A stretch of DNA of 64,000 nucleotides from Escherichia phage muut. The position numbers were made by a program, and so were the translations under genes. Positions 1-64,000 of this stretch are shown in pieces (position 1 is the stretch's first letter; every line of letters begins with the position of its first letter). The stretch is taken from sequence record NC_052657.1. One strand, written 5' to 3'. Under the pieces are notes generated by a model. That model saw only the letters and a program-made list of their open reading frames with translations, had not been told where the DNA came from and did no database searches.

Positions 1-8957: not shown

Positions 8958-9388
8958 ATAAATTACTTCAGTGTTACCACAAAGTGACGAACTGCTTTTC
9001 GTGCAGCAGAAGCCAGAGGCTTAGCATACTTAAGTTCATCTTTTTCCATTATAAATTCTCTTTTAAATGAAAATGCAGGACTTATTGGCATTGCCTGCGC
9101 AAGCCCTCAAGGGGAACATAGGTTTTTGTATATTTAACGACCAGGATAACCATAAACCCGTCATCATTCACATTCAAGAGGTACACCATAAAACTGCCGG
9201 GGTCTTAAAACTATAATGATTCGCAAATCATTAATCAGACAGTTCGATGGCTCCTCGATTTTAGCTCACACTAAGGCAGTGAATCTCCAATAAACTAAAA
9301 AATCACTTAAAAAGAACCGCTAGAGTTTGAAGGAGAAAACCATGAGCGAAAAGAGAAATTTTCTCTAGCGATTCCATTTAAATAATCT

Positions 9389-9463
9389 TGGAGCGAGTAA
9401 CAGGACTTGAACCTGCACCTGGAGGGTGGAAACCTCATATGCTACCATTAACACTATACCCGC
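9389..9463 (-). tRNA. tRNA-Gly (anticodon UCC)
   Basis: 75 nt; anticodon loop TTTCCAC, T arm GCAGG-TTCAAGT-CCTGT, acceptor GCGGGTA/TACTCGC with one G-U, CCA. Confidence 0.6.
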
Positions 9464-9518
9464 TTAACAATATTACTCTAACATATTATTAGCCCCTTTG
9501 TCAAGAGGCTTTTAATAT

Positions 9519-9842
9519 TTATTTTAAAATAGTAGATGCACCACGTCTGTTTAGATATGCAACCGTAAAGCTCAAATCACCTATTTCTTCAGGTTCCCAC
9601 TGACCTTCTAAGCCATAACAAGAACAATGATATGCGTGTACTTCATAAAACAAAGATGTTTTCATATCATAGAAATAAACGTGAGATTCGCCTTCATAAT
9701 ATGCACAATCATAAGTGGCAGAAAGAATTACAATGTTATCCTTATCTAACTCTACTTCATAATATCTTTCAACATCTTCAATATCATCAAAACCATCGAA
9801 AACATTGATATTAAAATATTTCTCTAACTCTTTTTCTGTCAC
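9519..9842 (-). CDS. hypothetical protein (about 107 aa) embedded in tRNA array
   Basis: ORF between tRNA-Gly and tRNA-Thr; probable GTG start with AGGGGG RBS. Confidence 0.45.
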   Translation of the reverse strand: MTEKELEKYFNINVFDGFDDIEDVERYYEVELDKDNIVILSATYDCAYYEGESHVYFYDMKTSLFYEVHAYHCSCYGLEGQWEPEEIGDLSFTVAYLNRRGASTILK

Positions 9843-9865
9843 ATACACCCCCTTTAGAGTTAAAT

Positions 9866-9940
9866 TGGTGCTCCCACAAGGACTCGAACCTTGATAAGTT
9901 GCTTACAAGGCAACCGTAATAGCCGTTATACGATAGGAGC
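9866..9940 (-). tRNA. tRNA-Thr (anticodon UGU)
   Basis: 75 nt; anticodon arm GTTGC-CTTGTAA-GCAAC, T arm CAAGG-TTCGAGT-CCTTG, acceptor 7 bp with one G-U, CCA. Confidence 0.65.
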
Positions 9941-10019
9941 AAAATATTTGCTTGGTAGGATTTGATACCTACAATTCTAGAAAATTCTAGAGGTTTCTAT
10001 TAACTCTACAAGCACTATT

Positions 10020-10104
10020 TGGCGATGGATCAAGGATTTGAACCTTGCTAGAACTTTCGTTCACGGATTAACAGTCCGTCGCCCAACCACTAGGCCAATC
10101 CATC
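10020..10104 (-). tRNA. tRNA-Asn (anticodon GUU) with unusually long variable arm
   Basis: Exact acceptor GATGGAT/ATCCATC, CCA, discriminator G; anticodon arm ACGGA-CTGTTAA-TCCGT; 15-nt variable hairpin GAAC-GAAA-GTTC. Confidence 0.5.
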
Positions 10105-10111
10105 TTTAATT

Positions 10112-10198
10112 TGGTGCAGGTAGTTGGACTCGAACCAACGAAGCCCCGAAGGGCAGGAGATTTACAGTCTCCAGCAATTGCCGCTATGCGATACCTAC
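10112..10198 (-). tRNA. tRNA-Tyr (anticodon GUA)
   Basis: 87 nt type II; anticodon arm GGAGA-CTGTAAA-TCTCC, variable hairpin GCCC-TTCG-GGGC, T arm GTTGG-TTCGAGT-CCAAC, CCA. Confidence 0.7.
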
Positions 10199-10203
10199 GT
10201 GTT

Positions 10204-10278
10204 TGGTACATCGTGAAGGATTCGAACCTTCGACCTTGGAGTTAAAAGCCCTTGCTCTACCAACTAAGCTAACGATGT
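10204..10278 (-). tRNA. tRNA-Lys (anticodon UUU)
   Basis: 75 nt; exact acceptor ACATCGT/ACGATGT, D arm GCTT-AGTTGGTA-GAGC, loop CTTTTAA, T arm GAAGG-TTCGAAT-CCTTC; anticodon stem only 3 bp. Confidence 0.6.
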
Positions 10279-10406
10279 ATAAATTATCTTTAAAATAGCC
10301 AGTGTTTGCGGCACTGACTATGAGGTATCGGTAAAATGGCTGCCACCATCTGCCGAAAGTTTACTCTGCTAAAGTAAGTAGCCTCAACGCTACATTAAAG
10401 ATAACT

Positions 10407-10492
10407 TGGCGGTAGATGTAGGACTTGAACCTACACGCCGTTTCCGACGACAGTTTAGCAAACTGTTGTGGCTACCATTTCACCAATCTACC
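10407..10492 (-). tRNA. tRNA-Ser (anticodon GCU)
   Basis: 86 nt type II; exact acceptor GGTAGAT/ATCTACC, anticodon arm ACAGT-TTGCTAA-ACTGT, long variable arm, CCA. Confidence 0.7.
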
Positions 10493-10500
10493 GTTTTTAA

Positions 10501-10653
10501 TTATTCAAAACAACCGGAATCTTTTTGTTCTGCTTTTACCATACGAATATTTTTACCATCTTCAGATTGTTGAAGATTAGAATACTCATAAACAACTTTA
10601 TTATTTACAATCTTAACTCCGGTAACAACCTGTCCAATAGTTTTATAATTCAT
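10501..10653 (-). CDS. hypothetical protein (50 aa)
   Basis: Start moved to internal ATG (AGGAG RBS) because longer track ORF overlaps tRNA-Ser(UGA). Confidence 0.4.
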   Translation of the reverse strand: MNYKTIGQVVTGVKIVNNKVVYEYSNLQQSEDGKNIRMVKAEQKDSGCFE

Positions 10654-10671
10654 AAAGCTCCTAGTTGAATT

Positions 10672-10761
10672 TGGAGGAAGATAATGGAGTCGAACCATCA
10701 CCGTATCACTACAATGGGCCAGGGTTCAAACCTGGTTGCGCACCGCTGCGCCCTACCTTCC
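10672..10761 (-). tRNA. tRNA-Ser (anticodon UGA)
   Basis: 90 nt type II; acceptor GGAAGGT/ATCTTCC with one G-U, anticodon arm CCAGG-TTTGAAC-CCTGG, T arm GATGG-TTCGACT-CCATT, CCA. Confidence 0.65.
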
Positions 10762-10824
10762 CGTTATCATACTTTAAATCTAACATAAAACTATCTTGCT
10801 TGTCAAGCAGTTTTTAAAACTTTT

Positions 10825-10906
10825 TGGCCGGGGTGACAGGATTCGAACCTGCATACTCCAATTACTCGGTTAACGCCTGATTAGAAGTCAGGTGAGATAC
10901 ACCCCG
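10825..10906 (-). tRNA. tRNA-Arg-like (anticodon UCU), non-canonical arm order
   Basis: Exact acceptor CGGGGTG/CACCCCG, CCA, T arm GCAGG-TTCGAAT-CCTGT; UCU hairpin sits right after U8-A9 and a D-loop-like segment follows it. Confidence 0.4.
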
Positions 10907-10978
10907 TTTTCACAGTAACTATAACAAAAAACTAAGTAAATGTCAAGATATTTTTACTAAAAATATTATTTAAATTGA

Positions 10979-11084
10979 AGCCTAGTTATGGAATCGAACC
11001 ATATTTCGTATTTAGTTAGACAAAGCGGTCTAACATATTTTTCAGGCTTTGATGGCCTCGGAATTACCAAATACCCTACTAGGC
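10979..11084 (-). ncRNA. tRNA-like element, about 105 nt, with large insertion
   Basis: Exact acceptor GCCTAGT/ACTAGGC and T arm TATGG-TTCGATT-CCATA, no CCA; inner hairpins AGGC-CATCAAA-GCCT and GTTAGAC-CGCTTT-GTCTAAC. Confidence 0.3.
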
Positions 11085-11086
11085 GT

Positions 11087-11171
11087 TGGTGCAAGTGGAG
11101 GGATTCGAACCCTCAAGCATTTAAGCGTTGCGTTTTAAGCACAATGTGTATCACCAATTCCACCACACTTG
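11087..11171 (-). tRNA. tRNA-Leu (anticodon UAA)
   Basis: 85 nt type II; exact acceptor GCAAGTG/CACTTGC, anticodon arm TTGTG-CTTAAAA-CGCAA, T arm GAGGG-TTCGAAT-CCCTC, CCA. Confidence 0.65.
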
Positions 11172-11286
11172 CATATAGGAGATGCATAGCACCTCCTTTT
11201 AAATGGTGGTTCCCCAGGGTTACAATCCCTGCCCTCGACACTTATGAGGTGTGCGCTCTCGTCAGTGAGCTATGGAACCTTGAATA

Positions 11287-11553
11287 TTAAGCATACTGGG
11301 TCATTTCACCAGCTTCGCGTTTCTCCAGAAGAACTGCAATCAAAGCAATAGCTGCTTCTTCTTCGTGAGGAAGCCCCATTTCATCCAGAAGAGCAAGGAA
11401 GTCAATTACCAAACTTTCTGTTTTAAGGCTAACGCTACCATTTTCGTTTTCAGTAAGAACTGATTCAGGATCAAAAATAAAGATTGCTCCACCTTTATTA
11501 TCAATCAATACGTGCTTCTCAATCAATTCTTTGCCATAAGTCTTTTCTGTCAT
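11287..11553 (-). CDS. hypothetical protein (88 aa)
   Basis: ORF with AGGAG RBS; first gene downstream of minus-strand promoter. Confidence 0.5.
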   Translation of the reverse strand: MTEKTYGKELIEKHVLIDNKGGAIFIFDPESVLTENENGSVSLKTESLVIDFLALLDEMGLPHEEEAAIALIAVLLEKREAGEMTQYA

Positions 11554-11582
11554 AGTTTTCTCCTTTTGTTTAACTTGTGCTT

Positions 11583-11612
11583 ATCTTAGCAAATAACTAG
11601 CTATGTTGTCAA
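11583..11612 (-). promoter_or_regulatory. sigma70-like promoter (TTGACA-18-TAAGAT) reading toward tRNA array
   Basis: Perfect -35 TTGACA and -10 TAAGAT on minus strand about 30 nt upstream of the RBS of gene 11287-11553. Confidence 0.5.
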
Positions 11613-11718
11613 CTAGTTTTTACAATATTTTTTCTTGATCTGTAACCCAGTGTATAACCGCATACAAAAGATACAATAGCAATAAAAACAGATAAGCCAA
11701 AAATAATTTCTGTAGACA
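11608..11718 (-). CDS. small hydrophobic peptide (36 aa)
   Basis: ORF below track cutoff; AAGGAAA RBS; predicted single TM helix. Confidence 0.3.
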
Positions 11719-11732
11719 TACTGTTTCCTTAA

Positions 11733-11954
11733 TTATGTGAAATCTAATTCCTCCTCTGGTGCTGTGTAATTTAGAAGAAGATCAGTTACACTTTGATGTT
11801 GATAAACCCTTTCGGGACTGTCGTCGAATGCCAAACTTGTACAAATCGAGCATAGATCCGACTCTTGAATATTACCATTCCTGTCTCTACGGGAGTGATT
11901 AGTCAAGTGTCTGTTACAGGCTCGGCAACGAAAATAAAAATTATGTTGTTTCAT
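11733..11954 (-). CDS. small Cys-rich protein (73 aa), possible zinc-binding
   Basis: CxxC ... CxxC spacing (CRACN ... CSIC); AAGGA RBS. Confidence 0.45.
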   Translation of the reverse strand: MKQHNFYFRCRACNRHLTNHSRRDRNGNIQESDLCSICTSLAFDDSPERVYQHQSVTDLLLNYTAPEEELDFT

Positions 11955-12025
11955 AAATCCTTCGTGAAGCCCATCCAGGGCAGTTGCAGGCTCTCCTTAC
12001 CTTAATCTTATCACGAAGTTTTTAT

Positions 12026-13759
12026 TTAGTCAACCTGGATGGTTCCCATAGTACGAAGAACCTCTACATCAACACGGTTGCGGATATCAGTAAATGTTTC
12101 ATCACGTCCTTCTACTTGTGGTGTAATAACCGTACCATCTCTGAAGATAACTTGTAACTCATTGTCTTCATCTTGGATATCTTTAAAAGAAAGATTATCC
12201 ACAAGAGAAAGTTTACCATTTGTATCCTTAACAACCTTAATAAAACCTTTTGCAGAGCGTTTACCAGGATCAGTTTTAGGCTCCTTACTTACCAAAATTT
12301 CGTGTTCACCGATGATACTACCTGTTGCTTTAACAGCAAAACCAAAAGTATCTCGTGTATTGAACTGATAAGTATAACTACCAACACCAAATACAATATT
12401 GGAAGCTGCAAAACCTTTCTTCTTCAGTCGGCGTAAGATCTCGTGTTCTCGTTCAACAGTAATAGAATCACCATAAATCATACCGATGTGCTGATCAAGA
12501 ACCTTGTAGCCTTTTCGGTTGATAGTACCACCAAACACTTCCCAAAGGATTTGAATAGAACCTACTGCTTCACAATAAGGAATCTCATAAGTTTCATCAA
12601 TACAATCAGCAACACTGCAATCCTGAAGAACATTGTAATACTTATTAACATCAGCCAAATGAACTACTTCAGTGGCTGTAGCAATACCATTATTTAAAAG
12701 GTCTTCATAGTTATCAAAAGATTCAACATTGTATCCTGCAACAACTTTAACCGGATCTCCTGAGTCTGGACGAATAACAAGACGACCATTTCGTGACATA
12801 ATGGACTCTTTCAATTCTACCAGAATGCGAGTCAAGACAGCCCAGTAATCATAAGAATCTGCTACATATGAACAAAAACCTTCTGGAACAATTTCTTCAA
12901 TATAGCGGCGAAGAAACTCTTTCTCTGCTACATAACGAAGCCCATCAACATCATCTTTAAGATGTGGGAAATGTTTCTTCAGATCTTCAACAATAGCTCC
13001 AATGTTAGTCGTTGCTACTGAATGTTCTGTTGCCGGAATAGAACCTGCAACAAACTGATCATAATCAATACCATAATAATCATGCACAGTTTCAATAGCC
13101 AGAATATTATCTGTTCCTGTGAAAGATGCCAAATGAGCGATACCACTCTTATAACCATCTTCGACATTACTTAAACCACGTAGGCTAAAATCATGACACT
13201 GGAAGTTAACGTGATCAATATTATCACACGTTGCCATCGCATATGCCATAGCAATACGCTTATACTGAAAAGCTGCTGTAGCATTAGTCATTGTCTTCCA
13301 AGTTTCATCTGACAATAGTGTTTCCACATAATTAGTTAACCAAAAGAATTTTTCTAAAGTATTATGCACAGTAAACACAGGAACACCAATAGGACACAAA
13401 ACACCTTCTGGCAGAGATCGAACTTCCAGCGGAAGATAACCTAAATCGTGCAATTCTCCCCAACATTCAGCAGAAGGAGCAGAAGCACCTAATGCATTTT
13501 TAGACATACGATAAAATTTATTTACTGCTGCACTACGAGACATTTTAAAGAAGCTGTCCCACATAGTTACAAGGGCATCGGTGACTGCTCGACGAATACC
13601 TAAAACAATCACACCACGTGCTTCACGATCTGCATAGTGTGCAAAGTTTTTATCATTACGAGGAGTTAAATTAGAGAAAATGAGTTTTGTATTTTGGTTG
13701 TACATCTGCTTGTGACCAGGCTTATACCAATCAGTAGCAAAAGGTGCAAAAATATTCAT
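12026..13759 (-). CDS. nadV: nicotinamide phosphoribosyltransferase-family enzyme (NadV/Nampt-like; possibly Namat of NARP1)
   Basis: 577 aa; resembles NadV/Nampt by eye and co-operonic with a Prs-like gene; family membership inferred, not searched. Confidence 0.65.
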   Translation of the reverse strand: MNIFAPFATDWYKPGHKQMYNQNTKLIFSNLTPRNDKNFAHYADREARGVIVLGIRRAVTDALVTMWDSFFKMSRSAAVNKFYRMSKNALGASAPSAECWGELHDLGYLPLEVRSLPEGVLCPIGVPVFTVHNTLEKFFWLTNYVETLLSDETWKTMTNATAAFQYKRIAMAYAMATCDNIDHVNFQCHDFSLRGLSNVEDGYKSGIAHLASFTGTDNILAIETVHDYYGIDYDQFVAGSIPATEHSVATTNIGAIVEDLKKHFPHLKDDVDGLRYVAEKEFLRRYIEEIVPEGFCSYVADSYDYWAVLTRILVELKESIMSRNGRLVIRPDSGDPVKVVAGYNVESFDNYEDLLNNGIATATEVVHLADVNKYYNVLQDCSVADCIDETYEIPYCEAVGSIQILWEVFGGTINRKGYKVLDQHIGMIYGDSITVEREHEILRRLKKKGFAASNIVFGVGSYTYQFNTRDTFGFAVKATGSIIGEHEILVSKEPKTDPGKRSAKGFIKVVKDTNGKLSLVDNLSFKDIQDEDNELQVIFRDGTVITPQVEGRDETFTDIRNRVDVEVLRTMGTIQVD

Positions 13760-13830
13760 AGTTATGTCTCCTTGTTTGTTAATGTGGGAGTATCTTACTA
13801 GGCATACTCCCTATTATCAACACTTATTAT

Positions 13831-14724
13831 TTAAAAATTCCACACGTATGGAGATACAATTTGTTGTTGCAAATCTGACTGATTCTTAACAAGAACACCG
13901 GAATCTTCTTGGATGTTATCTTCCCACACATTAAGAGAATGAATGCAGTCAAAGTGCTCACTTAACTCTTTAAGACCTTTAGAAAAGATACCGTGTGTAA
14001 CATATAACTCAATCTTACCTGCGTTACGAGCACGTAGCACTTTAGCCAATTCAATAAAAGTTCTACCGCCGTCACAGATATCATCTACGATCATCAGGTT
14101 ACGCTTATTGAAATCCTGTACAGAAATGTCTGTACGAACAATAGCACCTGTCGCAGTATCTCTAACCTTCTCTGCACAGAACACATCTAAAGACATTTTC
14201 TTAGATAATTTAAATATTTTCTTAAGAGCACCACCATCAGGACTAACAAGAGCAAAATTCTCCATACGTAACTTCCACTTTAAAGTTTCGTAAGCAATCT
14301 CTTCTTGAGGTATTACACAGAGTCTGTCAAACACCGCTGGAGTAACATCACTATGTGGATCAGCAACGATAACACGTGAGAAATTTAATGAATTAATTAT
14401 AGAAGCAAATGCTTTAACTCCGAATGCTTCCCCAGGTTCACACACTCTGTCTTGTCGTGCATATGGCACATACAACATGAGCAAATCAACACAATATGGT
14501 TTATGATATAGCATATTGTCCAATGCATTCTTAGTCATAACCAAAGTCATCAAGTCTTTAGCAGATCTTACTTCTAAAGAGAGTAAGATTCTGTCTGTAG
14601 CATGATTGAAACCTGATAGATTCGTATCTAGTTGAACATGTTGTTCTCCACCAGAGAATGTAAAGACTTTAACGTCTACATCAGTAACATAACAGTTAAC
14701 ACCATGTAGAATACTAACTTTCAT
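13831..14724 (-). CDS. ribose-phosphate pyrophosphokinase-family enzyme (Prs-like; possibly Adps of NARP1)
   Basis: 297 aa; PRPP-binding loop MIVDDICDGGRTF typical of Prs / type I phosphoribosyltransferases; directly upstream of nadV-like gene. Confidence 0.6.
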   Translation of the reverse strand: MKVSILHGVNCYVTDVDVKVFTFSGGEQHVQLDTNLSGFNHATDRILLSLEVRSAKDLMTLVMTKNALDNMLYHKPYCVDLLMLYVPYARQDRVCEPGEAFGVKAFASIINSLNFSRVIVADPHSDVTPAVFDRLCVIPQEEIAYETLKWKLRMENFALVSPDGGALKKIFKLSKKMSLDVFCAEKVRDTATGAIVRTDISVQDFNKRNLMIVDDICDGGRTFIELAKVLRARNAGKIELYVTHGIFSKGLKELSEHFDCIHSLNVWEDNIQEDSGVLVKNQSDLQQQIVSPYVWNF

Positions 14725-14763
14725 TGTTTATCTCCTTAGTTAAGTTAGGACTTTATGTTCTCT

Positions 14764-14792
14764 ACTCTACATACAGATAGATCTAAAGTCAA
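14764..14792 (-). promoter_or_regulatory. sigma70-like promoter for prs-nadV operon
   Basis: On minus strand TTGACT-17-TAGAGT about 40 nt upstream of prs-like start. Confidence 0.45.
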
Positions 14793-14970
14793 TAGATATT
14801 TATTATTTAATTAATAATAAAATTAATAAAGAATCTATTGTTAGTATAGAGCATGTATGTTAGTATTATAAACATAACATAGTGCTATATGTAGACTACT
14901 CAGTTGTCTGTTAGATCATGTATCACAGGATTAGATAACACCCCCTCGCTGCGCTCGGCGTTTTTCGGGG

Positions 14971-14994
14971 GTTAGGGTAGCATACTTTTTTGCG
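14971..14994 (+). promoter_or_regulatory. conserved upstream element TTAGGGTAGCAT-N2-TTTTTT-N-CG (copy 1)
   Basis: Near-identical 24-nt motif recurs in opposite orientation at 55907-55930; both precede the first gene of an operon. Confidence 0.35.
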
Positions 14995-15133
14995 TTTGTC
15001 AACACCTTTTTAGATTATTTTTAAGTACAACCTAAACCTCCTAAAAACGATTGTAACGAGTTTTACTGTGAGGTAAGGTGATTGCATATCTTAAAGGCCA
15101 TTAGCTCGTTACAGAGCCGTATAGGAGGGAATA

Positions 15134-15502
15134 ATGAGGGTCACACGCTACGTTAGAAGTGAAACAATAGATGGAAGCATAATGTATGCTTTCTACGATG
15201 ATAAAACTTTTTGTTCTGCATTCTATGAAGAAGACTTGTCTACGGAATGGCAACAAATCATCTTCTTACTTGACATTTTGAAAAGAAGAGATAACTTTGA
15301 AGGTATTGAGTGGACAGCGGAAAGCAAAGTTATCGTTGCAGGTTTAAGCAAACATGAATTGCTTGACTTAGACTGTAAACTTTGTAATTATCAATTCTCA
15401 AAACGTTTACCATTAGAAAGACAGTTAGGAGTTGAGATTCATGTTGACTTGGGCGATGGAGTATCCTATACTTTCAACAATCATAGTGCTGACATTAATT
15501 AG
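15134..15502 (+). CDS. hypothetical protein (122 aa)
   Basis: First ORF of plus-strand operon; RBS AGGAGGG; no motif recognised. Confidence 0.45.
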   Translation: MRVTRYVRSETIDGSIMYAFYDDKTFCSAFYEEDLSTEWQQIIFLLDILKRRDNFEGIEWTAESKVIVAGLSKHELLDLDCKLCNYQFSKRLPLERQLGVEIHVDLGDGVSYTFNNHSADIN

Positions 15503-15568
15503 TGGAATCACAAAATGCGTCACAAGCATTTGCGATTGTTTAACACATTTTAAACAAAGGAAAAATAA

Positions 15569-15766
15569 ATGAATCAAACTATGCAAACAATCTATAGAGT
15601 CATCCTTGGTGAGTTCCATGTTGTTAAGTCAACATTGAATTATGAAGAAGCTAAAGAGAATTTCTTGCTTTGGGTTGAAGAATTCTCTGAAGTTGAAAAG
15701 GTGAGTTACAATTGTGTAACTTTAACTGCTGATCACGTACCTGTATTGGAGTTTATTAAGAAATGA
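15569..15766 (+). CDS. hypothetical protein (65 aa)
   Basis: Track ORF, co-oriented and tightly packed. Confidence 0.4.
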   Translation: MNQTMQTIYRVILGEFHVVKSTLNYEEAKENFLLWVEEFSEVEKVSYNCVTLTADHVPVLEFIKK

Positions 15767-16002
15767 AAAAAGAAATTTTAACTGATGTAACATATTCTTG
15801 TATTAGCAAAGGCGGTTTATATCGTGTAGTTGGCTTTCCTAAACCAGCGGGTGTATCTAAAGTATTTGATCCTGTTGTGATCTACGAAGATGTAAGGACT
15901 GGTCAACAGTATTGGCGATTCCAGCAAGATTTCTTACACCGCATGGAGGTTGTTGATGGCGAAAACACCGAAGAAGCGATCCGTAACAAAGCGCGCATCT
16001 AA
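15763..16002 (+). CDS. hypothetical protein (79 aa)
   Basis: Track ORF; start overlaps upstream stop. Confidence 0.4.
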   Translation: MKKEILTDVTYSCISKGGLYRVVGFPKPAGVSKVFDPVVIYEDVRTGQQYWRFQQDFLHRMEVVDGENTEEAIRNKARI

Positions 16003-16291
16003 AGATGGGGCGGCAAAAGCCGCTCCTAAGAAACAAAAATTTGACACAGAGGCTTTTGTCTTTGATACTCCAATAGAAAAGATAGAAGAAGCTCTTGCTA
16101 AATTTGAAGCACGTGATGCAGATCCTATGGCAGATCCTTTCACAGAAGATGAATTGTACTGGTTTGGCTGGTGGGTTTTGAATCTACCAGAAGCTAAAAA
16201 ACGAGGAATGAAGTCAGTTCCTATTTGTGCAAAAGAATCGGCTGTGTTAGGTTTATACGAGAAACCTAAAAGAAGGAGCAAAAAGAAATGA
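15956..16291 (+). CDS. lysine-rich basic protein (111 aa)
   Basis: Start reset to ATG 15956 (GGAGG RBS); K/A-rich N- and C-termini suggest nucleic-acid binding. Confidence 0.4.
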   Translation: MAKTPKKRSVTKRASKDGAAKAAPKKQKFDTEAFVFDTPIEKIEEALAKFEARDADPMADPFTEDELYWFGWWVLNLPEAKKRGMKSVPICAKESAVLGLYEKPKRRSKKK

Positions 16292-16566
16292 GAAAAACTT
16301 ATCTGAAGTGTTTGTCTGTTGTGCAAAATGAATGGTATTCAGGTTTGCTGACAGCAGGTAAGAAATATGAAGTGCTCAATAAACCAGGGGCAAGATTTTC
16401 ATTAATTAAGAACGACGAAGGCACTGAAATGCTTATTTCAGTTGCAGATTCTGTGTATGGTACTTTTGAGTTTGTCTATGAACATGCACCAATTATTCTT
16501 GAATACAGCGGTACAAACAAACCTTACACAGCTTTAGATGTGATCAACAACAAAAGGAATAAGTAA
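16288..16566 (+). CDS. hypothetical protein (92 aa)
   Basis: Track ORF, start overlaps upstream stop. Confidence 0.45.
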   Translation: MRKTYLKCLSVVQNEWYSGLLTAGKKYEVLNKPGARFSLIKNDEGTEMLISVADSVYGTFEFVYEHAPIILEYSGTNKPYTALDVINNKRNK

Positions 16567-16760
16567 TGTTTCTTATTTATTCAGGTAAAGCCAAATACAT
16601 GCAAGGTGTAAAGCGTGTAGAAGTAGCAGATACTGTAACTATAGGAAAATCCTTTATTCTTTATTTGTTTTATATCAATGGAGAAAGATTTGCTGTTTCT
16701 AAGAAGTTGGTAGATAATGGTAAAACTTGGAAAGAAGAGAAACAGGAAGGGGGTAGATAG
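16566..16760 (+). CDS. hypothetical protein (64 aa)
   Basis: Track ORF, start overlaps upstream stop. Confidence 0.4.
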   Translation: MFLIYSGKAKYMQGVKRVEVADTVTIGKSFILYLFYINGERFAVSKKLVDNGKTWKEEKQEGGR

Positions 16761-17101
16761 TGGCTAAAATTCTTTGGTTAGACGATTTAAGAGATCCTAA
16801 AGATTATGGTTATGAGGATGCCATTTGGTTAAAATCTTTTGAGGATTGGTTATCTTTTGTTTCAGATGAAGATAATTTCAATAATATCTCAGAGATACAC
16901 TTCGATAATGATCTTGGAGAAGATCAAGAAGGATATCATGCGTTCTTAGACGTAGAATGTATGTTGTACGCGGGTGAATGGGATGCTCTTAAAACTATCT
17001 ATGTTCATACATCAAATCCTTCTGCTGCTGGTAAATATATGTTAGCTAAGGAAAATTTTATTTCATCCTATGGTGTTGAAATTAAACGTGTTAACTATTA
17101 A
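16760..17101 (+). CDS. hypothetical protein (113 aa)
   Basis: Track ORF, start overlaps upstream stop. Confidence 0.45.
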   Translation: MAKILWLDDLRDPKDYGYEDAIWLKSFEDWLSFVSDEDNFNNISEIHFDNDLGEDQEGYHAFLDVECMLYAGEWDALKTIYVHTSNPSAAGKYMLAKENFISSYGVEIKRVNY

Positions 17102-17109
17102 GTAGGTAT

Positions 17110-17259
17110 TATGCATTACTCAGTTTGGTCAGAGCAAGAAGAGGATGAAGGGCGTTTTATCTATAAAGAGGAAGAAAACTGTAACGATATGAGTAATGAT
17201 CTTTTACTTCCTGATTACAGTTTTTTCGCTGATAGACTAAAAGAGTATAGGGAAAATTG
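17110..17259 (+). CDS. hypothetical acidic protein (49 aa)
   Basis: Sub-cutoff ORF filling gap; its stop overlaps next start (TGATG). Confidence 0.3.
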
Positions 17260-17619
17260 ATGTGCGCTACTAATCAACATGATATTTGTTACCAACCTCT
17301 TACCTGGATTGGTGAGGATCACTATGCTCAACGTGTTATAGTCTGCGCTGCGAATAAGTATATTCTCAATAATGGCGAAGAGTTAATTATTCCTTGTGTT
17401 AGACATGCAAATCCTGTACTATCTGCACAACTTAATGTTTTAAAAGATGCAGGATTGATTGATAAACTGTTTTGCTTACCTGATAATCAAGGGTTTATTG
17501 ATCAGTATTATAATTGGTGGAGTCGAAAAGATGCTTATATCATTGCAGATAACGCCAAACAAATTAACTACGAAAGAAATGGTCACAACAGTGAACTATT
17601 CAGCGAGGGATTATACTAA
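17257..17619 (+). CDS. hypothetical protein (120 aa)
   Basis: Track ORF; no motif recognised. Confidence 0.45.
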   Translation: MMCATNQHDICYQPLTWIGEDHYAQRVIVCAANKYILNNGEELIIPCVRHANPVLSAQLNVLKDAGLIDKLFCLPDNQGFIDQYYNWWSRKDAYIIADNAKQINYERNGHNSELFSEGLY

Positions 17620-18170
17620 TGTTTATTACAAGTGATTTGCATTTTATGCACAAACGTATCCGAGAGTTTGCTCCTGAATATCGCCCGTGGGAAGATATGG
17701 AGCATATGACAGAAGCACTGATCGAAGCATGGAATAAATGTGCCACAACACCAGGAGTAAAGATGTACCATCTTGGGGACTTCTGTTTCGGGACTGAAGA
17801 AGATACCCGTAAGATTGCTTCCCGTCTCCAAGGAGATATTACTTACTGTGTTGGGAACCATGATTACAGCAAACACAGAAAAGTGCTTGCAGAGTATGGA
17901 GAAGTTGTGTATTATGACGAAGTGAAATATCAGAAGCTGTTCTTCGTCTTAAGTCATTACCCTATGGCTGCCTGGAATAAACAAGGGCATGGATCAATCA
18001 TGCTACACGGACACTCTCACGGATCATTCCCTGATCATTTATATGGGAAAATGTTGGATGTTGGTTGGGATGCACACGGGAAAATCTTGCATTTTGACGA
18101 AATCATCTCTATTATGGATAAGCGTGATATTATTGTTGTAGATCATCATAAGATAATCAAAGGAGATTAA
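17619..18170 (+). CDS. calcineurin-like metallophosphoesterase (candidate RNA 3-prime/2-prime,3-prime-phosphatase)
   Basis: Motifs SDLHF, LGDFCFG, VGNHD, LHGHSHG; first gene of phosphoesterase-ligase-kinase trio. Confidence 0.65.
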   Translation: MFITSDLHFMHKRIREFAPEYRPWEDMEHMTEALIEAWNKCATTPGVKMYHLGDFCFGTEEDTRKIASRLQGDITYCVGNHDYSKHRKVLAEYGEVVYYDEVKYQKLFFVLSHYPMAAWNKQGHGSIMLHGHSHGSFPDHLYGKMLDVGWDAHGKILHFDEIISIMDKRDIIVVDHHKIIKGD

Positions 18171-18171
18171 G

Positions 18172-19104
18172 GTGGCTAAGTTCAATTGTGATGACCTGAT
18201 TGCAAAAGGTTTAGTGCATAAAAAAGAAGTTAAATCTGGAGAGTATGCTGGTCTTGCTGTACTTAAATACAAAAACAATGTATTCTGGGATAACTTGTGG
18301 AACGTTGACAAACGACTTTTAGATTGTCGTGGGTTGGTTGTTGACTCAGAAGACAATGTTGTTATTTGGCCTTTTACTAAAATCTTTAATCGTTTTGAAA
18401 ATGGTACAGATCTTCCAGCAGACGAAATTGTAGATGCTGTCCGTAAAGTAAACGGTTTTATGGCATCTGTAGGTGTGTACAAAGGGAAACTTGTTGTATC
18501 AACAACAGGGAGCCTAGAATCAGATTTCGCAATTATGGCAAAGAACCGTATTGTTTCCGAGTGTGACGACATAGAGTATTTCATTAAGTGGACAGAAAGT
18601 GCAAAAGCAACTTTTCTTTTTGAAATCTGTGATCCTTCTGATCCACATATTGTCGAAGAAGAACCAGGCGCATACTTAATTGGAGCAAGAATTCAAAATC
18701 TTGATGGGACAAGTTTCATGTTACCTGAAGGTGTTCTTGATGGGATTGCATCTGTTACAAAATTTAAACGTCCTGAAGTTTATCCGATGATTAAATTTTC
18801 AGATGTTGTTGAAATGTCTAAACATTGTAAACACGAAGGGTTTGTTGTTCGTGAAACAAACTATCCGTTTAACTTACTGTTAAAGATTAAGTCACCATAC
18901 TATCTTGCTAAAAAATTCCTTATGCGTGGTGGCAATAAGAAGTGGGATATGATTTGGGACAACCCAAACAATGCTAAACAAATTGTTGACGAAGAATATT
19001 ATACTTTGCTAGAATGGCTTCGAAACAACTTTACTAAGACTCAATGGGCTGCTTTAGATCCACAAGAGCGACGTAAAGAAATAGAAAACTTCTTTGGAGG
19101 CTAA
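18172..19104 (+). CDS. RNA ligase-like nucleotidyltransferase
   Basis: Motif I KVNGF, III FLFEICD, IV EGFVVRE, V LLKIKS; GTG start with AAAGGAG RBS. Confidence 0.55.
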   Translation: MAKFNCDDLIAKGLVHKKEVKSGEYAGLAVLKYKNNVFWDNLWNVDKRLLDCRGLVVDSEDNVVIWPFTKIFNRFENGTDLPADEIVDAVRKVNGFMASVGVYKGKLVVSTTGSLESDFAIMAKNRIVSECDDIEYFIKWTESAKATFLFEICDPSDPHIVEEEPGAYLIGARIQNLDGTSFMLPEGVLDGIASVTKFKRPEVYPMIKFSDVVEMSKHCKHEGFVVRETNYPFNLLLKIKSPYYLAKKFLMRGGNKKWDMIWDNPNNAKQIVDEEYYTLLEWLRNNFTKTQWAALDPQERRKEIENFFGG

Positions 19105-19509
19105 ATGAAACAACTTATCATCTTACGTGGTGTTTCAGGTGCAGGTAAATCTACAGTAGCAGAAATTATTTCTGAAGGTTATTGGCCTATCTGTGAGGCA
19201 GATCAATATCATTACACAGAAAGTGGTGTTTACGATTGGAAGCCAGAGAATGTAGGTAAAGCACACGCATGGTGTCAGAGTATTGTTCGTGATGCTATGG
19301 CATCTAATATTAAAAAGATTATTGTCTCTAACACTTCAACCACAGAGAAAGAACTTAAACCTTATTTAACTCTTGCTGAAGAGTTTGGTTATCAAGTTAT
19401 CTCTTTAGTAGTTGAAAATAGGCACGGTAACGACTCAATTCATGAGGTTCCACAACATATTCGTGATCAGCAAGAGAAACGTCTTCGCAGTTCACTTAAA
19501 CTACAATAA
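19105..19509 (+). CDS. polynucleotide 5-prime-kinase-like P-loop kinase
   Basis: ILRGVSGAGKST P-loop and later segment resembling T4 Pnk kinase domain. Confidence 0.6.
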   Translation: MKQLIILRGVSGAGKSTVAEIISEGYWPICEADQYHYTESGVYDWKPENVGKAHAWCQSIVRDAMASNIKKIIVSNTSTTEKELKPYLTLAEEFGYQVISLVVENRHGNDSIHEVPQHIRDQQEKRLRSSLKLQ

Positions 19510-19518
19510 GGAGAGTGT

Positions 19519-19839
19519 ATGGAAATTTATTCTGGTGAAGGTAAGTATTTTACAGTAGTCGATAATGGTGAAATTATTATTTATCGCTACGGAAGTGAGT
19601 GGAGGAACGAGACAGGAGACGGCTATATCTTATCTTTGCTCCGTTTGATTAATGATCTTACGGAAGAACTTGAAGAAACAAAACGTTCATATGATGACCA
19701 AGTAGATTCATTAGAAAACATTATTTCAGATCTAAATGAAGAAGTTTGTTATTTGAGTGGACAAGTTTCAGAGTTAACACTGGAATGTGAAGATTTAGGT
19801 GATGTTATTGCAGATTTAAATGAACGTCTTAAGGATTAA
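19519..19839 (+). CDS. hypothetical coiled-coil protein (106 aa)
   Basis: Track ORF; heptad-like acidic C-terminal half. Confidence 0.4.
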   Translation: MEIYSGEGKYFTVVDNGEIIIYRYGSEWRNETGDGYILSLLRLINDLTEELEETKRSYDDQVDSLENIISDLNEEVCYLSGQVSELTLECEDLGDVIADLNERLKD

Positions 19840-19842
19840 TAT

Positions 19843-20067
19843 ATGAGTACAGCTATCTATGTTAAAGGTGTAAGCGAAGATCAACAAATGTTATTCTCAT
19901 TTGGTGAGAATACTGAAATGGAAGATATGTTTAATGATATCCTTGATGCCCTTTCTTCGGAAGGGTTCACAATGATTACATACTTTATGGCAACATCTTC
20001 TGAATATGTTGATACAGATCTTGAAGATTTGATGGAAGAAATTCAAACTCTTGTGTATAATTGGTAA
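19843..20067 (+). CDS. hypothetical acidic protein (74 aa)
   Basis: Track ORF. Confidence 0.4.
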   Translation: MSTAIYVKGVSEDQQMLFSFGENTEMEDMFNDILDALSSEGFTMITYFMATSSEYVDTDLEDLMEEIQTLVYNW

Positions 20068-20264
20068 GGTTAACTATGACATTTATTGAAGAACTAACGA
20101 GAATTGCAAACGCGCCTAACAGTAGTGAAGATCCTTACTTTATGGTGGATGATTACACTGGTGGTAATATTGATGATGCCTATGAACTAGGCAGACTACA
20201 CGGTGAAATTGAAATGGCTAAATGGGTTCTTTCGCAACTGGAGGTTAAAGATGAAACAAACTAA
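20061..20264 (+). CDS. hypothetical protein (67 aa)
   Basis: Track ORF; overlaps both neighbours by a few codons. Confidence 0.35.
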   Translation: MVRLTMTFIEELTRIANAPNSSEDPYFMVDDYTGGNIDDAYELGRLHGEIEMAKWVLSQLEVKDETN

Positions 20265-21366
20265 TCCTACATTGTATGGTAAAACTTCTACAGGTAAAAT
20301 TAAACAGTGGTCAGTCTATACCGAAGGTAGTGTTGTAACTGTTGCTCATGGTCAATTAGGTGGAAAGATTACTAGCAAATCTTATACAGCAGAACCTAAA
20401 AATATTGGTCGCTCAAATGAAACAACAGCAGAAGAACAAGCTGAAATAGAAGCTCTTGCCAAATGGACAAAACAACTTAAGAATGGGTATTATAAAACAA
20501 AAGAGGAAGCTGAAAACCATGTTCCTTCCACACCCATGAAATGTCAGGATTATAAAGATTATGCTGATCGTGTTTTGTTCCCAGGTTATGCACAATATAA
20601 ATTGAATGGTCTACGTTCAATGATTAACATGCAAGGTGAATGTTTATCTAAAGCTGGGGAAGTATATAAACTTCCACCTCACTGGAAAGAAATTCCAACC
20701 TTCATTAAAGAAGTAGTTGGTCATCCTCTTGATGGTGAAGTTTTTGCTGGTCTGGGTGTCCTTAGCCTTCAACAAATTAATAGTGCGTGGAAAAAGCACA
20801 ATGCTAACACACCGCTTCTTAAATATTATGTATACGATGTTCCTGTGGCATCTGTACCATTTGAGAAGAGGGTTCAAGTTTTGGCTGCTCTAAAAGAAGT
20901 TGTTGAAGATAAAGGTTTAGATGAACTTATTTGTGTAGTACATACAGAGTACATTGAAAACCAAGAACAGTTTGATGCTTTCTATGCAAAAGCTCTACAT
21001 GAGAAAGCGGAAGGTGTGGTGTATCGTAACGCACAAGGTGTTTACGAATTCGATAAACGTTCTTATGATGTTATTAAACGTAAACCACGTCAGACGCTTG
21101 AAGTTAAAGTGGTAAGTGCAAAGCGTGATAAAAATGGTGACGGGGTATTGACAGGCGAGATGGAAAATGGTAAAGTAGTCGAATTCCTGATGCGTAAGGA
21201 TTCAGATGAAACCATTAACTATCGTAAAGCAGAAAATGCCGAAATGTTAATTGGTAAATTTGTTGAGATTGAGTATGAAGAGTTTTCCGATGGTGGAATA
21301 CCTACGAAACCAACAGGTGTCCGTTTACGGGAAATGGTGGAGGGAACATGGGAGCCAAGAGAGTAG
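20251..21366 (+). CDS. ATP-dependent polynucleotide (DNA) ligase
   Basis: Start reset to ATG 20251 (GGAGG RBS); motifs KLNG, LDGEV, EGVVYRN, VIKRK and OB-like C-terminus. Confidence 0.5.
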   Translation: MKQTNPTLYGKTSTGKIKQWSVYTEGSVVTVAHGQLGGKITSKSYTAEPKNIGRSNETTAEEQAEIEALAKWTKQLKNGYYKTKEEAENHVPSTPMKCQDYKDYADRVLFPGYAQYKLNGLRSMINMQGECLSKAGEVYKLPPHWKEIPTFIKEVVGHPLDGEVFAGLGVLSLQQINSAWKKHNANTPLLKYYVYDVPVASVPFEKRVQVLAALKEVVEDKGLDELICVVHTEYIENQEQFDAFYAKALHEKAEGVVYRNAQGVYEFDKRSYDVIKRKPRQTLEVKVVSAKRDKNGDGVLTGEMENGKVVEFLMRKDSDETINYRKAENAEMLIGKFVEIEYEEFSDGGIPTKPTGVRLREMVEGTWEPRE

Positions 21367-21977
21367 ACTTTGTAGGTAAGAAATGCGGTTGTTATACTGT
21401 CTTAGAAGAGATTGAAAGGGACAAACATGGCAAAAGACGTTTTACTTGTTCTTGTGATTGTGGTAATATTTGCACGGTAACTATGGAAACACTTAGGAAG
21501 AATAGAAGTTCTTATTGTTCCAAGTGTAGACCGAAAACAACACAAACAGGAGCATACAAATCGTGGGAAGCTATGTTAGGGAGATGCTATAACAAAAACA
21601 ATACTCACTTTGAATACTACGGTGGTCGTGGTATTAAGGTTTGTGATGCTTGGAGAAATTCATTCTCTGCATTCTTTGAGGATATGGGAGATAGACCTAA
21701 AGGCTTATCTCTTGACAGAATAGACTCGGAAAAAGATTACAGTAAAGAAAATTGTCGCTGGGCTACAAGGTCTGTCCAGTCATACAATACACGAAAACAG
21801 AAAAATAACACTTCTGGTAAAACAGGTGTTGTGTGGAGCGAGAAAGAAAAAAGATGGATTGCTCGTATATCCTATCAAGGAAAAGATATCCGTCTTGGAG
21901 CATTTATTGATATTGAAGATGCTATATCAGCAAGACAGGAAGCTGAAGTATTGTATTTTGGCAAGATTAAAACATAA
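21348..21977 (+). CDS. HNH-family homing endonuclease-like protein
   Basis: Cys cluster (KCGCY...CSCDCG) and segment YGGRGIKVCDAW...SLDRID...NCRWAT seen in phage HNH annotations; overlaps ligase end. Confidence 0.45.
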   Translation: MGAKRVDFVGKKCGCYTVLEEIERDKHGKRRFTCSCDCGNICTVTMETLRKNRSSYCSKCRPKTTQTGAYKSWEAMLGRCYNKNNTHFEYYGGRGIKVCDAWRNSFSAFFEDMGDRPKGLSLDRIDSEKDYSKENCRWATRSVQSYNTRKQKNNTSGKTGVVWSEKEKRWIARISYQGKDIRLGAFIDIEDAISARQEAEVLYFGKIKT

Positions 21978-21988
21978 AGGAGGTTGCA

Positions 21989-22180
21989 ATGAGCATTGAA
22001 GTTATTTTGATTCTTGTGTTGCTTTCTATTGTTGCTTGTGGTATAATTGTCGCATCAACTTTCCCTCACCCAACATGGTGGCAGAAGGCTAGTCTGATGA
22101 TTGTCTACGGTGCAGCAGGTGTACAAATGGGTGCAGTTGTTGTATATCTGGTGGAATTTACAAAACAATATTTTAAATAA
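21989..22180 (+). CDS. small membrane protein (63 aa)
   Basis: Two predicted TM helices. Confidence 0.4.
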   Translation: MSIEVILILVLLSIVACGIIVASTFPHPTWWQKASLMIVYGAAGVQMGAVVVYLVEFTKQYFK

Positions 22181-22189
22181 GGAGAAACA

Positions 22190-22912
22190 ATGATCGAGAA
22201 TTTTTTCAAACAAGTAAAAGTGGACAATAGCTTCTTTATCAAAGCTGCCGATCAAATTGTTGCTTGGAATGCTAAGGCACGTGGTGGAGTAACTCCAGAG
22301 TTTACTCAAGAGATGTTTGAAGCTCAACTTTCTTTTGTACGAGAAGAACTTAAAGAGTTCCAAGCAGCAGCACAGGAAAATGATCACGTTGAATTACTTG
22401 ATGCAGCAGCAGATATTTTTGTGGTAGCATCCTATCTGGCATTTATGTTCTTTGGTAAAGAAGGTGTTGATAAAGCTCTGGAAATGCCGACAGGAGATGT
22501 TCTGGCAGAAAACATTTACGATGTTATCATTGAATTCGATAAAATGGTAGAAAATGACTTGCAATTTGCCTTAATGTCTCTTACACTTACCCGTATGGCA
22601 CGAGATACTTTGGTGCGTTCTGTTTATAACGAGAAGAAGGTTATGCGTGAAGTGTTGAATAGCAATGAATCCAAGTATCCTACCAAGAAGCAACTCCTGG
22701 CTATTTGGGAAACTAAGGATATTATTGAAGCTCTTGAAAAAGAGTGCGATGCTATCGAGATGCGAAGCAAAGATCGTGCAGAAGGTTCTTATACTGGGGT
22801 ACATGCTGTATATAACGAAGTTCAAAAGGTATACGTATTCTTTGATGACAAAGGTAAAATTATGAAACCATCTACCTTTGTTAAACCTAATATCGCAGCA
22901 ATCATTGCTTAA
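22190..22912 (+). CDS. MazG-like NTP pyrophosphohydrolase (tentative)
   Basis: REELKEF...DHVELLDAAADIFVVA resembles the MazG/HisE EExxE...DxxD metal-binding helix pair. Confidence 0.35.
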   Translation: MIENFFKQVKVDNSFFIKAADQIVAWNAKARGGVTPEFTQEMFEAQLSFVREELKEFQAAAQENDHVELLDAAADIFVVASYLAFMFFGKEGVDKALEMPTGDVLAENIYDVIIEFDKMVENDLQFALMSLTLTRMARDTLVRSVYNEKKVMREVLNSNESKYPTKKQLLAIWETKDIIEALEKECDAIEMRSKDRAEGSYTGVHAVYNEVQKVYVFFDDKGKIMKPSTFVKPNIAAIIA

Positions 22913-22919
22913 GAAATAA

Positions 22920-22939
22920 AGCCCCTTCGGGGGCTTATT
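22920..22939 (+). terminator. putative terminator hairpin (UUCG loop)
   Basis: AGCCCC-ttcg-GGGGCT then TATTGG; T-run weak. Confidence 0.35.
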
Positions 22940-22948
22940 GGAGGTATT

Positions 22949-23227
22949 ATGTTAACAGCAGAAGATATCTTTAAACACGGTTTGCGTCAGGTAATCAAAT
23001 CCTTGAAGAATGCAGGTATTGAAGATATCACACAGGAAATTGTTGGTTTAGAAAAAGAAGGTAAGAGAACAGAGTTTAAGTTTTACACAGAAGAACAGTG
23101 GCTGAGTAATCCGCAAAACAAAGCTAATGAGGCTGTTAGTCTGTTTGGTAAATCTTATAAAGGATTTAAATATCCTGATCATATTGTCGAATATGATGGT
23201 GTAAAATATTTTGTAGTTATTATTTGA
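22949..23227 (+). CDS. hypothetical protein (92 aa)
   Basis: Track ORF. Confidence 0.4.
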   Translation: MLTAEDIFKHGLRQVIKSLKNAGIEDITQEIVGLEKEGKRTEFKFYTEEQWLSNPQNKANEAVSLFGKSYKGFKYPDHIVEYDGVKYFVVII

Positions 23228-23237
23228 GGAGAAAACT

Positions 23238-24122
23238 ATGTTTGCTAAAAATTTCAAATCTTGCGTAACCCTGATTTCTGGTGATGGTCTGTCTATTTCC
23301 GCACTGAACACAGTAACAGACAAACCGCTGGATTTTGTTGTGGCACAGGGGCAACAAGCACATACCATTGGTCTTGTTCGTTTTGAAGATGATGGTTCCT
23401 ATGTAAAAGTGTTCTCTGGTTTAGAGGTTATTAAAGTAGGGCAATCTGTTAAGAAAGTTAACAAGAAAAAAGTTAAACGCATTCTTAATGAAAAACTCCA
23501 AGAGATGGAACAAGAGTTTATTGCTGCAAATCCTACTAAAGAATTCTTCTTGGATAAAGAAAGTAAAAAAGCAATTGAGGCTGATATCGTGTTTTCTCTG
23601 CTCCCAGAAACAGAGGCAGATGATTTCTATAACTATGTTGTTGTAGACACTGAGAACAGTATTACCTACGTTCTTAATGGTACTAAGAAAATTAGTGAAG
23701 ATATTGCTGTGTTTCTTCGTGAGGTGTTGGGTACTTTCCCAGTTCTGCCGTTTAGTGTACACGAAGAAGCCATTATTAAAGGTTTTGATACCATCTTAGA
23801 AGAACATGAGGCTGAACGACTGACCCTTGGTAATTATATTAAACTTGAAGATTCTGAAGGTGTGGTTGTATGGAGTAAAGAATCCCTTTATGAATCTCGT
23901 GCAGTAGAACTTATGGAAGATGGTAAGCACGTTGTTGCCATTGGCCTGGAATATGACGGTTTCGTTAACTTTATTGTTGATAAAGAATTTAAGTTGAGTG
24001 GTATTAAATTCCCTAAATACTTTAACGATGAAGAAGGATCTTTTGAAGCATCTGTCCTTCTGTGCTTTAATGAAATCCGTGGTATTATGCAAGACCTTAT
24101 TAAGTCAACTATTCAAAAATAA
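23238..24122 (+). CDS. hypothetical protein (294 aa)
   Basis: Track ORF; no motif recognised. Confidence 0.45.
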   Translation: MFAKNFKSCVTLISGDGLSISALNTVTDKPLDFVVAQGQQAHTIGLVRFEDDGSYVKVFSGLEVIKVGQSVKKVNKKKVKRILNEKLQEMEQEFIAANPTKEFFLDKESKKAIEADIVFSLLPETEADDFYNYVVVDTENSITYVLNGTKKISEDIAVFLREVLGTFPVLPFSVHEEAIIKGFDTILEEHEAERLTLGNYIKLEDSEGVVVWSKESLYESRAVELMEDGKHVVAIGLEYDGFVNFIVDKEFKLSGIKFPKYFNDEEGSFEASVLLCFNEIRGIMQDLIKSTIQK

Positions 24123-24125
24123 TAC

Positions 24126-24155
24126 TTGACTTACTAATTTAATATGTGTTAATAT
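24126..24155 (+). promoter_or_regulatory. sigma70-like promoter (TTGACT-18-TAATAT) followed by 5-prime-UTR hairpin
   Basis: -35 TTGACT at 24126; 7-bp hairpin 24156-24178; then AAGGAGA RBS and ATG 24197. Confidence 0.5.
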
Positions 24156-24196
24156 GCCTACCTACTTAGTTAGGTGGGCTTTTAAGGAGACACACC

Positions 24197-24409
24197 ATGA
24201 AAAAACTTCTTGTCGGTTTACTTTTAGTAATCAGTTCTTATTCTTATGCTGGTCAAATAACTTTAATTAATTCTGGAGAACAAGTTTCTGGAAGTACAAA
24301 ATACTGTTTTTACTCTAACGGTATGTACGACAAGGTTATAGAGGTTTCTGCAAGTCGTCAGTGTCCCTACACACGAACATTCTCAACAGAGAGTTCAGAT
24401 GATGAATAG
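24197..24409 (+). CDS. small secreted protein (70 aa)
   Basis: N-terminal signal peptide MKKLLVGLLLVISSYSYA. Confidence 0.4.
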   Translation: MKKLLVGLLLVISSYSYAGQITLINSGEQVSGSTKYCFYSNGMYDKVIEVSASRQCPYTRTFSTESSDDE

Positions 24410-24417
24410 GAGGTAAT

Positions 24418-25536
24418 ATTAGCGGTTACATTTTAATCCAACCGGAAGACCTGCACAAATATGTTGACGAGAACACAATTCTTGCAATAGACTACGATCA
24501 AGTGGCGTTCCAAGCATCTTCAGCTTTAGAGCAAAGAAAAATCCACGCTGTACACAAGGCTTCCGGTAATGTAAAAGAGTTTGAAACAAGAACAGATTTT
24601 TGGGGTAAATCTTCAAAAAATATTGGAGGATGGTTAGGAGCACTTAACGCGCAACGCGAAGCTGCTGGTAAGAAGTTGTTCTCCAAGGAAGATTTTGAAA
24701 TAAAAGATGTTCAAATAGTCCCAGAGAATATTTCTTTTACGTTTCAAGCTGCAAAGACAAAAATAACCCAGATGGTGGATCACCTAAAACTTCAAAAGTA
24801 TTGCGGTGTCATCGGGGTAGGAAAAACCTTCCGGCATTCTTTCAAAATGCCAAAAGAATATAAATCAGAACGATCAGATTTAAGACCAATCCAATTATCA
24901 GATACTAAAGATTATCTAGTTGAAAAACATAACGGTGACGTTGTTACTGGTATTGAGGCAGATGATGCTTTAGAAATCTATGGATATGCAGGGTATAAAG
25001 CCTACAAGGAAACTGGTAAGTTTTCTCATATTGTAGCATCTATCGACAAAGATAGCTTACACACACCAAGTTTACTCTTTAACTTTTATAAAGAGGATGG
25101 TGTTTATAAAAATCCTTGTGTTATTCTGATTGATGAATCTATCGGTGATATCTGGATCGTAGAAAAAGGTAAGAAAAAAGAAGTTAAGGGTTGGGGTAGT
25201 TACTGGTTAGCTTATCAAATGCTAATGGGCGATAAGACAGATAGTATTCGACCTTACCAAGATTTCGATGTTAAGTTTGGAGATATTACTTGCTTTAATC
25301 TTATTTCCAAATGTAAAACACAGGCTGAACTTTTTCAGACAGTTAAAGATCAGTATTATGAATGGTTCCCAGATGGCGTTAAATTTACTTCTTGGGATGG
25401 TGAAGAAGTAGAAATGACAACTGATGAATGGATAGAGACAATTTTTCAGTTGGTATATATGAAACGTTGGGCGAATGATGAAACAACTTTTGAAAGTATG
25501 CTACAAGCATATATTTCAGAGCAGGAGGAACATTGA
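24418..25536 (+). CDS. rnh: RNase H / 5-prime-3-prime flap exonuclease (T4 rnh-like); non-AUG start likely
   Basis: Motifs ILAIDYDQVAF, EADDALEIYG, SIDKDS, MGDKTDSIRP; conserved N-terminus lies upstream of first in-frame ATG/GTG. Confidence 0.65.
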   Translation: MSGYILIQPEDLHKYVDENTILAIDYDQVAFQASSALEQRKIHAVHKASGNVKEFETRTDFWGKSSKNIGGWLGALNAQREAAGKKLFSKEDFEIKDVQIVPENISFTFQAAKTKITQMVDHLKLQKYCGVIGVGKTFRHSFKMPKEYKSERSDLRPIQLSDTKDYLVEKHNGDVVTGIEADDALEIYGYAGYKAYKETGKFSHIVASIDKDSLHTPSLLFNFYKEDGVYKNPCVILIDESIGDIWIVEKGKKKEVKGWGSYWLAYQMLMGDKTDSIRPYQDFDVKFGDITCFNLISKCKTQAELFQTVKDQYYEWFPDGVKFTSWDGEEVEMTTDEWIETIFQLVYMKRWANDETTFESMLQAYISEQEEH

Positions 25537-26495
25537 GTAAATTAACAGACGAACAGAAAGCCTTGATTGTATCTATGAAAGCACAAGGTTATTCTTCGCG
25601 TAAGATTGCACAAGAGGTGTTGGGAAGTTCTACTAAGAAGAGCACAGTAAATGATTACTTAGCTCGTGTAAATTCACCACATCGCGGTGCTCCGCAAGAT
25701 AAAGGTGGGCCAGTAATTAAAATTATTGACGTAGAGACAGCACCGGAGATTGTGTATAGCTTCTCACGTTTCAAAGCCTTTATTGCACCTGAACAAGTTA
25801 TTCGTCGAGGTTACTTGCTTTCCTATTCATCTGCTGATTTAGAAACAGGGGAAGTAGAAGGTAAGAACCTTAGCAATTACCCTCTGTTTGACATAGATCA
25901 TACAGATGATTGGGAATTATGTCAAGATCTGTGGCACTTGCTTGACGATGCAGATATTGTGATCGCGCACAACGGTATTAAGTTTGATAAGGCTTATATT
26001 AACCAACGTTTTGCTTTTCACGGTATGGAGCCACCATCACACTATGTTGTAATTGATACACTCAAGGCAGCTAAGAAGCAGTTTGCACTACCTTCTAATG
26101 CGCTTAAAGAAATGTGTTTGTATTTTGATACAGAAAACTTTAAACTTGACAATGAAGGTTTTCCTTTGTGGAAAGCATGTTGTGAAGGAGACAGACACGC
26201 CTTCTTCCGTATGCAAACATACAACGATGGTGATGTTGTTTCTCTTAGAGATCTTTACATCAAACTTCGTGCGTGGATTCCACAACATCCTAACGTATCT
26301 GCATTCTATGACGATGAAAAACTTCGTTGTCCTCGTTGCGGTAAAGAGCACCTTGAAGTTGTTCCTGGTAAGGTTTACACAACAGCGGTTAGTACATTCC
26401 AAGTGCTAAGATGCACATCATGTAATAGCCTGTCTCGTGGACGTGTTAATTTGCGTAGCAAAGAGAAGCGTGTAAACACTGTTATTGGAATTTAA
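25533..26495 (+). CDS. DEDD-family 3-prime-5-prime exonuclease with N-terminal HTH and C-terminal zinc ribbon
   Basis: Exo motifs IIDVETAPE and AHNGIKFDKAYI; C-terminal CPRCG...CTSCN. Confidence 0.5.
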   Translation: MSKLTDEQKALIVSMKAQGYSSRKIAQEVLGSSTKKSTVNDYLARVNSPHRGAPQDKGGPVIKIIDVETAPEIVYSFSRFKAFIAPEQVIRRGYLLSYSSADLETGEVEGKNLSNYPLFDIDHTDDWELCQDLWHLLDDADIVIAHNGIKFDKAYINQRFAFHGMEPPSHYVVIDTLKAAKKQFALPSNALKEMCLYFDTENFKLDNEGFPLWKACCEGDRHAFFRMQTYNDGDVVSLRDLYIKLRAWIPQHPNVSAFYDDEKLRCPRCGKEHLEVVPGKVYTTAVSTFQVLRCTSCNSLSRGRVNLRSKEKRVNTVIGI

Positions 26496-26500
26496 TAAAA

Positions 26501-26524
26501 AGGGGCGAAAGCCCCTTTATTTTT
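26501..26524 (+). terminator. rho-independent terminator (GNRA loop)
   Basis: AGGGGC-gaaa-GCCCCT followed by TTATTTTT. Confidence 0.6.
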
Positions 26525-26533
26525 GGAGGATTT

Positions 26534-26935
26534 ATGACTACAGCACTGGATATTCAAATTGATGGTGATCACTACAAACGTATGCGTATGCAACCTTTGG
26601 AACTTGCATATCTAATTGGTGCAACTCCTTGTTTCACTAAGTTAGCTAAGTATGCTTGTCGAAACAAAGGTGATCGTGTGATCAACCTAAACAAAGCGAT
26701 TCACGTTATTCATATTGAAAAAGAATTGAGTGATAAATATTACAATATGTTGTATGAAGCCTACCCTAACTTAAAAAATCCTGTAAAAATTGAGTTAGCT
26801 AATCAGCTAATTGATTTATACACAGACGATGATCTTGTTCGTAAGGCTTTAAAAGCAATGTATAAAGGTAAGTATATTGAAGCAGCAGATGCTATTGAAC
26901 AATTGAAGGAGAGTGTAGATGGCTTCTCACGGTAA
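26534..26935 (+). CDS. hypothetical protein (133 aa)
   Basis: Track ORF with AGGA RBS. Confidence 0.45.
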   Translation: MTTALDIQIDGDHYKRMRMQPLELAYLIGATPCFTKLAKYACRNKGDRVINLNKAIHVIHIEKELSDKYYNMLYEAYPNLKNPVKIELANQLIDLYTDDDLVRKALKAMYKGKYIEAADAIEQLKESVDGFSR

Positions 26936-27113
26936 ACAATACGGAGAGGGTGAAGTATATAAAATATACAATAAACGTGGAGATAAACTCCTATATACAA
27001 TCACAATCCCAGAAAACATGTGTAAGGCTGGTTTAGACCGTATGCTTTTCTTTAAATATAACATTCCACCTGGAGATTATGTAGCTAAAAAGGTGAGCAC
27101 TATTGGAAAATAA
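26919..27113 (+). CDS. hypothetical protein (64 aa)
   Basis: Track ORF. Confidence 0.35.
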   Translation: MASHGKQYGEGEVYKIYNKRGDKLLYTITIPENMCKAGLDRMLFFKYNIPPGDYVAKKVSTIGK

Positions 27114-27678
27114 AGAACCTAAAGTTATTTGGGGAGATGGAACACCTTGGAAAACTCAAGCAGCCTTTTATACATATTTAAGGGGTTGCTTAAGGAAAGC
27201 ATGGGTGAGACACCCGAATAAGATAAAAAAGATCCAATCTGTACGATTTAAAGCCGATAGGTTGGATAAAGATGGCAATGTAGTTTTAGATAAGAAAACA
27301 GGCAAACCGAAACAGGTTTGGAATTGTCAATGTGAATTGTGTGGACATACAGGAGGTATGAAAGACTTTCAAGTAGACCATATTAATGCAGCAGGTACAT
27401 TAACCTGTTATGAAGATATCCCAAGTTTTGTTTTACGCCTATTATATGTAACAGAAGACGATCTGCGTGTAGTTTGTAAGCAGTGTAACGCTATCCTAGC
27501 TTATGCTGACAAGCACGATATGACATTCAGGGAAGCAAAAGCGGAGAAGGAAGCGATAGCTTTATGCCAGTCTAAAAAGGATAAAAATTGGCTAACGAAG
27601 CGCGGAATTTCACCAGAAAGTACAGTAAGTAAGCGAAGAAAACAAATAGTAAAAATTCTTCTTGACGAAGAGAAATAA
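27103..27678 (+). CDS. HNH endonuclease-like protein
   Basis: CQCELCGH...FQVDHINAAG...CKQCN fits HNH His-Me finger with zinc ligands. Confidence 0.5.
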   Translation: MENKEPKVIWGDGTPWKTQAAFYTYLRGCLRKAWVRHPNKIKKIQSVRFKADRLDKDGNVVLDKKTGKPKQVWNCQCELCGHTGGMKDFQVDHINAAGTLTCYEDIPSFVLRLLYVTEDDLRVVCKQCNAILAYADKHDMTFREAKAEKEAIALCQSKKDKNWLTKRGISPESTVSKRRKQIVKILLDEEK

Positions 27679-27723
27679 TAAAGTATTATCGCTCCCACAA
27701 ATGGGAGCGTTAGAGGAGAAAAT

Positions 27724-28287
27724 ATGGCTAAACTTTATTTCCGATATAGTCCAATGAACAGTGGTAAAAGCACACATCTTCTACAAACAGCTTGGAACTA
27801 TAAAGAAAGAAATATGAAAGTTCTTCTTTTAACTTCAGCTTTAGATACCAGATCTGGTTGTGCTATTGCTTCTAGGATAGGTATTAAAGAGGAAGCAAAA
27901 CCAGTTAAAACAAAAGAAGATATGCTGGAAATTTATACACAACTTAAAGAAAATCCAGTAGATGCAGTATTTGTGGACGAATCACAATTCCTAACTAAAG
28001 ATATGGTTGACATTCTTGGAGATGTGGTAGATAATTACGATATTCCTGTATTCTGTTATGGACTTAAAACAGATTTTGCTACAGAATTGTTTGAAGGTTC
28101 TGAACGGTTATTAGCCATAGCAGATTCAATTACAGAATTGAAAAGCATTTGTAAATGTGGAAGAAAAGCTATTTTCAATGCTAGACTTATCGACTCTAAA
28201 GAACAGATTGTTATTGGGGGAGAAGACATTTACGAAACAATGTGTAGAAAATGTTATAACAGGAGAAATAATGCGTCTAGTATGTGA
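27724..28287 (+). CDS. tdk: thymidine kinase
   Basis: Near-collinear with E. coli Tdk: P-loop MNSGKST, DESQFL, C-terminal zinc motif CKCGRKA...CRKCY. Confidence 0.9.
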   Translation: MAKLYFRYSPMNSGKSTHLLQTAWNYKERNMKVLLLTSALDTRSGCAIASRIGIKEEAKPVKTKEDMLEIYTQLKENPVDAVFVDESQFLTKDMVDILGDVVDNYDIPVFCYGLKTDFATELFEGSERLLAIADSITELKSICKCGRKAIFNARLIDSKEQIVIGGEDIYETMCRKCYNRRNNASSM

Positions 28288-28861
28288 TTGGGATTTAGTA
28301 ATAGCTCCTGCGGATATAGAATGGTTAAATTGGTTAAATGCGGTAAGTAGATCTAATATCAAATTTGATAAGGCACATAAGACTGTGCATTATGATATTA
28401 CGAAATATTTTCCTGATTTTAAAAAACAATTTGGTGTAGATCCTTACTCTTTTTGGGATAACCAACATCTATATGATACTATGGGAGTAGTACCTAATAG
28501 TACAGATGTTGTTCATCGTATAATTGCAAATGGAGCTAATATATCTATAGCAAGCCACACTAAGGGTGGACACCTTAGTTCTAAATATAGACACGTAACA
28601 CGATCTTTAGATAAAGTGGACTTTAGTAGAACATCTGGTAATGGCTTTTTCGCAACAAAAGAAAAATACTTATTACCTTGCGACGTAACTATTGACGATA
28701 GGGCTGAAAATCTTGTCCTATTTCCAGATGAAACGTTGAAAATATATTTCAACACTATTTACGAAGATCCATACTTGGAAGAGTTAAAGAAACTTCCTAA
28801 TGTAATTATCACTGGTTTAGATAATCAGTGGGAAGAAATTGAAAGTATTTTACTACCTTAA
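28271..28861 (+). CDS. HAD-family 5-prime(3-prime)-deoxyribonucleotidase-like protein (tentative)
   Basis: Start reset to ATG 28271 (AGGAG RBS); DxD motif (VCDWDLV) and DD motif (TIDDRAEN). Confidence 0.4.
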   Translation: MRLVCDWDLVIAPADIEWLNWLNAVSRSNIKFDKAHKTVHYDITKYFPDFKKQFGVDPYSFWDNQHLYDTMGVVPNSTDVVHRIIANGANISIASHTKGGHLSSKYRHVTRSLDKVDFSRTSGNGFFATKEKYLLPCDVTIDDRAENLVLFPDETLKIYFNTIYEDPYLEELKKLPNVIITGLDNQWEEIESILLP

Positions 28862-28870
28862 GGAGAAATA

Positions 28871-29842
28871 ATGACAAACTCTATTTCAGCAAAAATTATT
28901 GCACACTCTCAAACATCTGAAGGTAAGGATATTGTTACCTTTGAACTTGAATATCCTCGAATCATTCACTCTGAATTGATGACGCATCGTTTGTTTTCTC
29001 GTAATGCCGCATCAAGTCGAGCTATCCCTGTTAAAACTCTAATTGAAATGGTACGGCAATCTCCCGCACGTCCTTATCGTTTTGGTGCTAACCAACCAGG
29101 TATGCAAGATAAAGGCACAGATCACGATGCCCTGATTGATGCAGGTTACACTGCAAAAGAATGGTGGGACTTGGCTGCGCTAAGTGCTGCACGTTTTGCA
29201 GAAGAGTTTGCCCTTGCTGGTTATCATAAACAGGTTGCAAACCGCCTACTAGAACCATTCCAGCGTATGAAGACTGTAGTAACCACTACAGAGCTAGAAA
29301 ACTTCTTGTGGTTGCGCGTAGATGCTGATGCAGATCCTACTATTGAGGCTCTTGCTAAAGAAATTAAAAAACTGTATGAATCTTCTGAACCATATCTTCT
29401 TTTCCCAGGGGAATGGCATACACCTTACGTTAATCGTGATCGAGATCCAGAAACTGGTATGATCCGTTATTTCTTGGGTGAAACCTTCTCCAACGAGAAA
29501 ATGTTGACAGAAGAGGAAGCAAAAGCTATTTCAGCTTCTTGTTGCGCTCAGGTAAGTTATCGTAAATTGAATGATACTAAAGATAAAGCATTGGATATCT
29601 ATTCTCGTTTGCTGTCTGGACAAAAGGTACATGCATCTCCGTTTGAACACCAGGCAACACCAATGAAAGAAATGGATTTGTCAGGATTAAAACAACAGAA
29701 AGGTGGTATTAATATTCCTCCGTTCCCTACTTCTTGGGAAGAAGGTATTACACACATGGATCGTAAACATCGTTTGTGGAGTGGAAACTTCTGTGGTTGG
29801 ATTCAACATCGTCAACTTTTGACTAACCATACAAAATGGTGA
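28871..29842 (+). CDS. thyX: flavin-dependent thymidylate synthase
   Basis: ThyX signature RHRLFSRNAASSRAIP (RHRxxSxxxxSxR). Confidence 0.85.
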   Translation: MTNSISAKIIAHSQTSEGKDIVTFELEYPRIIHSELMTHRLFSRNAASSRAIPVKTLIEMVRQSPARPYRFGANQPGMQDKGTDHDALIDAGYTAKEWWDLAALSAARFAEEFALAGYHKQVANRLLEPFQRMKTVVTTTELENFLWLRVDADADPTIEALAKEIKKLYESSEPYLLFPGEWHTPYVNRDRDPETGMIRYFLGETFSNEKMLTEEEAKAISASCCAQVSYRKLNDTKDKALDIYSRLLSGQKVHASPFEHQATPMKEMDLSGLKQQKGGINIPPFPTSWEEGITHMDRKHRLWSGNFCGWIQHRQLLTNHTKW

Positions 29843-29859
29843 TCAACTTAAAATTATAG

Positions 29860-29888
29860 TTGACTTTTAATTGAGATTCGTGTAGTAT
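29860..29888 (+). promoter_or_regulatory. sigma70-like promoter (TTGACT-17-TAGTAT) followed by 8-bp hairpin
   Basis: Hairpin AGGAGAGC-tat-GCTCTCCT at 29900-29918, then RBS and ATG 29940. Confidence 0.5.
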
Positions 29889-29939
29889 AGGCTAACGTTA
29901 GGAGAGCTATGCTCTCCTTAAAAGAGAGAAGGAGAATTT

Positions 29940-30350
29940 ATGTCACTAATTAATACAACCATTTGGGCGACCGTAAGTATGTCTACCATTAAGGCTACAC
30001 CGATCTGGAAAGAAATGGCTAAAAAGCACGGAGGAAAAATTCCTCACGAGTATCATAACACTACATTGCGAGCAGCATTAGTAATGCTTGGTATGTCTAC
30101 CGATGGACATTATACAGTAGAACGTGGTGTTAATATTCGTAGTAACAACAATCGACGTGTGGTGTTTGCAAATACTACATTGTATACTTTCCCAGTTCGA
30201 CAAGACTATAAATATAAGCGAATCTATCAAGGTGTAGATATTTTGCACTTTGGAGAAGAAGATTTTACAGGTTGGGGTAGCTCTCATATCAAAATGGAAG
30301 ACTTCGGAAATGAACATGATCCATCACGAGATGATGATTCTGAATTCTAA
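29940..30350 (+). CDS. hypothetical protein (136 aa)
   Basis: Track ORF. Confidence 0.45.
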   Translation: MSLINTTIWATVSMSTIKATPIWKEMAKKHGGKIPHEYHNTTLRAALVMLGMSTDGHYTVERGVNIRSNNNRRVVFANTTLYTFPVRQDYKYKRIYQGVDILHFGEEDFTGWGSSHIKMEDFGNEHDPSRDDDSEF

Positions 30351-30611
30351 TTGAGAGGCCAAATGACAGAAAGTAATAAATATGAAGGCTGTGAAATTGA
30401 AGTCTATTTTGATGAAACATTAGGTTGCAATGTAACAGTTATCCTTGATACATCTAAAAGATTATCCCCAAAAAGACAAGAAGCAGACCGCAAAGCAAAG
30501 GCAAAAGGTTTTGAAGGTATAGATCATTTTGAAGGTTTTCTATACGCAAATGGCTTATATAATGAGATGCGTGGCGGTTATGATGTAGATGTTCTAAACA
30601 TGCACAATTAA
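30351..30611 (+). CDS. hypothetical protein (86 aa)
   Basis: Track ORF. Confidence 0.4.
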   Translation: MRGQMTESNKYEGCEIEVYFDETLGCNVTVILDTSKRLSPKRQEADRKAKAKGFEGIDHFEGFLYANGLYNEMRGGYDVDVLNMHN

Positions 30612-30622
30612 TAGGAGAGGAA

Positions 30623-32884
30623 GTGACTCAGTATCTAAGCAAATCTATCCGTTATGTAACAAAAACAAACGGCAAGAAAGAAGAATTTAATCCAGAAAAA
30701 CTTCGTAAATGGTCAGAGTTTGCTGCTGGTAAATTAAATTGGTCTGAAATTGAACTCGAAGCTGTTAAACGTTGTTACGACGGTGTGCCTACTCGTGATT
30801 TACATAAAGCTATGATAGCAGCATGTATTGATAAGAAAGATCAGGCATATAGTGATATGGCAGGTCGGTTACTTCTTGGTATGATTTATAAACAGGCTCA
30901 TGGGGGATATCACAATATCCCCTCCCTCCTGGATTTCTACAATATGTCTGTAAGTAAAGGCTATTGGGGAAAAATGGATTATACAGAAGAAGAAATTATT
31001 GAGATTGGTAAAATTGTCAATCACGATAAAAACCTAACTTATGGTTATTCCGTACTGCGCCAGATGGTTGATAAGTATCTTGTGAAAGATGCGATCAATG
31101 ATGTTGTTTTTGAATCACCACAGTTTTTATTCATTGGTGTAGCAATGAAGGTAATGGAAATTCAACCAAAAGATCGCAGAGTAGAAGACATTAAACGTCT
31201 ATATACCTACGTAAGTGATCTTAAGATTAATTTACCATCACCTTATTTAACAACGTTGCGTACTAAGATTAAAGGTAGTGCTTCTTGTTGTCTGTTTAGA
31301 GCAGATGATACAGCAGAATCTTTAGCAATTGCTAACTATCTTGCTCATGAATATACATTGAATAATGCAGGTATTGGTGTTAACCTCCAAACCCGTGCTA
31401 CAGGACAAGGTGTTAAGAACAACCGTATCGTTCACGGTGGTCTTTTACCATATCTGAAATGGATGGAAACAAGTGTTGGAGCATCAAAACAAGCAAGCCG
31501 TGGTGGAAGTGCAACAGTAACGTTTACAATATTAGAACCTGATTTTGAAGATCTGGTACGTTTGAAAAACCCAACTACTGTTAGTGAAAAACGAGTAGAT
31601 AAACTTGATTACTCTATTGTAGTAAACAATGCTTTCCTGCGCCGTGCAGCAAAAGGTAAAGATTGGATGCTAGTCAGTTATGACGAAGCACCAGAACTCT
31701 ATGATGCGCTTTATAAAAGCGAGGAAGAGTTTGAAGAAGTATATGAAAAAGTTAGTCGCAAACGAATTAAGAAAAAGTTTGTAAAAGCACGAGATCTTCT
31801 GGCAGAAATTATTACACAAAGAGCAGAGACAGGACGTATTTATATGTTCTTTGCGGATAATGCTAATAAGCATACTCCGTTTAAGGATGTTATTTATCAG
31901 TCAAACTTGTGCCAAGAAATTTTCTTACCTACGAAAGCATTTCACAGTATGACTGATCTTTTCACAGGTGAGAATACAGAAGATCAAGAATTGGCATTAT
32001 GCTTCCTGTCTTCTATTGTAGCTGGTCGTGTTACACCAGAAGAATATGAAGATGTTGCATATTATACCGTTCTAACTATTGATAATGTTATTGAAACAAT
32101 GCAGTATCCGTTTAAACATAACGAAATCACTGCTAAAGCACGTAGGTCTATCGGTGTAGGTATTACAAACCTGGCACATTATCTGGCAAGTAATTTTGTT
32201 ACTTATTCAGATCCTTACGGCAAAAAACTAATTCACGAATTAGCAGAAAGACATTATTACTGGTTAGCAAGAGCTTCTCTTCGTTTGGCAAAAGAGAAAG
32301 GTAATGCAGAATGGATGCATAAAACCAAATGGCCTGAAGGATGGTTGCCTATTGATACCTACGCTAAAGCTGTAGACGATATTGGCAATTTTAAACTTAA
32401 AATGGATTGGGAAGGTTTACGACAAGATATCATTGCACAAGGTGGTATCCGAAATAGCGTATTAGCAGCTATTGCTCCAAATGAGTCCAGTAGTCTTGTA
32501 AGTAATACGACTAACTCTGTGTATCCTGTACGTGATACTATAGTTTATAAACAAAGCCAAAAGGGTAATGTTCTGTTTATTGTGCCAGACTACGATAAAC
32601 TAAAAGATATTTACCAATCGGCTTGGGATACACCAGATAAAGATATGGCTGAAGCATATGGACTGTTGACTAAATTCTTAGATCAAGGTGCATCATGTGA
32701 TAAGTGGATTGACTATTCTAAGATGGAAGGTGGTCGTTTATCCATTAAATCAGAAATGCAATATATTCTTCAGTTTGCAAAACTTGGTGGTAAATCTTTG
32801 TACTATCTAAATAGCAGAACAAAATCGGCAACCTCACTCGCTCAAGAGGATGAAGAATCCGGTTGTGAGGCTTGTAAGATGTAA
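30623..32884 (+). CDS. nrdA: ribonucleotide reductase class Ia large subunit
   Basis: 753 aa; N-terminal ATP-cone-like region; active-site NLCQEI; GTG start with AGGAGAGG RBS. Confidence 0.85.
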   Translation: MTQYLSKSIRYVTKTNGKKEEFNPEKLRKWSEFAAGKLNWSEIELEAVKRCYDGVPTRDLHKAMIAACIDKKDQAYSDMAGRLLLGMIYKQAHGGYHNIPSLLDFYNMSVSKGYWGKMDYTEEEIIEIGKIVNHDKNLTYGYSVLRQMVDKYLVKDAINDVVFESPQFLFIGVAMKVMEIQPKDRRVEDIKRLYTYVSDLKINLPSPYLTTLRTKIKGSASCCLFRADDTAESLAIANYLAHEYTLNNAGIGVNLQTRATGQGVKNNRIVHGGLLPYLKWMETSVGASKQASRGGSATVTFTILEPDFEDLVRLKNPTTVSEKRVDKLDYSIVVNNAFLRRAAKGKDWMLVSYDEAPELYDALYKSEEEFEEVYEKVSRKRIKKKFVKARDLLAEIITQRAETGRIYMFFADNANKHTPFKDVIYQSNLCQEIFLPTKAFHSMTDLFTGENTEDQELALCFLSSIVAGRVTPEEYEDVAYYTVLTIDNVIETMQYPFKHNEITAKARRSIGVGITNLAHYLASNFVTYSDPYGKKLIHELAERHYYWLARASLRLAKEKGNAEWMHKTKWPEGWLPIDTYAKAVDDIGNFKLKMDWEGLRQDIIAQGGIRNSVLAAIAPNESSSLVSNTTNSVYPVRDTIVYKQSQKGNVLFIVPDYDKLKDIYQSAWDTPDKDMAEAYGLLTKFLDQGASCDKWIDYSKMEGGRLSIKSEMQYILQFAKLGGKSLYYLNSRTKSATSLAQEDEESGCEACKM

Positions 32885-32891
32885 TGAAACT

Positions 32892-32912
32892 AGGGGGCTT
32901 TGTCCCCCTTTC
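32892..32912 (+). terminator. putative terminator/attenuator hairpin between nrdA and next gene
   Basis: AGGGGG-ctttgt-CCCCCT followed by TTTCTT. Confidence 0.4.
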
Positions 32913-32924
32913 TTAAGGAGGAAT

Positions 32925-33260
32925 ATGCCTACATTAGTTGTATTACCTGGGGCAACACCACAAAGACGCTGGGGAAATTATACACTGGTAGATAGTAAAG
33001 ATTTTACATTCGATTGGTGTTGTCATTATATTGCAGGTTTTCAATTTTCCAGTGTTGAAATATGGGCTTCCAATGATCCCATAGCTACCTGGTATGCTTT
33101 AACCAGAGCAAGGTATGAGGGAGAGGTTACTATACTACTCACAAAGAGTGTATGGGACGCATTAGAGAAGGCTTACCTAGAGGATGGTATGGAGAGAGAA
33201 CACATTGATACAATAAAAGCAATGTGTGATATTGTGGAGGATTTAAATGGCAGCAATTAA
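32925..33260 (+). CDS. hypothetical protein (111 aa)
   Basis: Start reset to ATG 32925 (AAGGAGG RBS) so that terminator hairpin is not translated. Confidence 0.4.
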   Translation: MPTLVVLPGATPQRRWGNYTLVDSKDFTFDWCCHYIAGFQFSSVEIWASNDPIATWYALTRARYEGEVTILLTKSVWDALEKAYLEDGMEREHIDTIKAMCDIVEDLNGSN

Positions 33261-34332
33261 CTTATACAACGACACTTACAAAGAAGGTTTCTACCCTGTA
33301 TTTTTGGGAGAACAGTTAGGTATTTTTGATTCTATTAATGTAACATACCCAGAAATGCATCGTCTGTACAAACTACAAAAACAGCAAGATTGGGATGAAA
33401 ACGAAGTAAACTTAGATCAGACACGAAAAGATTTCGTAGCTTGTTCTAAAAGCAACTATGATGTTATGATCAAAAACCTATCCTTCCAATGGGAAAATGA
33501 TTCACTTGCTAAATCAATCATCACTTTGTTTGCACCATTTTTAAGCAACAACGAAGCATGTGCAATGATGATGAAGCAATCAGAAATGGAAGTTTTACAC
33601 GCTTTGACATATTCTGAAATTATTCGTCAGTGTATCCCTAATCCAAATGAAGTTATCGATCAGATTATGGAGAATGAAAGAATCTTCCAGAGGATGGGTA
33701 TAGTTGAAGAGATAATGAGTGATCTGGCAGAGGCAGGACATAAATATGCTCTAGGTCTGATTGAGAAGGATGATAACCTTCGTCTACTGATTCTGAAAGG
33801 AATGATTGCACTTATCGGTCTGGAAGGCATTCAATTCATATCATCTTTTGCTGCAACATTTGCCTTAGCAGAGCAGCAACTGTTTGTAGGTGCAGCTAAA
33901 CTCATTCAAAAAATTATGTTGGATGAACTATTGCACGTTAAAATGGATTATGCTATTATTGATGCACTGCTGAAAGATCCTGTCTGGAGAAAAGTATACG
34001 AAGATAATATCGACGTTCTGACAGAAATTCTTGACACAGTAGTTGGACAAGAGGAAGATTGGTGTGACTATCTGTTTAGTGAAGGAAGGATTATCGTTGG
34101 TGGTAACGCAGAGTTGTTCAAACTTTGGGTTTACTTCAATGCTGCGCCTATCTATCGCAGACTGAAAATGAAACACAAATTCCGTGCACCGAAGAAAAGT
34201 CCACTACCTTGGATGGATGTTTGGTTAAATCCAGATCAAATTCAAGCAGCAGCACAGGAGATCCAAATTACAGCTTACAAACTGAATTCAGCAAATAAAG
34301 ACGTAAGTGATGACGAGGAGTTAGACTTTTAA
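33247..34332 (+). CDS. nrdB: ribonucleotide reductase class Ia small subunit
   Basis: 361 aa with ExxH iron-ligand motifs (EVLHALTYSE, ELLHVKMDY); adjacent to nrdA. Confidence 0.8.
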   Translation: MAAINLYNDTYKEGFYPVFLGEQLGIFDSINVTYPEMHRLYKLQKQQDWDENEVNLDQTRKDFVACSKSNYDVMIKNLSFQWENDSLAKSIITLFAPFLSNNEACAMMMKQSEMEVLHALTYSEIIRQCIPNPNEVIDQIMENERIFQRMGIVEEIMSDLAEAGHKYALGLIEKDDNLRLLILKGMIALIGLEGIQFISSFAATFALAEQQLFVGAAKLIQKIMLDELLHVKMDYAIIDALLKDPVWRKVYEDNIDVLTEILDTVVGQEEDWCDYLFSEGRIIVGGNAELFKLWVYFNAAPIYRRLKMKHKFRAPKKSPLPWMDVWLNPDQIQAAAQEIQITAYKLNSANKDVSDDEELDF

Positions 34333-34550
34333 TGAAACTACTTTGTGTTGGATTAATTTCTGACTTCAAAGACGTTTTCGAAAAGGGAGCCTCTTATGAG
34401 GCTTCCGAATTACAGAATGGTTTCTGTGATGTTTACGGTAAACGTTTAAAAAAGAATGGTGATCATTGGCTAGGAGTTATGTCTTGCGGTCACATTATAG
34501 TTAATGGTGTAGCCAAGTTTGAAATTATCAAAGGAGAAAAAGATGATTGA
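34332..34550 (+). CDS. hypothetical protein (72 aa)
   Basis: Track ORF. Confidence 0.4.
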   Translation: MKLLCVGLISDFKDVFEKGASYEASELQNGFCDVYGKRLKKNGDHWLGVMSCGHIIVNGVAKFEIIKGEKDD

Positions 34551-34725
34551 TTTTGTTGATGTAGATATTAATTCTGACTTAACAGAAGATGAAGGTGGCG
34601 CTTTTGTGTGTTCAGATGGGGAAAAATGTTTTACTCTGATGGTAGAAACTTATGATGGTATCACAGAAATTCTGTTAACAGAGAATGAGTTAAAACAGAT
34701 GTTAGAAAAGATTGAGGAGCTTTAA
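34519..34725 (+). CDS. hypothetical protein (68 aa)
   Basis: Track ORF. Confidence 0.4.
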   Translation: MKLSKEKKMIDFVDVDINSDLTEDEGGAFVCSDGEKCFTLMVETYDGITEILLTENELKQMLEKIEEL

Positions 34726-34726
34726 T

Positions 34727-34867
34727 AATGGATGATGTAAGTATTTGTCCTATCTGCGGCGGCACTGGGAATTTTATTGTTAGTATGGAACAATTTATTC
34801 CTTGTTGGAATTGTAACGGCTTAGGTTTCGTTCATACAGAAGAAAAAGAAGAAGAGGAAGATAGTGG
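34727..34867 (+). CDS. small zinc-ribbon protein (46 aa)
   Basis: Sub-cutoff ORF with GAGGAG RBS; CPICGG...CWNCNG. Confidence 0.4.
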
Positions 34868-35190
34868 GAGTTGATATTGCATGGCGTATGTTACAGGGTG
34901 CACCTTTTAATAAATGGGAAGAGGCTGTAGGAGAAGATCCTAGAATTGAAGAAGAATTTGATGGAGATTTTAATTGGTTCTTACAAGAAGGTCTTGATTT
35001 AAGCCGTATCTCACCTTTCTATGACGCTGATGCATCTTATTGCATATATGGGATTTATTTAGAAGGTGGCGAAGGAAGTATAGCTGTAGATCTTGAGCAA
35101 CTAAATAAGAATGCAAAAGAAGCCTACGCACAACTTCTTGAAAAATATAACATTGAAACGGAAACTATTATTTCTCAACACGTTTGGTAA
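34864..35190 (+). CDS. hypothetical protein (108 aa)
   Basis: Track ORF. Confidence 0.4.
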   Translation: MGVDIAWRMLQGAPFNKWEEAVGEDPRIEEEFDGDFNWFLQEGLDLSRISPFYDADASYCIYGIYLEGGEGSIAVDLEQLNKNAKEAYAQLLEKYNIETETIISQHVW

Positions 35191-35203
35191 GGAGGATAGT
35201 AGA

Positions 35204-35401
35204 ATGATGCTAGATCAACTGATCAATGCTCCTCGCGTAACAGTAAGTCCAAAAACATTTGCATCACTTTTAGAAGATGCTAGAGAGGTTTATAACTTTA
35301 CTGAAGAAGAGCTTCCTGTTCCTGTTAAAAAAGGTTCCAGATGGTTGTTTTATGAAGGTATTATTTTTACTGAAGGGAATAATTGGAAGGAGACTAAATG
35401 A
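35204..35401 (+). CDS. hypothetical protein (65 aa)
   Basis: Start reset to ATG 35204 (AAGGAGG RBS). Confidence 0.4.
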   Translation: MMLDQLINAPRVTVSPKTFASLLEDAREVYNFTEEELPVPVKKGSRWLFYEGIIFTEGNNWKETK

Positions 35402-36387
35402 AATACTTAGTAACAGGTGGTTTAGGCTTTATTGGAAGTGCGGTAGTTCGTTTCCTGGCTAAAAACACTAAGAATGATATTTACGTTATAGATAAATGGG
35501 GTTACGCTTCAGACCCTAGAAATTTATCAGAAACACCTAATGTAAAGTTTTGTCGTGTTGACTTGACAAATGCTCAGTTAACTGCTAAGATTGTGGCAGA
35601 TGTTAATCCAGATTATATAATGCATCTTGCAGCAGAAAGTCACGTAGATAATTCAATAGCATCACCGAGTGTTTTTATAAATTCAAATATTGTTGGAACA
35701 TTTAATCTTCTAGAAGCTGTTCGTTTAATGGGAGATAAATCAAATCTTAAAATGTTTCATCATATTTCAACAGATGAAGTGTATGGTGATCTGGAAGAAG
35801 GGGATTATCCGTTTACAGAACAGAATCCTTATAAGCCAAGTAGTCCATATGCTGCATCTAAGGCAGCAAGCGATCATTTGGTAAGAGCGTGGCATCGTAC
35901 TTATGGTATTCCGACAGTTATAACAAATTGTTCAAATAATTTTGGAGCGTATCATCATCCAGAAAAACTAATACCTAAAACGATAACAAATATTTTGATG
36001 CATAAACCAATCCCTGTTTATGGCAATGGTCTTCAAGTAAGAGATTGGTTATACGTTGACGATCACGCAGAAGCATTACACCTAGTAGTAACTAAAGGCA
36101 AATCTGGAGAAACATATAATATTGGGAGCAGAAACCCTAGAACTAATATTGATGTAATCTATATGATTTGTGATTATATGGATGCGGTGTATCCATCTGA
36201 AACAGATGCTTGTAGCCTCATTGAGATGGTTACAGATAGGCCTGGGCATGATTTAAGATATGAAGTGAATCCTTATAAGATTGAAAAGGAATTAGGGTGG
36301 AAAGCTAAAGGCACATTTGAAGAAAAACTTTATTCAACCATTGATTGGTATGTAGATAACAAAGAGTGGTGGGAAAATAAAGTTTAA
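35398..36387 (+). CDS. rmlB: dTDP-glucose 4,6-dehydratase
   Basis: GGLGFIGS Rossmann motif, [10 protein letters not shown] (YxxxK), [22 protein letters not shown]; collinear with E. coli RffG/RmlB. Confidence 0.9.
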
Positions 36388-36395
36388 GGAGGAGT

Positions 36396-37265
36396 ATGAA
36401 AGGTATTATCTTAGCAGGTGGTAGTGGAACAAGACTTTACCCAGTTACTAAAGGGGTTAGTAAACAACTATTACCAATTTACGATAAACCTATGATTTAT
36501 TATCCACTCTCTGTCCTAATGCTTTCTGGAATTAGGGAAATACTAATAATTACGACACCAGAAGATCAAATTAATTTTGTAAATCTTCTAGGTGATGGTT
36601 CTTCTTTTGGTATTTCCCTACAGTATGCAATACAGGACAACCCAAAAGGTTTAGCAGAAGCGTTTATTATTGGTGAGAGCTTTATTGGTGAAGATTCTGT
36701 AGCACTTGTTCTAGGTGATAATTTGTTCTTTGGTCAGAGTTTTGGTAGCATTTTAGATTCTGCTAAAGAACATATTGAAAAGAATGGTGGAGCTAATATT
36801 TTTGGGTATCACGTAAATGATCCTGAAAGATTTGGTGTTGTTGAGTTTGATTCTGAAGGTACAGTGGTAAGTATTGAAGAAAAACCAAAAGCACCAAAAA
36901 GCAATTATGCAATTACAGGCTTGTACTTTTACGATAATTCTGTTATACAGAAAGCTAAAAGCGTTAAACCTTCTGCTAGAGGGGAATTAGAGATCACAGA
37001 TATAAATGAGATGTACTGGAAAGAAAAGACTTTACGTGTCTGTAAACTAGGAAGAGGTTTCACTTGGCTGGATACAGGAACACATGAAAGTCTTATGGAA
37101 GCATCTCAATTTGTTCATGCAATAGAAAAGCAACAAGGTATGAAGGTTGCATGCCTGGAAGAGATTGCTTTTAAAAATGAATGGATTACTTTAGACTCTG
37201 TAAAAAGTTCTGGAGAGGTTTTAAGTAAAACAGACTACGGTAAGTATTTACTTAAATTAAAATAA
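36396..37265 (+). CDS. rmlA: glucose-1-phosphate thymidylyltransferase
   Basis: [17 protein letters not shown]...[17 protein letters not shown] nearly identical to RmlA N-terminus. Confidence 0.9.
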
Positions 37266-37277
37266 AGGGGGAATTAA

Positions 37278-37832
37278 ATGATTCAAGCAACAAAAATCGA
37301 AGATTTGTTGATCATTCAACCTGACGTTTACGGAGATGAACGTGGTTTTTTCTTAGAAAGTTTTAATCAGGCTTTATATGATCAATACATAGGTAAACAA
37401 AACTTTGTCCAAGATAACCATTCACGTTCTATTCGAGGAGTTCTACGTGGGCTTCATTTTCAAAAGAAAAACCCACAAGGGAAGTTAGTACGTTGTGTTC
37501 GTGGTGAAGTTTATGATGTTGCTGTAGATATTAGGGTTGATAGTCCAACATTTGGAGAATGGGTAGGTGTTCTCTTATCTGAAAAGAATAAAACACAATT
37601 TTGGATTCCTCCTGGTTTCGCTCATGGCTTTGTTGTGATTAGTGACATTGCTGATTTTGAATATAAATGTACAGAATATTACGATCCGACTTCAGAGTGT
37701 AGTCTTGCGTGGAATGATCCAGATATCAATATTGATTGGGGTTTTGATTTAATCTTTAATGATATTAATTTTAAACCTATCTTGTCACAAAAAGATCAGG
37801 AAGCCAAAACACTAAAGGAGATCATATTTTGA
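37278..37832 (+). CDS. rmlC: dTDP-4-dehydrorhamnose 3,5-epimerase
   Basis: YGDERGFFLESF and RGLHFQ cupin motifs typical of RmlC. Confidence 0.85.
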   Translation: MIQATKIEDLLIIQPDVYGDERGFFLESFNQALYDQYIGKQNFVQDNHSRSIRGVLRGLHFQKKNPQGKLVRCVRGEVYDVAVDIRVDSPTFGEWVGVLLSEKNKTQFWIPPGFAHGFVVISDIADFEYKCTEYYDPTSECSLAWNDPDINIDWGFDLIFNDINFKPILSQKDQEAKTLKEIIF

Positions 37833-38659
37833 CAAAATTTTTAATCTTTGGTTCAAAAGGTCAATTAGGACAATCTTTGGCAAAAGTTGCACCAGAAGAT
37901 GTTATTTTGATTGAAGCAAGTGATATAGACATTACCAACTTTAAAGATGTTATGAATAGTCTTGTACAGCACGTGCCTGATGTTGTTGTGAATTGTGCGG
38001 CTTACACGGCAGTAGATAAAGCTGAAGAAGATGTTAACACCTGTATAAATGTTAATGCATACGGTGCAACAAACATTGCCAAAGCATGTAATGATTTACT
38101 GATACAGTTTGTACATATTTCAACAGACTATGTTTTTGATGGGCATGTTGCTGGCACAGAAGATAGTAAAACAAACCCCTTGAACACCTACGGTTACAGT
38201 AAACAATTAGGTGAAACTTTAGTACAAACAGTTTGTCCTACAGCACTTATTATCAGAACAGCTTCTGTTTATAGTGAATTTGGACATAACTTTTTGAAAA
38301 CTATGTTGGAACGCTACAACGGTGGTCAAAAAGAATTTAATGTAGTATGTGATCATTTATCATGTCCTACTTATGCACCTGATCTTGCAGAAACAATTTT
38401 TAAACTTGTAAAAGATGGTGTAAATAGTAAAATTGTACACTATGCAGGTGCAGATTATATTTCTTGGTATGATTTTGCACGAAAGATATTTCTTGTTATA
38501 GATTTATCTGTTACAGTTAATCCTGTATCTGCTTCAACCTATAATTCCAAAGCAGTCAGACCAGCAACATCTTATTTAAAAACAGATCCTACTTTAAATC
38601 CGCGAAGTGTTGATAGCGGTATTGTAAGAACTTTAACTATACTTTTAAACAAGGAGTGA
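37829..38659 (+). CDS. rmlD: dTDP-4-dehydrorhamnose reductase
   Basis: N-terminal IFGSKGQLG Rossmann motif, STDYVFDG; completes rmlBACD order. Confidence 0.8.
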   Translation: MTKFLIFGSKGQLGQSLAKVAPEDVILIEASDIDITNFKDVMNSLVQHVPDVVVNCAAYTAVDKAEEDVNTCINVNAYGATNIAKACNDLLIQFVHISTDYVFDGHVAGTEDSKTNPLNTYGYSKQLGETLVQTVCPTALIIRTASVYSEFGHNFLKTMLERYNGGQKEFNVVCDHLSCPTYAPDLAETIFKLVKDGVNSKIVHYAGADYISWYDFARKIFLVIDLSVTVNPVSASTYNSKAVRPATSYLKTDPTLNPRSVDSGIVRTLTILLNKE

Positions 38660-38922
38660 AAATGAATTTTATTATCTACGGTAAACCAAATTGTCCTTTC
38701 TGCACTAACGCTAAGATTCTACTAGAACAGCGTGAACAGGATTTTAAATACCTTACCTTAGATGAAGACTATTCTTTAGATCAGATTCAGACTCTGGTCT
38801 TAGAGAAAACAGGTGTTCTACCACGTACATTTCCTCAGATTTTTGTGGAAGATGGTGAACAGCTAACCCACGTAGGAGGTTTTTCTGAACTACGTGAATT
38901 CATGGCTCAGATTGCGGAGTAA
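38656..38922 (+). CDS. glutaredoxin / NrdH-like redoxin
   Basis: 88 aa with CPFC active site. Confidence 0.65.
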   Translation: MKMNFIIYGKPNCPFCTNAKILLEQREQDFKYLTLDEDYSLDQIQTLVLEKTGVLPRTFPQIFVEDGEQLTHVGGFSELREFMAQIAE

Positions 38923-38926
38923 CAAT

Positions 38927-39070
38927 ATGAAAGGTAAACAGAAACGTAAGATCTTTTCTCGTGCTTTGGCAACAGAGCTTAAGTCCCAAACTAAAAAGAC
39001 GAAGCCTAAACGTGAAATGTCTCCTGAACACCTACTGTTTCAAGAGCTAGATCATGGGGAGGGCGACTAA
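38927..39070 (+). CDS. small basic protein (47 aa)
   Basis: Sub-cutoff ORF filling gap before lysozyme; weak RBS. Confidence 0.3.
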   Translation: MKGKQKRKIFSRALATELKSQTKKTKPKREMSPEHLLFQELDHGEGD

Positions 39071-39082
39071 TATAAGGAAAAC

Positions 39083-39583
39083 ATGGCTAAAGTAGTTGAT
39101 GTGTTTGATATGTTACGTTTTGATGAAGGACTAAAGCTAACTGTATATCCTGATACCGAAGGGTATTGGACAGTTGGTATTGGACACCTTCTGACAAAAC
39201 TCAAAGATAAAGCAGAAGCTATACGTATTCTTGATAACTTAGTAGGTAGAAAAACCAATGGGGTTATTACTGAAGCGGAAGCTAGAAGAATCTTTGAGAG
39301 TGACGTAAAGAAAGCGATACAACAAATCCATTCAAGTGCCATATTATCTCCTATTTACGATAAAGTAAGTCCTAATCGTAAAATGGCTATTATTAATATG
39401 GTATTTCAAATGGGATTGAAAGGTGCAGAATCTTTCAAAAATAGCTTGACTTTAGTGAGTAATTCATATTATACTCAAGCCTCTATAAATTTACGTAAAA
39501 GTAAATGGTATCGCCAAACGCCTAATCGCGCAGAGCGTGTAATTCAGGTACTTAAAACTGGAACATTAGACGCTTATAACTAA
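39083..39583 (+). CDS. e: T4-type lysozyme (endolysin, GH24)
   Basis: Collinear with T4 lysozyme: DEGLKLTVYPDTEGYWTVGIGHLL with catalytic E/D/T. Confidence 0.9.
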   Translation: MAKVVDVFDMLRFDEGLKLTVYPDTEGYWTVGIGHLLTKLKDKAEAIRILDNLVGRKTNGVITEAEARRIFESDVKKAIQQIHSSAILSPIYDKVSPNRKMAIINMVFQMGLKGAESFKNSLTLVSNSYYTQASINLRKSKWYRQTPNRAERVIQVLKTGTLDAYN

Positions 39584-39587
39584 ACAA

Positions 39588-39608
39588 AGGGGCGAAAGCC
39601 CCTTTTAT
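39588..39608 (+). terminator. rho-independent terminator (GNRA loop)
   Basis: AGGGGC-gaaa-GCCCCT followed by TTTTAT; same hairpin as at 26501 and 51598. Confidence 0.6.
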
Positions 39609-39621
39609 AAGGAGTGCAAAC

Positions 39622-40374
39622 ATGGGAAATAAAACCGCAAAGGCTCGTCGTCAATCAGCAGCCAATGATGACAAACGTGCCAGTCGTTATGCGGCTAAAG
39701 CAGTAGGAAATGATGATTACCGTCTTGATGAATTTACCCCTGTTGGGAATCAAGAAGCTATTGTAAGAAGCATGGTTTGGAATGATTTAACCATTGTTAA
39801 TGCCCCAGCAGGAACAGGAAAAACGACAACAGCACTATGGAAAGCATTGCAAATGCTTAAAGCTGGTGATTTCAGAAAGTTGATTTTCCTTAAAAACCCG
39901 ACAGAAGTAGGTGATGATCAAATTGGTTTCTTATCTGGAGATAAGACTGATAAACTAGCAGCACATTACGAATCAACTAAAAGAATTTTCCAACAGTTTA
40001 TGACTGCAAATAAATTGGAAAACGATATTGCAAGTGGCAAAATTGAACTTAATATTCCAAACTATGCACTAGGTGCTACGTGGGATAACAGCATTATTCT
40101 TATTGATGAAGTTCAACTTATGTCACCAAATACAGTAAAACTTCTCCTTGAGCGAGCAGGTCTTAATACACGTATTGTCATTATGGGTGATGTTAATCAA
40201 ACATATGCAATTAAACGAAGAGCTAATGGGTTAGGTGATTTGTTAGATCGTGTTGTTCCTATTAACGAAGAAGGAGAAAGGGAAGCTATTGTAGATTTTA
40301 TTGGTTATGTTGAAATGACAACTGCTGATAACCAACGTTCCCGTTTGTCTCAGTTCATCACGGAAGTATATTAA
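39622..40374 (+). CDS. phoH: PhoH-like ATPase
   Basis: Walker A NAPAGTGKTT and Walker B-like IILIDEVQ. Confidence 0.8.
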   Translation: MGNKTAKARRQSAANDDKRASRYAAKAVGNDDYRLDEFTPVGNQEAIVRSMVWNDLTIVNAPAGTGKTTTALWKALQMLKAGDFRKLIFLKNPTEVGDDQIGFLSGDKTDKLAAHYESTKRIFQQFMTANKLENDIASGKIELNIPNYALGATWDNSIILIDEVQLMSPNTVKLLLERAGLNTRIVIMGDVNQTYAIKRRANGLGDLLDRVVPINEEGEREAIVDFIGYVEMTTADNQRSRLSQFITEVY

Positions 40375-40410
40375 TAATTACAAGGCAAGGATGCCTGTTA
40401 TGGAGGTTAA

Positions 40411-40902
40411 ATGACGCTAATTGAGATTGATCGCAATGGTATTGATGAATGCTATCAAGCTGGCTTAGTTAAGCCGAATGAGTTTAGACAGATTTATATT
40501 GACAAGATTGAAAAAGAAATATCTCTTCGTTTAGAGAACATGGCAACTTTGCAAAAAGTTCAGATGTTTTTTAGTTGGTTGAAAGGAGAGGATTGGCTAA
40601 CTAAATATTACCAGGAATTATCTGATAGTCAAGAAGGCTTGTTTGAGTGTATAATAAATGTAGCTGGGTCTAATTCAGAGTTACTCCTGATTGATGAAGA
40701 AGATTCTAAACTTCTTTTTCTTAGCAGTATTTTTCACAAGAAATCTATGTTAGTAAGAAATTGCAGTGATTTACTAAATCATCCACTAACAAGAACTAAT
40801 AAAATTCTTGTGGATAAAGAAACACTAAGAGCTATTGATTACCTCCGTAAATATGTAAGCGGTGGTAAAGCAGTCCTTAAAACACTACAGGAGGAAGTAT
40901 AA
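40411..40902 (+). CDS. hypothetical protein (163 aa)
   Basis: Track ORF. Confidence 0.45.
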   Translation: MTLIEIDRNGIDECYQAGLVKPNEFRQIYIDKIEKEISLRLENMATLQKVQMFFSWLKGEDWLTKYYQELSDSQEGLFECIINVAGSNSELLLIDEEDSKLLFLSSIFHKKSMLVRNCSDLLNHPLTRTNKILVDKETLRAIDYLRKYVSGGKAVLKTLQEEV

Positions 40903-41555
40903 TGACAACAATTATTGCAACACGTAACAAAATTTTGTCTGACGGTAAGGTAACAGTAGGTAGTCGTGTAGACACTTTAAACTTCAAGAAAGTGCGTAAA
41001 ATTGGGGACTACCTTGTTGGTGGTGCAGGACGTCTGTCTTCTATCCTGACTTTCTTTTCTTGGTTTGAACAAAACTTACAATGCCAGGCAGCACAAGAGA
41101 CAATCCCAGGTTTGGTGATCCAGTCAGATCCCGATAAAGAAGATGAAGAGTTTGTGGCATTGGTTGTTCATCCAGACGGTAAAATTTATATGCACGAGGG
41201 TAATAATCCAACGCGAGCATATCCTTTAACTGAAGATTATTATGCTGTTGGTAGTGGGGCAGATTTTGCTTTAGCAGCTTTAGATGCAGGGGCAACTCCA
41301 GAAGAAGCGATGGAAGTTGCAAAACTGCGAGATGCTTTTTCCGGCGGTGAAACTTTTATCGAAGAGATCGAAGAACAACTGGAGTTAACAGCGGAAGATA
41401 TTCTGAACTTCAGCAAGGAGCAACTAATTAGTATGCTGTTGACTGGTGATCCTGATAGCGATGAAGCTGAAAGTATTTTAGCAGAAATGAAAGAATCACA
41501 AGAAAAAGTATTGACAGTCTCTGAAAAACTTGATAAAGTGTCCTCTGATAATTAA
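40902..41555 (+). CDS. HslV-like Ntn-hydrolase peptidase with acidic C-terminal extension
   Basis: N-terminus MTTIIATR (Thr2 nucleophile), KKVRKIGDYLVGGAGR and YAVGSGADFALAALDAG parallel E. coli HslV. Confidence 0.5.
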   Translation: MTTIIATRNKILSDGKVTVGSRVDTLNFKKVRKIGDYLVGGAGRLSSILTFFSWFEQNLQCQAAQETIPGLVIQSDPDKEDEEFVALVVHPDGKIYMHEGNNPTRAYPLTEDYYAVGSGADFALAALDAGATPEEAMEVAKLRDAFSGGETFIEEIEEQLELTAEDILNFSKEQLISMLLTGDPDSDEAESILAEMKESQEKVLTVSEKLDKVSSDN

Positions 41556-41564
41556 TCTAGTATA

Positions 41565-41585
41565 AACCCCCTCAAGGGGGTTATT
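41565..41585 (+). terminator. putative terminator hairpin
   Basis: AACCCCC-tcaa-GGGGGTT followed by ATTAGG; T-run weak. Confidence 0.4.
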
Positions 41586-41595
41586 AGGAGGAGAT

Positions 41596-42024
41596 ATGTT
41601 ACCAGTACCTGTAACCTTTGTAGAAAAAGCCTACTACTCTTTAGAACAAAACTGTAAAAGAGCTAAAAATTTTATTGAAAGTTTAGCAGAACAGCGTTAC
41701 ACTGTATCTAAAAAGGGATGGTTCAGAACTTCACAATATTCAGTCAACCCTTTCGGAGAAGTTCGTGTGTTGTACGGCAACACAGAAAATATCTTAGAAA
41801 GAATGTTAGAACTAGATAGGATCTCCTCCTGTGATTATCAACTGTTGAAATTTTACGATGTGTCAGAAAACATTAAAAACTTTCTTGACGATTTATGTAA
41901 ACGAAAAACAGAAGAAGATACAATACCAGTATCTATGGAAGAATTAACGTTCTTAAGAGATATTATGGTTTTTGAAGAAAACCCTGAAATCACAAAAGAG
42001 GAGATTTTAAGTAGTGGCAAATAA
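41596..42024 (+). CDS. hypothetical protein (142 aa)
   Basis: Track ORF. Confidence 0.45.
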   Translation: MLPVPVTFVEKAYYSLEQNCKRAKNFIESLAEQRYTVSKKGWFRTSQYSVNPFGEVRVLYGNTENILERMLELDRISSCDYQLLKFYDVSENIKNFLDDLCKRKTEEDTIPVSMEELTFLRDIMVFEENPEITKEEILSSGK

Positions 42025-42523
42025 GTATGATCGTCCACCAACTGATTACTATCCTACTCCACAAAAATGTATAAATGCATTATTTAGTGTAATAGATTTT
42101 AATAACCTTAAAGAAGAAGGTTTTATTTTTGCAGAACCGTGTAAAGGCGCTGCTGCTGCAATTTATCAACATTTTCCAGAAGGATCAGAATATTGTGAGT
42201 TAGAAGAAGGGAAGGATTATTTTAACCACGAATGGCATACTAAGCCGGATATTATAATCACAAATCCACCATTCAGACTTGCACTTGAGTTCTTGCAAAA
42301 GAGCTTAAAAGAAGCAGACGTTTGCATATACTTGTTGCGTCTTGGGTTCCTAGAGTCTATTAAACGAAGGGAATTCCATAAACAGAACCCACCAACAAAT
42401 TTGATTGTTCTTTCTGAACGACCATCTTTTGTTGCAGGTGGTACTGATAAGACAGCATATGCTTGGTACGTCTACGACCCAAAAAACAGGCTGGGTTTAA
42501 CTCAACCTTTCTATTTTGTTTAA
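42014..42523 (+). CDS. small phage-type N6-adenine DNA methyltransferase (tentative)
   Basis: YYPTP near N-terminus and catalytic IITNPPF motif; GTG start. Confidence 0.5.
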   Translation: MANKYDRPPTDYYPTPQKCINALFSVIDFNNLKEEGFIFAEPCKGAAAAIYQHFPEGSEYCELEEGKDYFNHEWHTKPDIIITNPPFRLALEFLQKSLKEADVCIYLLRLGFLESIKRREFHKQNPPTNLIVLSERPSFVAGGTDKTAYAWYVYDPKNRLGLTQPFYFV

Positions 42524-42767
42524 GAGGAGCATTTTTATGACCGAGAAATTTATTGTTACTATGGAACTCACCTTTGATGAAGAAGATTTTGATCTTCACG
42601 TATCAACTAAAGCAGATAACATTCACACGACACAGAGTGTTGCAATCGCTATGTTCTTTAAGCAAGCAATTGCAAAACAAGCTGAAGTGTGTGCTGGTTT
42701 AGCTGTAGAGTACGCAGAAGTTGTCAAGGTTCTTGAAAGTGCTCGCAACAACGATTGGGATGAATAA
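42516..42767 (+). CDS. hypothetical protein (83 aa)
   Basis: Track ORF. Confidence 0.4.
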   Translation: MFKRSIFMTEKFIVTMELTFDEEDFDLHVSTKADNIHTTQSVAIAMFFKQAIAKQAEVCAGLAVEYAEVVKVLESARNNDWDE

Positions 42768-42970
42768 TGGCATACAATTACTATCTGGTATATTTTAACG
42801 AAACTAAGAAAAAAGACACAGGAACTAATGTTTATGCGGAATCGGAAGAACACGCAAAAGCTATTGGTTCAGTGCTTCTTTCTAGAATAGCAGGTGAAGA
42901 AATTCCTGTAGAGGCTATCTTTGCAGAAGTTGACCCTGGTATTCAAGAAGATGATATTACCACTACTTAA
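42767..42970 (+). CDS. hypothetical protein (67 aa)
   Basis: Track ORF. Confidence 0.4.
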   Translation: MAYNYYLVYFNETKKKDTGTNVYAESEEHAKAIGSVLLSRIAGEEIPVEAIFAEVDPGIQEDDITTT

Positions 42971-42973
42971 CTG

Positions 42974-43002
42974 TTGACTTTAACATTGAGGTAGTGCATA
43001 CT
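42974..43002 (+). promoter_or_regulatory. sigma70-like promoter (TTGACT-17-CATACT) followed by hairpin
   Basis: Hairpin TCCTGT-aacaga-ACAGGA at 43003-43020, then GGAGGG RBS and ATG 43028. Confidence 0.5.
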
Positions 43003-43027
43003 TCCTGTAACAGAACAGGAGGGTATT

Positions 43028-43690
43028 ATGAAGTTTGTACTGTATCATCGACTTTCTAAGAAGAAACAACAAGGCAACCAGTATGGTATAGAATCACAGG
43101 AAGCAGATATCCAACGCTTCCTGGATTCACAAGAAAATTATACTATTGTAGGTAGCTTTGCAGAGTTTTATTCTGGTAAAGGCGATTGGAAGCAACGTAG
43201 AGAGCTTGTAAAAGCTGTTAATCTTTGCAAAGAAACAGGTGCTACACTTGTTGTTGCTAAGGTTGACCGTCTTGGACGTAACACAGCTTCTGTTGCAACC
43301 TTGTTAGAGATGATTAATGTACGGATAGCCACTATGCCCTCCGCTGAAAATATGATAATAAATATTTTAGCAGTTCTGGCAGAAGAAGAGGCTCGTGCAA
43401 TATCTGATCGTGTTAAGAAGAGCCTTAAGGTAGCAAAAGCGAAGGGAACGCTTCTTGGTGCAGCAAACCCTAAATACAAAAGAACAGATTATACGAAAAC
43501 GGAAGAAGCAAAACGCTCAAAAGAGTTTGCACTTTCTTTAAAAGATTCTTTAGTTGCATACAGAGCTTGTAAAACGCCATATATGACGATTGCAAAGCAT
43601 CTGAATGAATCAGGAAAGAGAACTATTCGTGGGAGTTTGTTCGATGCCAAAGCGGTACAACGTCTTTGTGCAAAATTGAATATTAAATAA
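43028..43690 (+). CDS. serine recombinase (resolvase/invertase family)
   Basis: N-terminal YHRLSKKKQ (catalytic Ser), VVAKVDRLGRN, C-terminal HTH-like region. Confidence 0.7.
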   Translation: MKFVLYHRLSKKKQQGNQYGIESQEADIQRFLDSQENYTIVGSFAEFYSGKGDWKQRRELVKAVNLCKETGATLVVAKVDRLGRNTASVATLLEMINVRIATMPSAENMIINILAVLAEEEARAISDRVKKSLKVAKAKGTLLGAANPKYKRTDYTKTEEAKRSKEFALSLKDSLVAYRACKTPYMTIAKHLNESGKRTIRGSLFDAKAVQRLCAKLNIK

Positions 43691-43699
43691 GGAGGAAAC

Positions 43700-43903
43700 A
43701 TGGCAGTTCAATCTTTTGAGGAGACTGTTAAAAAACAATTCCTATCGAAGCGAGCGATGGTTGAATTTTTGCATTTTCTCGAAGTAGATAGGGTACTTAT
43801 TGAGACTACACCAGATGGTAACTGGCAAGTCTCGTATATTGCCACCAGGCATATCGTAGACAGTACGAAAGAAGAAAATTCGGAAGTTACGGTTGCTAGT
43901 TAA
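43700..43903 (+). CDS. hypothetical protein (67 aa)
   Basis: Track ORF. Confidence 0.4.
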   Translation: MAVQSFEETVKKQFLSKRAMVEFLHFLEVDRVLIETTPDGNWQVSYIATRHIVDSTKEENSEVTVAS

Positions 43904-43914
43904 AGGAGTTAAAT

Positions 43915-44487
43915 ATGCGTTTAGCTTTTAACGGGAAGATAAGCACAGCAAACATATTGTCAGCAGTAGGATTATTAGGTAAAAAATTCACACCTTTCAG
44001 TTTACCAGTTTGTGTAGATTTTGATCATGTGTTTGATATTAATAATCCTTCACGTTGTATCGCCAGAAGTAATATTGATAACCCAAGTGAAAATCTGTTT
44101 TATATTACTAAACCATCCCAAGCAATTTTGAATCAATGGGAAGCAGGTCTGATTAAACCAGGTAAATATTTTGCATTACTACCTTGTAAATCATTGGCTA
44201 TAGAGGACAGTCTAAACTATGCAAACAATCTTGTTGTTACAGCATTCATTGTCTCAGAAAAAGAAGAAACTGCGGCACTTGCAAATACTGTTAAATCTTT
44301 GTATGATGCTTTGGGTGTTACTTACACTACCTTCGTTTGTGAAGATATTCCACATTGCGTTGAATTTGTGGTGAATGGTGTAACTGTATGTCGTGTAGAA
44401 ACAACTCAAGACGAAGACGTTTTTATTACTGTAGCCGATGTAATATCTGAACCTGTGTTTAGCTACGCAGTTTCATTAACACATTAA
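43915..44487 (+). CDS. hypothetical protein (190 aa)
   Basis: Track ORF. Confidence 0.45.
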   Translation: MRLAFNGKISTANILSAVGLLGKKFTPFSLPVCVDFDHVFDINNPSRCIARSNIDNPSENLFYITKPSQAILNQWEAGLIKPGKYFALLPCKSLAIEDSLNYANNLVVTAFIVSEKEETAALANTVKSLYDALGVTYTTFVCEDIPHCVEFVVNGVTVCRVETTQDEDVFITVADVISEPVFSYAVSLTH

Positions 44488-44497
44488 GGAGAAGGGG

Positions 44498-44824
44498 ATG
44501 AAAATAACGACAGAACAGGCTTTAATAGACAAAGGAAGGGAAATCTTAGAAAGTCATTTGGAGGATATTCAAAGGACTCCAGGGTATCTCGGCTGGCGTA
44601 TACAAGAAGCCGTCGATTTTCTACCCCGTAAAAATAAAGAGATTGAAGTAAGATCTCTATTCCTCCTTGTTAAAGTAGATGGTGACGCTATATACAAAGA
44701 TGTAGCGTCTCACATTGAACAAATAGAAGAAAAAGCCTACAAAGAATTTGCAGATCTTGTTGTAGAACATAATATAGAAGGTAAAGTTAATATCTTTATA
44801 CTTATGGATTTTGAGGAGAGTTGA
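44498..44824 (+). CDS. hypothetical protein (108 aa)
   Basis: Track ORF. Confidence 0.4.
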   Translation: MKITTEQALIDKGREILESHLEDIQRTPGYLGWRIQEAVDFLPRKNKEIEVRSLFLLVKVDGDAIYKDVASHIEQIEEKAYKEFADLVVEHNIEGKVNIFILMDFEES

Positions 44825-45567
44825 TGCTAGTATATCAAGAAATTAGTGTAAAAGATGATCAAGACCTGTTTATTATTGGTGATTTACATGGTTGCTTTGA
44901 TTTGTACCAGAAAGGTGTTAATACTTTAGGTATCCGAGATCAAGATGTTGTTGTATCTTTAGGAGATCTTACAGATCGCGGCAAGCAGAATTTTCGTTGT
45001 GTTGTTGAATTCACCAGAAAGCTAAATCGTTATGGTATTCGTGGAAACCATGAAGATATGATGATTAAAGGGTTGCTAGAAGGTGATAGACGATATTACG
45101 AATGTTGGTTTCAGAACGGAGGCCATACAGTTCTAGACGAGTGTGGAGAAGAGGGTGCAACTGCTCTTGCTTTGATGCTAGAAGATTTACCTGTTGTACT
45201 TGTTGTCAATTATCGTAATATGAAACTAGGCTTTATTCACGGTGGTTATCCTTCAGTTTTGGAACATTTACCAGTGACAGAAGTTTTGCCATTTTGTTTG
45301 AATATGAATAAAGAGCAAGTTTCTCGATTCACAGAATCTTTAATGTGGGATCGTGATATGATAGATTGCGCCCTTGAAGGGATTCTTCTTCCTAGAGTTT
45401 CAGGAGTAGATTATGTATTTCACGGGCATTCTTATGTTCCTAAACCTGTAATTAGCAGTAATAGGGTATATATGGATACAGGATCTTGCTTCAATGGTAA
45501 TTTAACCTTTGCATATTTTGATGATACAAATACGTTACAATTTTATTCTACTTTAGAGGAGGACTAA
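44821..45567 (+). CDS. Ser/Thr protein phosphatase (PPP-family metallophosphatase)
   Basis: GDLHG, GDLTDRG, RGNHE motifs. Confidence 0.75.
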   Translation: MMLVYQEISVKDDQDLFIIGDLHGCFDLYQKGVNTLGIRDQDVVVSLGDLTDRGKQNFRCVVEFTRKLNRYGIRGNHEDMMIKGLLEGDRRYYECWFQNGGHTVLDECGEEGATALALMLEDLPVVLVVNYRNMKLGFIHGGYPSVLEHLPVTEVLPFCLNMNKEQVSRFTESLMWDRDMIDCALEGILLPRVSGVDYVFHGHSYVPKPVISSNRVYMDTGSCFNGNLTFAYFDDTNTLQFYSTLEED

Positions 45568-45887
45568 TGTATAAAGTCACAATTAAAGAGACGGTAGGGA
45601 ATATTACGAAAGAAACTACTATTGAAACGGAAGACGTTGAGTTAGTCAAAGAGCTTTTATTTCCAAAATCAGAAATAAAAGATAATGACGAACAGTTGGA
45701 TGAAGATAACGATACAGCAAGGGATAAATGGAAGAAACAACTAGCGGAGATTTGGAAAAAGCCTCAAGTAACGCCTCCATTTGATCCTCGTACACCTTAT
45801 AGTCCTTGGGAAATTGGAAGCCCTTGGTTTACGTACCCTATTACTCCAATTGTTACTCCCAGTATTATTCCCAATATTACTTGTTAA
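45567..45887 (+). CDS. hypothetical protein (106 aa)
   Basis: Track ORF. Confidence 0.4.
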   Translation: MYKVTIKETVGNITKETTIETEDVELVKELLFPKSEIKDNDEQLDEDNDTARDKWKKQLAEIWKKPQVTPPFDPRTPYSPWEIGSPWFTYPITPIVTPSIIPNITC

Positions 45888-45897
45888 GGAGAAAACC

Positions 45898-46476
45898 ATG
45901 AGCGATTTATTCTACACAGGTGTTGGTAGTAGAGATATTACAGACGAAGAATGGGACACTATGGTAGCTGTTGCAAAATGGTTATCTACATGGTTCATTT
46001 TGCGATCTGGTAAAGCAGAAGGTGCAGATTCCGCATTTGAATGCGGGGTATATGATAGTGGAAACAATACAAAGAAAGAAATATACATTCCTTGGCCTTC
46101 GTTTAAAGGTAATGAGATAGATGGAGAGGTTATTGTTCTTGACAGACCAGATAGTGTAAACTATGCTCTAACCTTGCAATATGCAAAAGAATTGCATCCA
46201 GCTTGGGACAGATTATCTCAAGGTGCTAAAAAATTACATCAAAGAAATATCCACCAAGTTCTTGGAAGAGATCTTGAGAATCCAAAACCATCTTGTTTTC
46301 TTTTAGCTTGTGCAAATACAGATAAAAATGGAGATCCTTTAGGTGGTACAAGAACAGCTTGGATGTTGGCTAAAAAGTTTAATGTTCCTTGTTTTAATAT
46401 TCGAGGTAAAAGTAAAAAACAAATTTTCGAATTTATTAAGCCTATTTTAGAGGAGAATGGTCTTGTCCAGAAATAA
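45898..46476 (+). CDS. hypothetical protein, possible DprA/SLOG-like Rossmann domain
   Basis: Start reset to ATG 45898 (AAGGAG RBS); TGVGSRDI...SGKAEGADSAFECG loosely resembles DprA nucleotide-binding motif. Confidence 0.3.
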   Translation: MSDLFYTGVGSRDITDEEWDTMVAVAKWLSTWFILRSGKAEGADSAFECGVYDSGNNTKKEIYIPWPSFKGNEIDGEVIVLDRPDSVNYALTLQYAKELHPAWDRLSQGAKKLHQRNIHQVLGRDLENPKPSCFLLACANTDKNGDPLGGTRTAWMLAKKFNVPCFNIRGKSKKQIFEFIKPILEENGLVQK

Positions 46477-46981
46477 TATAAGCATCATTAAAGATAGCTT
46501 TATTGATGTAACAAACGATATTGTACCTACAATACAATATATAGTTGAGGCACAAGGTTTAAACTTTATACGTGATAAAGTTAAGATTGTTTTTCATAAC
46601 ACTCCAGGTTTTGTAACAGTAGGTTCAACAAAAACGCCGTGCTCTACAGATCTGATTACTTTAGACAAAAACTTAACACAAGAAGAAGTAGAAATTCTTA
46701 ACCTCTATTGGCTAGGTTTTAAAAGATATGAGGATACAGCTTTATCCCGAATGTCAACTATTTTAGCTAACATTCTAGTTCGGAAAATTTCTAAACTATG
46801 GGATGAAGAAAACCCAGATGAAATAGTTTTACACTTTGCTAAACCGGAAGACGGGGCATATGATATAGACACATCTGAAATGGCTTATGGGTTTATTATT
46901 TCTGGTAATGTATTACAGATGGAATCTTTATTGTATGTTGAGACAGTAAAACACAATAACAACTACGAGGAGGTTGTATGA
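46457..46981 (+). CDS. hypothetical protein (174 aa)
   Basis: Track ORF with GAGGAG RBS. Confidence 0.45.
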   Translation: MVLSRNNISIIKDSFIDVTNDIVPTIQYIVEAQGLNFIRDKVKIVFHNTPGFVTVGSTKTPCSTDLITLDKNLTQEEVEILNLYWLGFKRYEDTALSRMSTILANILVRKISKLWDEENPDEIVLHFAKPEDGAYDIDTSEMAYGFIISGNVLQMESLLYVETVKHNNNYEEVV

Positions 46982-47235
46982 AAGGTTTAGAGTTTAACTT
47001 TGTAGATGCGTGGGAAGGATGGGATGAACTAGGAGTAGGGGATTTATGTTTTTATGATGTTACCTTGAAGGAAGAATACAAACATCTAGCCCCTAGTGAA
47101 GATTGCGATGTGATTCTATCTATTCTATTAAGTCAGTCTATAGTGCAATTTGATTTTCTAAAAGGTAGTGAGTGTATTGAAAGTAAAGCATTCCGTTTAG
47201 AAGTTTCTCTTGGTGAAGAAGTTCCTGTAGAATAA
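46978..47235 (+). CDS. hypothetical protein (85 aa)
   Basis: Track ORF. Confidence 0.4.
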   Translation: MKGLEFNFVDAWEGWDELGVGDLCFYDVTLKEEYKHLAPSEDCDVILSILLSQSIVQFDFLKGSECIESKAFRLEVSLGEEVPVE

Positions 47236-47239
47236 TATA

Positions 47240-47263
47240 AACCCGCTTCAGCGGGTTTTTTGT
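47240..47263 (+). terminator. rho-independent terminator
   Basis: AACCCGC-ttca-GCGGGTT followed by TTTTTT. Confidence 0.7.
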
Positions 47264-47291
47264 TGACAACACCAGTTTTTTCGAATAAACT
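47263..47291 (+). promoter_or_regulatory. sigma70-like promoter (TTGACA-17-TAAACT)
   Basis: Immediately after terminator; precedes RBS and ATG 47321. Confidence 0.45.
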
Positions 47292-47320
47292 ACAGAAAAA
47301 CAGAAGAGGAGAAGATTAGC

Positions 47321-47731
47321 ATGTACTATAGTGACTATTTTGTAAACCCAACAAAAGAACAACTTCAATCAGCAGCGGATAAGATGCAGATTGTAGTTAA
47401 AGAATGTGAGAAAATAAGAAAACAACTACAAGAAGAGATTGTTGTTGTTAATAAATGGTTTGGTCTTAAGAAGAAAATTGTTAGTAAACACAATATCATC
47501 CTTGAAAAAGCAAAAACGACAGGAACTAGTTACGCCTTACAAGCCTTGTTACTAAATTACATTGATATAGAACAACATTCTCTTCTGCACTGTTGGCTTA
47601 ACAGCCCTAGTATTGAGAATCTCTTGTTCTGGTTATCGTGTGAATCTGTACTTTTAAATGAGAATGAGGCTTACCGTTTAAACTTCTGCCTCAAGGCAGA
47701 ATTACCAGCTAGTGTTAAGGAGAAGAAGTAA
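47321..47731 (+). CDS. hypothetical protein (136 aa)
   Basis: Track ORF. Confidence 0.45.
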   Translation: MYYSDYFVNPTKEQLQSAADKMQIVVKECEKIRKQLQEEIVVVNKWFGLKKKIVSKHNIILEKAKTTGTSYALQALLLNYIDIEQHSLLHCWLNSPSIENLLFWLSCESVLLNENEAYRLNFCLKAELPASVKEKK

Positions 47732-47733
47732 TA

Positions 47734-48723
47734 ATGAAAGTTTTAAGTCTTTTTGATGGTATGTCAGGAGGAATGCTTGCGCTAAAAAGTGCAGGTATTG
47801 AAGTAGATACATATTACGCTTCAGAATTAGACAAATTTGCCGTAGCTGAAAGCCAAGCAAATTTTCCAGATATTATTCAGTTAGGTGATGTTACAAAATG
47901 GAGAGAATGGGATATCCCGTGGGGAGAAATTGATCTTTTGTTAGGTGGTAGTCCGTGTCAAGGCTTCTCTTCTTCTGGTAAGGGTTTGAACTTTCAAGAT
48001 CCGCGATCTAAGTTATTCTTCGAATATGTTGAAATTCTTGAACATATTAAAAAGTTTAATCCTAATGTTAAGTTCATGCTTGAAAACGTTAAGATGAAAG
48101 TGGAGTGGGAAAACGTGATCACAAGTTACTTAGGTGTTGATCCCGTATTCATTAACTCCGCAGATTTCACGGCACAGAATAGACAACGTTTATACTGGTG
48201 CAACTGGGAAATAAAACCCTGGGAGATTACCAATGAAGTGTTGCAAGATATCATTGAAGATGATAGTATTGTAGACAGAGATAAGGCTTATTGCATAGAT
48301 GCAAATTATGCCAAAGGTGGTAATATAGAACAGTATTTTGAAAAGAGTCGCAGACAACTGGTTTTTTATCCGGCAGCAATATATGGGCGTAGAATTAATG
48401 AAAATGGCAAACGTAGTACATCTAAAACTGATCGTTTGGTACATTGTTTGGAAGTTCAGGACAGTGAAAAAACTCGTTGCCTCACGACTGTGCCTAAAGA
48501 CGTACTATTAGCCTACATTCCACCTGGAAGATATCTAGATGCTTTTGAAAAATTGAGTGAAGGCGTACATTATAGAAAGTTAACGGTTAAAGAGTGTTGC
48601 CGCTTGCAAGGTGTGCCAGATGATTACTTTAAAGTGAGTAGTAACACACAAGCATATAAGATGTTAGGTAACGGTTGGACTATACCTGTCATTGCACATA
48701 TTCTTAAATGTATGGAGGAATAG
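47734..48723 (+). CDS. dcm: DNA (cytosine-5)-methyltransferase
   Basis: Motif I LFDGMSGG, PC motif GGSPCQGFS, ENV motif (FMLENV). Confidence 0.8.
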   Translation: MKVLSLFDGMSGGMLALKSAGIEVDTYYASELDKFAVAESQANFPDIIQLGDVTKWREWDIPWGEIDLLLGGSPCQGFSSSGKGLNFQDPRSKLFFEYVEILEHIKKFNPNVKFMLENVKMKVEWENVITSYLGVDPVFINSADFTAQNRQRLYWCNWEIKPWEITNEVLQDIIEDDSIVDRDKAYCIDANYAKGGNIEQYFEKSRRQLVFYPAAIYGRRINENGKRSTSKTDRLVHCLEVQDSEKTRCLTTVPKDVLLAYIPPGRYLDAFEKLSEGVHYRKLTVKECCRLQGVPDDYFKVSSNTQAYKMLGNGWTIPVIAHILKCMEE

Positions 48724-48848
48724 TGGAAACATTGTGGAAAGGCTGGAAGACTGCTCTGATAGCCTTTATAATTCCATTAACTTTTCTTGGTTGGTGTTTT
48801 TGGGAATTTATCTTTTGGTTAATTTCCCATATACATTGGGGGTAATAT
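48723..48848 (+). CDS. small hydrophobic protein (41 aa)
   Basis: Sub-cutoff ORF, GTG start after GGAGG RBS; one TM helix. Confidence 0.3.
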
Positions 48849-49458
48849 GACTCAAAAAGTTGCATATCAAGTAGATCGTGAAGACGGTGAAGGTAGTGTT
48901 GTAGTTTTTGATACACATGGTCTTGCAGCAAGACGCAAAGGTGCTTGTCTACTGGACATTGGTGGTGAAGATGAATACTGCACTGTACGTAGAGTAAAAG
49001 AATTTGATCAATATGCTGAAAAAGGTTTTGTACCTGCAAAAGCACTATTAGAAGCTGGATGGTGGATACCTAGTGCACATGATTATGATATTTTGGAATC
49101 AGATACAGACGATTTTAACAGTGAAGATTTTGTTTTTTCTCTGGATGAAAAATGCGTTTGGAAAGATTGGGATGAAATGGAACGCCATGCTTATTTTATA
49201 AACGAAGCATTAGATCGTAAAACTTGGTTTGAGAATACAGTTAAAGCAGCGTATCCTCAATTTACTTTTACAGAATTTTGGGGTGGCCCACACCATATTA
49301 CTCATGTGGCATACTTCGAGTTCCCAGGCTCACGCTATAAAGGTACTGTCTATTGGGATTGGGACGAGGACAAAGAACCTTCTGCTCAAGACTTCCGTTG
49401 CTATGTTTGTCAAGGTGATCAAGAAGCCCTTGACAAGTACCTTAAAAGTCTGGTATAA
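48847..49458 (+). CDS. hypothetical protein (203 aa)
   Basis: Track ORF. Confidence 0.45.
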   Translation: MTQKVAYQVDREDGEGSVVVFDTHGLAARRKGACLLDIGGEDEYCTVRRVKEFDQYAEKGFVPAKALLEAGWWIPSAHDYDILESDTDDFNSEDFVFSLDEKCVWKDWDEMERHAYFINEALDRKTWFENTVKAAYPQFTFTEFWGGPHHITHVAYFEFPGSRYKGTVYWDWDEDKEPSAQDFRCYVCQGDQEALDKYLKSLV

Positions 49459-49459
49459 T
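49430..49459 (+). promoter_or_regulatory. consensus sigma70 promoter (TTGACA-18-TATAAT) overlapping stop of upstream gene
   Basis: Perfect hexamers; followed by hairpin 49477-49495, GGAGGA RBS and ATG 49513. Confidence 0.55.
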
Positions 49460-49476
49460 CCGTAAAACTTAACCAA

Positions 49477-49499
49477 AGCCCCAAGCAGGGGCTTTATTT
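49477..49499 (+). terminator. hairpin with T-run (terminator and/or 5-prime-UTR stem-loop)
   Basis: AAGCCCC-aagca-GGGGCTT followed by TATTTG. Confidence 0.45.
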
Positions 49500-49512
49500 G
49501 TCTGGAGGATAT

Positions 49513-50046
49513 ATGGGTTTTGATGACATGTTATTATATGAGGAGGCTTGTGTGAAAGAAGCTATGGCTTTACCAGTTTTATCTATTGATATTACAACAG
49601 TAGACACTTTTTCAGATTGTGAAACGTGTGGATCGTATTCGTCTATTGTACATGAAGTTAGTGGGGATTTAGGCACTTACGAAGATGGAGATTATGCAAG
49701 TTGTTTAGGTGATAATCGAGATGGTGAAGTGGCGAATGTTGCAAACTGGATTGCTTCTAAGTTAAAAGAAAGAAATCGTCCGTTCCCTAATCTTCTTACA
49801 CCAGAAGCTATGCTTAAAGCTGAACAAGAGATGTATGATTATGGTTATAAAGTAGATTATGACTATAATGATCCTAAATATAAAAAATTGAGTGACAAGT
49901 ATTGGGAACTAGCTAATGCTTATGATAAATACTACTCTACAGAAAACATTGTTAAATTGTTTTTAGATTTTGGAGTAGAAATTAATTGGGATTTCGAAGA
50001 GGAAGAGCGTTACGACGCATCTTCTTGGGAGGACGAGGGTGAATGA
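49513..50046 (+). CDS. hypothetical acidic protein
   Basis: Start reset to ATG 49513 (GGAGGA RBS). Confidence 0.4.
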   Translation: MGFDDMLLYEEACVKEAMALPVLSIDITTVDTFSDCETCGSYSSIVHEVSGDLGTYEDGDYASCLGDNRDGEVANVANWIASKLKERNRPFPNLLTPEAMLKAEQEMYDYGYKVDYDYNDPKYKKLSDKYWELANAYDKYYSTENIVKLFLDFGVEINWDFEEEERYDASSWEDEGE

Positions 50047-50783
50047 TAGAACGAAAACCCTTACCAGATAGAGATTACTTGTTATCAAGGTTTAGTGTGG
50101 AGAATGGTCGTCTTGTTTGGAAACCTAAACCTTCTACAACAAAAGAGAACAAAAGGTGGAATAGCAGATACGCAGGGAAGATTGCAGGGACTATTGATAA
50201 AGCTGGTTACTCTCATGTCAAAATAGATGGTATTGTATACTTGGAGCACAGAGTTTGTTTTAAAATGTATCATAATTACTGTCCAGATGTTATAGACCAT
50301 GATGACGGCAATAAACTTAATAATGCGGAAAGTAATTTATTGGATAGTAACTATTTATTAAATAATAACAATAGACACGTGGATGGGTTAGAAGGTATTT
50401 ATGAAAAGGATGGTGTTTTTCTTTGGGTTATAAACTACAACCAAGAAACTTTCTCTGTTTCAGGTTTCAAAACTAAAGAGGAAGCTATTGTAGCTAGAGC
50501 TTTAGCAAAACAAGAAATTTTGAAAGGATCTTATATCAAAAAAGAAAAGAAGCGTATAGATAACACTTCAGGATTAAGCTGTGTGTTTGTGGCAACAAGA
50601 GAGAGAACATTCTTTTTCAAGTTTGTGTTTGACAAGATCACGTATTGCAAATATGGTTTCAACGATCCAGAGAGATGTGCTATAGCTCTGGAGAAACTAA
50701 GATTGAAGGTGATGAAAGAAAAATATAAACCTGCAAATAAAAGCATTTGCGAAAAATATAAGGAGGAGATTTATGCCGCGTAG
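50043..50783 (+). CDS. HNH homing endonuclease with AP2-like DNA-binding domain
   Basis: HNH motif VIDHDDGNKLNNAESNL; downstream SGFKTKEEAIVARALA AP2-like segment. Confidence 0.65.
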   Translation: MIERKPLPDRDYLLSRFSVENGRLVWKPKPSTTKENKRWNSRYAGKIAGTIDKAGYSHVKIDGIVYLEHRVCFKMYHNYCPDVIDHDDGNKLNNAESNLLDSNYLLNNNNRHVDGLEGIYEKDGVFLWVINYNQETFSVSGFKTKEEAIVARALAKQEILKGSYIKKEKKRIDNTSGLSCVFVATRERTFFFKFVFDKITYCKYGFNDPERCAIALEKLRLKVMKEKYKPANKSICEKYKEEIYAA

Positions 50784-51588
50784 AGTCATATTCATAACTG
50801 GTGCAGGACTATCTGTGGATAGCGGTATCCCAGCTTTTAGAACAGATACTTCTTCAGGGAAGGCGTTATGGTCTTCTTATGATCTTTTTGAGGTCTGTGA
50901 CATTTTCAACTTCCGTGACGGTTATCAGCAAGAACAAGGTGTTCTTGATGCTATGGGTGGTTTAGATGCAGAAGGATATAACCTCTACCGTAAAACTCAC
51001 GACTTTTACAATAAACGTCGCGTGGAATTAGAGAAAGTTGACCCGAATCCAGCACATCTTCAGATTGGAGAATGGTTCAAAAAATATGGCCCAGAACGAA
51101 TTATTAACATTACTACTAACGTGGATGACCTCCTTGAACGAGCAGGAGTAGATAGGGAAGAAGTGCTACATGTGCACGGTTTTCTTCCTGAAATTACTTT
51201 TCAAAGAAAAGCTGGACAACCTACAATTGTAAAAGATGTTGGTTATCAAGCCATAGATGTAGATGACTACCATTATGTAAAACCTAATGTAATTTTCTTT
51301 GGGGAAGCTGCTCCACTTTACACGGATATGTATCATATTTTTGATACTTTGACCATGCAAGATTTGGTTGTTGTAGTAGGATGTTCAAACCAAGTTATCA
51401 ATTTTAATTGGGAATTATTCCCTGCACTTAATATGGGTACAAAAATGATCGTTGTTAACCCAGGAATTAATTACGAAGAAACTCTTCTTTACGAAGACAG
51501 AGGAGTTTTTGTTTATCGAGAAAAGGCCGCAGATGCTTTTAGCAATCCTGCTTTCATAAAAATGATAGAAGATCATTTGACTAAGTAA
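50773..51588 (+). CDS. Sir2-family NAD-dependent deacylase / ADP-ribosyltransferase
   Basis: NAD-binding signature GAGLSVDSGIPAFR near N-terminus; 271 aa. Confidence 0.7.
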   Translation: MPRRVIFITGAGLSVDSGIPAFRTDTSSGKALWSSYDLFEVCDIFNFRDGYQQEQGVLDAMGGLDAEGYNLYRKTHDFYNKRRVELEKVDPNPAHLQIGEWFKKYGPERIINITTNVDDLLERAGVDREEVLHVHGFLPEITFQRKAGQPTIVKDVGYQAIDVDDYHYVKPNVIFFGEAAPLYTDMYHIFDTLTMQDLVVVVGCSNQVINFNWELFPALNMGTKMIVVNPGINYEETLLYEDRGVFVYREKAADAFSNPAFIKMIEDHLTK

Positions 51589-51597
51589 CTTGACCAA

Positions 51598-51621
51598 GGG
51601 GCGAAAGCCCCTTTTCTTATA
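51598..51621 (+). terminator. rho-independent terminator (GNRA loop)
   Basis: AGGGGC-gaaa-GCCCCT followed by TTTTCTTAT. Confidence 0.55.
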
Positions 51622-51631
51622 GGAGAATATT

Positions 51632-51889
51632 ATGACCACAGAACAAATCGTTAAAGACCATTTTATGATGCACTACGTTTATTACTTCAATAATAATCAA
51701 CAGAAAGGTGAGGGATTTTGTTATCTATCCGCACAACAAGGTTTTGGTATCCGTCAAGCAGATATTAACGGAGCAGTGGCTGGAATTACAAAAGGCTTGG
51801 TTGCAAACCTTAAAGATAATGTTGTTGTTGTCCCAACGTGCATCTCTTATCTCTCAACCTGCCCTGAAGAAGATTTTATGCATTCCTAA
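51632..51889 (+). CDS. hypothetical protein (85 aa)
   Basis: Last plus-strand ORF before convergent junction. Confidence 0.4.
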   Translation: MTTEQIVKDHFMMHYVYYFNNNQQKGEGFCYLSAQQGFGIRQADINGAVAGITKGLVANLKDNVVVVPTCISYLSTCPEEDFMHS

Positions 51890-51960
51890 AACCTCCTGTA
51901 ACGCATTCTAACGCACTTTTTATTTTAGTAATACGTTTCCCTATCTAATGCAAACAAAAG

Positions 51961-51992
51961 CCCCTAGAATCACTTCTAGGGGTTTTATTTTA
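51961..51992. terminator. bidirectional terminator at convergent junction
   Basis: 9-bp hairpin CCCCTAGAA-tcact-TTCTAGGGG flanked by A-run upstream and TTTTATTTT downstream. Confidence 0.65.
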
Positions 51993-52064
51993 GTCTTCTG
52001 TAAAATATCCTATGACAACAATGATAAAGATGATTAACACTACGATACTCTCTAGTAAAGTCAT

Positions 52065-52286
52065 CTATAGATCTCGTTCATATAATTCAATTATCAATTC
52101 ATCCTCTGCTGTTATCGTACCAATTTGCCAAGTATGAAGATAAACCTCTGTATAAGAGTGTATCTTACTATCTAACAAGCACAACCACGTATTGTTGCTT
52201 ACCTTTTCTTGAATATGAACCTTAACCACGAAAGGGTGAGGGTTATCTACTAAGAAACCAATACTACCTTCTACAACTACAGACAT
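52065..52286 (-). CDS. hypothetical protein (73 aa)
   Basis: Track ORF. Confidence 0.4.
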   Translation of the reverse strand: MSVVVEGSIGFLVDNPHPFVVKVHIQEKVSNNTWLCLLDSKIHSYTEVYLHTWQIGTITAEDELIIELYERDL

Positions 52287-52324
52287 AATACCTCCTATTG
52301 TTTATGCTAAGACAAATAAAAACA

Positions 52325-52353
52325 CACATACAAGAAAACCCGCCGAAGCGGGT
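52325..52353 (-). terminator. rho-independent terminator
   Basis: On minus strand ACCCGC-ttcg-GCGGGT followed by TTTCTTG, just downstream of gene 52361-52684. Confidence 0.55.
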
Positions 52354-52360
52354 TTATGTG

Positions 52361-52684
52361 TTATACAATGTGTTTTGTTTTAACGTGCGAAGATTTAAAA
52401 ATCTTATTATGTAATGAAATACAACTATCACGGAACACATAGTAGTTAACAACATCTGGTTTATCAACACAGAGTGTAGCCACAACTTTCATAGGTATAG
52501 ATACATTCTCACGAAGAGTAACACTACCTTTCAAACGTTCAGATGAAATGTGAATCAAACCTTCTTTTTCATCAATGATAACTTCTTTAACATTTTTGAA
52601 ATTATAACAAGAGTTGTCAACATAAGATACCCTTGCTTTTGTTTGCTTCTGTTTAGGACGAGAACCAGTGTTTATTTTTTGCAT
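52361..52684 (-). CDS. hypothetical protein (107 aa)
   Basis: Track ORF. Confidence 0.45.
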   Translation of the reverse strand: MQKINTGSRPKQKQTKARVSYVDNSCYNFKNVKEVIIDEKEGLIHISSERLKGSVTLRENVSIPMKVVATLCVDKPDVVNYYVFRDSCISLHNKIFKSSHVKTKHIV

Positions 52685-52692
52685 AGTTTTCC

Positions 52693-52980
52693 TTATTTGC
52701 TTTCACGAGCAAAATAATAATTTTCATATTCATTACGTGTAACGATTTCTGGATGATCAGGTTCACCGTAACTAAGTTTAATTTCAGGATACACTTTGGT
52801 GTTGAATAGACACGTAACACCTCTCATATAATATCCTGTAGGACTTAAAACAACATCATCTTCACTTACACTTGAGAATTTTATTTCACCATTAGTATCT
52901 TTGACGACAATAAGAGCATGTTCAGGCCAATCAAGATTCTCTTCTTTCAGTTTTTCATAAACTTCTTGCACTAGTTCCAT
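52693..52980 (-). CDS. hypothetical protein (95 aa)
   Basis: Track ORF with GGAGG RBS. Confidence 0.45.
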   Translation of the reverse strand: MELVQEVYEKLKEENLDWPEHALIVVKDTNGEIKFSSVSEDDVVLSPTGYYMRGVTCLFNTKVYPEIKLSYGEPDHPEIVTRNEYENYYFARESK

Positions 52981-52989
52981 ATTGCCTCC

Positions 52990-53163
52990 TCAGATTACAA
53001 ATTTTTCTTCTTCTGGTTTCTCGTAGTTGGGAGAATAAACGTGGGATGGATTAAAACCTTTAAAGCTACCTCGCCCTTTTCGTGGACAATTGAATGTTTT
53101 AGCTTTGTGATCACCAAAAGATTTACCACAATGTACACATTTATAATTGGTATCTTTGAACAT
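52990..53163 (-). CDS. small zinc-ribbon protein (about 57 aa)
   Basis: Alternative frame to track ORF 52995-53192; AGGAGAG RBS; CVHCGK...CPRKG. Confidence 0.4.
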   Translation of the reverse strand: MFKDTNYKCVHCGKSFGDHKAKTFNCPRKGRGSFKGFNPSHVYSPNYEKPEEEKFVI

Positions 53164-53214
53164 TTTACTCTCCTTTGAAAGATAGGCTGCACAGCAGTAC
53201 AGCCTTTTAAAAAA

Positions 53215-53319
53215 TTAGTGTTTAAATTTTTCGATTACTTCGTCAACTTTAGCGATGATAACATCTTGGTACTTGTGACCAAAATAACCAACAACAACAC
53301 CAACAATAAACGTCATCAT
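53215..53319 (-). CDS. small protein (34 aa)
   Basis: Sub-cutoff ORF with AAGGAG RBS. Confidence 0.3.
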   Translation of the reverse strand: MMTFIVGVVVGYFGHKYQDVIIAKVDEVIEKFKH

Positions 53320-53919
53320 TTACTTCTCCTTTTTAACTATAATGGCTTCTTCATTCAGAGTAAACAGCAAGGAAGATGTATCACCAACACACCTTGCACC
53401 TGGAATGAGTTCTAAAATTTTAGAGGATATAGCAATAGTATCTTCATCCAGTACATATTCTCCAGGTAACAATCTTAATGTTATTGGAAAATCTACGGAT
53501 GCCAAACCAGAGAACATCCCATCATTAAGAAGAACAACTTCTAAACCGTTACCTTCTTGTTGAGCATTATGCACTTTTTCCGGTAAGAAGTCAATACATT
53601 GATTTAAAATTTCCACATTTAATTCTACACCAGTACGAGCTTTATAAACTCTAGCCAAATCTATGATCCGAGGATCAATACTGGCGTAAGGGGATTCTAG
53701 GTGTTTTGGATCAATAGGAGCAACGCGCAATTTACCATCGAGAGATATCCACGTTACAATCCACATTTCACCAATCCCAGGTTGATCTCGCGCAGTAAGG
53801 AATTCTACTAATGCTCCAGGATTAGGCATTATGTAATCTTGTGTGATCAACATGTTCTTTACTCGCAAAAGCATTCCTGGCTTTAGTAAGCCCTTCTCAC
53901 CACTCCAATATTCTTTCAT
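53320..53919 (-). CDS. hypothetical protein (about 199 aa)
   Basis: Start reset to internal ATG 53919 preceded by AGGAG. Confidence 0.45.
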   Translation of the reverse strand: MKEYWSGEKGLLKPGMLLRVKNMLITQDYIMPNPGALVEFLTARDQPGIGEMWIVTWISLDGKLRVAPIDPKHLESPYASIDPRIIDLARVYKARTGVELNVEILNQCIDFLPEKVHNAQQEGNGLEVVLLNDGMFSGLASVDFPITLRLLPGEYVLDEDTIAISSKILELIPGARCVGDTSSLLFTLNEEAIIVKKEK

Positions 53920-53932
53920 TTTTACTCCTGCT

Positions 53933-54205
53933 TTAATGTCGTAGTTCACTAAACTTACAAACAAAGTGAACGTTAAGAAAAGTTAGTTTTCGATCTGGTG
54001 TAAACTCTGTTACTGTTTTATACACCTGTGCAATACCGAACCTGTTGACAGCAGGTACTGACAATTGGCTTATACATTTCATAGCTGACAGTTTTGCCTC
54101 TTCTTCAGATGCAAAATAAGTAAACATACCTTCTTCGTCAACTATAATTTCTTGTGTAACACAATCTACAAAACAAAAGAAAACATTAGGTAATTTTTCC
54201 GACAT
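53933..54205 (-). CDS. hypothetical protein (90 aa)
   Basis: Track ORF. Confidence 0.4.
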   Translation of the reverse strand: MSEKLPNVFFCFVDCVTQEIIVDEEGMFTYFASEEEAKLSAMKCISQLSVPAVNRFGIAQVYKTVTEFTPDRKLTFLNVHFVCKFSELRH

Positions 54206-54206
54206 A

Positions 54207-54419
54207 TTAGTTGTTCCTGTACTTAGAGAACAAAGTATTGACTAACCAGTCAGCAAACAGTAATCCGAGTGTACCAATACCGTAACCGATAAGCATAATG
54301 TAAGGCACTGCCTTATTTTCATTACCTGTCATTACTTCAGGAAAAATCAAAAACACAATACCGTTACCAACGATAATCCAGAACATAAGAAACACAAACA
54401 TACGAAGCAACATTGTCAT
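54207..54419 (-). CDS. small membrane protein (70 aa)
   Basis: Two predicted TM helices. Confidence 0.4.
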   Translation of the reverse strand: MTMLLRMFVFLMFWIIVGNGIVFLIFPEVMTGNENKAVPYIMLIGYGIGTLGLLFADWLVNTLFSKYRNN

Positions 54420-54420
54420 A

Positions 54421-54603
54421 TTATTCTTCCTCCTTCACTTCTTCAACTTTACGAAGCATACGTTTATCAAATGTAGCTTTCTGTAGTTGTTCATTAACAT
54501 CAAACCACACCACTTCGCAAGTATCGTAGGTAGATACCATTACAGTCATTAACATTTCTTCACTAGCAAGACGTACAATATCACCTGTTTTAATATTTAC
54601 CAT
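54421..54603 (-). CDS. hypothetical protein (60 aa)
   Basis: Track ORF. Confidence 0.35.
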   Translation of the reverse strand: MVNIKTGDIVRLASEEMLMTVMVSTYDTCEVVWFDVNEQLQKATFDKRMLRKVEEVKEEE

Positions 54604-55007
54604 AACTCCTCCAGAAGTTTACCAAGTTTAGTTTTAAATTCATTATCCCACGCTATACGAACTATGTCAAGATCACCTTGTGCATTACGTTTTGTATCTA
54701 AGTAGTAACCACCATGCTCATAGCGGTGTTTTATATGCTCGATCAGACGTTCTTTACCACTCTTGGATAAATAGTCATCAAATTCCCCATTGAAAAGGTC
54801 TAAGATTGTTTGTCTATTATCTCCTAATTGAGTGATTCTAAAACTAATCAAAGATCCCTGTAAACCTATATCTGTTTGTTTAAGAGAAAACCCATGACCA
54901 AAGCCGCCTGTAACTATAACAAGCGGTTTTCCTGTGATAGAGCTTTTAATAACATCTTGCTTAGGTTCTGCCAAAGATGTTAGAAACTCTTTTAACCATT
55001 TGAACAT
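54597..55007 (-). CDS. hypothetical protein (136 aa)
   Basis: Track ORF with AGGAGAG RBS. Confidence 0.45.
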   Translation of the reverse strand: MFKWLKEFLTSLAEPKQDVIKSSITGKPLVIVTGGFGHGFSLKQTDIGLQGSLISFRITQLGDNRQTILDLFNGEFDDYLSKSGKERLIEHIKHRYEHGGYYLDTKRNAQGDLDIVRIAWDNEFKTKLGKLLEELW

Positions 55008-55112
55008 AAACTCTCCTGTGTGGCGTGGCTTTGCCTAAGCGCCGAAGGCGCGGATCAAATATAAGCTGAATTTATTACGCCCAGGTAGCCAGGGCGCATA
55101 AATATCAGAAAT

Positions 55113-55361
55113 TTACCATCGAATAACTATTCGAGTAAAGTTTTCATCGTAATGAGATGTTTCTGTATCAATAAAAGTTGAAAAACCTTCAGCATCCAAG
55201 CTAACTTTTACGAAAGTTGGATAGAGCGTGTATATAGCAGCTTCTCTGTCTCCATCTTTAGCTGCTCTTTCAATATACGCGTAGACGTTTTGTAAACTCT
55301 CTTTTGCTTTGTTAAGTTCTGCGTTTTCTGCCAGTTCTCTCATTTTATCTGCTACAGTCAT
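55113..55361 (-). CDS. hypothetical protein (82 aa)
   Basis: Track ORF. Confidence 0.4.
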   Translation of the reverse strand: MTVADKMRELAENAELNKAKESLQNVYAYIERAAKDGDREAAIYTLYPTFVKVSLDAEGFSTFIDTETSHYDENFTRIVIRW

Positions 55362-55630
55362 TTGTCAGTATCCTTTTCAATAAATCCTGTGGTTTTACAA
55401 GGCACACATTCATACATTTGTCCAACATCTGCAACTACCCAACCCATTCCACTGCAATAAGGGCAGATTGTTTTGTTCTCTTTAGCATACACAGCCAGAA
55501 GTCTTTCTTCTAGCTTATTGTAATCAGCAAGAAGAACATAATCCCCTTCTGGATCTGGTACAATATCACATTGACCAGCAGCACCTTGGCTGTACACCTC
55601 TAAGTCATATCGTGTAACCATTATTCCCAC
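55358..55630 (-). CDS. hypothetical Cys-containing protein (90 aa), paralog of 60765-60989
   Basis: Shares CDIV-DP-G-Y...DY..L block with ORF 60765-60989. Confidence 0.45.
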   Translation of the reverse strand: MGIMVTRYDLEVYSQGAAGQCDIVPDPEGDYVLLADYNKLEERLLAVYAKENKTICPYCSGMGWVVADVGQMYECVPCKTTGFIEKDTDK

Positions 55631-55839
55631 TCCGCAATCAGTTTTGGATTTTCTGCACGAGAATAGAATGTTGTAATGTCACCGTAAGTGTACTCTTGTT
55701 CCGACAGTTTTACAAGAGAGATCATTTCACGATCTGGAGTACCGGAGATCCAATCGAACACAGCAACACCCCGAGGTGTTACATAGAAACCAGATGTATT
55801 ACCCGTAAACTTATCTTTTGCTTTATATAATTTGTACAC
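55621..55839 (-). CDS. hypothetical protein (72 aa)
   Basis: GTG start with GAGGAG RBS; first gene after conserved upstream element. Confidence 0.4.
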   Translation of the reverse strand: MYKLYKAKDKFTGNTSGFYVTPRGVAVFDWISGTPDREMISLVKLSEQEYTYGDITTFYSRAENPKLIAEWE

Positions 55840-55906
55840 TTTCTACTCCTCATAGATAAAATCTATTAAAAACCTGCTATCAATCGGTACAAACAGTTTT
55901 ACTTTT

Positions 55907-55930
55907 CGTAAAAAACATGCTACCCTAATC
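55907..55930 (-). promoter_or_regulatory. conserved upstream element TTAGGGTAGCAT-N2-TTTTTT-N-CG (copy 2)
   Basis: Reverse-complement match to motif at 14971-14994, with further downstream similarity. Confidence 0.35.
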
Positions 55931-56046
55931 TTATATACCGAGCGATAGCGAGGTAGAGAATATTCCATGTTATACATGGAAAGAGTATATGTAATGTTAC
56001 TAACTCTATAACTAACTATATACTCTTTATACCTTACTTACTACTC

Positions 56047-56310
56047 TTATTGAAGTTCAAAGATATCCCCATCTCCATCATATCCATACTCTAACTCTCC
56101 TGTATCATATAATACAATAAAGTCTGTATCATCTTCAATAAAAGATTTAGCATAATCTACTAACTCTTCATTATCTTCATACCCTTCCAGGTACTCAATA
56201 CGACCATTGATACATTTAGCTGCAACAACTCCTGGGCCATTGCTTGGAGTCCACTCACTGTATACTCGCATACCTAATTCTTTAATCATTGTTTGTCTCC
56301 TCATAATCAA
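56047..56310 (-). CDS. hypothetical protein (87 aa)
   Basis: Track ORF. Confidence 0.4.
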   Translation of the reverse strand: MIMRRQTMIKELGMRVYSEWTPSNGPGVVAAKCINGRIEYLEGYEDNEELVDYAKSFIEDDTDFIVLYDTGELEYGYDGDGDIFELQ

Positions 56311-56506
56311 TGTAGTTGTAACACTTATTCTTTAAGAAATCTTCTGCTTGTTTCTTGTGTTTTAGAATGATGCACTTCTCTTTATTCTGTTCTACATCAT
56401 TATGTAGATTGTATAAGTTAGATGCACCATACAGAATACCAATTAACAAAAGCAAAAAGATTGCTGTTGATAACAAAAATTGTTGCAACTTGTTTACAGA
56501 CTTCAT
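56282..56506 (-). CDS. small membrane protein (74 aa), paralog of 61294-61503
   Basis: N-terminal TM helix; shared C-terminal block KE-C-I-LKH...AE-FL...C..Y..Y. Confidence 0.45.
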   Translation of the reverse strand: MKSVNKLQQFLLSTAIFLLLLIGILYGASNLYNLHNDVEQNKEKCIILKHKKQAEDFLKNKCYNYIDYEETNND

Positions 56507-56556
56507 AAACCCTCCTTATCGTTAGTACACATTGATACTAACAAGAAGTTAAGATC

Positions 56557-56733
56557 GTGTCAACATCTTTGTGTTAATTTTATCCACTGTTCACATTCTT
56601 CTTTTGTGTCGTACTCTACAGGCTTCCCTGTATCATTTCCACAACCATCTCCGAACGTAGCCCACCAGGAGAATAGAAAACAAGTTTCTCTTACTCTCCA
56701 CTTATTGGCATAGGGTACAACATAATAACTCAT
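56557..56733 (-). CDS. hypothetical protein (58 aa)
   Basis: Sub-cutoff ORF with AAGGA RBS; start overlaps upstream stop. Confidence 0.35.
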
Positions 56734-56981
56734 AAGATTGTGATCCTTAGCTCATTTTCTAAGGTATGTCTCACACACTCTTTGAAATTGTTATCAATAT
56801 ACACCACACGTACTCCATGAGGTGTGTCTTTACATTCAAACACATTATATACAGTATCAGATAAGACATGTTGTACGTTTACTTGTCCAATGCCATTTTT
56901 AACCACAACCATTACTTTCAGTAAACTTGTATGGTTTTTAACTTCATCTTCTACATATGCTACAACATCTTTGATATTCAT
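56730..56981 (-). CDS. hypothetical protein (83 aa)
   Basis: Track ORF. Confidence 0.4.
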   Translation of the reverse strand: MNIKDVVAYVEDEVKNHTSLLKVMVVVKNGIGQVNVQHVLSDTVYNVFECKDTPHGVRVVYIDNNFKECVRHTLENELRITIL

Positions 56982-57277
56982 GGTTTCTCCTGTTTAAGTA
57001 CGATATAAGATTGACGAGATTTCCATCGCCCTATCTTAACAAGGCAAATAATGCCTCTCTTTAACAGATATTTCATATCTTCGTCATAAGCTGTTTGCAA
57101 TTGCCACTTACTGTTAACAGGAAGAGAACCATGTACCCTTAAATGAGCTAACAGATACTTTCTTCGCTCCTTCCCATAAGGCAGATATTGCCATTCTTTC
57201 TTTGATACAGGTTCATGTACTTTACGATGCCAGTAAGTAAGGTGTCTTCTTTTATGTAAACCCCTATTCCTTACCAT
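56978..57277 (-). CDS. hypothetical basic protein (99 aa)
   Basis: Track ORF; Arg/Lys/His-rich. Confidence 0.4.
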   Translation of the reverse strand: MVRNRGLHKRRHLTYWHRKVHEPVSKKEWQYLPYGKERRKYLLAHLRVHGSLPVNSKWQLQTAYDEDMKYLLKRGIICLVKIGRWKSRQSYIVLKQEKP

Positions 57278-57516
57278 TATACCTCTACCTCCGTTACCCC
57301 AGGATCTCTAGTCCAGGTATAGTAGAGCATACCATCTTCTTTCAGTGCAATGCGATCACTTTCGTCTCGAAGATATAGGTCACATACTACGCGCAGTTGC
57401 GGATCTGATCCGAGTAGTTCTGAAACAATAAGGTCATCACCGCTCATACGAGCAACAATCACTGCATATTGACCAGTATCTGCATCAAAAATTGGTTGTC
57501 CGATGTTTAATTGCAT
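57277..57516 (-). CDS. hypothetical protein (79 aa)
   Basis: Track ORF. Confidence 0.4.
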   Translation of the reverse strand: MQLNIGQPIFDADTGQYAVIVARMSGDDLIVSELLGSDPQLRVVCDLYLRDESDRIALKEDGMLYYTWTRDPGVTEVEV

Positions 57517-57701
57517 TGTGTTGTCTCCTTATTCAGTACGTTGTTTTGTGCTGCGCACCAGCACTCATAAAAACCTTGGGTTAATGGCATAGTGTAGTTT
57601 CCAGAAGGATCTCTTTCGAGATCCCCATCTGCATAACAACCACTACCTAAGAACCATTTTTCAAAATCGGATAAATCATCCCAATCTACACTATTTTTCA
57701 T
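57507..57701 (-). CDS. hypothetical protein (about 64 aa)
   Basis: Start reset to internal ATG to remove 86-nt overlap with upstream gene. Confidence 0.35.
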   Translation of the reverse strand: MKNSVDWDDLSDFEKWFLGSGCYADGDLERDPSGNYTMPLTQGFYECWCAAQNNVLNKETTQCN

Positions 57702-57702
57702 A

Positions 57703-58161
57703 TTATACTGTCTTATACCCGACAATAGCAACCTGATTCGTAGGCTTCCAACGACCAATAATCTCACCAGAAATCTCTGTGCTACCATTTATGTATTGGT
57801 AATGGGTATCATCATGATTAACCCACGCCATAACGTCAAGAGTAGGGGTTTTGACGTGTACCAGTAGTGTAGCCCATTCTGGGGCTTCTTTAATATCCAC
57901 AGAATCTTGCCAATCTTCTTCGATGTGCCAAGTAGGTTCACCATCAACATCTGTAACGAAGAAACGAGCTTTCATACGTTTAAAGAACATTGGTGTATAC
58001 CCATGATCGCACTCTGGGATAAAATCATCCATCGTCTCGTCATAGGTGAAATATTGTCCATCTTTGTAATGAAAAGATGCACAAAATAGTTCATTACGAG
58101 CAGGAACATGCCATACAGCTACAAAACTACGACCATGTGGATAATGTTTAACCTCTTTCAT
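57703..58161 (-). CDS. hypothetical protein (152 aa)
   Basis: Track ORF. Confidence 0.45.
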   Translation of the reverse strand: MKEVKHYPHGRSFVAVWHVPARNELFCASFHYKDGQYFTYDETMDDFIPECDHGYTPMFFKRMKARFFVTDVDGEPTWHIEEDWQDSVDIKEAPEWATLLVHVKTPTLDVMAWVNHDDTHYQYINGSTEISGEIIGRWKPTNQVAIVGYKTV

Positions 58162-58176
58162 AGTTTTCTCCTTATT

Positions 58177-58521
58177 TTATTCAAAAGAATCAATTCGATT
58201 TTGTTCTATGTCAATTGCAGCATCTAAGATAAGTTTTAATGCTTCGAATTGCAAGTCTTCCTCTAAAGAGAAGACATATAAAACAACAGATTCCAAGTAA
58301 GACAGCACCCCAAGACTAAGAGTTGCAATTTCTACTCCTGCATCGGAGAAGCCTGTTTGCAAAATTTCTTTGAAGAAACGTTGTTTATCAACAATAGCAG
58401 ATAAAATAAGCGTTTTACGCTCGTCTGCTGATCGTACTGTGCAGTATATGTTGCTAAAAGAATCTAACCACATTTTGATCATACCTTGTCGGTACATAAG
58501 GATTTCAATATCAGCCAACAT
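58177..58521 (-). CDS. hypothetical protein (about 114 aa)
   Basis: Start reset to internal ATG 58521 preceded by AGGAGA. Confidence 0.4.
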   Translation of the reverse strand: MLADIEILMYRQGMIKMWLDSFSNIYCTVRSADERKTLILSAIVDKQRFFKEILQTGFSDAGVEIATLSLGVLSYLESVVLYVFSLEEDLQFEALKLILDAAIDIEQNRIDSFE

Positions 58522-58522
58522 A

Positions 58523-58711
58523 TTATTTCTCCTCTGGAGAAAGGTTTGCATTAACTTGATAGTAAAAATCAAAATCCTTGTGTTGATCGCACCATTCTTG
58601 AGCTTCTTTAAATGACGCAAATTGCATAGTGAATGTTGCCATCCACGTGTTCATACTTTTATTGAACTTGTCGATAAAAAATGTTTGCATTATTCCTCCC
58701 ATTTTATCCAA
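58523..58711 (-). CDS. hypothetical protein (62 aa)
   Basis: Track ORF. Confidence 0.4.
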   Translation of the reverse strand: MDKMGGIMQTFFIDKFNKSMNTWMATFTMQFASFKEAQEWCDQHKDFDFYYQVNANLSPEEK

Positions 58712-58908
58712 AGGCAGTATTCTGGAACATAAACCTCCTTCCCTTTGTTATTTACAAAGGTGTACTCCACAAATTCTGCTTTATATGTTTTGTTATATTC
58801 CTGTGCTGCTGGCACAGGACATTTTGTAATGCGCGTTTCAGTCCAACGGCGGTGTATAACCGCCTTGTTCTTTGGATCAAACGGATGTATAAAGTGTGTT
58901 TTACTCAT
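58690..58908 (-). CDS. hypothetical protein (about 72 aa)
   Basis: Track ORF, start trimmed to internal ATG. Confidence 0.35.
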   Translation of the reverse strand: MSKTHFIHPFDPKNKAVIHRRWTETRITKCPVPAAQEYNKTYKAEFVEYTFVNNKGKEVYVPEYCLWIKWEE

Positions 58909-59305
58909 GCGCCATTTCCACAAGATTTTTAATCATAGTTTCTCGACAGAGATTCCACATATCTGAAGCAACCATAGAAGCATATTCATCGGGGTTGGAT
59001 TCTGGTAAAACCTCTTTAACTGCTTCTGGCGTTGGGCTGCACATAGCAGGTAGTGCTTTAAGTGCATCTTCAATAGAGAGCTTCTTACCTTCACTGTAAA
59101 TAACTTCGTAAGCATAGTCATTTACATCTTCTGGAATATCTTGATCCAGGTAACGCACAGTCGAGTTATGCATTTTGTTCATAGCTTCACTAACACCAGC
59201 GCCACAAAGCTGTGCAACTTCTTTAGAGATACAGTCACAAATAACAACTTCGTAAGGCTTTCCACCATAATACTGCGCATTATATTTGATTTTAACAGAC
59301 CACAT
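58901..59305 (-). CDS. hypothetical protein (134 aa)
   Basis: Track ORF. Confidence 0.45.
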   Translation of the reverse strand: MWSVKIKYNAQYYGGKPYEVVICDCISKEVAQLCGAGVSEAMNKMHNSTVRYLDQDIPEDVNDYAYEVIYSEGKKLSIEDALKALPAMCSPTPEAVKEVLPESNPDEYASMVASDMWNLCRETMIKNLVEMAHE

Positions 59306-59315
59306 ATTACTCTCC

Positions 59316-60002
59316 TTATTTAACGTGTTTTAGCAATTCAATGTTAGCAGAATAATTTTCACCACAATTGGTAACGCTCAACAGTGACCATTTACAAGAG
59401 AATACACCTTTTAGATGATCTGGAACACACATTAGCGGAACATAAACTGTTTCTGAATCTTGTGTTTGCTCTGTTTTGTTAACATTGCAACAAAATGGCA
59501 ATACATCATCATGAATCATTTTACATTCACTCAAATTATCTAACATATGTGAAACTTGTTCTGAAGTTTCAAACATTTGTGCTTCACAAGCCAGCGCACC
59601 AACCACTTGATAAGCCTCTCCACACAAATCTTCTAGCTCTAAGATACGTTCAGACATAGCTTCAATGATGGCTGATCGTGCTTTCACCTTAGTTTCTGCT
59701 TCTTTAATTTTCTTCTCAAGTTCTGCAATGTACTTCAGTAGTGCACTAACAACATCTGGAGTATTTTCTTGATCATCTTGGGAAATTTTTACCAAAGAAG
59801 AAGCTGCTTTGCAGCGCACTTTAGGCTCTACGTAGCCAAAAGTCATATTTTCCGAAGAAGATTGTTGTGAAAACCAGTGTTTGTTCGAAGAAAACACAGG
59901 TTCATCTTCAAACCAGAACACATCTCCAGTGATATCACGAGCCATGAAATTTGCATTGTCTGGAACTTCGTAACGATGCCCTTCAAACATAATCTCTTTC
60001 AT
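59316..60002 (-). CDS. hypothetical protein (228 aa)
   Basis: Track ORF. Confidence 0.45.
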   Translation of the reverse strand: MKEIMFEGHRYEVPDNANFMARDITGDVFWFEDEPVFSSNKHWFSQQSSSENMTFGYVEPKVRCKAASSLVKISQDDQENTPDVVSALLKYIAELEKKIKEAETKVKARSAIIEAMSERILELEDLCGEAYQVVGALACEAQMFETSEQVSHMLDNLSECKMIHDDVLPFCCNVNKTEQTQDSETVYVPLMCVPDHLKGVFSCKWSLLSVTNCGENYSANIELLKHVK

Positions 60003-60586
60003 TACACATCCTCCATTTGGAACATCTCTTTGTGGTTAGAATAGATCTGTTTGAAAATCTTGTCAAGGCGTTCATATGATTCTTTATGCTCTTGTTTCCA
60101 TCCGTGATTTCGGATTTTATCTGCCAGATCATAAACCTCGCATAAAACTTTGGCAAAGTTGGTATTACCTATAGCACAAGCCTCAAAACCTTGAACTAAA
60201 CCCTCTACATCATACCACGTATAGTCAGAGTCACTAGGAGGATTCCCTGCATCGGCTAAACGTTGCCTCACCCATTCGATACGTTTTTCATTTAAATGGC
60301 ACTTACCTTCTCTACACTCTTGTTCTAATTCTTCTTTAGATTCGTTGAATGGGTGAAGGACAGGAAGTTCTGCTTTTTGCAATTGCTCCAGGTATTCACC
60401 TACAATGCGCATAGCTTCACTGTGTGTACACTTTCTGCCTGTGTGCCAATAACGGAAGATACTTTCTGTTAAACAGATGTTTTTACTAAACATCGCATTG
60501 TCTTTAACATTCGATCTATTAACCCAGTCTAAGTAATATACATAAAACTGCAATAATTCATAACTGCTTGGTATAATTTTACTCAT
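60002..60586 (-). CDS. hypothetical protein (194 aa), member of LLQFY/PFN paralog family
   Basis: Shares LLQFY...LHPFN...QWV-RI blocks with ORFs 61496-61864 and 63647-63997. Confidence 0.45.
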   Translation of the reverse strand: MSKIIPSSYELLQFYVYYLDWVNRSNVKDNAMFSKNICLTESIFRYWHTGRKCTHSEAMRIVGEYLEQLQKAELPVLHPFNESKEELEQECREGKCHLNEKRIEWVRQRLADAGNPPSDSDYTWYDVEGLVQGFEACAIGNTNFAKVLCEVYDLADKIRNHGWKQEHKESYERLDKIFKQIYSNHKEMFQMEDV

Positions 60587-60589
60587 AAC

Positions 60590-60763
60590 CTCTCCTTAAT
60601 TGTGAAAAATGTTATCAATCAATATGACTAATAATACAAGGATAGAAGGGAGTAGGAACAGAAATCTTAACATTATGTGATGCGTGTGAGAAGCGGCTTT
60701 AGCGCCAGCCGCCAATAAGCCTACTAATCCTACAATAAAGAGCAGTTGTTCAGGGACACCCAT
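60590..60763 (-). CDS. small membrane protein (57 aa)
   Basis: Sub-cutoff ORF filling gap; weak RBS. Confidence 0.25.
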
Positions 60764-60764
60764 A

Positions 60765-60989
60765 TTATGGAACACTTGGATACTCCGTAAGTTCGGCTAA
60801 TAGTTGGATATGTGGACACGTGAATTGTTGTCCTGGATAGCGTGAGCTAATATCATCCAGTAAAGCAATCACAGCATTGTGCAATGCTTCGTAATCCTCA
60901 TAATACACCATCTCTCCATTAGGATCTTCAACAATATCACAGTGACAAGCGTGAGCAGTACACGCATCCCATTCCAGACGTTTTACCAT
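60765..60989 (-). CDS. hypothetical Cys-containing protein (74 aa), paralog of 55358-55630
   Basis: Shared CDIVEDPNGEMVYYEDYEAL block. Confidence 0.45.
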   Translation of the reverse strand: MVKRLEWDACTAHACHCDIVEDPNGEMVYYEDYEALHNAVIALLDDISSRYPGQQFTCPHIQLLAELTEYPSVP

Positions 60990-61035
60990 AAACCCTCCTA
61001 TTTATATATCAAGAAACACAAAAGAATAACATCTA

Positions 61036-61284
61036 TCACCAAACCGTTACTACTCCGGTACGTAGCGTCTCTTCATGTCCCCAAATATCCGCTTCAATTG
61101 TAATTACAACCCACTCCGTGTTCCACTGAATACCAGTGATCTCTGTGAGATGTGCAGCTTCACGTTGTAGTGAGGCTGTGTCTGTAAGAGACGCACGTAA
61201 AGCATCCAATTCTTGTTCAATTTTGGTACGTTCTTCTTCGGTAATCGGTGTACCAACACGATCAAAGGTAAAAATATCTAACAT
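61036..61284 (-). CDS. hypothetical protein (82 aa)
   Basis: Track ORF. Confidence 0.4.
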   Translation of the reverse strand: MLDIFTFDRVGTPITEEERTKIEQELDALRASLTDTASLQREAAHLTEITGIQWNTEWVVITIEADIWGHEETLRTGVVTVW

Positions 61285-61293
61285 ACTTCCCTC

Positions 61294-61503
61294 CTAATTA
61301 TAATTCACATAGCGCCCACAATCCTGTTCAAGAAATTTTTCAGCATCCCTTTGGTGCTTTAACACGATGCACTGTTCTTTTTTAGCTTCACTTTCACGAG
61401 CTTCTCTTGCCATATACTCACCTAAACGAATGATACTAGAGAATAACACGTATGCAAGAATAAGACAAACAGTGATTGCACAGAAAGTTTTAAACTTAAC
61501 CAT
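61294..61503 (-). CDS. small membrane protein (about 69 aa), paralog of 56282-56506
   Basis: Start reset to ATG 61503 (GGAGGA RBS); TM helix plus shared C-terminal block. Confidence 0.45.
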   Translation of the reverse strand: MVKFKTFCAITVCLILAYVLFSSIIRLGEYMAREARESEAKKEQCIVLKHQRDAEKFLEQDCGRYVNYN

Positions 61504-61864
61504 TGTATTCCTCCATATCACGAATACGATCAATCACCCATTGTACACGTTCTTTATTAAGGTGTGCAATGCCTAGTTCTGTTTCCGTAAAGTAGTGCGA
61601 GAAATCCGTATTAAACGGATGTAAATGGTTCAAACCCGCTTTCTTAAATTGTTCCTTCATTTCCTCTCGTACAGAGGATTGGAGCTTTGATACATTCTCA
61701 ACATCTTTTATCCAAGCAATATTGTACAAGAAGTCTACAAGACACGTGCAAAGACCATAATGCTTTTTGCTAAAGTTTGTATCTTCTTGTTCTAACCACC
61801 ACTCATAAAATTGTAGCAAATAGGGGCTGCTTTTCATGCTACACACTTTACTATTCTCTTGCAT
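61496..61864 (-). CDS. hypothetical protein (122 aa), LLQFY/PFN paralog family
   Basis: Shares blocks with 60002-60586 and 63647-63997. Confidence 0.45.
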   Translation of the reverse strand: MQENSKVCSMKSSPYLLQFYEWWLEQEDTNFSKKHYGLCTCLVDFLYNIAWIKDVENVSKLQSSVREEMKEQFKKAGLNHLHPFNTDFSHYFTETELGIAHLNKERVQWVIDRIRDMEEYNG

Positions 61865-61873
61865 GACTTCTCC

Positions 61874-62173
61874 TTAATACCAGTCTACGATCACTGAATC
61901 TACAAAGCCCTCTTTGGTGTTTAAAGCATACACCTTACTAAGCCCATGCTCTCGTAGTGCTTCCATAGCAAGATCAATCAAATCAACTTGTCGTTTCTTT
62001 GCTTGTTCATTTTTTGGATAGTCATCCAAACCGAAAACAGATGGTTTAAATGCTTTGGAGTATTTGCCAGTCTTAGCCTGATCATAACAGTCCTGAATAA
62101 TTTCCTCAATAGGAAACCATAAACCTTCTCCACTTTGCTTTGCAATACAGCGCAGTTTTTCTGTAATAGTCAT
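61874..62173 (-). CDS. hypothetical protein (99 aa)
   Basis: Track ORF. Confidence 0.4.
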   Translation of the reverse strand: MTITEKLRCIAKQSGEGLWFPIEEIIQDCYDQAKTGKYSKAFKPSVFGLDDYPKNEQAKKRQVDLIDLAMEALREHGLSKVYALNTKEGFVDSVIVDWY

Positions 62174-62382
62174 TCTTCCTCTCCTTTCAATTTACACTCA
62201 AAGATACCATTCTTAATGTTATCTGTCAAATAAAGGCTATCTTCTATCTCTTCTTTTGTATACACATAAGCCTCCTTTTCCACGTCTGTCAGACCTTGCA
62301 TCGGAGCTAGTAGCCACCAACCCCGCCAGTCAAACATAGGAGACTTATCAGATACACGAAGAATGTATCTGTCATTACACAT
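62170..62382 (-). CDS. hypothetical protein (70 aa)
   Basis: Track ORF. Confidence 0.4.
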   Translation of the reverse strand: MCNDRYILRVSDKSPMFDWRGWWLLAPMQGLTDVEKEAYVYTKEEIEDSLYLTDNIKNGIFECKLKGEEE

Positions 62383-62385
62383 ATA

Positions 62386-62838
62386 TTATACGATGTTCAC
62401 ACTAATATCTGCAACACCAACAAGAGAATAGACTTCAACTACACTCTGTGTACGATCCAGCTTGTAACGTTTCGCCTCTTTTTCAACTTCCTCACGGGAG
62501 ATGGTTTCCATGATCGGAACTCCATCAACTACAAGCAGGTATTTTTCTTCGTGTTTACTTTTTGGTGCTTCCTCTAAGACTTCTACAAAATACTCAAACT
62601 CACTTTTTACGAGCAACGTGTAACACTGAAGAAAGTCTCCTTCATTTTGAGCGATAATTTCTTGTTCTCCTGCTAAGGATTGCAAAGCAGTGACACCATA
62701 CCAATCATCCACATCTAATACACGAAAATAGGAATCACCTAAAAAAGAAGCAATCCTGCTATTGCACTCAGACATATTAGCAAACTTACGGATATAAGAT
62801 GGGTTTTTAAAACGATACACTTTACCAATTTCAAACAT
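62386..62838 (-). CDS. hypothetical protein (150 aa)
   Basis: Track ORF with AAGGAG RBS. Confidence 0.45.
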   Translation of the reverse strand: MFEIGKVYRFKNPSYIRKFANMSECNSRIASFLGDSYFRVLDVDDWYGVTALQSLAGEQEIIAQNEGDFLQCYTLLVKSEFEYFVEVLEEAPKSKHEEKYLLVVDGVPIMETISREEVEKEAKRYKLDRTQSVVEVYSLVGVADISVNIV

Positions 62839-62859
62839 TACACAACTCCTTATTGTTCA

Positions 62860-63027
62860 AGAGTAAAAGGAATGATTTCACCATAGCTGTATTGCATGGC
62901 ATTCACTTCTGCTTCTGCACGTTGTGCTAGTTCTAATGTTGCACAGATTTTATAAGGTACAGTGCTGCATTGGCTCCAGCCTGGGGGTATTCTTTGTTAC
63001 TAAGTACACAGTAGTTTGTTTATCCAT
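62860..63027 (-). pseudogene. small gene interrupted by +1 frame change at a C5 homopolymer
   Basis: ATG 63027 with AGAGGA RBS opens a 25-codon frame; a 44-codon frame continues in +1 register; junction at CCCCC 62984-62988. Confidence 0.35.
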
Positions 63028-63041
63028 CTTCTTTTCCTCTT

Positions 63042-63257
63042 TTAAACAGTATATTCGTGTGGAAGGAAAACATAGTCTTCTCCTTCAACAACATCAACTA
63101 CTTCCCACTTCCAGCCAGGTACTTGGCTCATTGTCTTGAATGACACATAAGCAACTCCGCTGTAAGCGATATCGGCATCTAACATAAGAGGGAAAGCAAC
63201 GTGTGTCAACCCCAGATAACCACAATTATTTTCAATACACACCTGAATGCTTTTCAT
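63042..63257 (-). CDS. hypothetical protein (about 71 aa)
   Basis: Start reset to internal ATG 63257 (GGAG RBS) to remove overlap. Confidence 0.4.
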   Translation of the reverse strand: MKSIQVCIENNCGYLGLTHVAFPLMLDADIAYSGVAYVSFKTMSQVPGWKWEVVDVVEGEDYVFLPHEYTV

Positions 63258-63258
63258 G

Positions 63259-63576
63259 TTATGCTCCATTAAAGACGGGGCGCGTAGCGTTACGTTCATC
63301 ATCAACTGTAATAAGGTTTTTCATAACCATAACACCCTGAATATAGCCTAGCCAACGATGGCGTTTGGTTTCAGACATACCATTACACCCATCCTGAATT
63401 TCATTCAACATCCACAGTAAGTGGGAAACACCTGTTTCACTAGTATCTGGATCTTCTACAGAACTAAGCATAGTTTCATAGCGTTCACAAATTTCTGGGT
63501 AGAATTCATAGTCCTGTTGTACATCTCGCATTTCTCGAATGGAGTGAGGATCAATATACAAAGCTAAGGTTCTCAT
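63259..63576 (-). CDS. hypothetical protein (105 aa)
   Basis: Track ORF. Confidence 0.4.
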   Translation of the reverse strand: MRTLALYIDPHSIREMRDVQQDYEFYPEICERYETMLSSVEDPDTSETGVSHLLWMLNEIQDGCNGMSETKRHRWLGYIQGVMVMKNLITVDDERNATRPVFNGA

Positions 63577-63646
63577 TTACACCTCTCATTAGTAGTTTGT
63601 TATGCGCGATATTGCATATCTTATGGAACACAGTGTACAGACATTT

Positions 63647-63997
63647 CTATTCAATGCAAGCATTATTTGCATCTTCGATTCTGTCTTTCACCCATTGAAG
63701 ACGTAACGTGTTGGTATGACACGCCAAGTCTATACACTCTGAAAGGTAATCCATGCAATCTACATTGAACGGAAGATTGTAGTCCAGTCCTGCACATGTA
63801 AATTGTTTCCTCATTTCGTATTTCAAACTATCCAACAAACGATCACGCCATCTTTTATCTTCTTCTCTAGTTGTCTCACCAACAAAATCATCTACATAAT
63901 CTACCAGACAACCACATAAGCCACTCGTTGTGCGATTCATTGCAGGATAGTTGGCAATCCATGCTTTATAGAAGCGAAGCAATGTTGCACTACTCAA
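63647..63997 (-). CDS. hypothetical protein (116 aa), LLQFY/PFN paralog family
   Basis: Shares LLRFY...GLCGCLVD...LPFN...LQWVKDRI blocks with 61496-61864. Confidence 0.45.
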   Translation of the reverse strand: MSSATLLRFYKAWIANYPAMNRTTSGLCGCLVDYVDDFVGETTREEDKRWRDRLLDSLKYEMRKQFTCAGLDYNLPFNVDCMDYLSECIDLACHTNTLRLQWVKDRIEDANNACIE

Positions 63998-64000
63998 CGG

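Follow-up and report, generated by a model that had tools for sequence, protein, structure and literature searches.

A selectively maintained structured spacer between two genes of Justusliebigvirus phages and its possible role in the processing of their mRNA

What could a non-coding spacer of 105 nt be doing among phage genes whose neighbours overlap or lie only a few bases apart? The question arises in the right arm of the stretch of DNA that was analysed (64 kb, hereafter the window), which belongs to a Justusliebigvirus, a phi92-like myovirus of the subfamily Stephanstirmvirinae. Every gene of this arm is placed on the minus strand, and positions 55008-55112, between the homologues of phi92 gp026 and gp027, form the sole sizeable non-coding gap among these tightly packed genes. 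This gap is the largest within what seems to be a single early operon; the first good promoter-like site upstream of it is located at 56563, and a clear terminator at ~52340. The 1.4-kb stretch around it was matched by 54 phage records at 97-99.8% identity.

The gene upstream of the spacer, the gp026 homologue, is known from the ORF list and from the phi92 annotation (55113..55361, minus strand); it encodes 82 aa and ends with the stop codon TAA at 55115-55113. Using tblastn it was found only in the 54 Justusliebigvirus records. The downstream gene, the gp027 homologue (54597..55007, minus strand, ATG at 55007-55005), encodes 136 aa and was found by tblastn in 133 records, being kept across the Stephanstirmvirinae at 35-50% identity in a gene neighbourhood that is rearranged among the members of the subfamily. 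No Pfam family was found for the gp026 homologue and no Pfam domain for the gp027 homologue, the PHROG family of each is without known function, and neither of the two proteins gave a match to a DNA-binding domain. Inside the gp027 coding sequence, at 54670-54642 on the minus strand, is located the best promoter-like match of the neighbourhood (TTGACA-17-GATAAT with TG, 11/12), which could drive gp028 and the genes beyond.

The initial annotation had described a GC-rich island with two GC hairpins and had offered a small RNA, an RNase processing site or a protein-binding element as its possible nature. The location and the strand that it gave were correct, and the enrichment in GC was borne out, although it is moderate: the 105 nt have 48.6% GC against 37.1% for the window, which corresponds to the 98.3rd percentile of 105-nt windows, and the best 80-nt stretch of the spacer reaches 56% GC (99.9th percentile). 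The most GC-rich 105-nt stretches of the window are accounted for by a repeat region at ~8150-11300, where direct-repeat families with GGnnTCGAACC, typical of reversed tRNA T-arms, point to a minus-strand tRNA gene cluster. With regard to coding, the sole ORF of at least 20 aa that touches 55008-55112 is antisense and stops at 55038.

From the gp026 stop codon to the gp027 start codon the sense (minus) strand reads UAA-AUUU-[CUGAUAUUUAUGCGCCCUGGCUACCUGGGCGUAAUAAAUUCAG]-CUUAUAUUUGAUCC-[GCGCCUUCGGCGC]-UUAGGCAAAGCCACGCCACAC-AGGAG-AGUUU-AUG, and both of the hairpins previously claimed are present on this strand. The one described as CGCCC paired with GGGCG does exist, but its extent had been set too small, since it is only the top of a longer irregular hairpin of 43 nt and 18 bp (hairpin 1, 55066..55108, minus strand) that begins 4 nt past the gp026 stop codon. 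Hairpin 1 is laid out as CUGA-[U]-AUUUAU-G·U-[A]-CGCCC-U·U-GG-(CUA), with a GC core at 55078-55096, a CUA loop, a U·U mismatch and two bulged bases, U (55104) and A (55076). Its folding energy is -18.6 kcal/mol (z = -4.57, 0/200 shuffles equally stable), which gives it rank 11 when the 50-nt windows of both strands of the 64 kb are compared, and its pairing probability is mostly 0.8-0.97 across flank contexts, the four basal pairs falling to 0.58 in one of them. The most stable 50-nt folds of the window are found at 34381-34430 (plus strand, -25.8 kcal/mol), which is a double hairpin, and at 61141-61190 (plus strand, -23.7 kcal/mol).

Hairpin 1 is followed by an AU-rich linker of 14 nt, CUUAUAUUUGAUCC (55052..55065, minus strand), which is mostly single-stranded (unpaired probability 0.38-0.82 by context) and contains a U-rich tract, a -10-like TATATT (55058-55063) and single copies of a GATC site and of an RNase E-type motif (AU|AUU). 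Next comes hairpin 2, GCGCC-UUC-GGCGC (55039..55051, minus strand), with five G-C pairs and a 3-nt loop, the end of which is 21 nt from the Shine-Dalgarno sequence; its 13 nt alone fold with -7.1 kcal/mol, and with -8.5 kcal/mol (z = -2.4) when flanking bases are included, and the pairing probability is 0.38-1.0 by context. The 75-nt core has a z of -3.76, and none of 200 shuffles was equally stable. Between hairpin 2 and the ribosome-binding site there is a weak GGC...GCC mini-helix and then an A/C-rich tract, GGCAAAGCCACGCCACAC, running into that site (55018..55035, minus strand); the mini-helix region has alternative 3-bp pairings with probabilities of 0.06-0.85 by context, and position 55018 carries a single C/U polymorphism. 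The Shine-Dalgarno AGGAG of the gp027 homologue (55013..55017, minus strand), read from the sequence 5 nt 5' of the ATG, is listed in the phi92 annotation as a ribosome-binding site.

Other possible features of the spacer were considered and rejected. A micro-ORF of 14 codons (MRPGYLGVINSAYI) inside hairpin 1 has no ribosome-binding site, and its ATG is changed to ATA in phages SD2 and PHB05. A long-range helix between the stop codon region of gp026 and the translation start of gp027 (ribosome-binding site and start codon) would hint at translational coupling but was seen in the 121-nt fold only; its pairing probability is 0.9 in this 121-nt fragment and 0.0-0.06 with at least 30 nt of flank, and the helix is an artefact of the folding window. 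A riboswitch-like alternative pairing of GGCG (55040-55043) with CGCC (55023-55026) had a probability of 0.0 in every context.

The spacer is under purifying selection and, though non-coding, it is constrained like protein-coding sequence. In a 1.6 kb alignment of 13 genomes, drawn from the most divergent records, variation was restricted to 5 of its 105 sites and one 1-nt insertion, whereas the genes on either side vary, in these 13 genomes, at 89/428 third-codon sites and 40/176 fourfold-degenerate sites (21-23%; Fisher p ≈ 3e-5 for the spacer against silent sites). The spacer, at 4.8%, is close to the 3.5-3.9% of variable sites seen at codon positions one and two. Moreover, all 54 records keep the spacer region at at least 97.7% identity over 221 nt. 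The initial annotation had named a lack of conservation in relatives as the outcome that would speak against it; comparison with the homologous phages gave the opposite result, the spacer having changed less than silent sites in every relative that carries it.

The structure itself is also preserved. RNAalifold returned the same fold, and 0/36 consensus pairs are broken in the 13 genomes. The changes at paired sites are two, one of them at 55097 in hairpin 1, and both are G·U↔A-U exchanges, which keep the pairing only in the sense RNA and so favour a sense RNA over a DNA palindrome. The antisense strand of hairpin 1 folds with only -15.4 kcal/mol, that is 3.2 kcal/mol weaker than the sense RNA, and this strand difference together with the pairing that has been kept is suggestive of selection on the sense RNA structure. 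As there are only 6 events, the zero count of pair-breaking changes is not significant (estimated p ≈ 0.1), and no compensatory double substitutions were found in the 13 genomes. Among relatives of intermediate distance that might have offered covariation, the protein database gave only sequences of at least 93% identity, IMG/VR two loci, and metagenomes matches of 100%, 50% and 43% only, too small a depth to be of use. Hairpin 2 has no variation in the 13 genomes and the linker differs only by a substitution at 55065 and, in phage UAB_1, by a single inserted U; variable sites amount to 1/46 of the paired and 4/59 of the unpaired positions. Loops and linker are thus conserved like the stems, which also fits recognition by a sequence-specific protein or by RNA polymerase. 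For the protein-binding element proposed earlier this is the favourable side, and the less favourable one is that a regulon-type operator is unlikely because the element is single-copy.

Most likely the hairpins of the spacer control the cutting, stabilising or partial termination of a shared mRNA. In a more specific form, which we hold tentatively and to which we would assign a probability of roughly 40%, the spacer would be a cis-acting intercistronic element for mRNA processing and stability, working in the early polycistronic sense mRNA of phi92-like phages. An RNase processing site, one of the three possibilities first offered, is the best fit to the anatomy of two stable hairpins flanking a mostly unpaired AU-rich linker, and it is from this anatomy that we infer the cleavage, the nuclease and the effect on expression. 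The transcript running from gp026 into gp027 would fold into the 18-bp hairpin 4 nt past the stop codon, the 14-nt linker and the all-GC hairpin 21 nt before the ribosome-binding site, and a host endonuclease would then cut either the exposed linker (RNase E type) or the two-turn hairpin 1 (RNase III type). The upstream RNA would keep a 3' hairpin blocking 3' exonucleases and the downstream RNA would keep a hairpin near its own 5' end. In this way the upstream genes, which are genus-specific, and the conserved gp027 block would be expressed independently and at different levels, and hairpin 1 with its U-rich tail may add some attenuation of read-through.

Support for such processing comes from the two flanking genes, both of which are on the minus strand of a tight operon, and there is a precedent in the phage, since GC hairpins without strong U-runs placed directly before ribosome-binding sites recur in its operons. 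In a comparison by length and placement with substrates of the RNase III type, hairpin 1 (18 bp, a U·U mismatch, two bulges) is in a fitting intercistronic place and only roughly of the ~20-bp length. Against the processing reading stands the chance expectation of the single RNase E-type motif, which is ~1/3 in a 14-nt AU-rich linker.

RNase III sites occur between the early genes of phage T7, and Tuerk et al. reportedly described, in 1988, stable hairpins of the CUUCGG type in intercistronic regions of T4. Like these, the spacer has stable sense-strand hairpins between early genes of one operon, without a canonical terminator tail and with an AU-rich exposed segment adjoining, and hairpin 1 is about two helical turns long, with internal irregularities. 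Unlike the T4 hairpins, hairpin 2 contains CUUCGG in a register that gives a UUC triloop and not a C(UUCG)G tetraloop. The spacer differs further from the T7 and T4 sites in being without sequence similarity to any described site and single-copy rather than recurring.

On the sequences searched, the element is single-copy and confined to Justusliebigvirus. Blastn-short and a covariance model matched only the element itself in the window and in phi92 100-148 kb (~113 kb of the genome in all). A host-derived origin found no backing in 5,426 E. coli genomes, which gave no blastn match at E <= 1, and the pattern of the hairpin core, when searched elsewhere, gave only chance coding-sequence matches in high-GC IMG/VR contigs and in 16 unrelated high-GC bacterial genomes (GTDB). 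A host-derived repeat (REP/BIME-type) or a mobile GC-rich element was rejected, no copies being found in hosts or in unrelated phages.

In more distant relatives the junction of the gp027 homologue has another spacer or lacks one altogether, the latter being the case in ESCO13, Tr1 and 05F01. In phiWec190, phiWec181, PsgM04F and one metagenome contig a 61-nt spacer is located 5' of the gp027 homologue and reads TTGACA-[CACCCUC-UUCG-GAGGGUG]-U-TATTGT (loci L003 573-633, L005 1440-1500, L072 540-600 and L076 ~1140-1200), which amounts to a combined terminator/promoter: a hairpin with a UUCG loop lies within the 17-nt spacer of a consensus promoter and has a U-rich tail. ESCO13 carries its gp024 and gp025 homologues downstream of that of gp027 (L004 2484-3131), whereas in the phage studied here they are found upstream of it (55358-55839); judging from gene order, small early genes are shuffled around the conserved gp027. 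Since gp027 is kept but its surroundings vary, the spacer occupies a junction of gene shuffling at which regulatory cassettes are found in relatives. Hairpin 2 includes CUUCGG, follows a TTGA and has a distance of 31 nt to the ATG, against 36 nt in phiWec190. The spacer may descend from such a cassette, although homology is not demonstrable.

Cassettes of a related kind exist in phi92 itself. Its immediate-early cassette consists of TTGACA-N16/17-TAnAnT, ~10 nt (often CACATAG) and a GGCGG...CCGCC hairpin without a U-run, placed 20-30 nt before the start codon, and ~15 intergenic copies are found in FR775895.2 at 138-147 kb, outside the window (L071 38000-47200). It looks like a promoter with a 5'-UTR stabiliser hairpin, reminiscent of the PeSL cassettes but in a non-T4 phage. 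PeSL cassettes (promoter-early stem-loops) of T4-type phages have a strong sigma-70 consensus promoter and are repeated many times (PMC2839356, PMC4122927). The spacer resembles them as a ~100-bp intergenic stem-loop by a ribosome-binding site, among small genes of unknown function whose order varies between relatives, and at this junction the sister lineage has a textbook version of a PeSL-like layout, its hairpin lying between the -35 and -10 elements. The spacer has the adjacent stable stem-loop of a PeSL but, unlike it, no -35 element, and in the ~113 kb searched it is not repeated. With the phi92 cassette it shares a GC hairpin without a U-run 20-35 nt before the ribosome-binding site and a -10-like hexamer a few bases 5' of hairpin 2; it differs in being without TTGACA and CACATAG and in having an extra 43-nt hairpin at the -35 position. 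A profile built from 15 copies of the phi92 cassette (nhmmer --max, E <= 10) recovered all 15 and gave no match at 55008-55112. Homology to the immediate-early cassettes through the short words AGCUUAUAU and ACGCCACACA was rejected as not significant.

The spacer could also be viewed as a functionless, decayed relic of a promoter/terminator cassette left at the gene-shuffling junction. Gene order at this place differs between genera, with gp026 genus-specific and the gp024/gp025 homologues in ESCO13 on the other side of gp027, and relatives have either no gap at all or a 61-nt promoter-hairpin cassette, the hairpin of which is also CUUCGG-looped after TTGA. A relic is nevertheless contradicted by purifying selection as strong as at non-silent codon positions and runs against the preservation of the region in 54/54 records and the silence of the cassette profile; we find it very unlikely.

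The hairpins had been described as being without a following U-run. This is true of hairpin 2, and of hairpin 1 if only its GC core is considered, but the full hairpin 1 is directly followed by CUUAUAUUU (6 U in 8 nt). The spacer therefore resembles Rho-independent terminators in having a GC-rich hairpin past a stop codon and a U-rich stretch after the full hairpin 1, and one may ask if hairpin 1 with CUUAUAUUU is a leaky intrinsic terminator (attenuator) that stops some of the polymerases leaving gp026 and lowers the transcription of gp027 and later genes. The folding energy of hairpin 1, its distance of 4 nt from the stop codon, which is a common terminator placement, and the hairpin with a U-rich tail of the phiWec190-type sister lineage at the same junction all agree with this. 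Nevertheless, d'Aubenton-Carafa-type scores were strongly negative, with -44 for the full hairpin 1, -54 for its GC core and -33 for hairpin 2, while the clearest terminators of the window score +3 to +23, and a terminator scan of the window did not list the spacer. The hairpin is stable and GC-rich, but an uninterrupted U-tract after a strong stem base is missing: the base of the stem by the U-tract is weak, AU-rich and bulged, the U-tract is interrupted, and the GC core is followed by UAAUAAAUU. The spacer is not a canonical terminator, and an attenuator, which would leave the invariant hairpin 2 unexplained, is in our view unlikely, if worth keeping in mind. Elsewhere on the plus strand of the window a terminator hairpin with a GAAA loop, AAGGGGCGAAAGCCCCTTT, occurs three times in nearly identical form (26490-26519, 39577-39606 and 51586-51615), each time directly before a ribosome-binding site.

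Control could also be exerted at the DNA level. The TATATT of the linker (55063-55058, minus strand) matches the -10 consensus at 5/6 positions, including A at position 2 and T at position 6, and it is still -10-like (TATTAT) in UAB_1, the genome with the insertion. A promoter without a -35 element would start ~7 nt downstream, at the G that is the first base of hairpin 2, giving an RNA with a 5'-terminal hairpin, and a phage or host protein bound to the 43-bp imperfect palindrome (-57 to -15) would govern it and provide the gp027 block with its own regulated start. Such a layout mirrors the ~15 promoter-then-hairpin arrangements of phi92, the phiWec190-type relatives have a consensus promoter, TTGACA-17-TATTGT, at the same junction, and the conservation of unpaired bases like paired ones is in agreement with it. 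Against this stands the -35 region, which is ACCTGG (0/6) at the 17-nt spacing and CCTGGG or TACCTG (at most 1/6) at 16/18 nt, and the extended -10 TGn is absent as well, TATATT being preceded by GCT. Lone -10-like hexamers are frequent in AT-rich DNA, the palindrome has no second copy in ~113 kb of the genome, the flanking proteins are without DNA-binding domain matches, and the G·U↔A-U exchanges favour RNA pairing. A promoter scan found no site in the spacer on either strand, and the spacer is not a sigma-70 promoter; by eye, no match to the consensus sequences of sigma-54, sigma-28, sigma-32, sigma-E or IHF was found in it. We judge regulation at this level to be rather unlikely. A broader formulation makes the spacer a protein-recognised, genus-specific switch, either an RNA operator bound by one of the small proteins encoded nearby that have no known function or a -35-less promoter whose 43-bp palindrome binds a phage-encoded activator or repressor timing the gp027 block. 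Sequence-specific recognition by a protein would predict that loops and linker are conserved as strongly as the stems, as is the case here, and still a switch of this kind seems to us distinctly improbable.

Of the three roles first offered, that of an independent small RNA found no support. The spacer is placed in the middle of an operon, without a promoter-like site or a canonical terminator, the best result of the Rfam scan was Acido-Lenti-1 with 13.7 bits (threshold 37, E = 6.2), no CRISPR-repeat family being matched, and ARAGORN found no tRNA or tmRNA in it. A separate small RNA might act as an antisense RNA or as a decoy resembling a solitary CRISPR-repeat-like hairpin, and the plus strand of hairpin 1 indeed agrees at 12/15 positions with the E. 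coli type I-E CRISPR repeat (GCCAGGGCGCATAAA vs GCCAGCGGGGATAAA). This agreement is on the antisense strand and has a shuffle p of 0.056 before correction for 10 comparisons, and a CRISPR-repeat mimic was rejected; with no promoter or terminator on either strand and no credible Rfam match, a small RNA is hardly to be believed.

Hairpin 1 contains two CCWGG sequences (Dcm/EcoRII sites), which were discarded as uninformative because CCWGG is not avoided in the genome (71 observed against 48 expected). In the window as a whole several words are depleted, namely GGCC (20 against 76 expected), CCGG (21 against 76), CCSGG (3 against 28) and CGCG (30 against 76), and CCWGG and GATC are not. The depletion of GC-rich palindromes suggests a selective avoidance of restriction sites.

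The spacer is a real, selectively maintained, genus-specific structured element of a familiar regulatory kind, undescribed and absent from Rfam; a literature search for Justusliebigvirus found no transcriptomics and no description of regulatory elements. If mRNA processing is indeed its role, it would be a further case of large lytic phages tuning gene dosage in long early operons by RNA structure and not by separate promoters. The finding opens no long-standing question. The spacer marks the border at which genes specific to the genus give way to one kept across the subfamily, and it also has a practical side: Justusliebigvirus phages serve in therapy cocktails and in engineering, and since these 105 nt are under selection they should not be used as if insertions there were neutral.

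Finally, seven records (MG065639, MG065645, MG065656, MG065689, MG065650, OK210077 and OR584014) are named as Campylobacter, Serratia or Pseudomonas phages and are, in the region examined, ~98% identical to coliphages of the subfamily. The hosts named for them may be due to contamination, or the host range may be unusually broad.

What the first reader, a model, noticed from the sequence alone, without database searches (positions are those of the whole stretch)
62860..63027. Small gene broken by a +1 frame change at a C5 homopolymer
A well-initiated 25-codon frame ends prematurely while a 44-codon open frame continues in the +1 register; removing one C from CCCCC (62984-62988) would yield a single 58-aa protein. 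This is a sequencing indel, a recent pseudogene, or a frameshift site.
Basis: seen in the sequence. Interest (0 to 1): 0.35.

Follow-up and report, generated by a model that had tools for sequence, protein, structure and literature searches.

The report
One-base insertion breaks small phage gene
A single extra C in a run of Cs splits a conserved 58-amino-acid phage gene of unknown function that is intact in nearly all related phages; this is an ordinary recent mutation or a sequencing slip, although the broken site is one where ribosomes could sometimes slip back into frame.

Summary
On the minus strand, an ATG at 63027 with a good Shine-Dalgarno opens a 25-codon frame that stops at 62952-62950. 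The next frame stays open to the TAA at 62852-62850.

The window is a phi92/phAPEC8-like coliphage. All 60 listed GenBank relatives and all 18 distinct metagenome or isolate contigs inspected have C4 and an intact gene. Four of those contigs carry an allele identical to the window's except for the extra C.

The window has no other mid-gene frameshift in 112 compared genes, so it is not a noisy assembly. One unrelated IMG/VR contig has the same C5 on a different haplotype, so the change has been seen twice.

Most likely this is a genuine, very recent insertion in a dispensable early gene. An assembly error cannot be excluded without reads. A conserved programmed frameshift is not supported.

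The new context, ACC-CCC-AGG-C, is intrinsically prone to +1 slippage, so low-level rescue of the normal protein is possible but untested. Interest is low.

The parts
62850..63027 (-). Frame-disrupted copy of the Phi92_gp002 / phrog_24303 gene. It is 178 nt here; relatives have 177 nt encoding 58 aa.
   Evidence: The copy is identical to the alleles in L016-L018 except for one extra C.
62983..62987 (-). C5 homopolymer on the coding strand (G5 on the + strand). Relatives have C4. This is the site of the one-base insertion.
62950..63027 (-). Zero-frame ORF as it stands: 25 codons plus TAA (MDKQTTVYLVTKNTP + out-of-frame RLEPMQHCTL).
62850..62981 (-). Distal 43 codons plus stop in the +1 register, encoding the conserved C-terminal three quarters (GWSQCSTVPYKICATLELAQRAEAEVNAMQYSYGEIIPFTLEQ). 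Its only in-frame start codons would give a peptide of 18 aa or less.
   Evidence: starts only at +1-frame codons 31 and 34; conservation
62979..62988 (-). Potential +1 slippage context created by the insertion: ACC-CCC-AGG-C. A P-site tRNA-Pro could re-pair from CCC to CCA. [quoted passage not shown] The +1 codon is GGC.
   Evidence: Sequence; codon usage; PMC4519876 section 2.2; PMC5009743. The slippage itself is inferred, not shown.
63036..63039 (-). Shine-Dalgarno core (GAGG) of the gene, 8 nt upstream of the ATG.
62386..62838 (-). Downstream gene gp003 (150 aa). It has its own AAGGAG Shine-Dalgarno overlapping the gp002 stop codon, and it is intact.
8800..8875 (-). Phage-encoded tRNA-Pro(UGG) with A at position 37. 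It could decode the CCC at the site. There is no phage tRNA-Arg.

Best explanation
The window carries a genuine, very recent one-base insertion (C4 to C5) in a small, conserved, probably dispensable early gene (Phi92_gp002 / phrog_24303, function unknown) of a phi92/phAPEC8-like coliphage. Standard translation now makes a 25-aa truncated peptide, and the conserved distal 43 codons have no initiation site of their own. The allele is therefore a null or a strong hypomorph. By inference only, the insertion creates ACC-CCC-AGG-C. There, a P-site tRNA-Pro(UGG) waiting for the rare AGG codon can re-pair from CCC to CCA and continue with GGC. A small fraction of ribosomes may then produce exactly the wild-type 58-aa protein. 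Shown: the insertion, the intact orthologues, the cleanness of the assembly, and the recurrence of C5. Inferred: that the base is real in the DNA, that the gene is dispensable, and that any slippage occurs.
For: (1) Removing one C restores a full-length match to phrog_24303 and to the 177-nt CDS annotated in phi92, PATM, inny, KMB37, VEcB and arall.
(2) All 60 listed GenBank records align 77 nt to the 78-nt query, which means C4. All 18 distinct metagenome and isolate contigs checked have C4 and a 58-aa gene call.
(3) L016-L018 are identical to the window over 210 nt except for the C. L019 differs by 2 substitutions plus this gap in 1970 nt. The change is therefore on a terminal branch.
(4) Assembly quality: about 60 kb aligned to VEcB and to arall shows about 1000 substitutions. 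Among the 112 covered CDSs, gp002 is the only mid-gene frameshift. There is no excess of differences at Dcm or Dam motifs.
(5) The same C5 occurs in IMGVR_UViG_3300045988_074297. That contig has a different 5' end, a different upstream gene and a different flanking SNP, differs from the window by 1.8% over 3.2 kb, and is itself free of other coding indels over 4.4 kb.
(6) Other sporadic lesions exist in this gene cluster: a 1-nt deletion in gp002 in ERZ16268272 and a 1-nt deletion in gp004 of phage AV123. This fits non-essential early genes.
(7) For leakiness: native tRNA-Pro(UGG) shifts +1 from a stalled P site best on CCC-A (PMC4519876). Slow A-site codons promote +1 shifts, and Ty1's CUU_AGG_C alone gives about 40% in yeast (PMC5009743). 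AGG and CCC are rare in this phage (3.3 and 1.0 per 1000 codons). The phage has a tRNA-Pro(UGG) and no tRNA-Arg.
Against: No reads are available, so the extra base cannot be verified. A homopolymer is the classic place for a length error, and the allele is otherwise identical to intact ones, which is also what an error would look like. The gene is strongly conserved, with only in-frame indel variants among 13 protein clusters. That argues it has a function, so a null allele should be selected against. For the slippage part: there is no SD-like stimulator upstream, no RNA structure (z = 0.26), no measurement for CCC-AGG-C in vivo, and the in vitro data come from a second-codon context.
Confidence: 0.6

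Rival explanations
1. Sequencing or assembly artefact. The phage DNA really has C4 and an intact gene, and the fifth C is a homopolymer-length miscall in the consensus.
For: The change is a single base in a homopolymer. The allele is otherwise identical to intact alleles in four other contigs. More than 75 relatives have C4. The run lies in CCCCAGG, which contains a Dcm site (CCAGG) next to a near-palindrome. A context-specific systematic error could therefore recur in two assemblies.
Against: The window shows no other frame-breaking indel in 112 CDSs over about 60 kb, and its other 1-nt indels are intergenic or compensated. Of 71 CCWGG sites, this is the only one with a gap. The second C5 contig is also clean. 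Two identical random errors in two clean assemblies are unlikely. Five bases is short for a run-length error on short-read platforms (established knowledge).
Confidence: 0.28
2. A selected, programmed +1 ribosomal frameshift, or a 'savior indel' kept together with compensatory frameshifting. Under this view C5 is maintained because it tunes gp002 dosage, and the full-length protein is made by slippage at CCC-AGG-C.
For: The site combines the best +1 re-pairing context for tRNA-Pro(UGG), CCC-A, with a rare A-site codon and an AGG-C 3' context like Ty1's. The product would be identical to wild type. C5 arose on two different haplotypes. The phage tRNA-Pro(UGG) has A37 rather than the frame-keeping G37.
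Against: The arrangement is not conserved: there are 2 carriers against more than 75 intact orthologues, and both carriers sit on terminal branches. No stimulatory SD-like element or RNA structure is present. No further C5-derived ORF was found among about 15 billion proteins. Two of the three lesions seen in this gene falling at its only G/C run of 4 fits a mutational hotspot without any selection.
Confidence: 0.05
3. The site is a slippery tract for RNA polymerase (transcriptional slippage) or a phase-variable tract, so that C4 and C5 interconvert at high frequency.
For: It is a homopolymer, and the same length change was seen twice.
Against: The run has only 4-5 bases. Known transcriptional-slippage and phase-variable tracts are typically 7 or more bases long (established knowledge; reviewed in PMC5009743). 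26 of 27 distinct fetched relatives and all 60 listed GenBank records have exactly C4.
Confidence: 0.02
4. Two genuine separate short genes (25 aa and about 44 aa).
For: None beyond the raw ORF layout.
Against: The distal frame has no usable start; only GTG or ATG starts giving 18 aa or less are present. Every orthologue is a single ORF. The out-of-frame tail RLEPMQHCTL matches nothing.
Confidence: 0.01

Closest known systems
Phi92_gp002 (CBY99430.1) / phrog_24303, a 58-aa hypothetical early protein of Justusliebigvirus and Phapecoctavirus phages (Stephanstirmvirinae)
   Same: Same locus, between the gp001 or G377_gp242-like gene and gp003. After removal of one C, the DNA is 96-100% identical and the protein matches the profile over its full length.
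   Different: The window's copy has C5 instead of C4, so the reading frame is broken after codon 15.
Ty1 / ABP140 +1 frameshift heptamer CUU_AGG_C (yeast)
   Same: The mutant site CCC_AGG_C shares the logic. The P-site tRNA can re-pair one base 3' (CCC to CCA). [quoted passage not shown] The +1 codon is GGC.
   Different: The organism and the P-site codon differ. The site is not conserved or selected here. No efficiency has been measured. It arose by a recent insertion rather than being the ancestral gene structure.
tRNA-Pro-mediated +1 slippage at CCC-N in E. coli (Gamper et al., PMC4519876), and CCC_UGA shift-prone genes (cited in PMC2790909)
   Same: A CCC codon in the P site followed by A, next to a slowly decoded A-site codon. 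CCC-A gave the fastest and highest +1 shift for native tRNA-Pro(UGG).
   Different: Those data come from in vitro stalled complexes at the second codon, or from sites with stop codons in the A site. Here the site is codon 15 with a sense codon in the A site.
'Savior indel' plus compensatory frameshifting (herpes simplex virus thymidine kinase G-run; PMC5009743)
   Same: A one-base homopolymer indel in a viral gene whose loss could be partly offset by low-level ribosomal frameshifting.
   Different: There is no evidence here of a selective advantage of the indel or of any trans-frame product.

Membership tests
Phi92_gp002 / phrog_24303 gene family | Full-length sequence match to the family profile | tested here: met
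   With one C removed, the protein matches positions 1-58 of 58 with E 7.8e-45. It is 83-98% identical to 13 protein clusters.
Phi92_gp002 / phrog_24303 gene family | Conserved position immediately upstream of gp003, with the stop codon overlapping gp003's Shine-Dalgarno | tested here: met
Phi92_gp002 / phrog_24303 gene family | Uninterrupted reading frame of 52-64 codons | tested here: not met
   In the window, the frame is broken after codon 15 by the C5 run. The window copy is a disrupted allele of the family.
Programmed +1 ribosomal frameshift site | P-site codon whose tRNA can re-pair in the +1 frame | tested here: met
   The re-pairing is CCC to CCA. PMC4519876 shows CCC-A is the best context for tRNA-Pro(UGG).
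Programmed +1 ribosomal frameshift site | Slow-to-decode zero-frame A-site codon (a stop or a rare codon) | tested here: met
   AGG occurs 3.3 times per 1000 codons in 122 phage CDSs. No phage tRNA-Arg is present. The rarity of AGG and its tRNA in E. coli rests on established knowledge.
Programmed +1 ribosomal frameshift site | Stimulatory element (an SD-like sequence a few nt upstream, or mRNA structure) | tested here: not met
   The upstream sequence is AAAGAAUA. The fold z-score is 0.26.
Programmed +1 ribosomal frameshift site | Conservation of the two-frame arrangement among orthologues | tested here: not met
   There are 2 carriers against more than 75 single-frame orthologues.
Programmed +1 ribosomal frameshift site | Detection of the trans-frame protein product | not testable with these tools
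   This needs a reporter assay or mass spectrometry.
Recent frameshift mutation (pseudogene or hypomorph) | A single indel relative to otherwise near-identical intact orthologues | tested here: met
Recent frameshift mutation (pseudogene or hypomorph) | The extra base is present in the DNA molecule (read support) | not testable with these tools
   No reads are available. Indirect support comes from the clean assembly and the second carrier.
Homopolymer sequencing artefact | Other homopolymer-length errors that break genes in the same assembly | tested here: not met
   None of the other 111 CDSs is broken mid-gene.
Homopolymer sequencing artefact | Errors enriched at methylation motifs (CCWGG, GATC) | tested here: not met
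   There is 1 gap at 71 CCWGG sites, and it is the finding itself. There is no marked enrichment of mismatches.
Transcriptional slippage or phase-variable tract | Long homopolymer (about 7 or more bases) with frequent length variation among isolates | tested here: not met
   The run is 4-5 bases and is C4 in all but two sequences.

The most novel reading that the evidence does not exclude
The C4-to-C5 insertion is a tolerated, recurrent hypomorphic allele because the sequence it creates (ACC-CCC-AGG-C) is a spontaneous bacterial counterpart of the Ty1 CUU-AGG-C +1 shift site. tRNA-Pro(UGG) would slip from CCC to CCA while the ribosome waits for the rare AGG codon, restoring an exactly wild-type gp002 at reduced dosage. 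The phage's own A37-bearing copy, which cannot carry m1G37, might contribute. That would make this a natural 'indel plus compensatory frameshifting' pair in a coliphage, arising independently in two lineages.
Probability: 0.1. Interest if true: 0.55.

Novelty: already known. Interest (0 to 1): 0.15.

Why it matters
Mainly for annotation. The locus should be labelled as a frame-disrupted copy of the Phi92_gp002 / phrog_24303 gene, and flagged for read-level verification, rather than as two tiny ORFs. If the insertion is real, it shows that this conserved early gene can be lost, or strongly reduced, in circulating phages. If the site turns out to be leaky, it would be a neat natural example of an indel that creates its own +1 compensatory shift site, and it would give a reason to test phage-encoded tRNA-Pro lacking G37. 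Neither possibility changes current understanding on present evidence.

Tried and rejected
1. Function of gp002. There was no Pfam hit, no NCBIfam hit and no PDB sequence hit. The AlphaFold model is only moderate (pLDDT 69.7, beta-beta-alpha-beta). Foldseek against the PDB gave nothing below E = 2. The function remains unknown.

2. Dcm/Dam-motif systematic-error hypothesis. No enrichment was found.

3. More C5 carriers.
- The exact-pattern scan of IMG/VR found one.
- A gapped pattern accepting 3-6 bases found two C4 contigs among metagenome contigs and nothing among genome contigs.
- A search for the aberrant 49-aa zero-frame product of the other carrier found nothing.

4. The window's own source was not found in any collection. 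The nearest sequences are L020 (100% over 1748 nt, but it ends 50 nt before the run) and L019.

5. Stimulators of frameshifting. There is no RNA structure and no SD-like element.

6. Promoter and terminator scans of 61-64 kb. Promoter-like hits were at chance level, and the few terminator-like hits were uninformative.

7. In-frame CCC-AGG avoidance. Only 0.06 occurrences would be expected, so zero observed is uninformative.

8. Apparent loss of gp004 in several contigs turned out to be differences in gene calling, except in AV123.

9. Measured efficiencies for CCC-P-site constructs in FSscan appear only in figures and could not be read.

Full report
**What is there.** Genes at this end of the window run on the minus strand.
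- An ATG at 63027 is preceded by AGAGGA with an 8-nt spacer. It opens the frame MDKQTTVYLVTKNTPRLEPMQHCTL, which ends at TAA 62952-62950 (25 codons).
- In the next register the sequence is open from 62996 to the TAA at 62852-62850.
- The run of five Cs (five Gs on the + strand) is at 62983-62987.
- Deleting one C, or skipping A62982, gives a single 58-aa protein: MDKQTTVYLVTKNTPGWSQCSTVPYKICATLELAQRAEAEVNAMQYSYGEIIPFTLEQ.
- The distal register has no usable start codon. Its only starts, a GTG and an ATG, would give 18 residues or fewer.

**What the gene is.** The window is a phi92/phAPEC8-like coliphage (Stephanstirmvirinae, Justusliebigvirus-like). It is 97-99% identical to many complete genomes.
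- At this position phi92, PATM, inny, KMB37, VEcB and arall all annotate one short CDS of 177 nt (171 nt in arall), named Phi92_gp002. It lies just upstream of gp003, and its stop codon overlaps gp003's Shine-Dalgarno.
- The repaired window protein matches phrog_24303 (unknown function) over all 58 positions with E 7.8e-45.
- There was no match in Pfam, NCBIfam or PDB sequences.
- A moderate-confidence model (pLDDT 69.7; a small beta-beta-alpha-beta unit) has no significant structural neighbour.
- The family is narrow. It has 13 clusters at 90% identity, all 52-64 aa. They differ by substitutions and by in-frame 6-nt indels, which is the signature of a translated gene.

**How the window differs.** In alignment, the only difference that matters is one extra C.
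- All 60 listed GenBank phage records align 77 bases to the 78-base query. That means C4, and none matches better than 97.4%.
- Two metagenome contigs found with a run-length-tolerant pattern have C4, and there were no hits among bacterial genome contigs.
- I used the flanking genes as exact-match anchors. This gave 16 further contig look-ups from ENA, Logan, JGI and NCBI. All of them carry a 58-aa gene call and C4.
- Four of these carry a gp002 allele identical to the window's over 210 nt, except for the C. These are GCA_014709535.1, ERZ28619779, ERR2091384 and, apart from one intergenic base, ERZ27280826.
- One of them differs from the window by only two substitutions plus this gap in 1970 nt.

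The insertion therefore lies on a terminal branch. It is either very recent or not real.

**Is it an artefact?** I compared the whole window with two complete relatives, VEcB and arall.
- Each comparison aligned about 60 kb, with roughly 1000 substitutions and 31-39 indel events.
- I mapped the indels onto the 112 VEcB CDSs covered by the alignment. gp002 is the only gene with a mid-gene frameshift.
- Of the other three flagged cases, two sit on stop codons. The third is in a 132-nt VEcB-only ORF where arall agrees with the window.
- The remaining 1-2-nt indels are intergenic or lie in divergent patches where they compensate each other.
- The run sits in CCCCAGG, which contains a Dcm site. I therefore tested for motif-linked error. 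Of 71 CCWGG sites, this is the only one with a gap, and mismatches are not notably enriched at CCWGG or GATC.

The assembly is therefore clean. This argues against a noisy platform, but it cannot exclude a single consensus error.

**A second carrier.** An exact-pattern scan of IMG/VR found one contig with C5, IMGVR_UViG_3300045988_074297 (97 kb). It is not the window:
- It has the phi92-type 5' end (ATGAATAAAGAA) and the phi92-type upstream gene.
- It has C rather than T at the nearby synonymous SNP.
- It differs from the window by 1.8% over 3.2 kb.

Each C5 carrier has a C4 twin haplotype among the relatives. The two insertions therefore look independent, or else they share at most about 65 nt. 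Over the 4.4 kb that can be compared with VEcB, that contig has no other coding indel. A search for its aberrant 49-aa zero-frame product found no further carriers.

Other sporadic lesions exist nearby:
- A different 1-nt deletion (GCC to GC) in gp002 in ERZ16268272 scaffold_2137.
- A 1-nt deletion in gp004 of phage AV123.

The C4 run is the only G/C homopolymer of four or more bases in the gene; the other two such runs are A4 and T4. It is therefore a plausible local hotspot for a one-base insertion.

**Most likely mechanism.** I judge a genuine, recent insertion in a dispensable early gene the best explanation (about 0.6), and a consensus error next (about 0.28). As written, the gene makes a 25-aa fragment: 15 native residues plus 10 out-of-frame residues. 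gp003 keeps its own AAGGAG and should be unaffected.

One feature is worth noting. The insertion creates ACC-CCC-AGG-C.
- Published in vitro work shows that native E. coli tRNA-Pro(UGG), stalled in the P site next to an empty A site, shifts +1 fastest and furthest on CCC-A, ahead of CCC-G, CCC-U and CCC-C (PMC4519876, section 2.2).
- Slow 'hungry' A-site codons favour +1 shifts. The yeast Ty1 site CUU_AGG_C alone gives about 40% (PMC5009743).
- CCC-TGA and CCC-CGG-C were flagged as shift-prone in E. coli (PMC2790909).
- Here AGG is rare (3.3 per 1000 codons in 122 phage CDSs) and CCC is rarer still (1.0 per 1000).
- The phage supplies a tRNA-Pro(UGG) but no tRNA-Arg.
- A +1 slip would yield exactly the wild-type protein.

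Against a programmed role:
- There is no SD-like stimulator and no RNA structure (z = 0.26).
- The arrangement is not conserved. There are two carriers among more than 75 orthologues.

So low-level phenotypic leakiness is plausible but untested, and a selected frameshift is unlikely (about 0.05). Transcriptional slippage or phase variation is unlikely for a 5-base run. The reading as two separate genes is refuted by the orthologues.

**Comparison with known things and verdict.** The locus is a frame-disrupted allele of a known, uncharacterised phage gene family. It works like an ordinary frameshift mutation, possibly a leaky one. It is not a member of the class of programmed frameshift sites, because two defining features (conservation and a stimulator) were tested and not met. 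Novelty: already known kind. Interest is low (0.15). The most novel reading still open is a recurrent hypomorphic indel rescued by +1 slippage at a Ty1-like CCC-AGG-C site. I put that at about 0.1 probability, and it would be moderately interesting if true.

Noticed in passing
window 8800-8875 (-); identical copy in VEcB (L010 about 3471-3546); variant in arall (L012 4185-4259): The phage-encoded tRNA-Pro(UGG) has A at position 37 (anticodon loop C-U-UGG-A-C; U-U-UGG-A-U in arall). Cellular tRNA-Pro has G37, which TrmD methylates to m1G37 to restrain +1 frameshifting. A phage tRNA-Pro that cannot carry m1G37 might be more slip-prone.
   Followed up: partly
L015 about 1629 (ENA ERZ16268272 scaffold_2137); protein P0013: A different frameshift allele of the same gene. 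A 1-nt deletion (GCC to GC) about 80 nt downstream of the C-run gives a 64-aa product with an out-of-frame tail that overlaps gp003.
   Followed up: yes
L030 about 1875-2086 (Escherichia phage AV123, OR352953.1): The gp004 homologue has a 1-nt deletion that breaks the frame after ...DWR. Other loci where gp004 was 'not called' are intact and differ only in gene calling.
   Followed up: yes
window 63259-63576 (-): The gene two positions upstream of gp002 exists in two in-frame length forms among close relatives: 105 aa (window, inny, KKP_3264) and 152 aa (+141 nt; PATM and many others).
   Followed up: partly
window about 63028-63060, versus L003 and L008: There are two alternative upstream neighbourhoods of gp002. 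In one, a 71-aa G377_gp242-like gene is followed by a 15-nt spacer (window, PATM, inny). In the other, phi92 gp001 overlaps the gp002 start by 8 nt (phi92, VEcB, the IMG/VR C5 contig). The mosaic junction lies exactly at the gp002 ATG.
   Followed up: partly
window about 51020-51240 (Sir2-like gene, VEcB 12187-12999): A short, highly divergent patch has seven small indels relative to VEcB that sum to a multiple of three. It looks like a recombined or mosaic segment inside an otherwise 98%-identical gene.
   Followed up: no
window about 17130-17240 (VEcB 45014-45160): A second divergent patch with compensating indels (net +3) lies in a 147-nt hypothetical gene.
   Followed up: no
window 41580 and 7717: Intergenic C-runs vary in length among relatives (C5 in the window, C7 in VEcB). 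Homopolymer length polymorphism is therefore real in this phage group, but it is otherwise confined to non-coding DNA.
   Followed up: partly
window about 47740-48730 (homologue of VEcB 14328-15317): The phage encodes a cytosine methyltransferase of unknown specificity. This is relevant to any methylation-linked sequencing bias. The coordinates are estimated from the alignment offset.
   Followed up: no
GenBank MG065639, MG065645, MG065656, MG065689, MG065650: Records labelled 'Campylobacter phage' with host C. jejuni are about 97% identical to these coliphages over the region. The host labels look doubtful.
   Followed up: no
L020 (Logan ERR2241941_60032), matching window 61186-62933: A 2.3-kb contig is 100% identical to the window but ends 50 nt before the C-run. 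It is the only exact match found, and its sample may be related to the window's source. Its reads could settle C4 versus C5.
   Followed up: no
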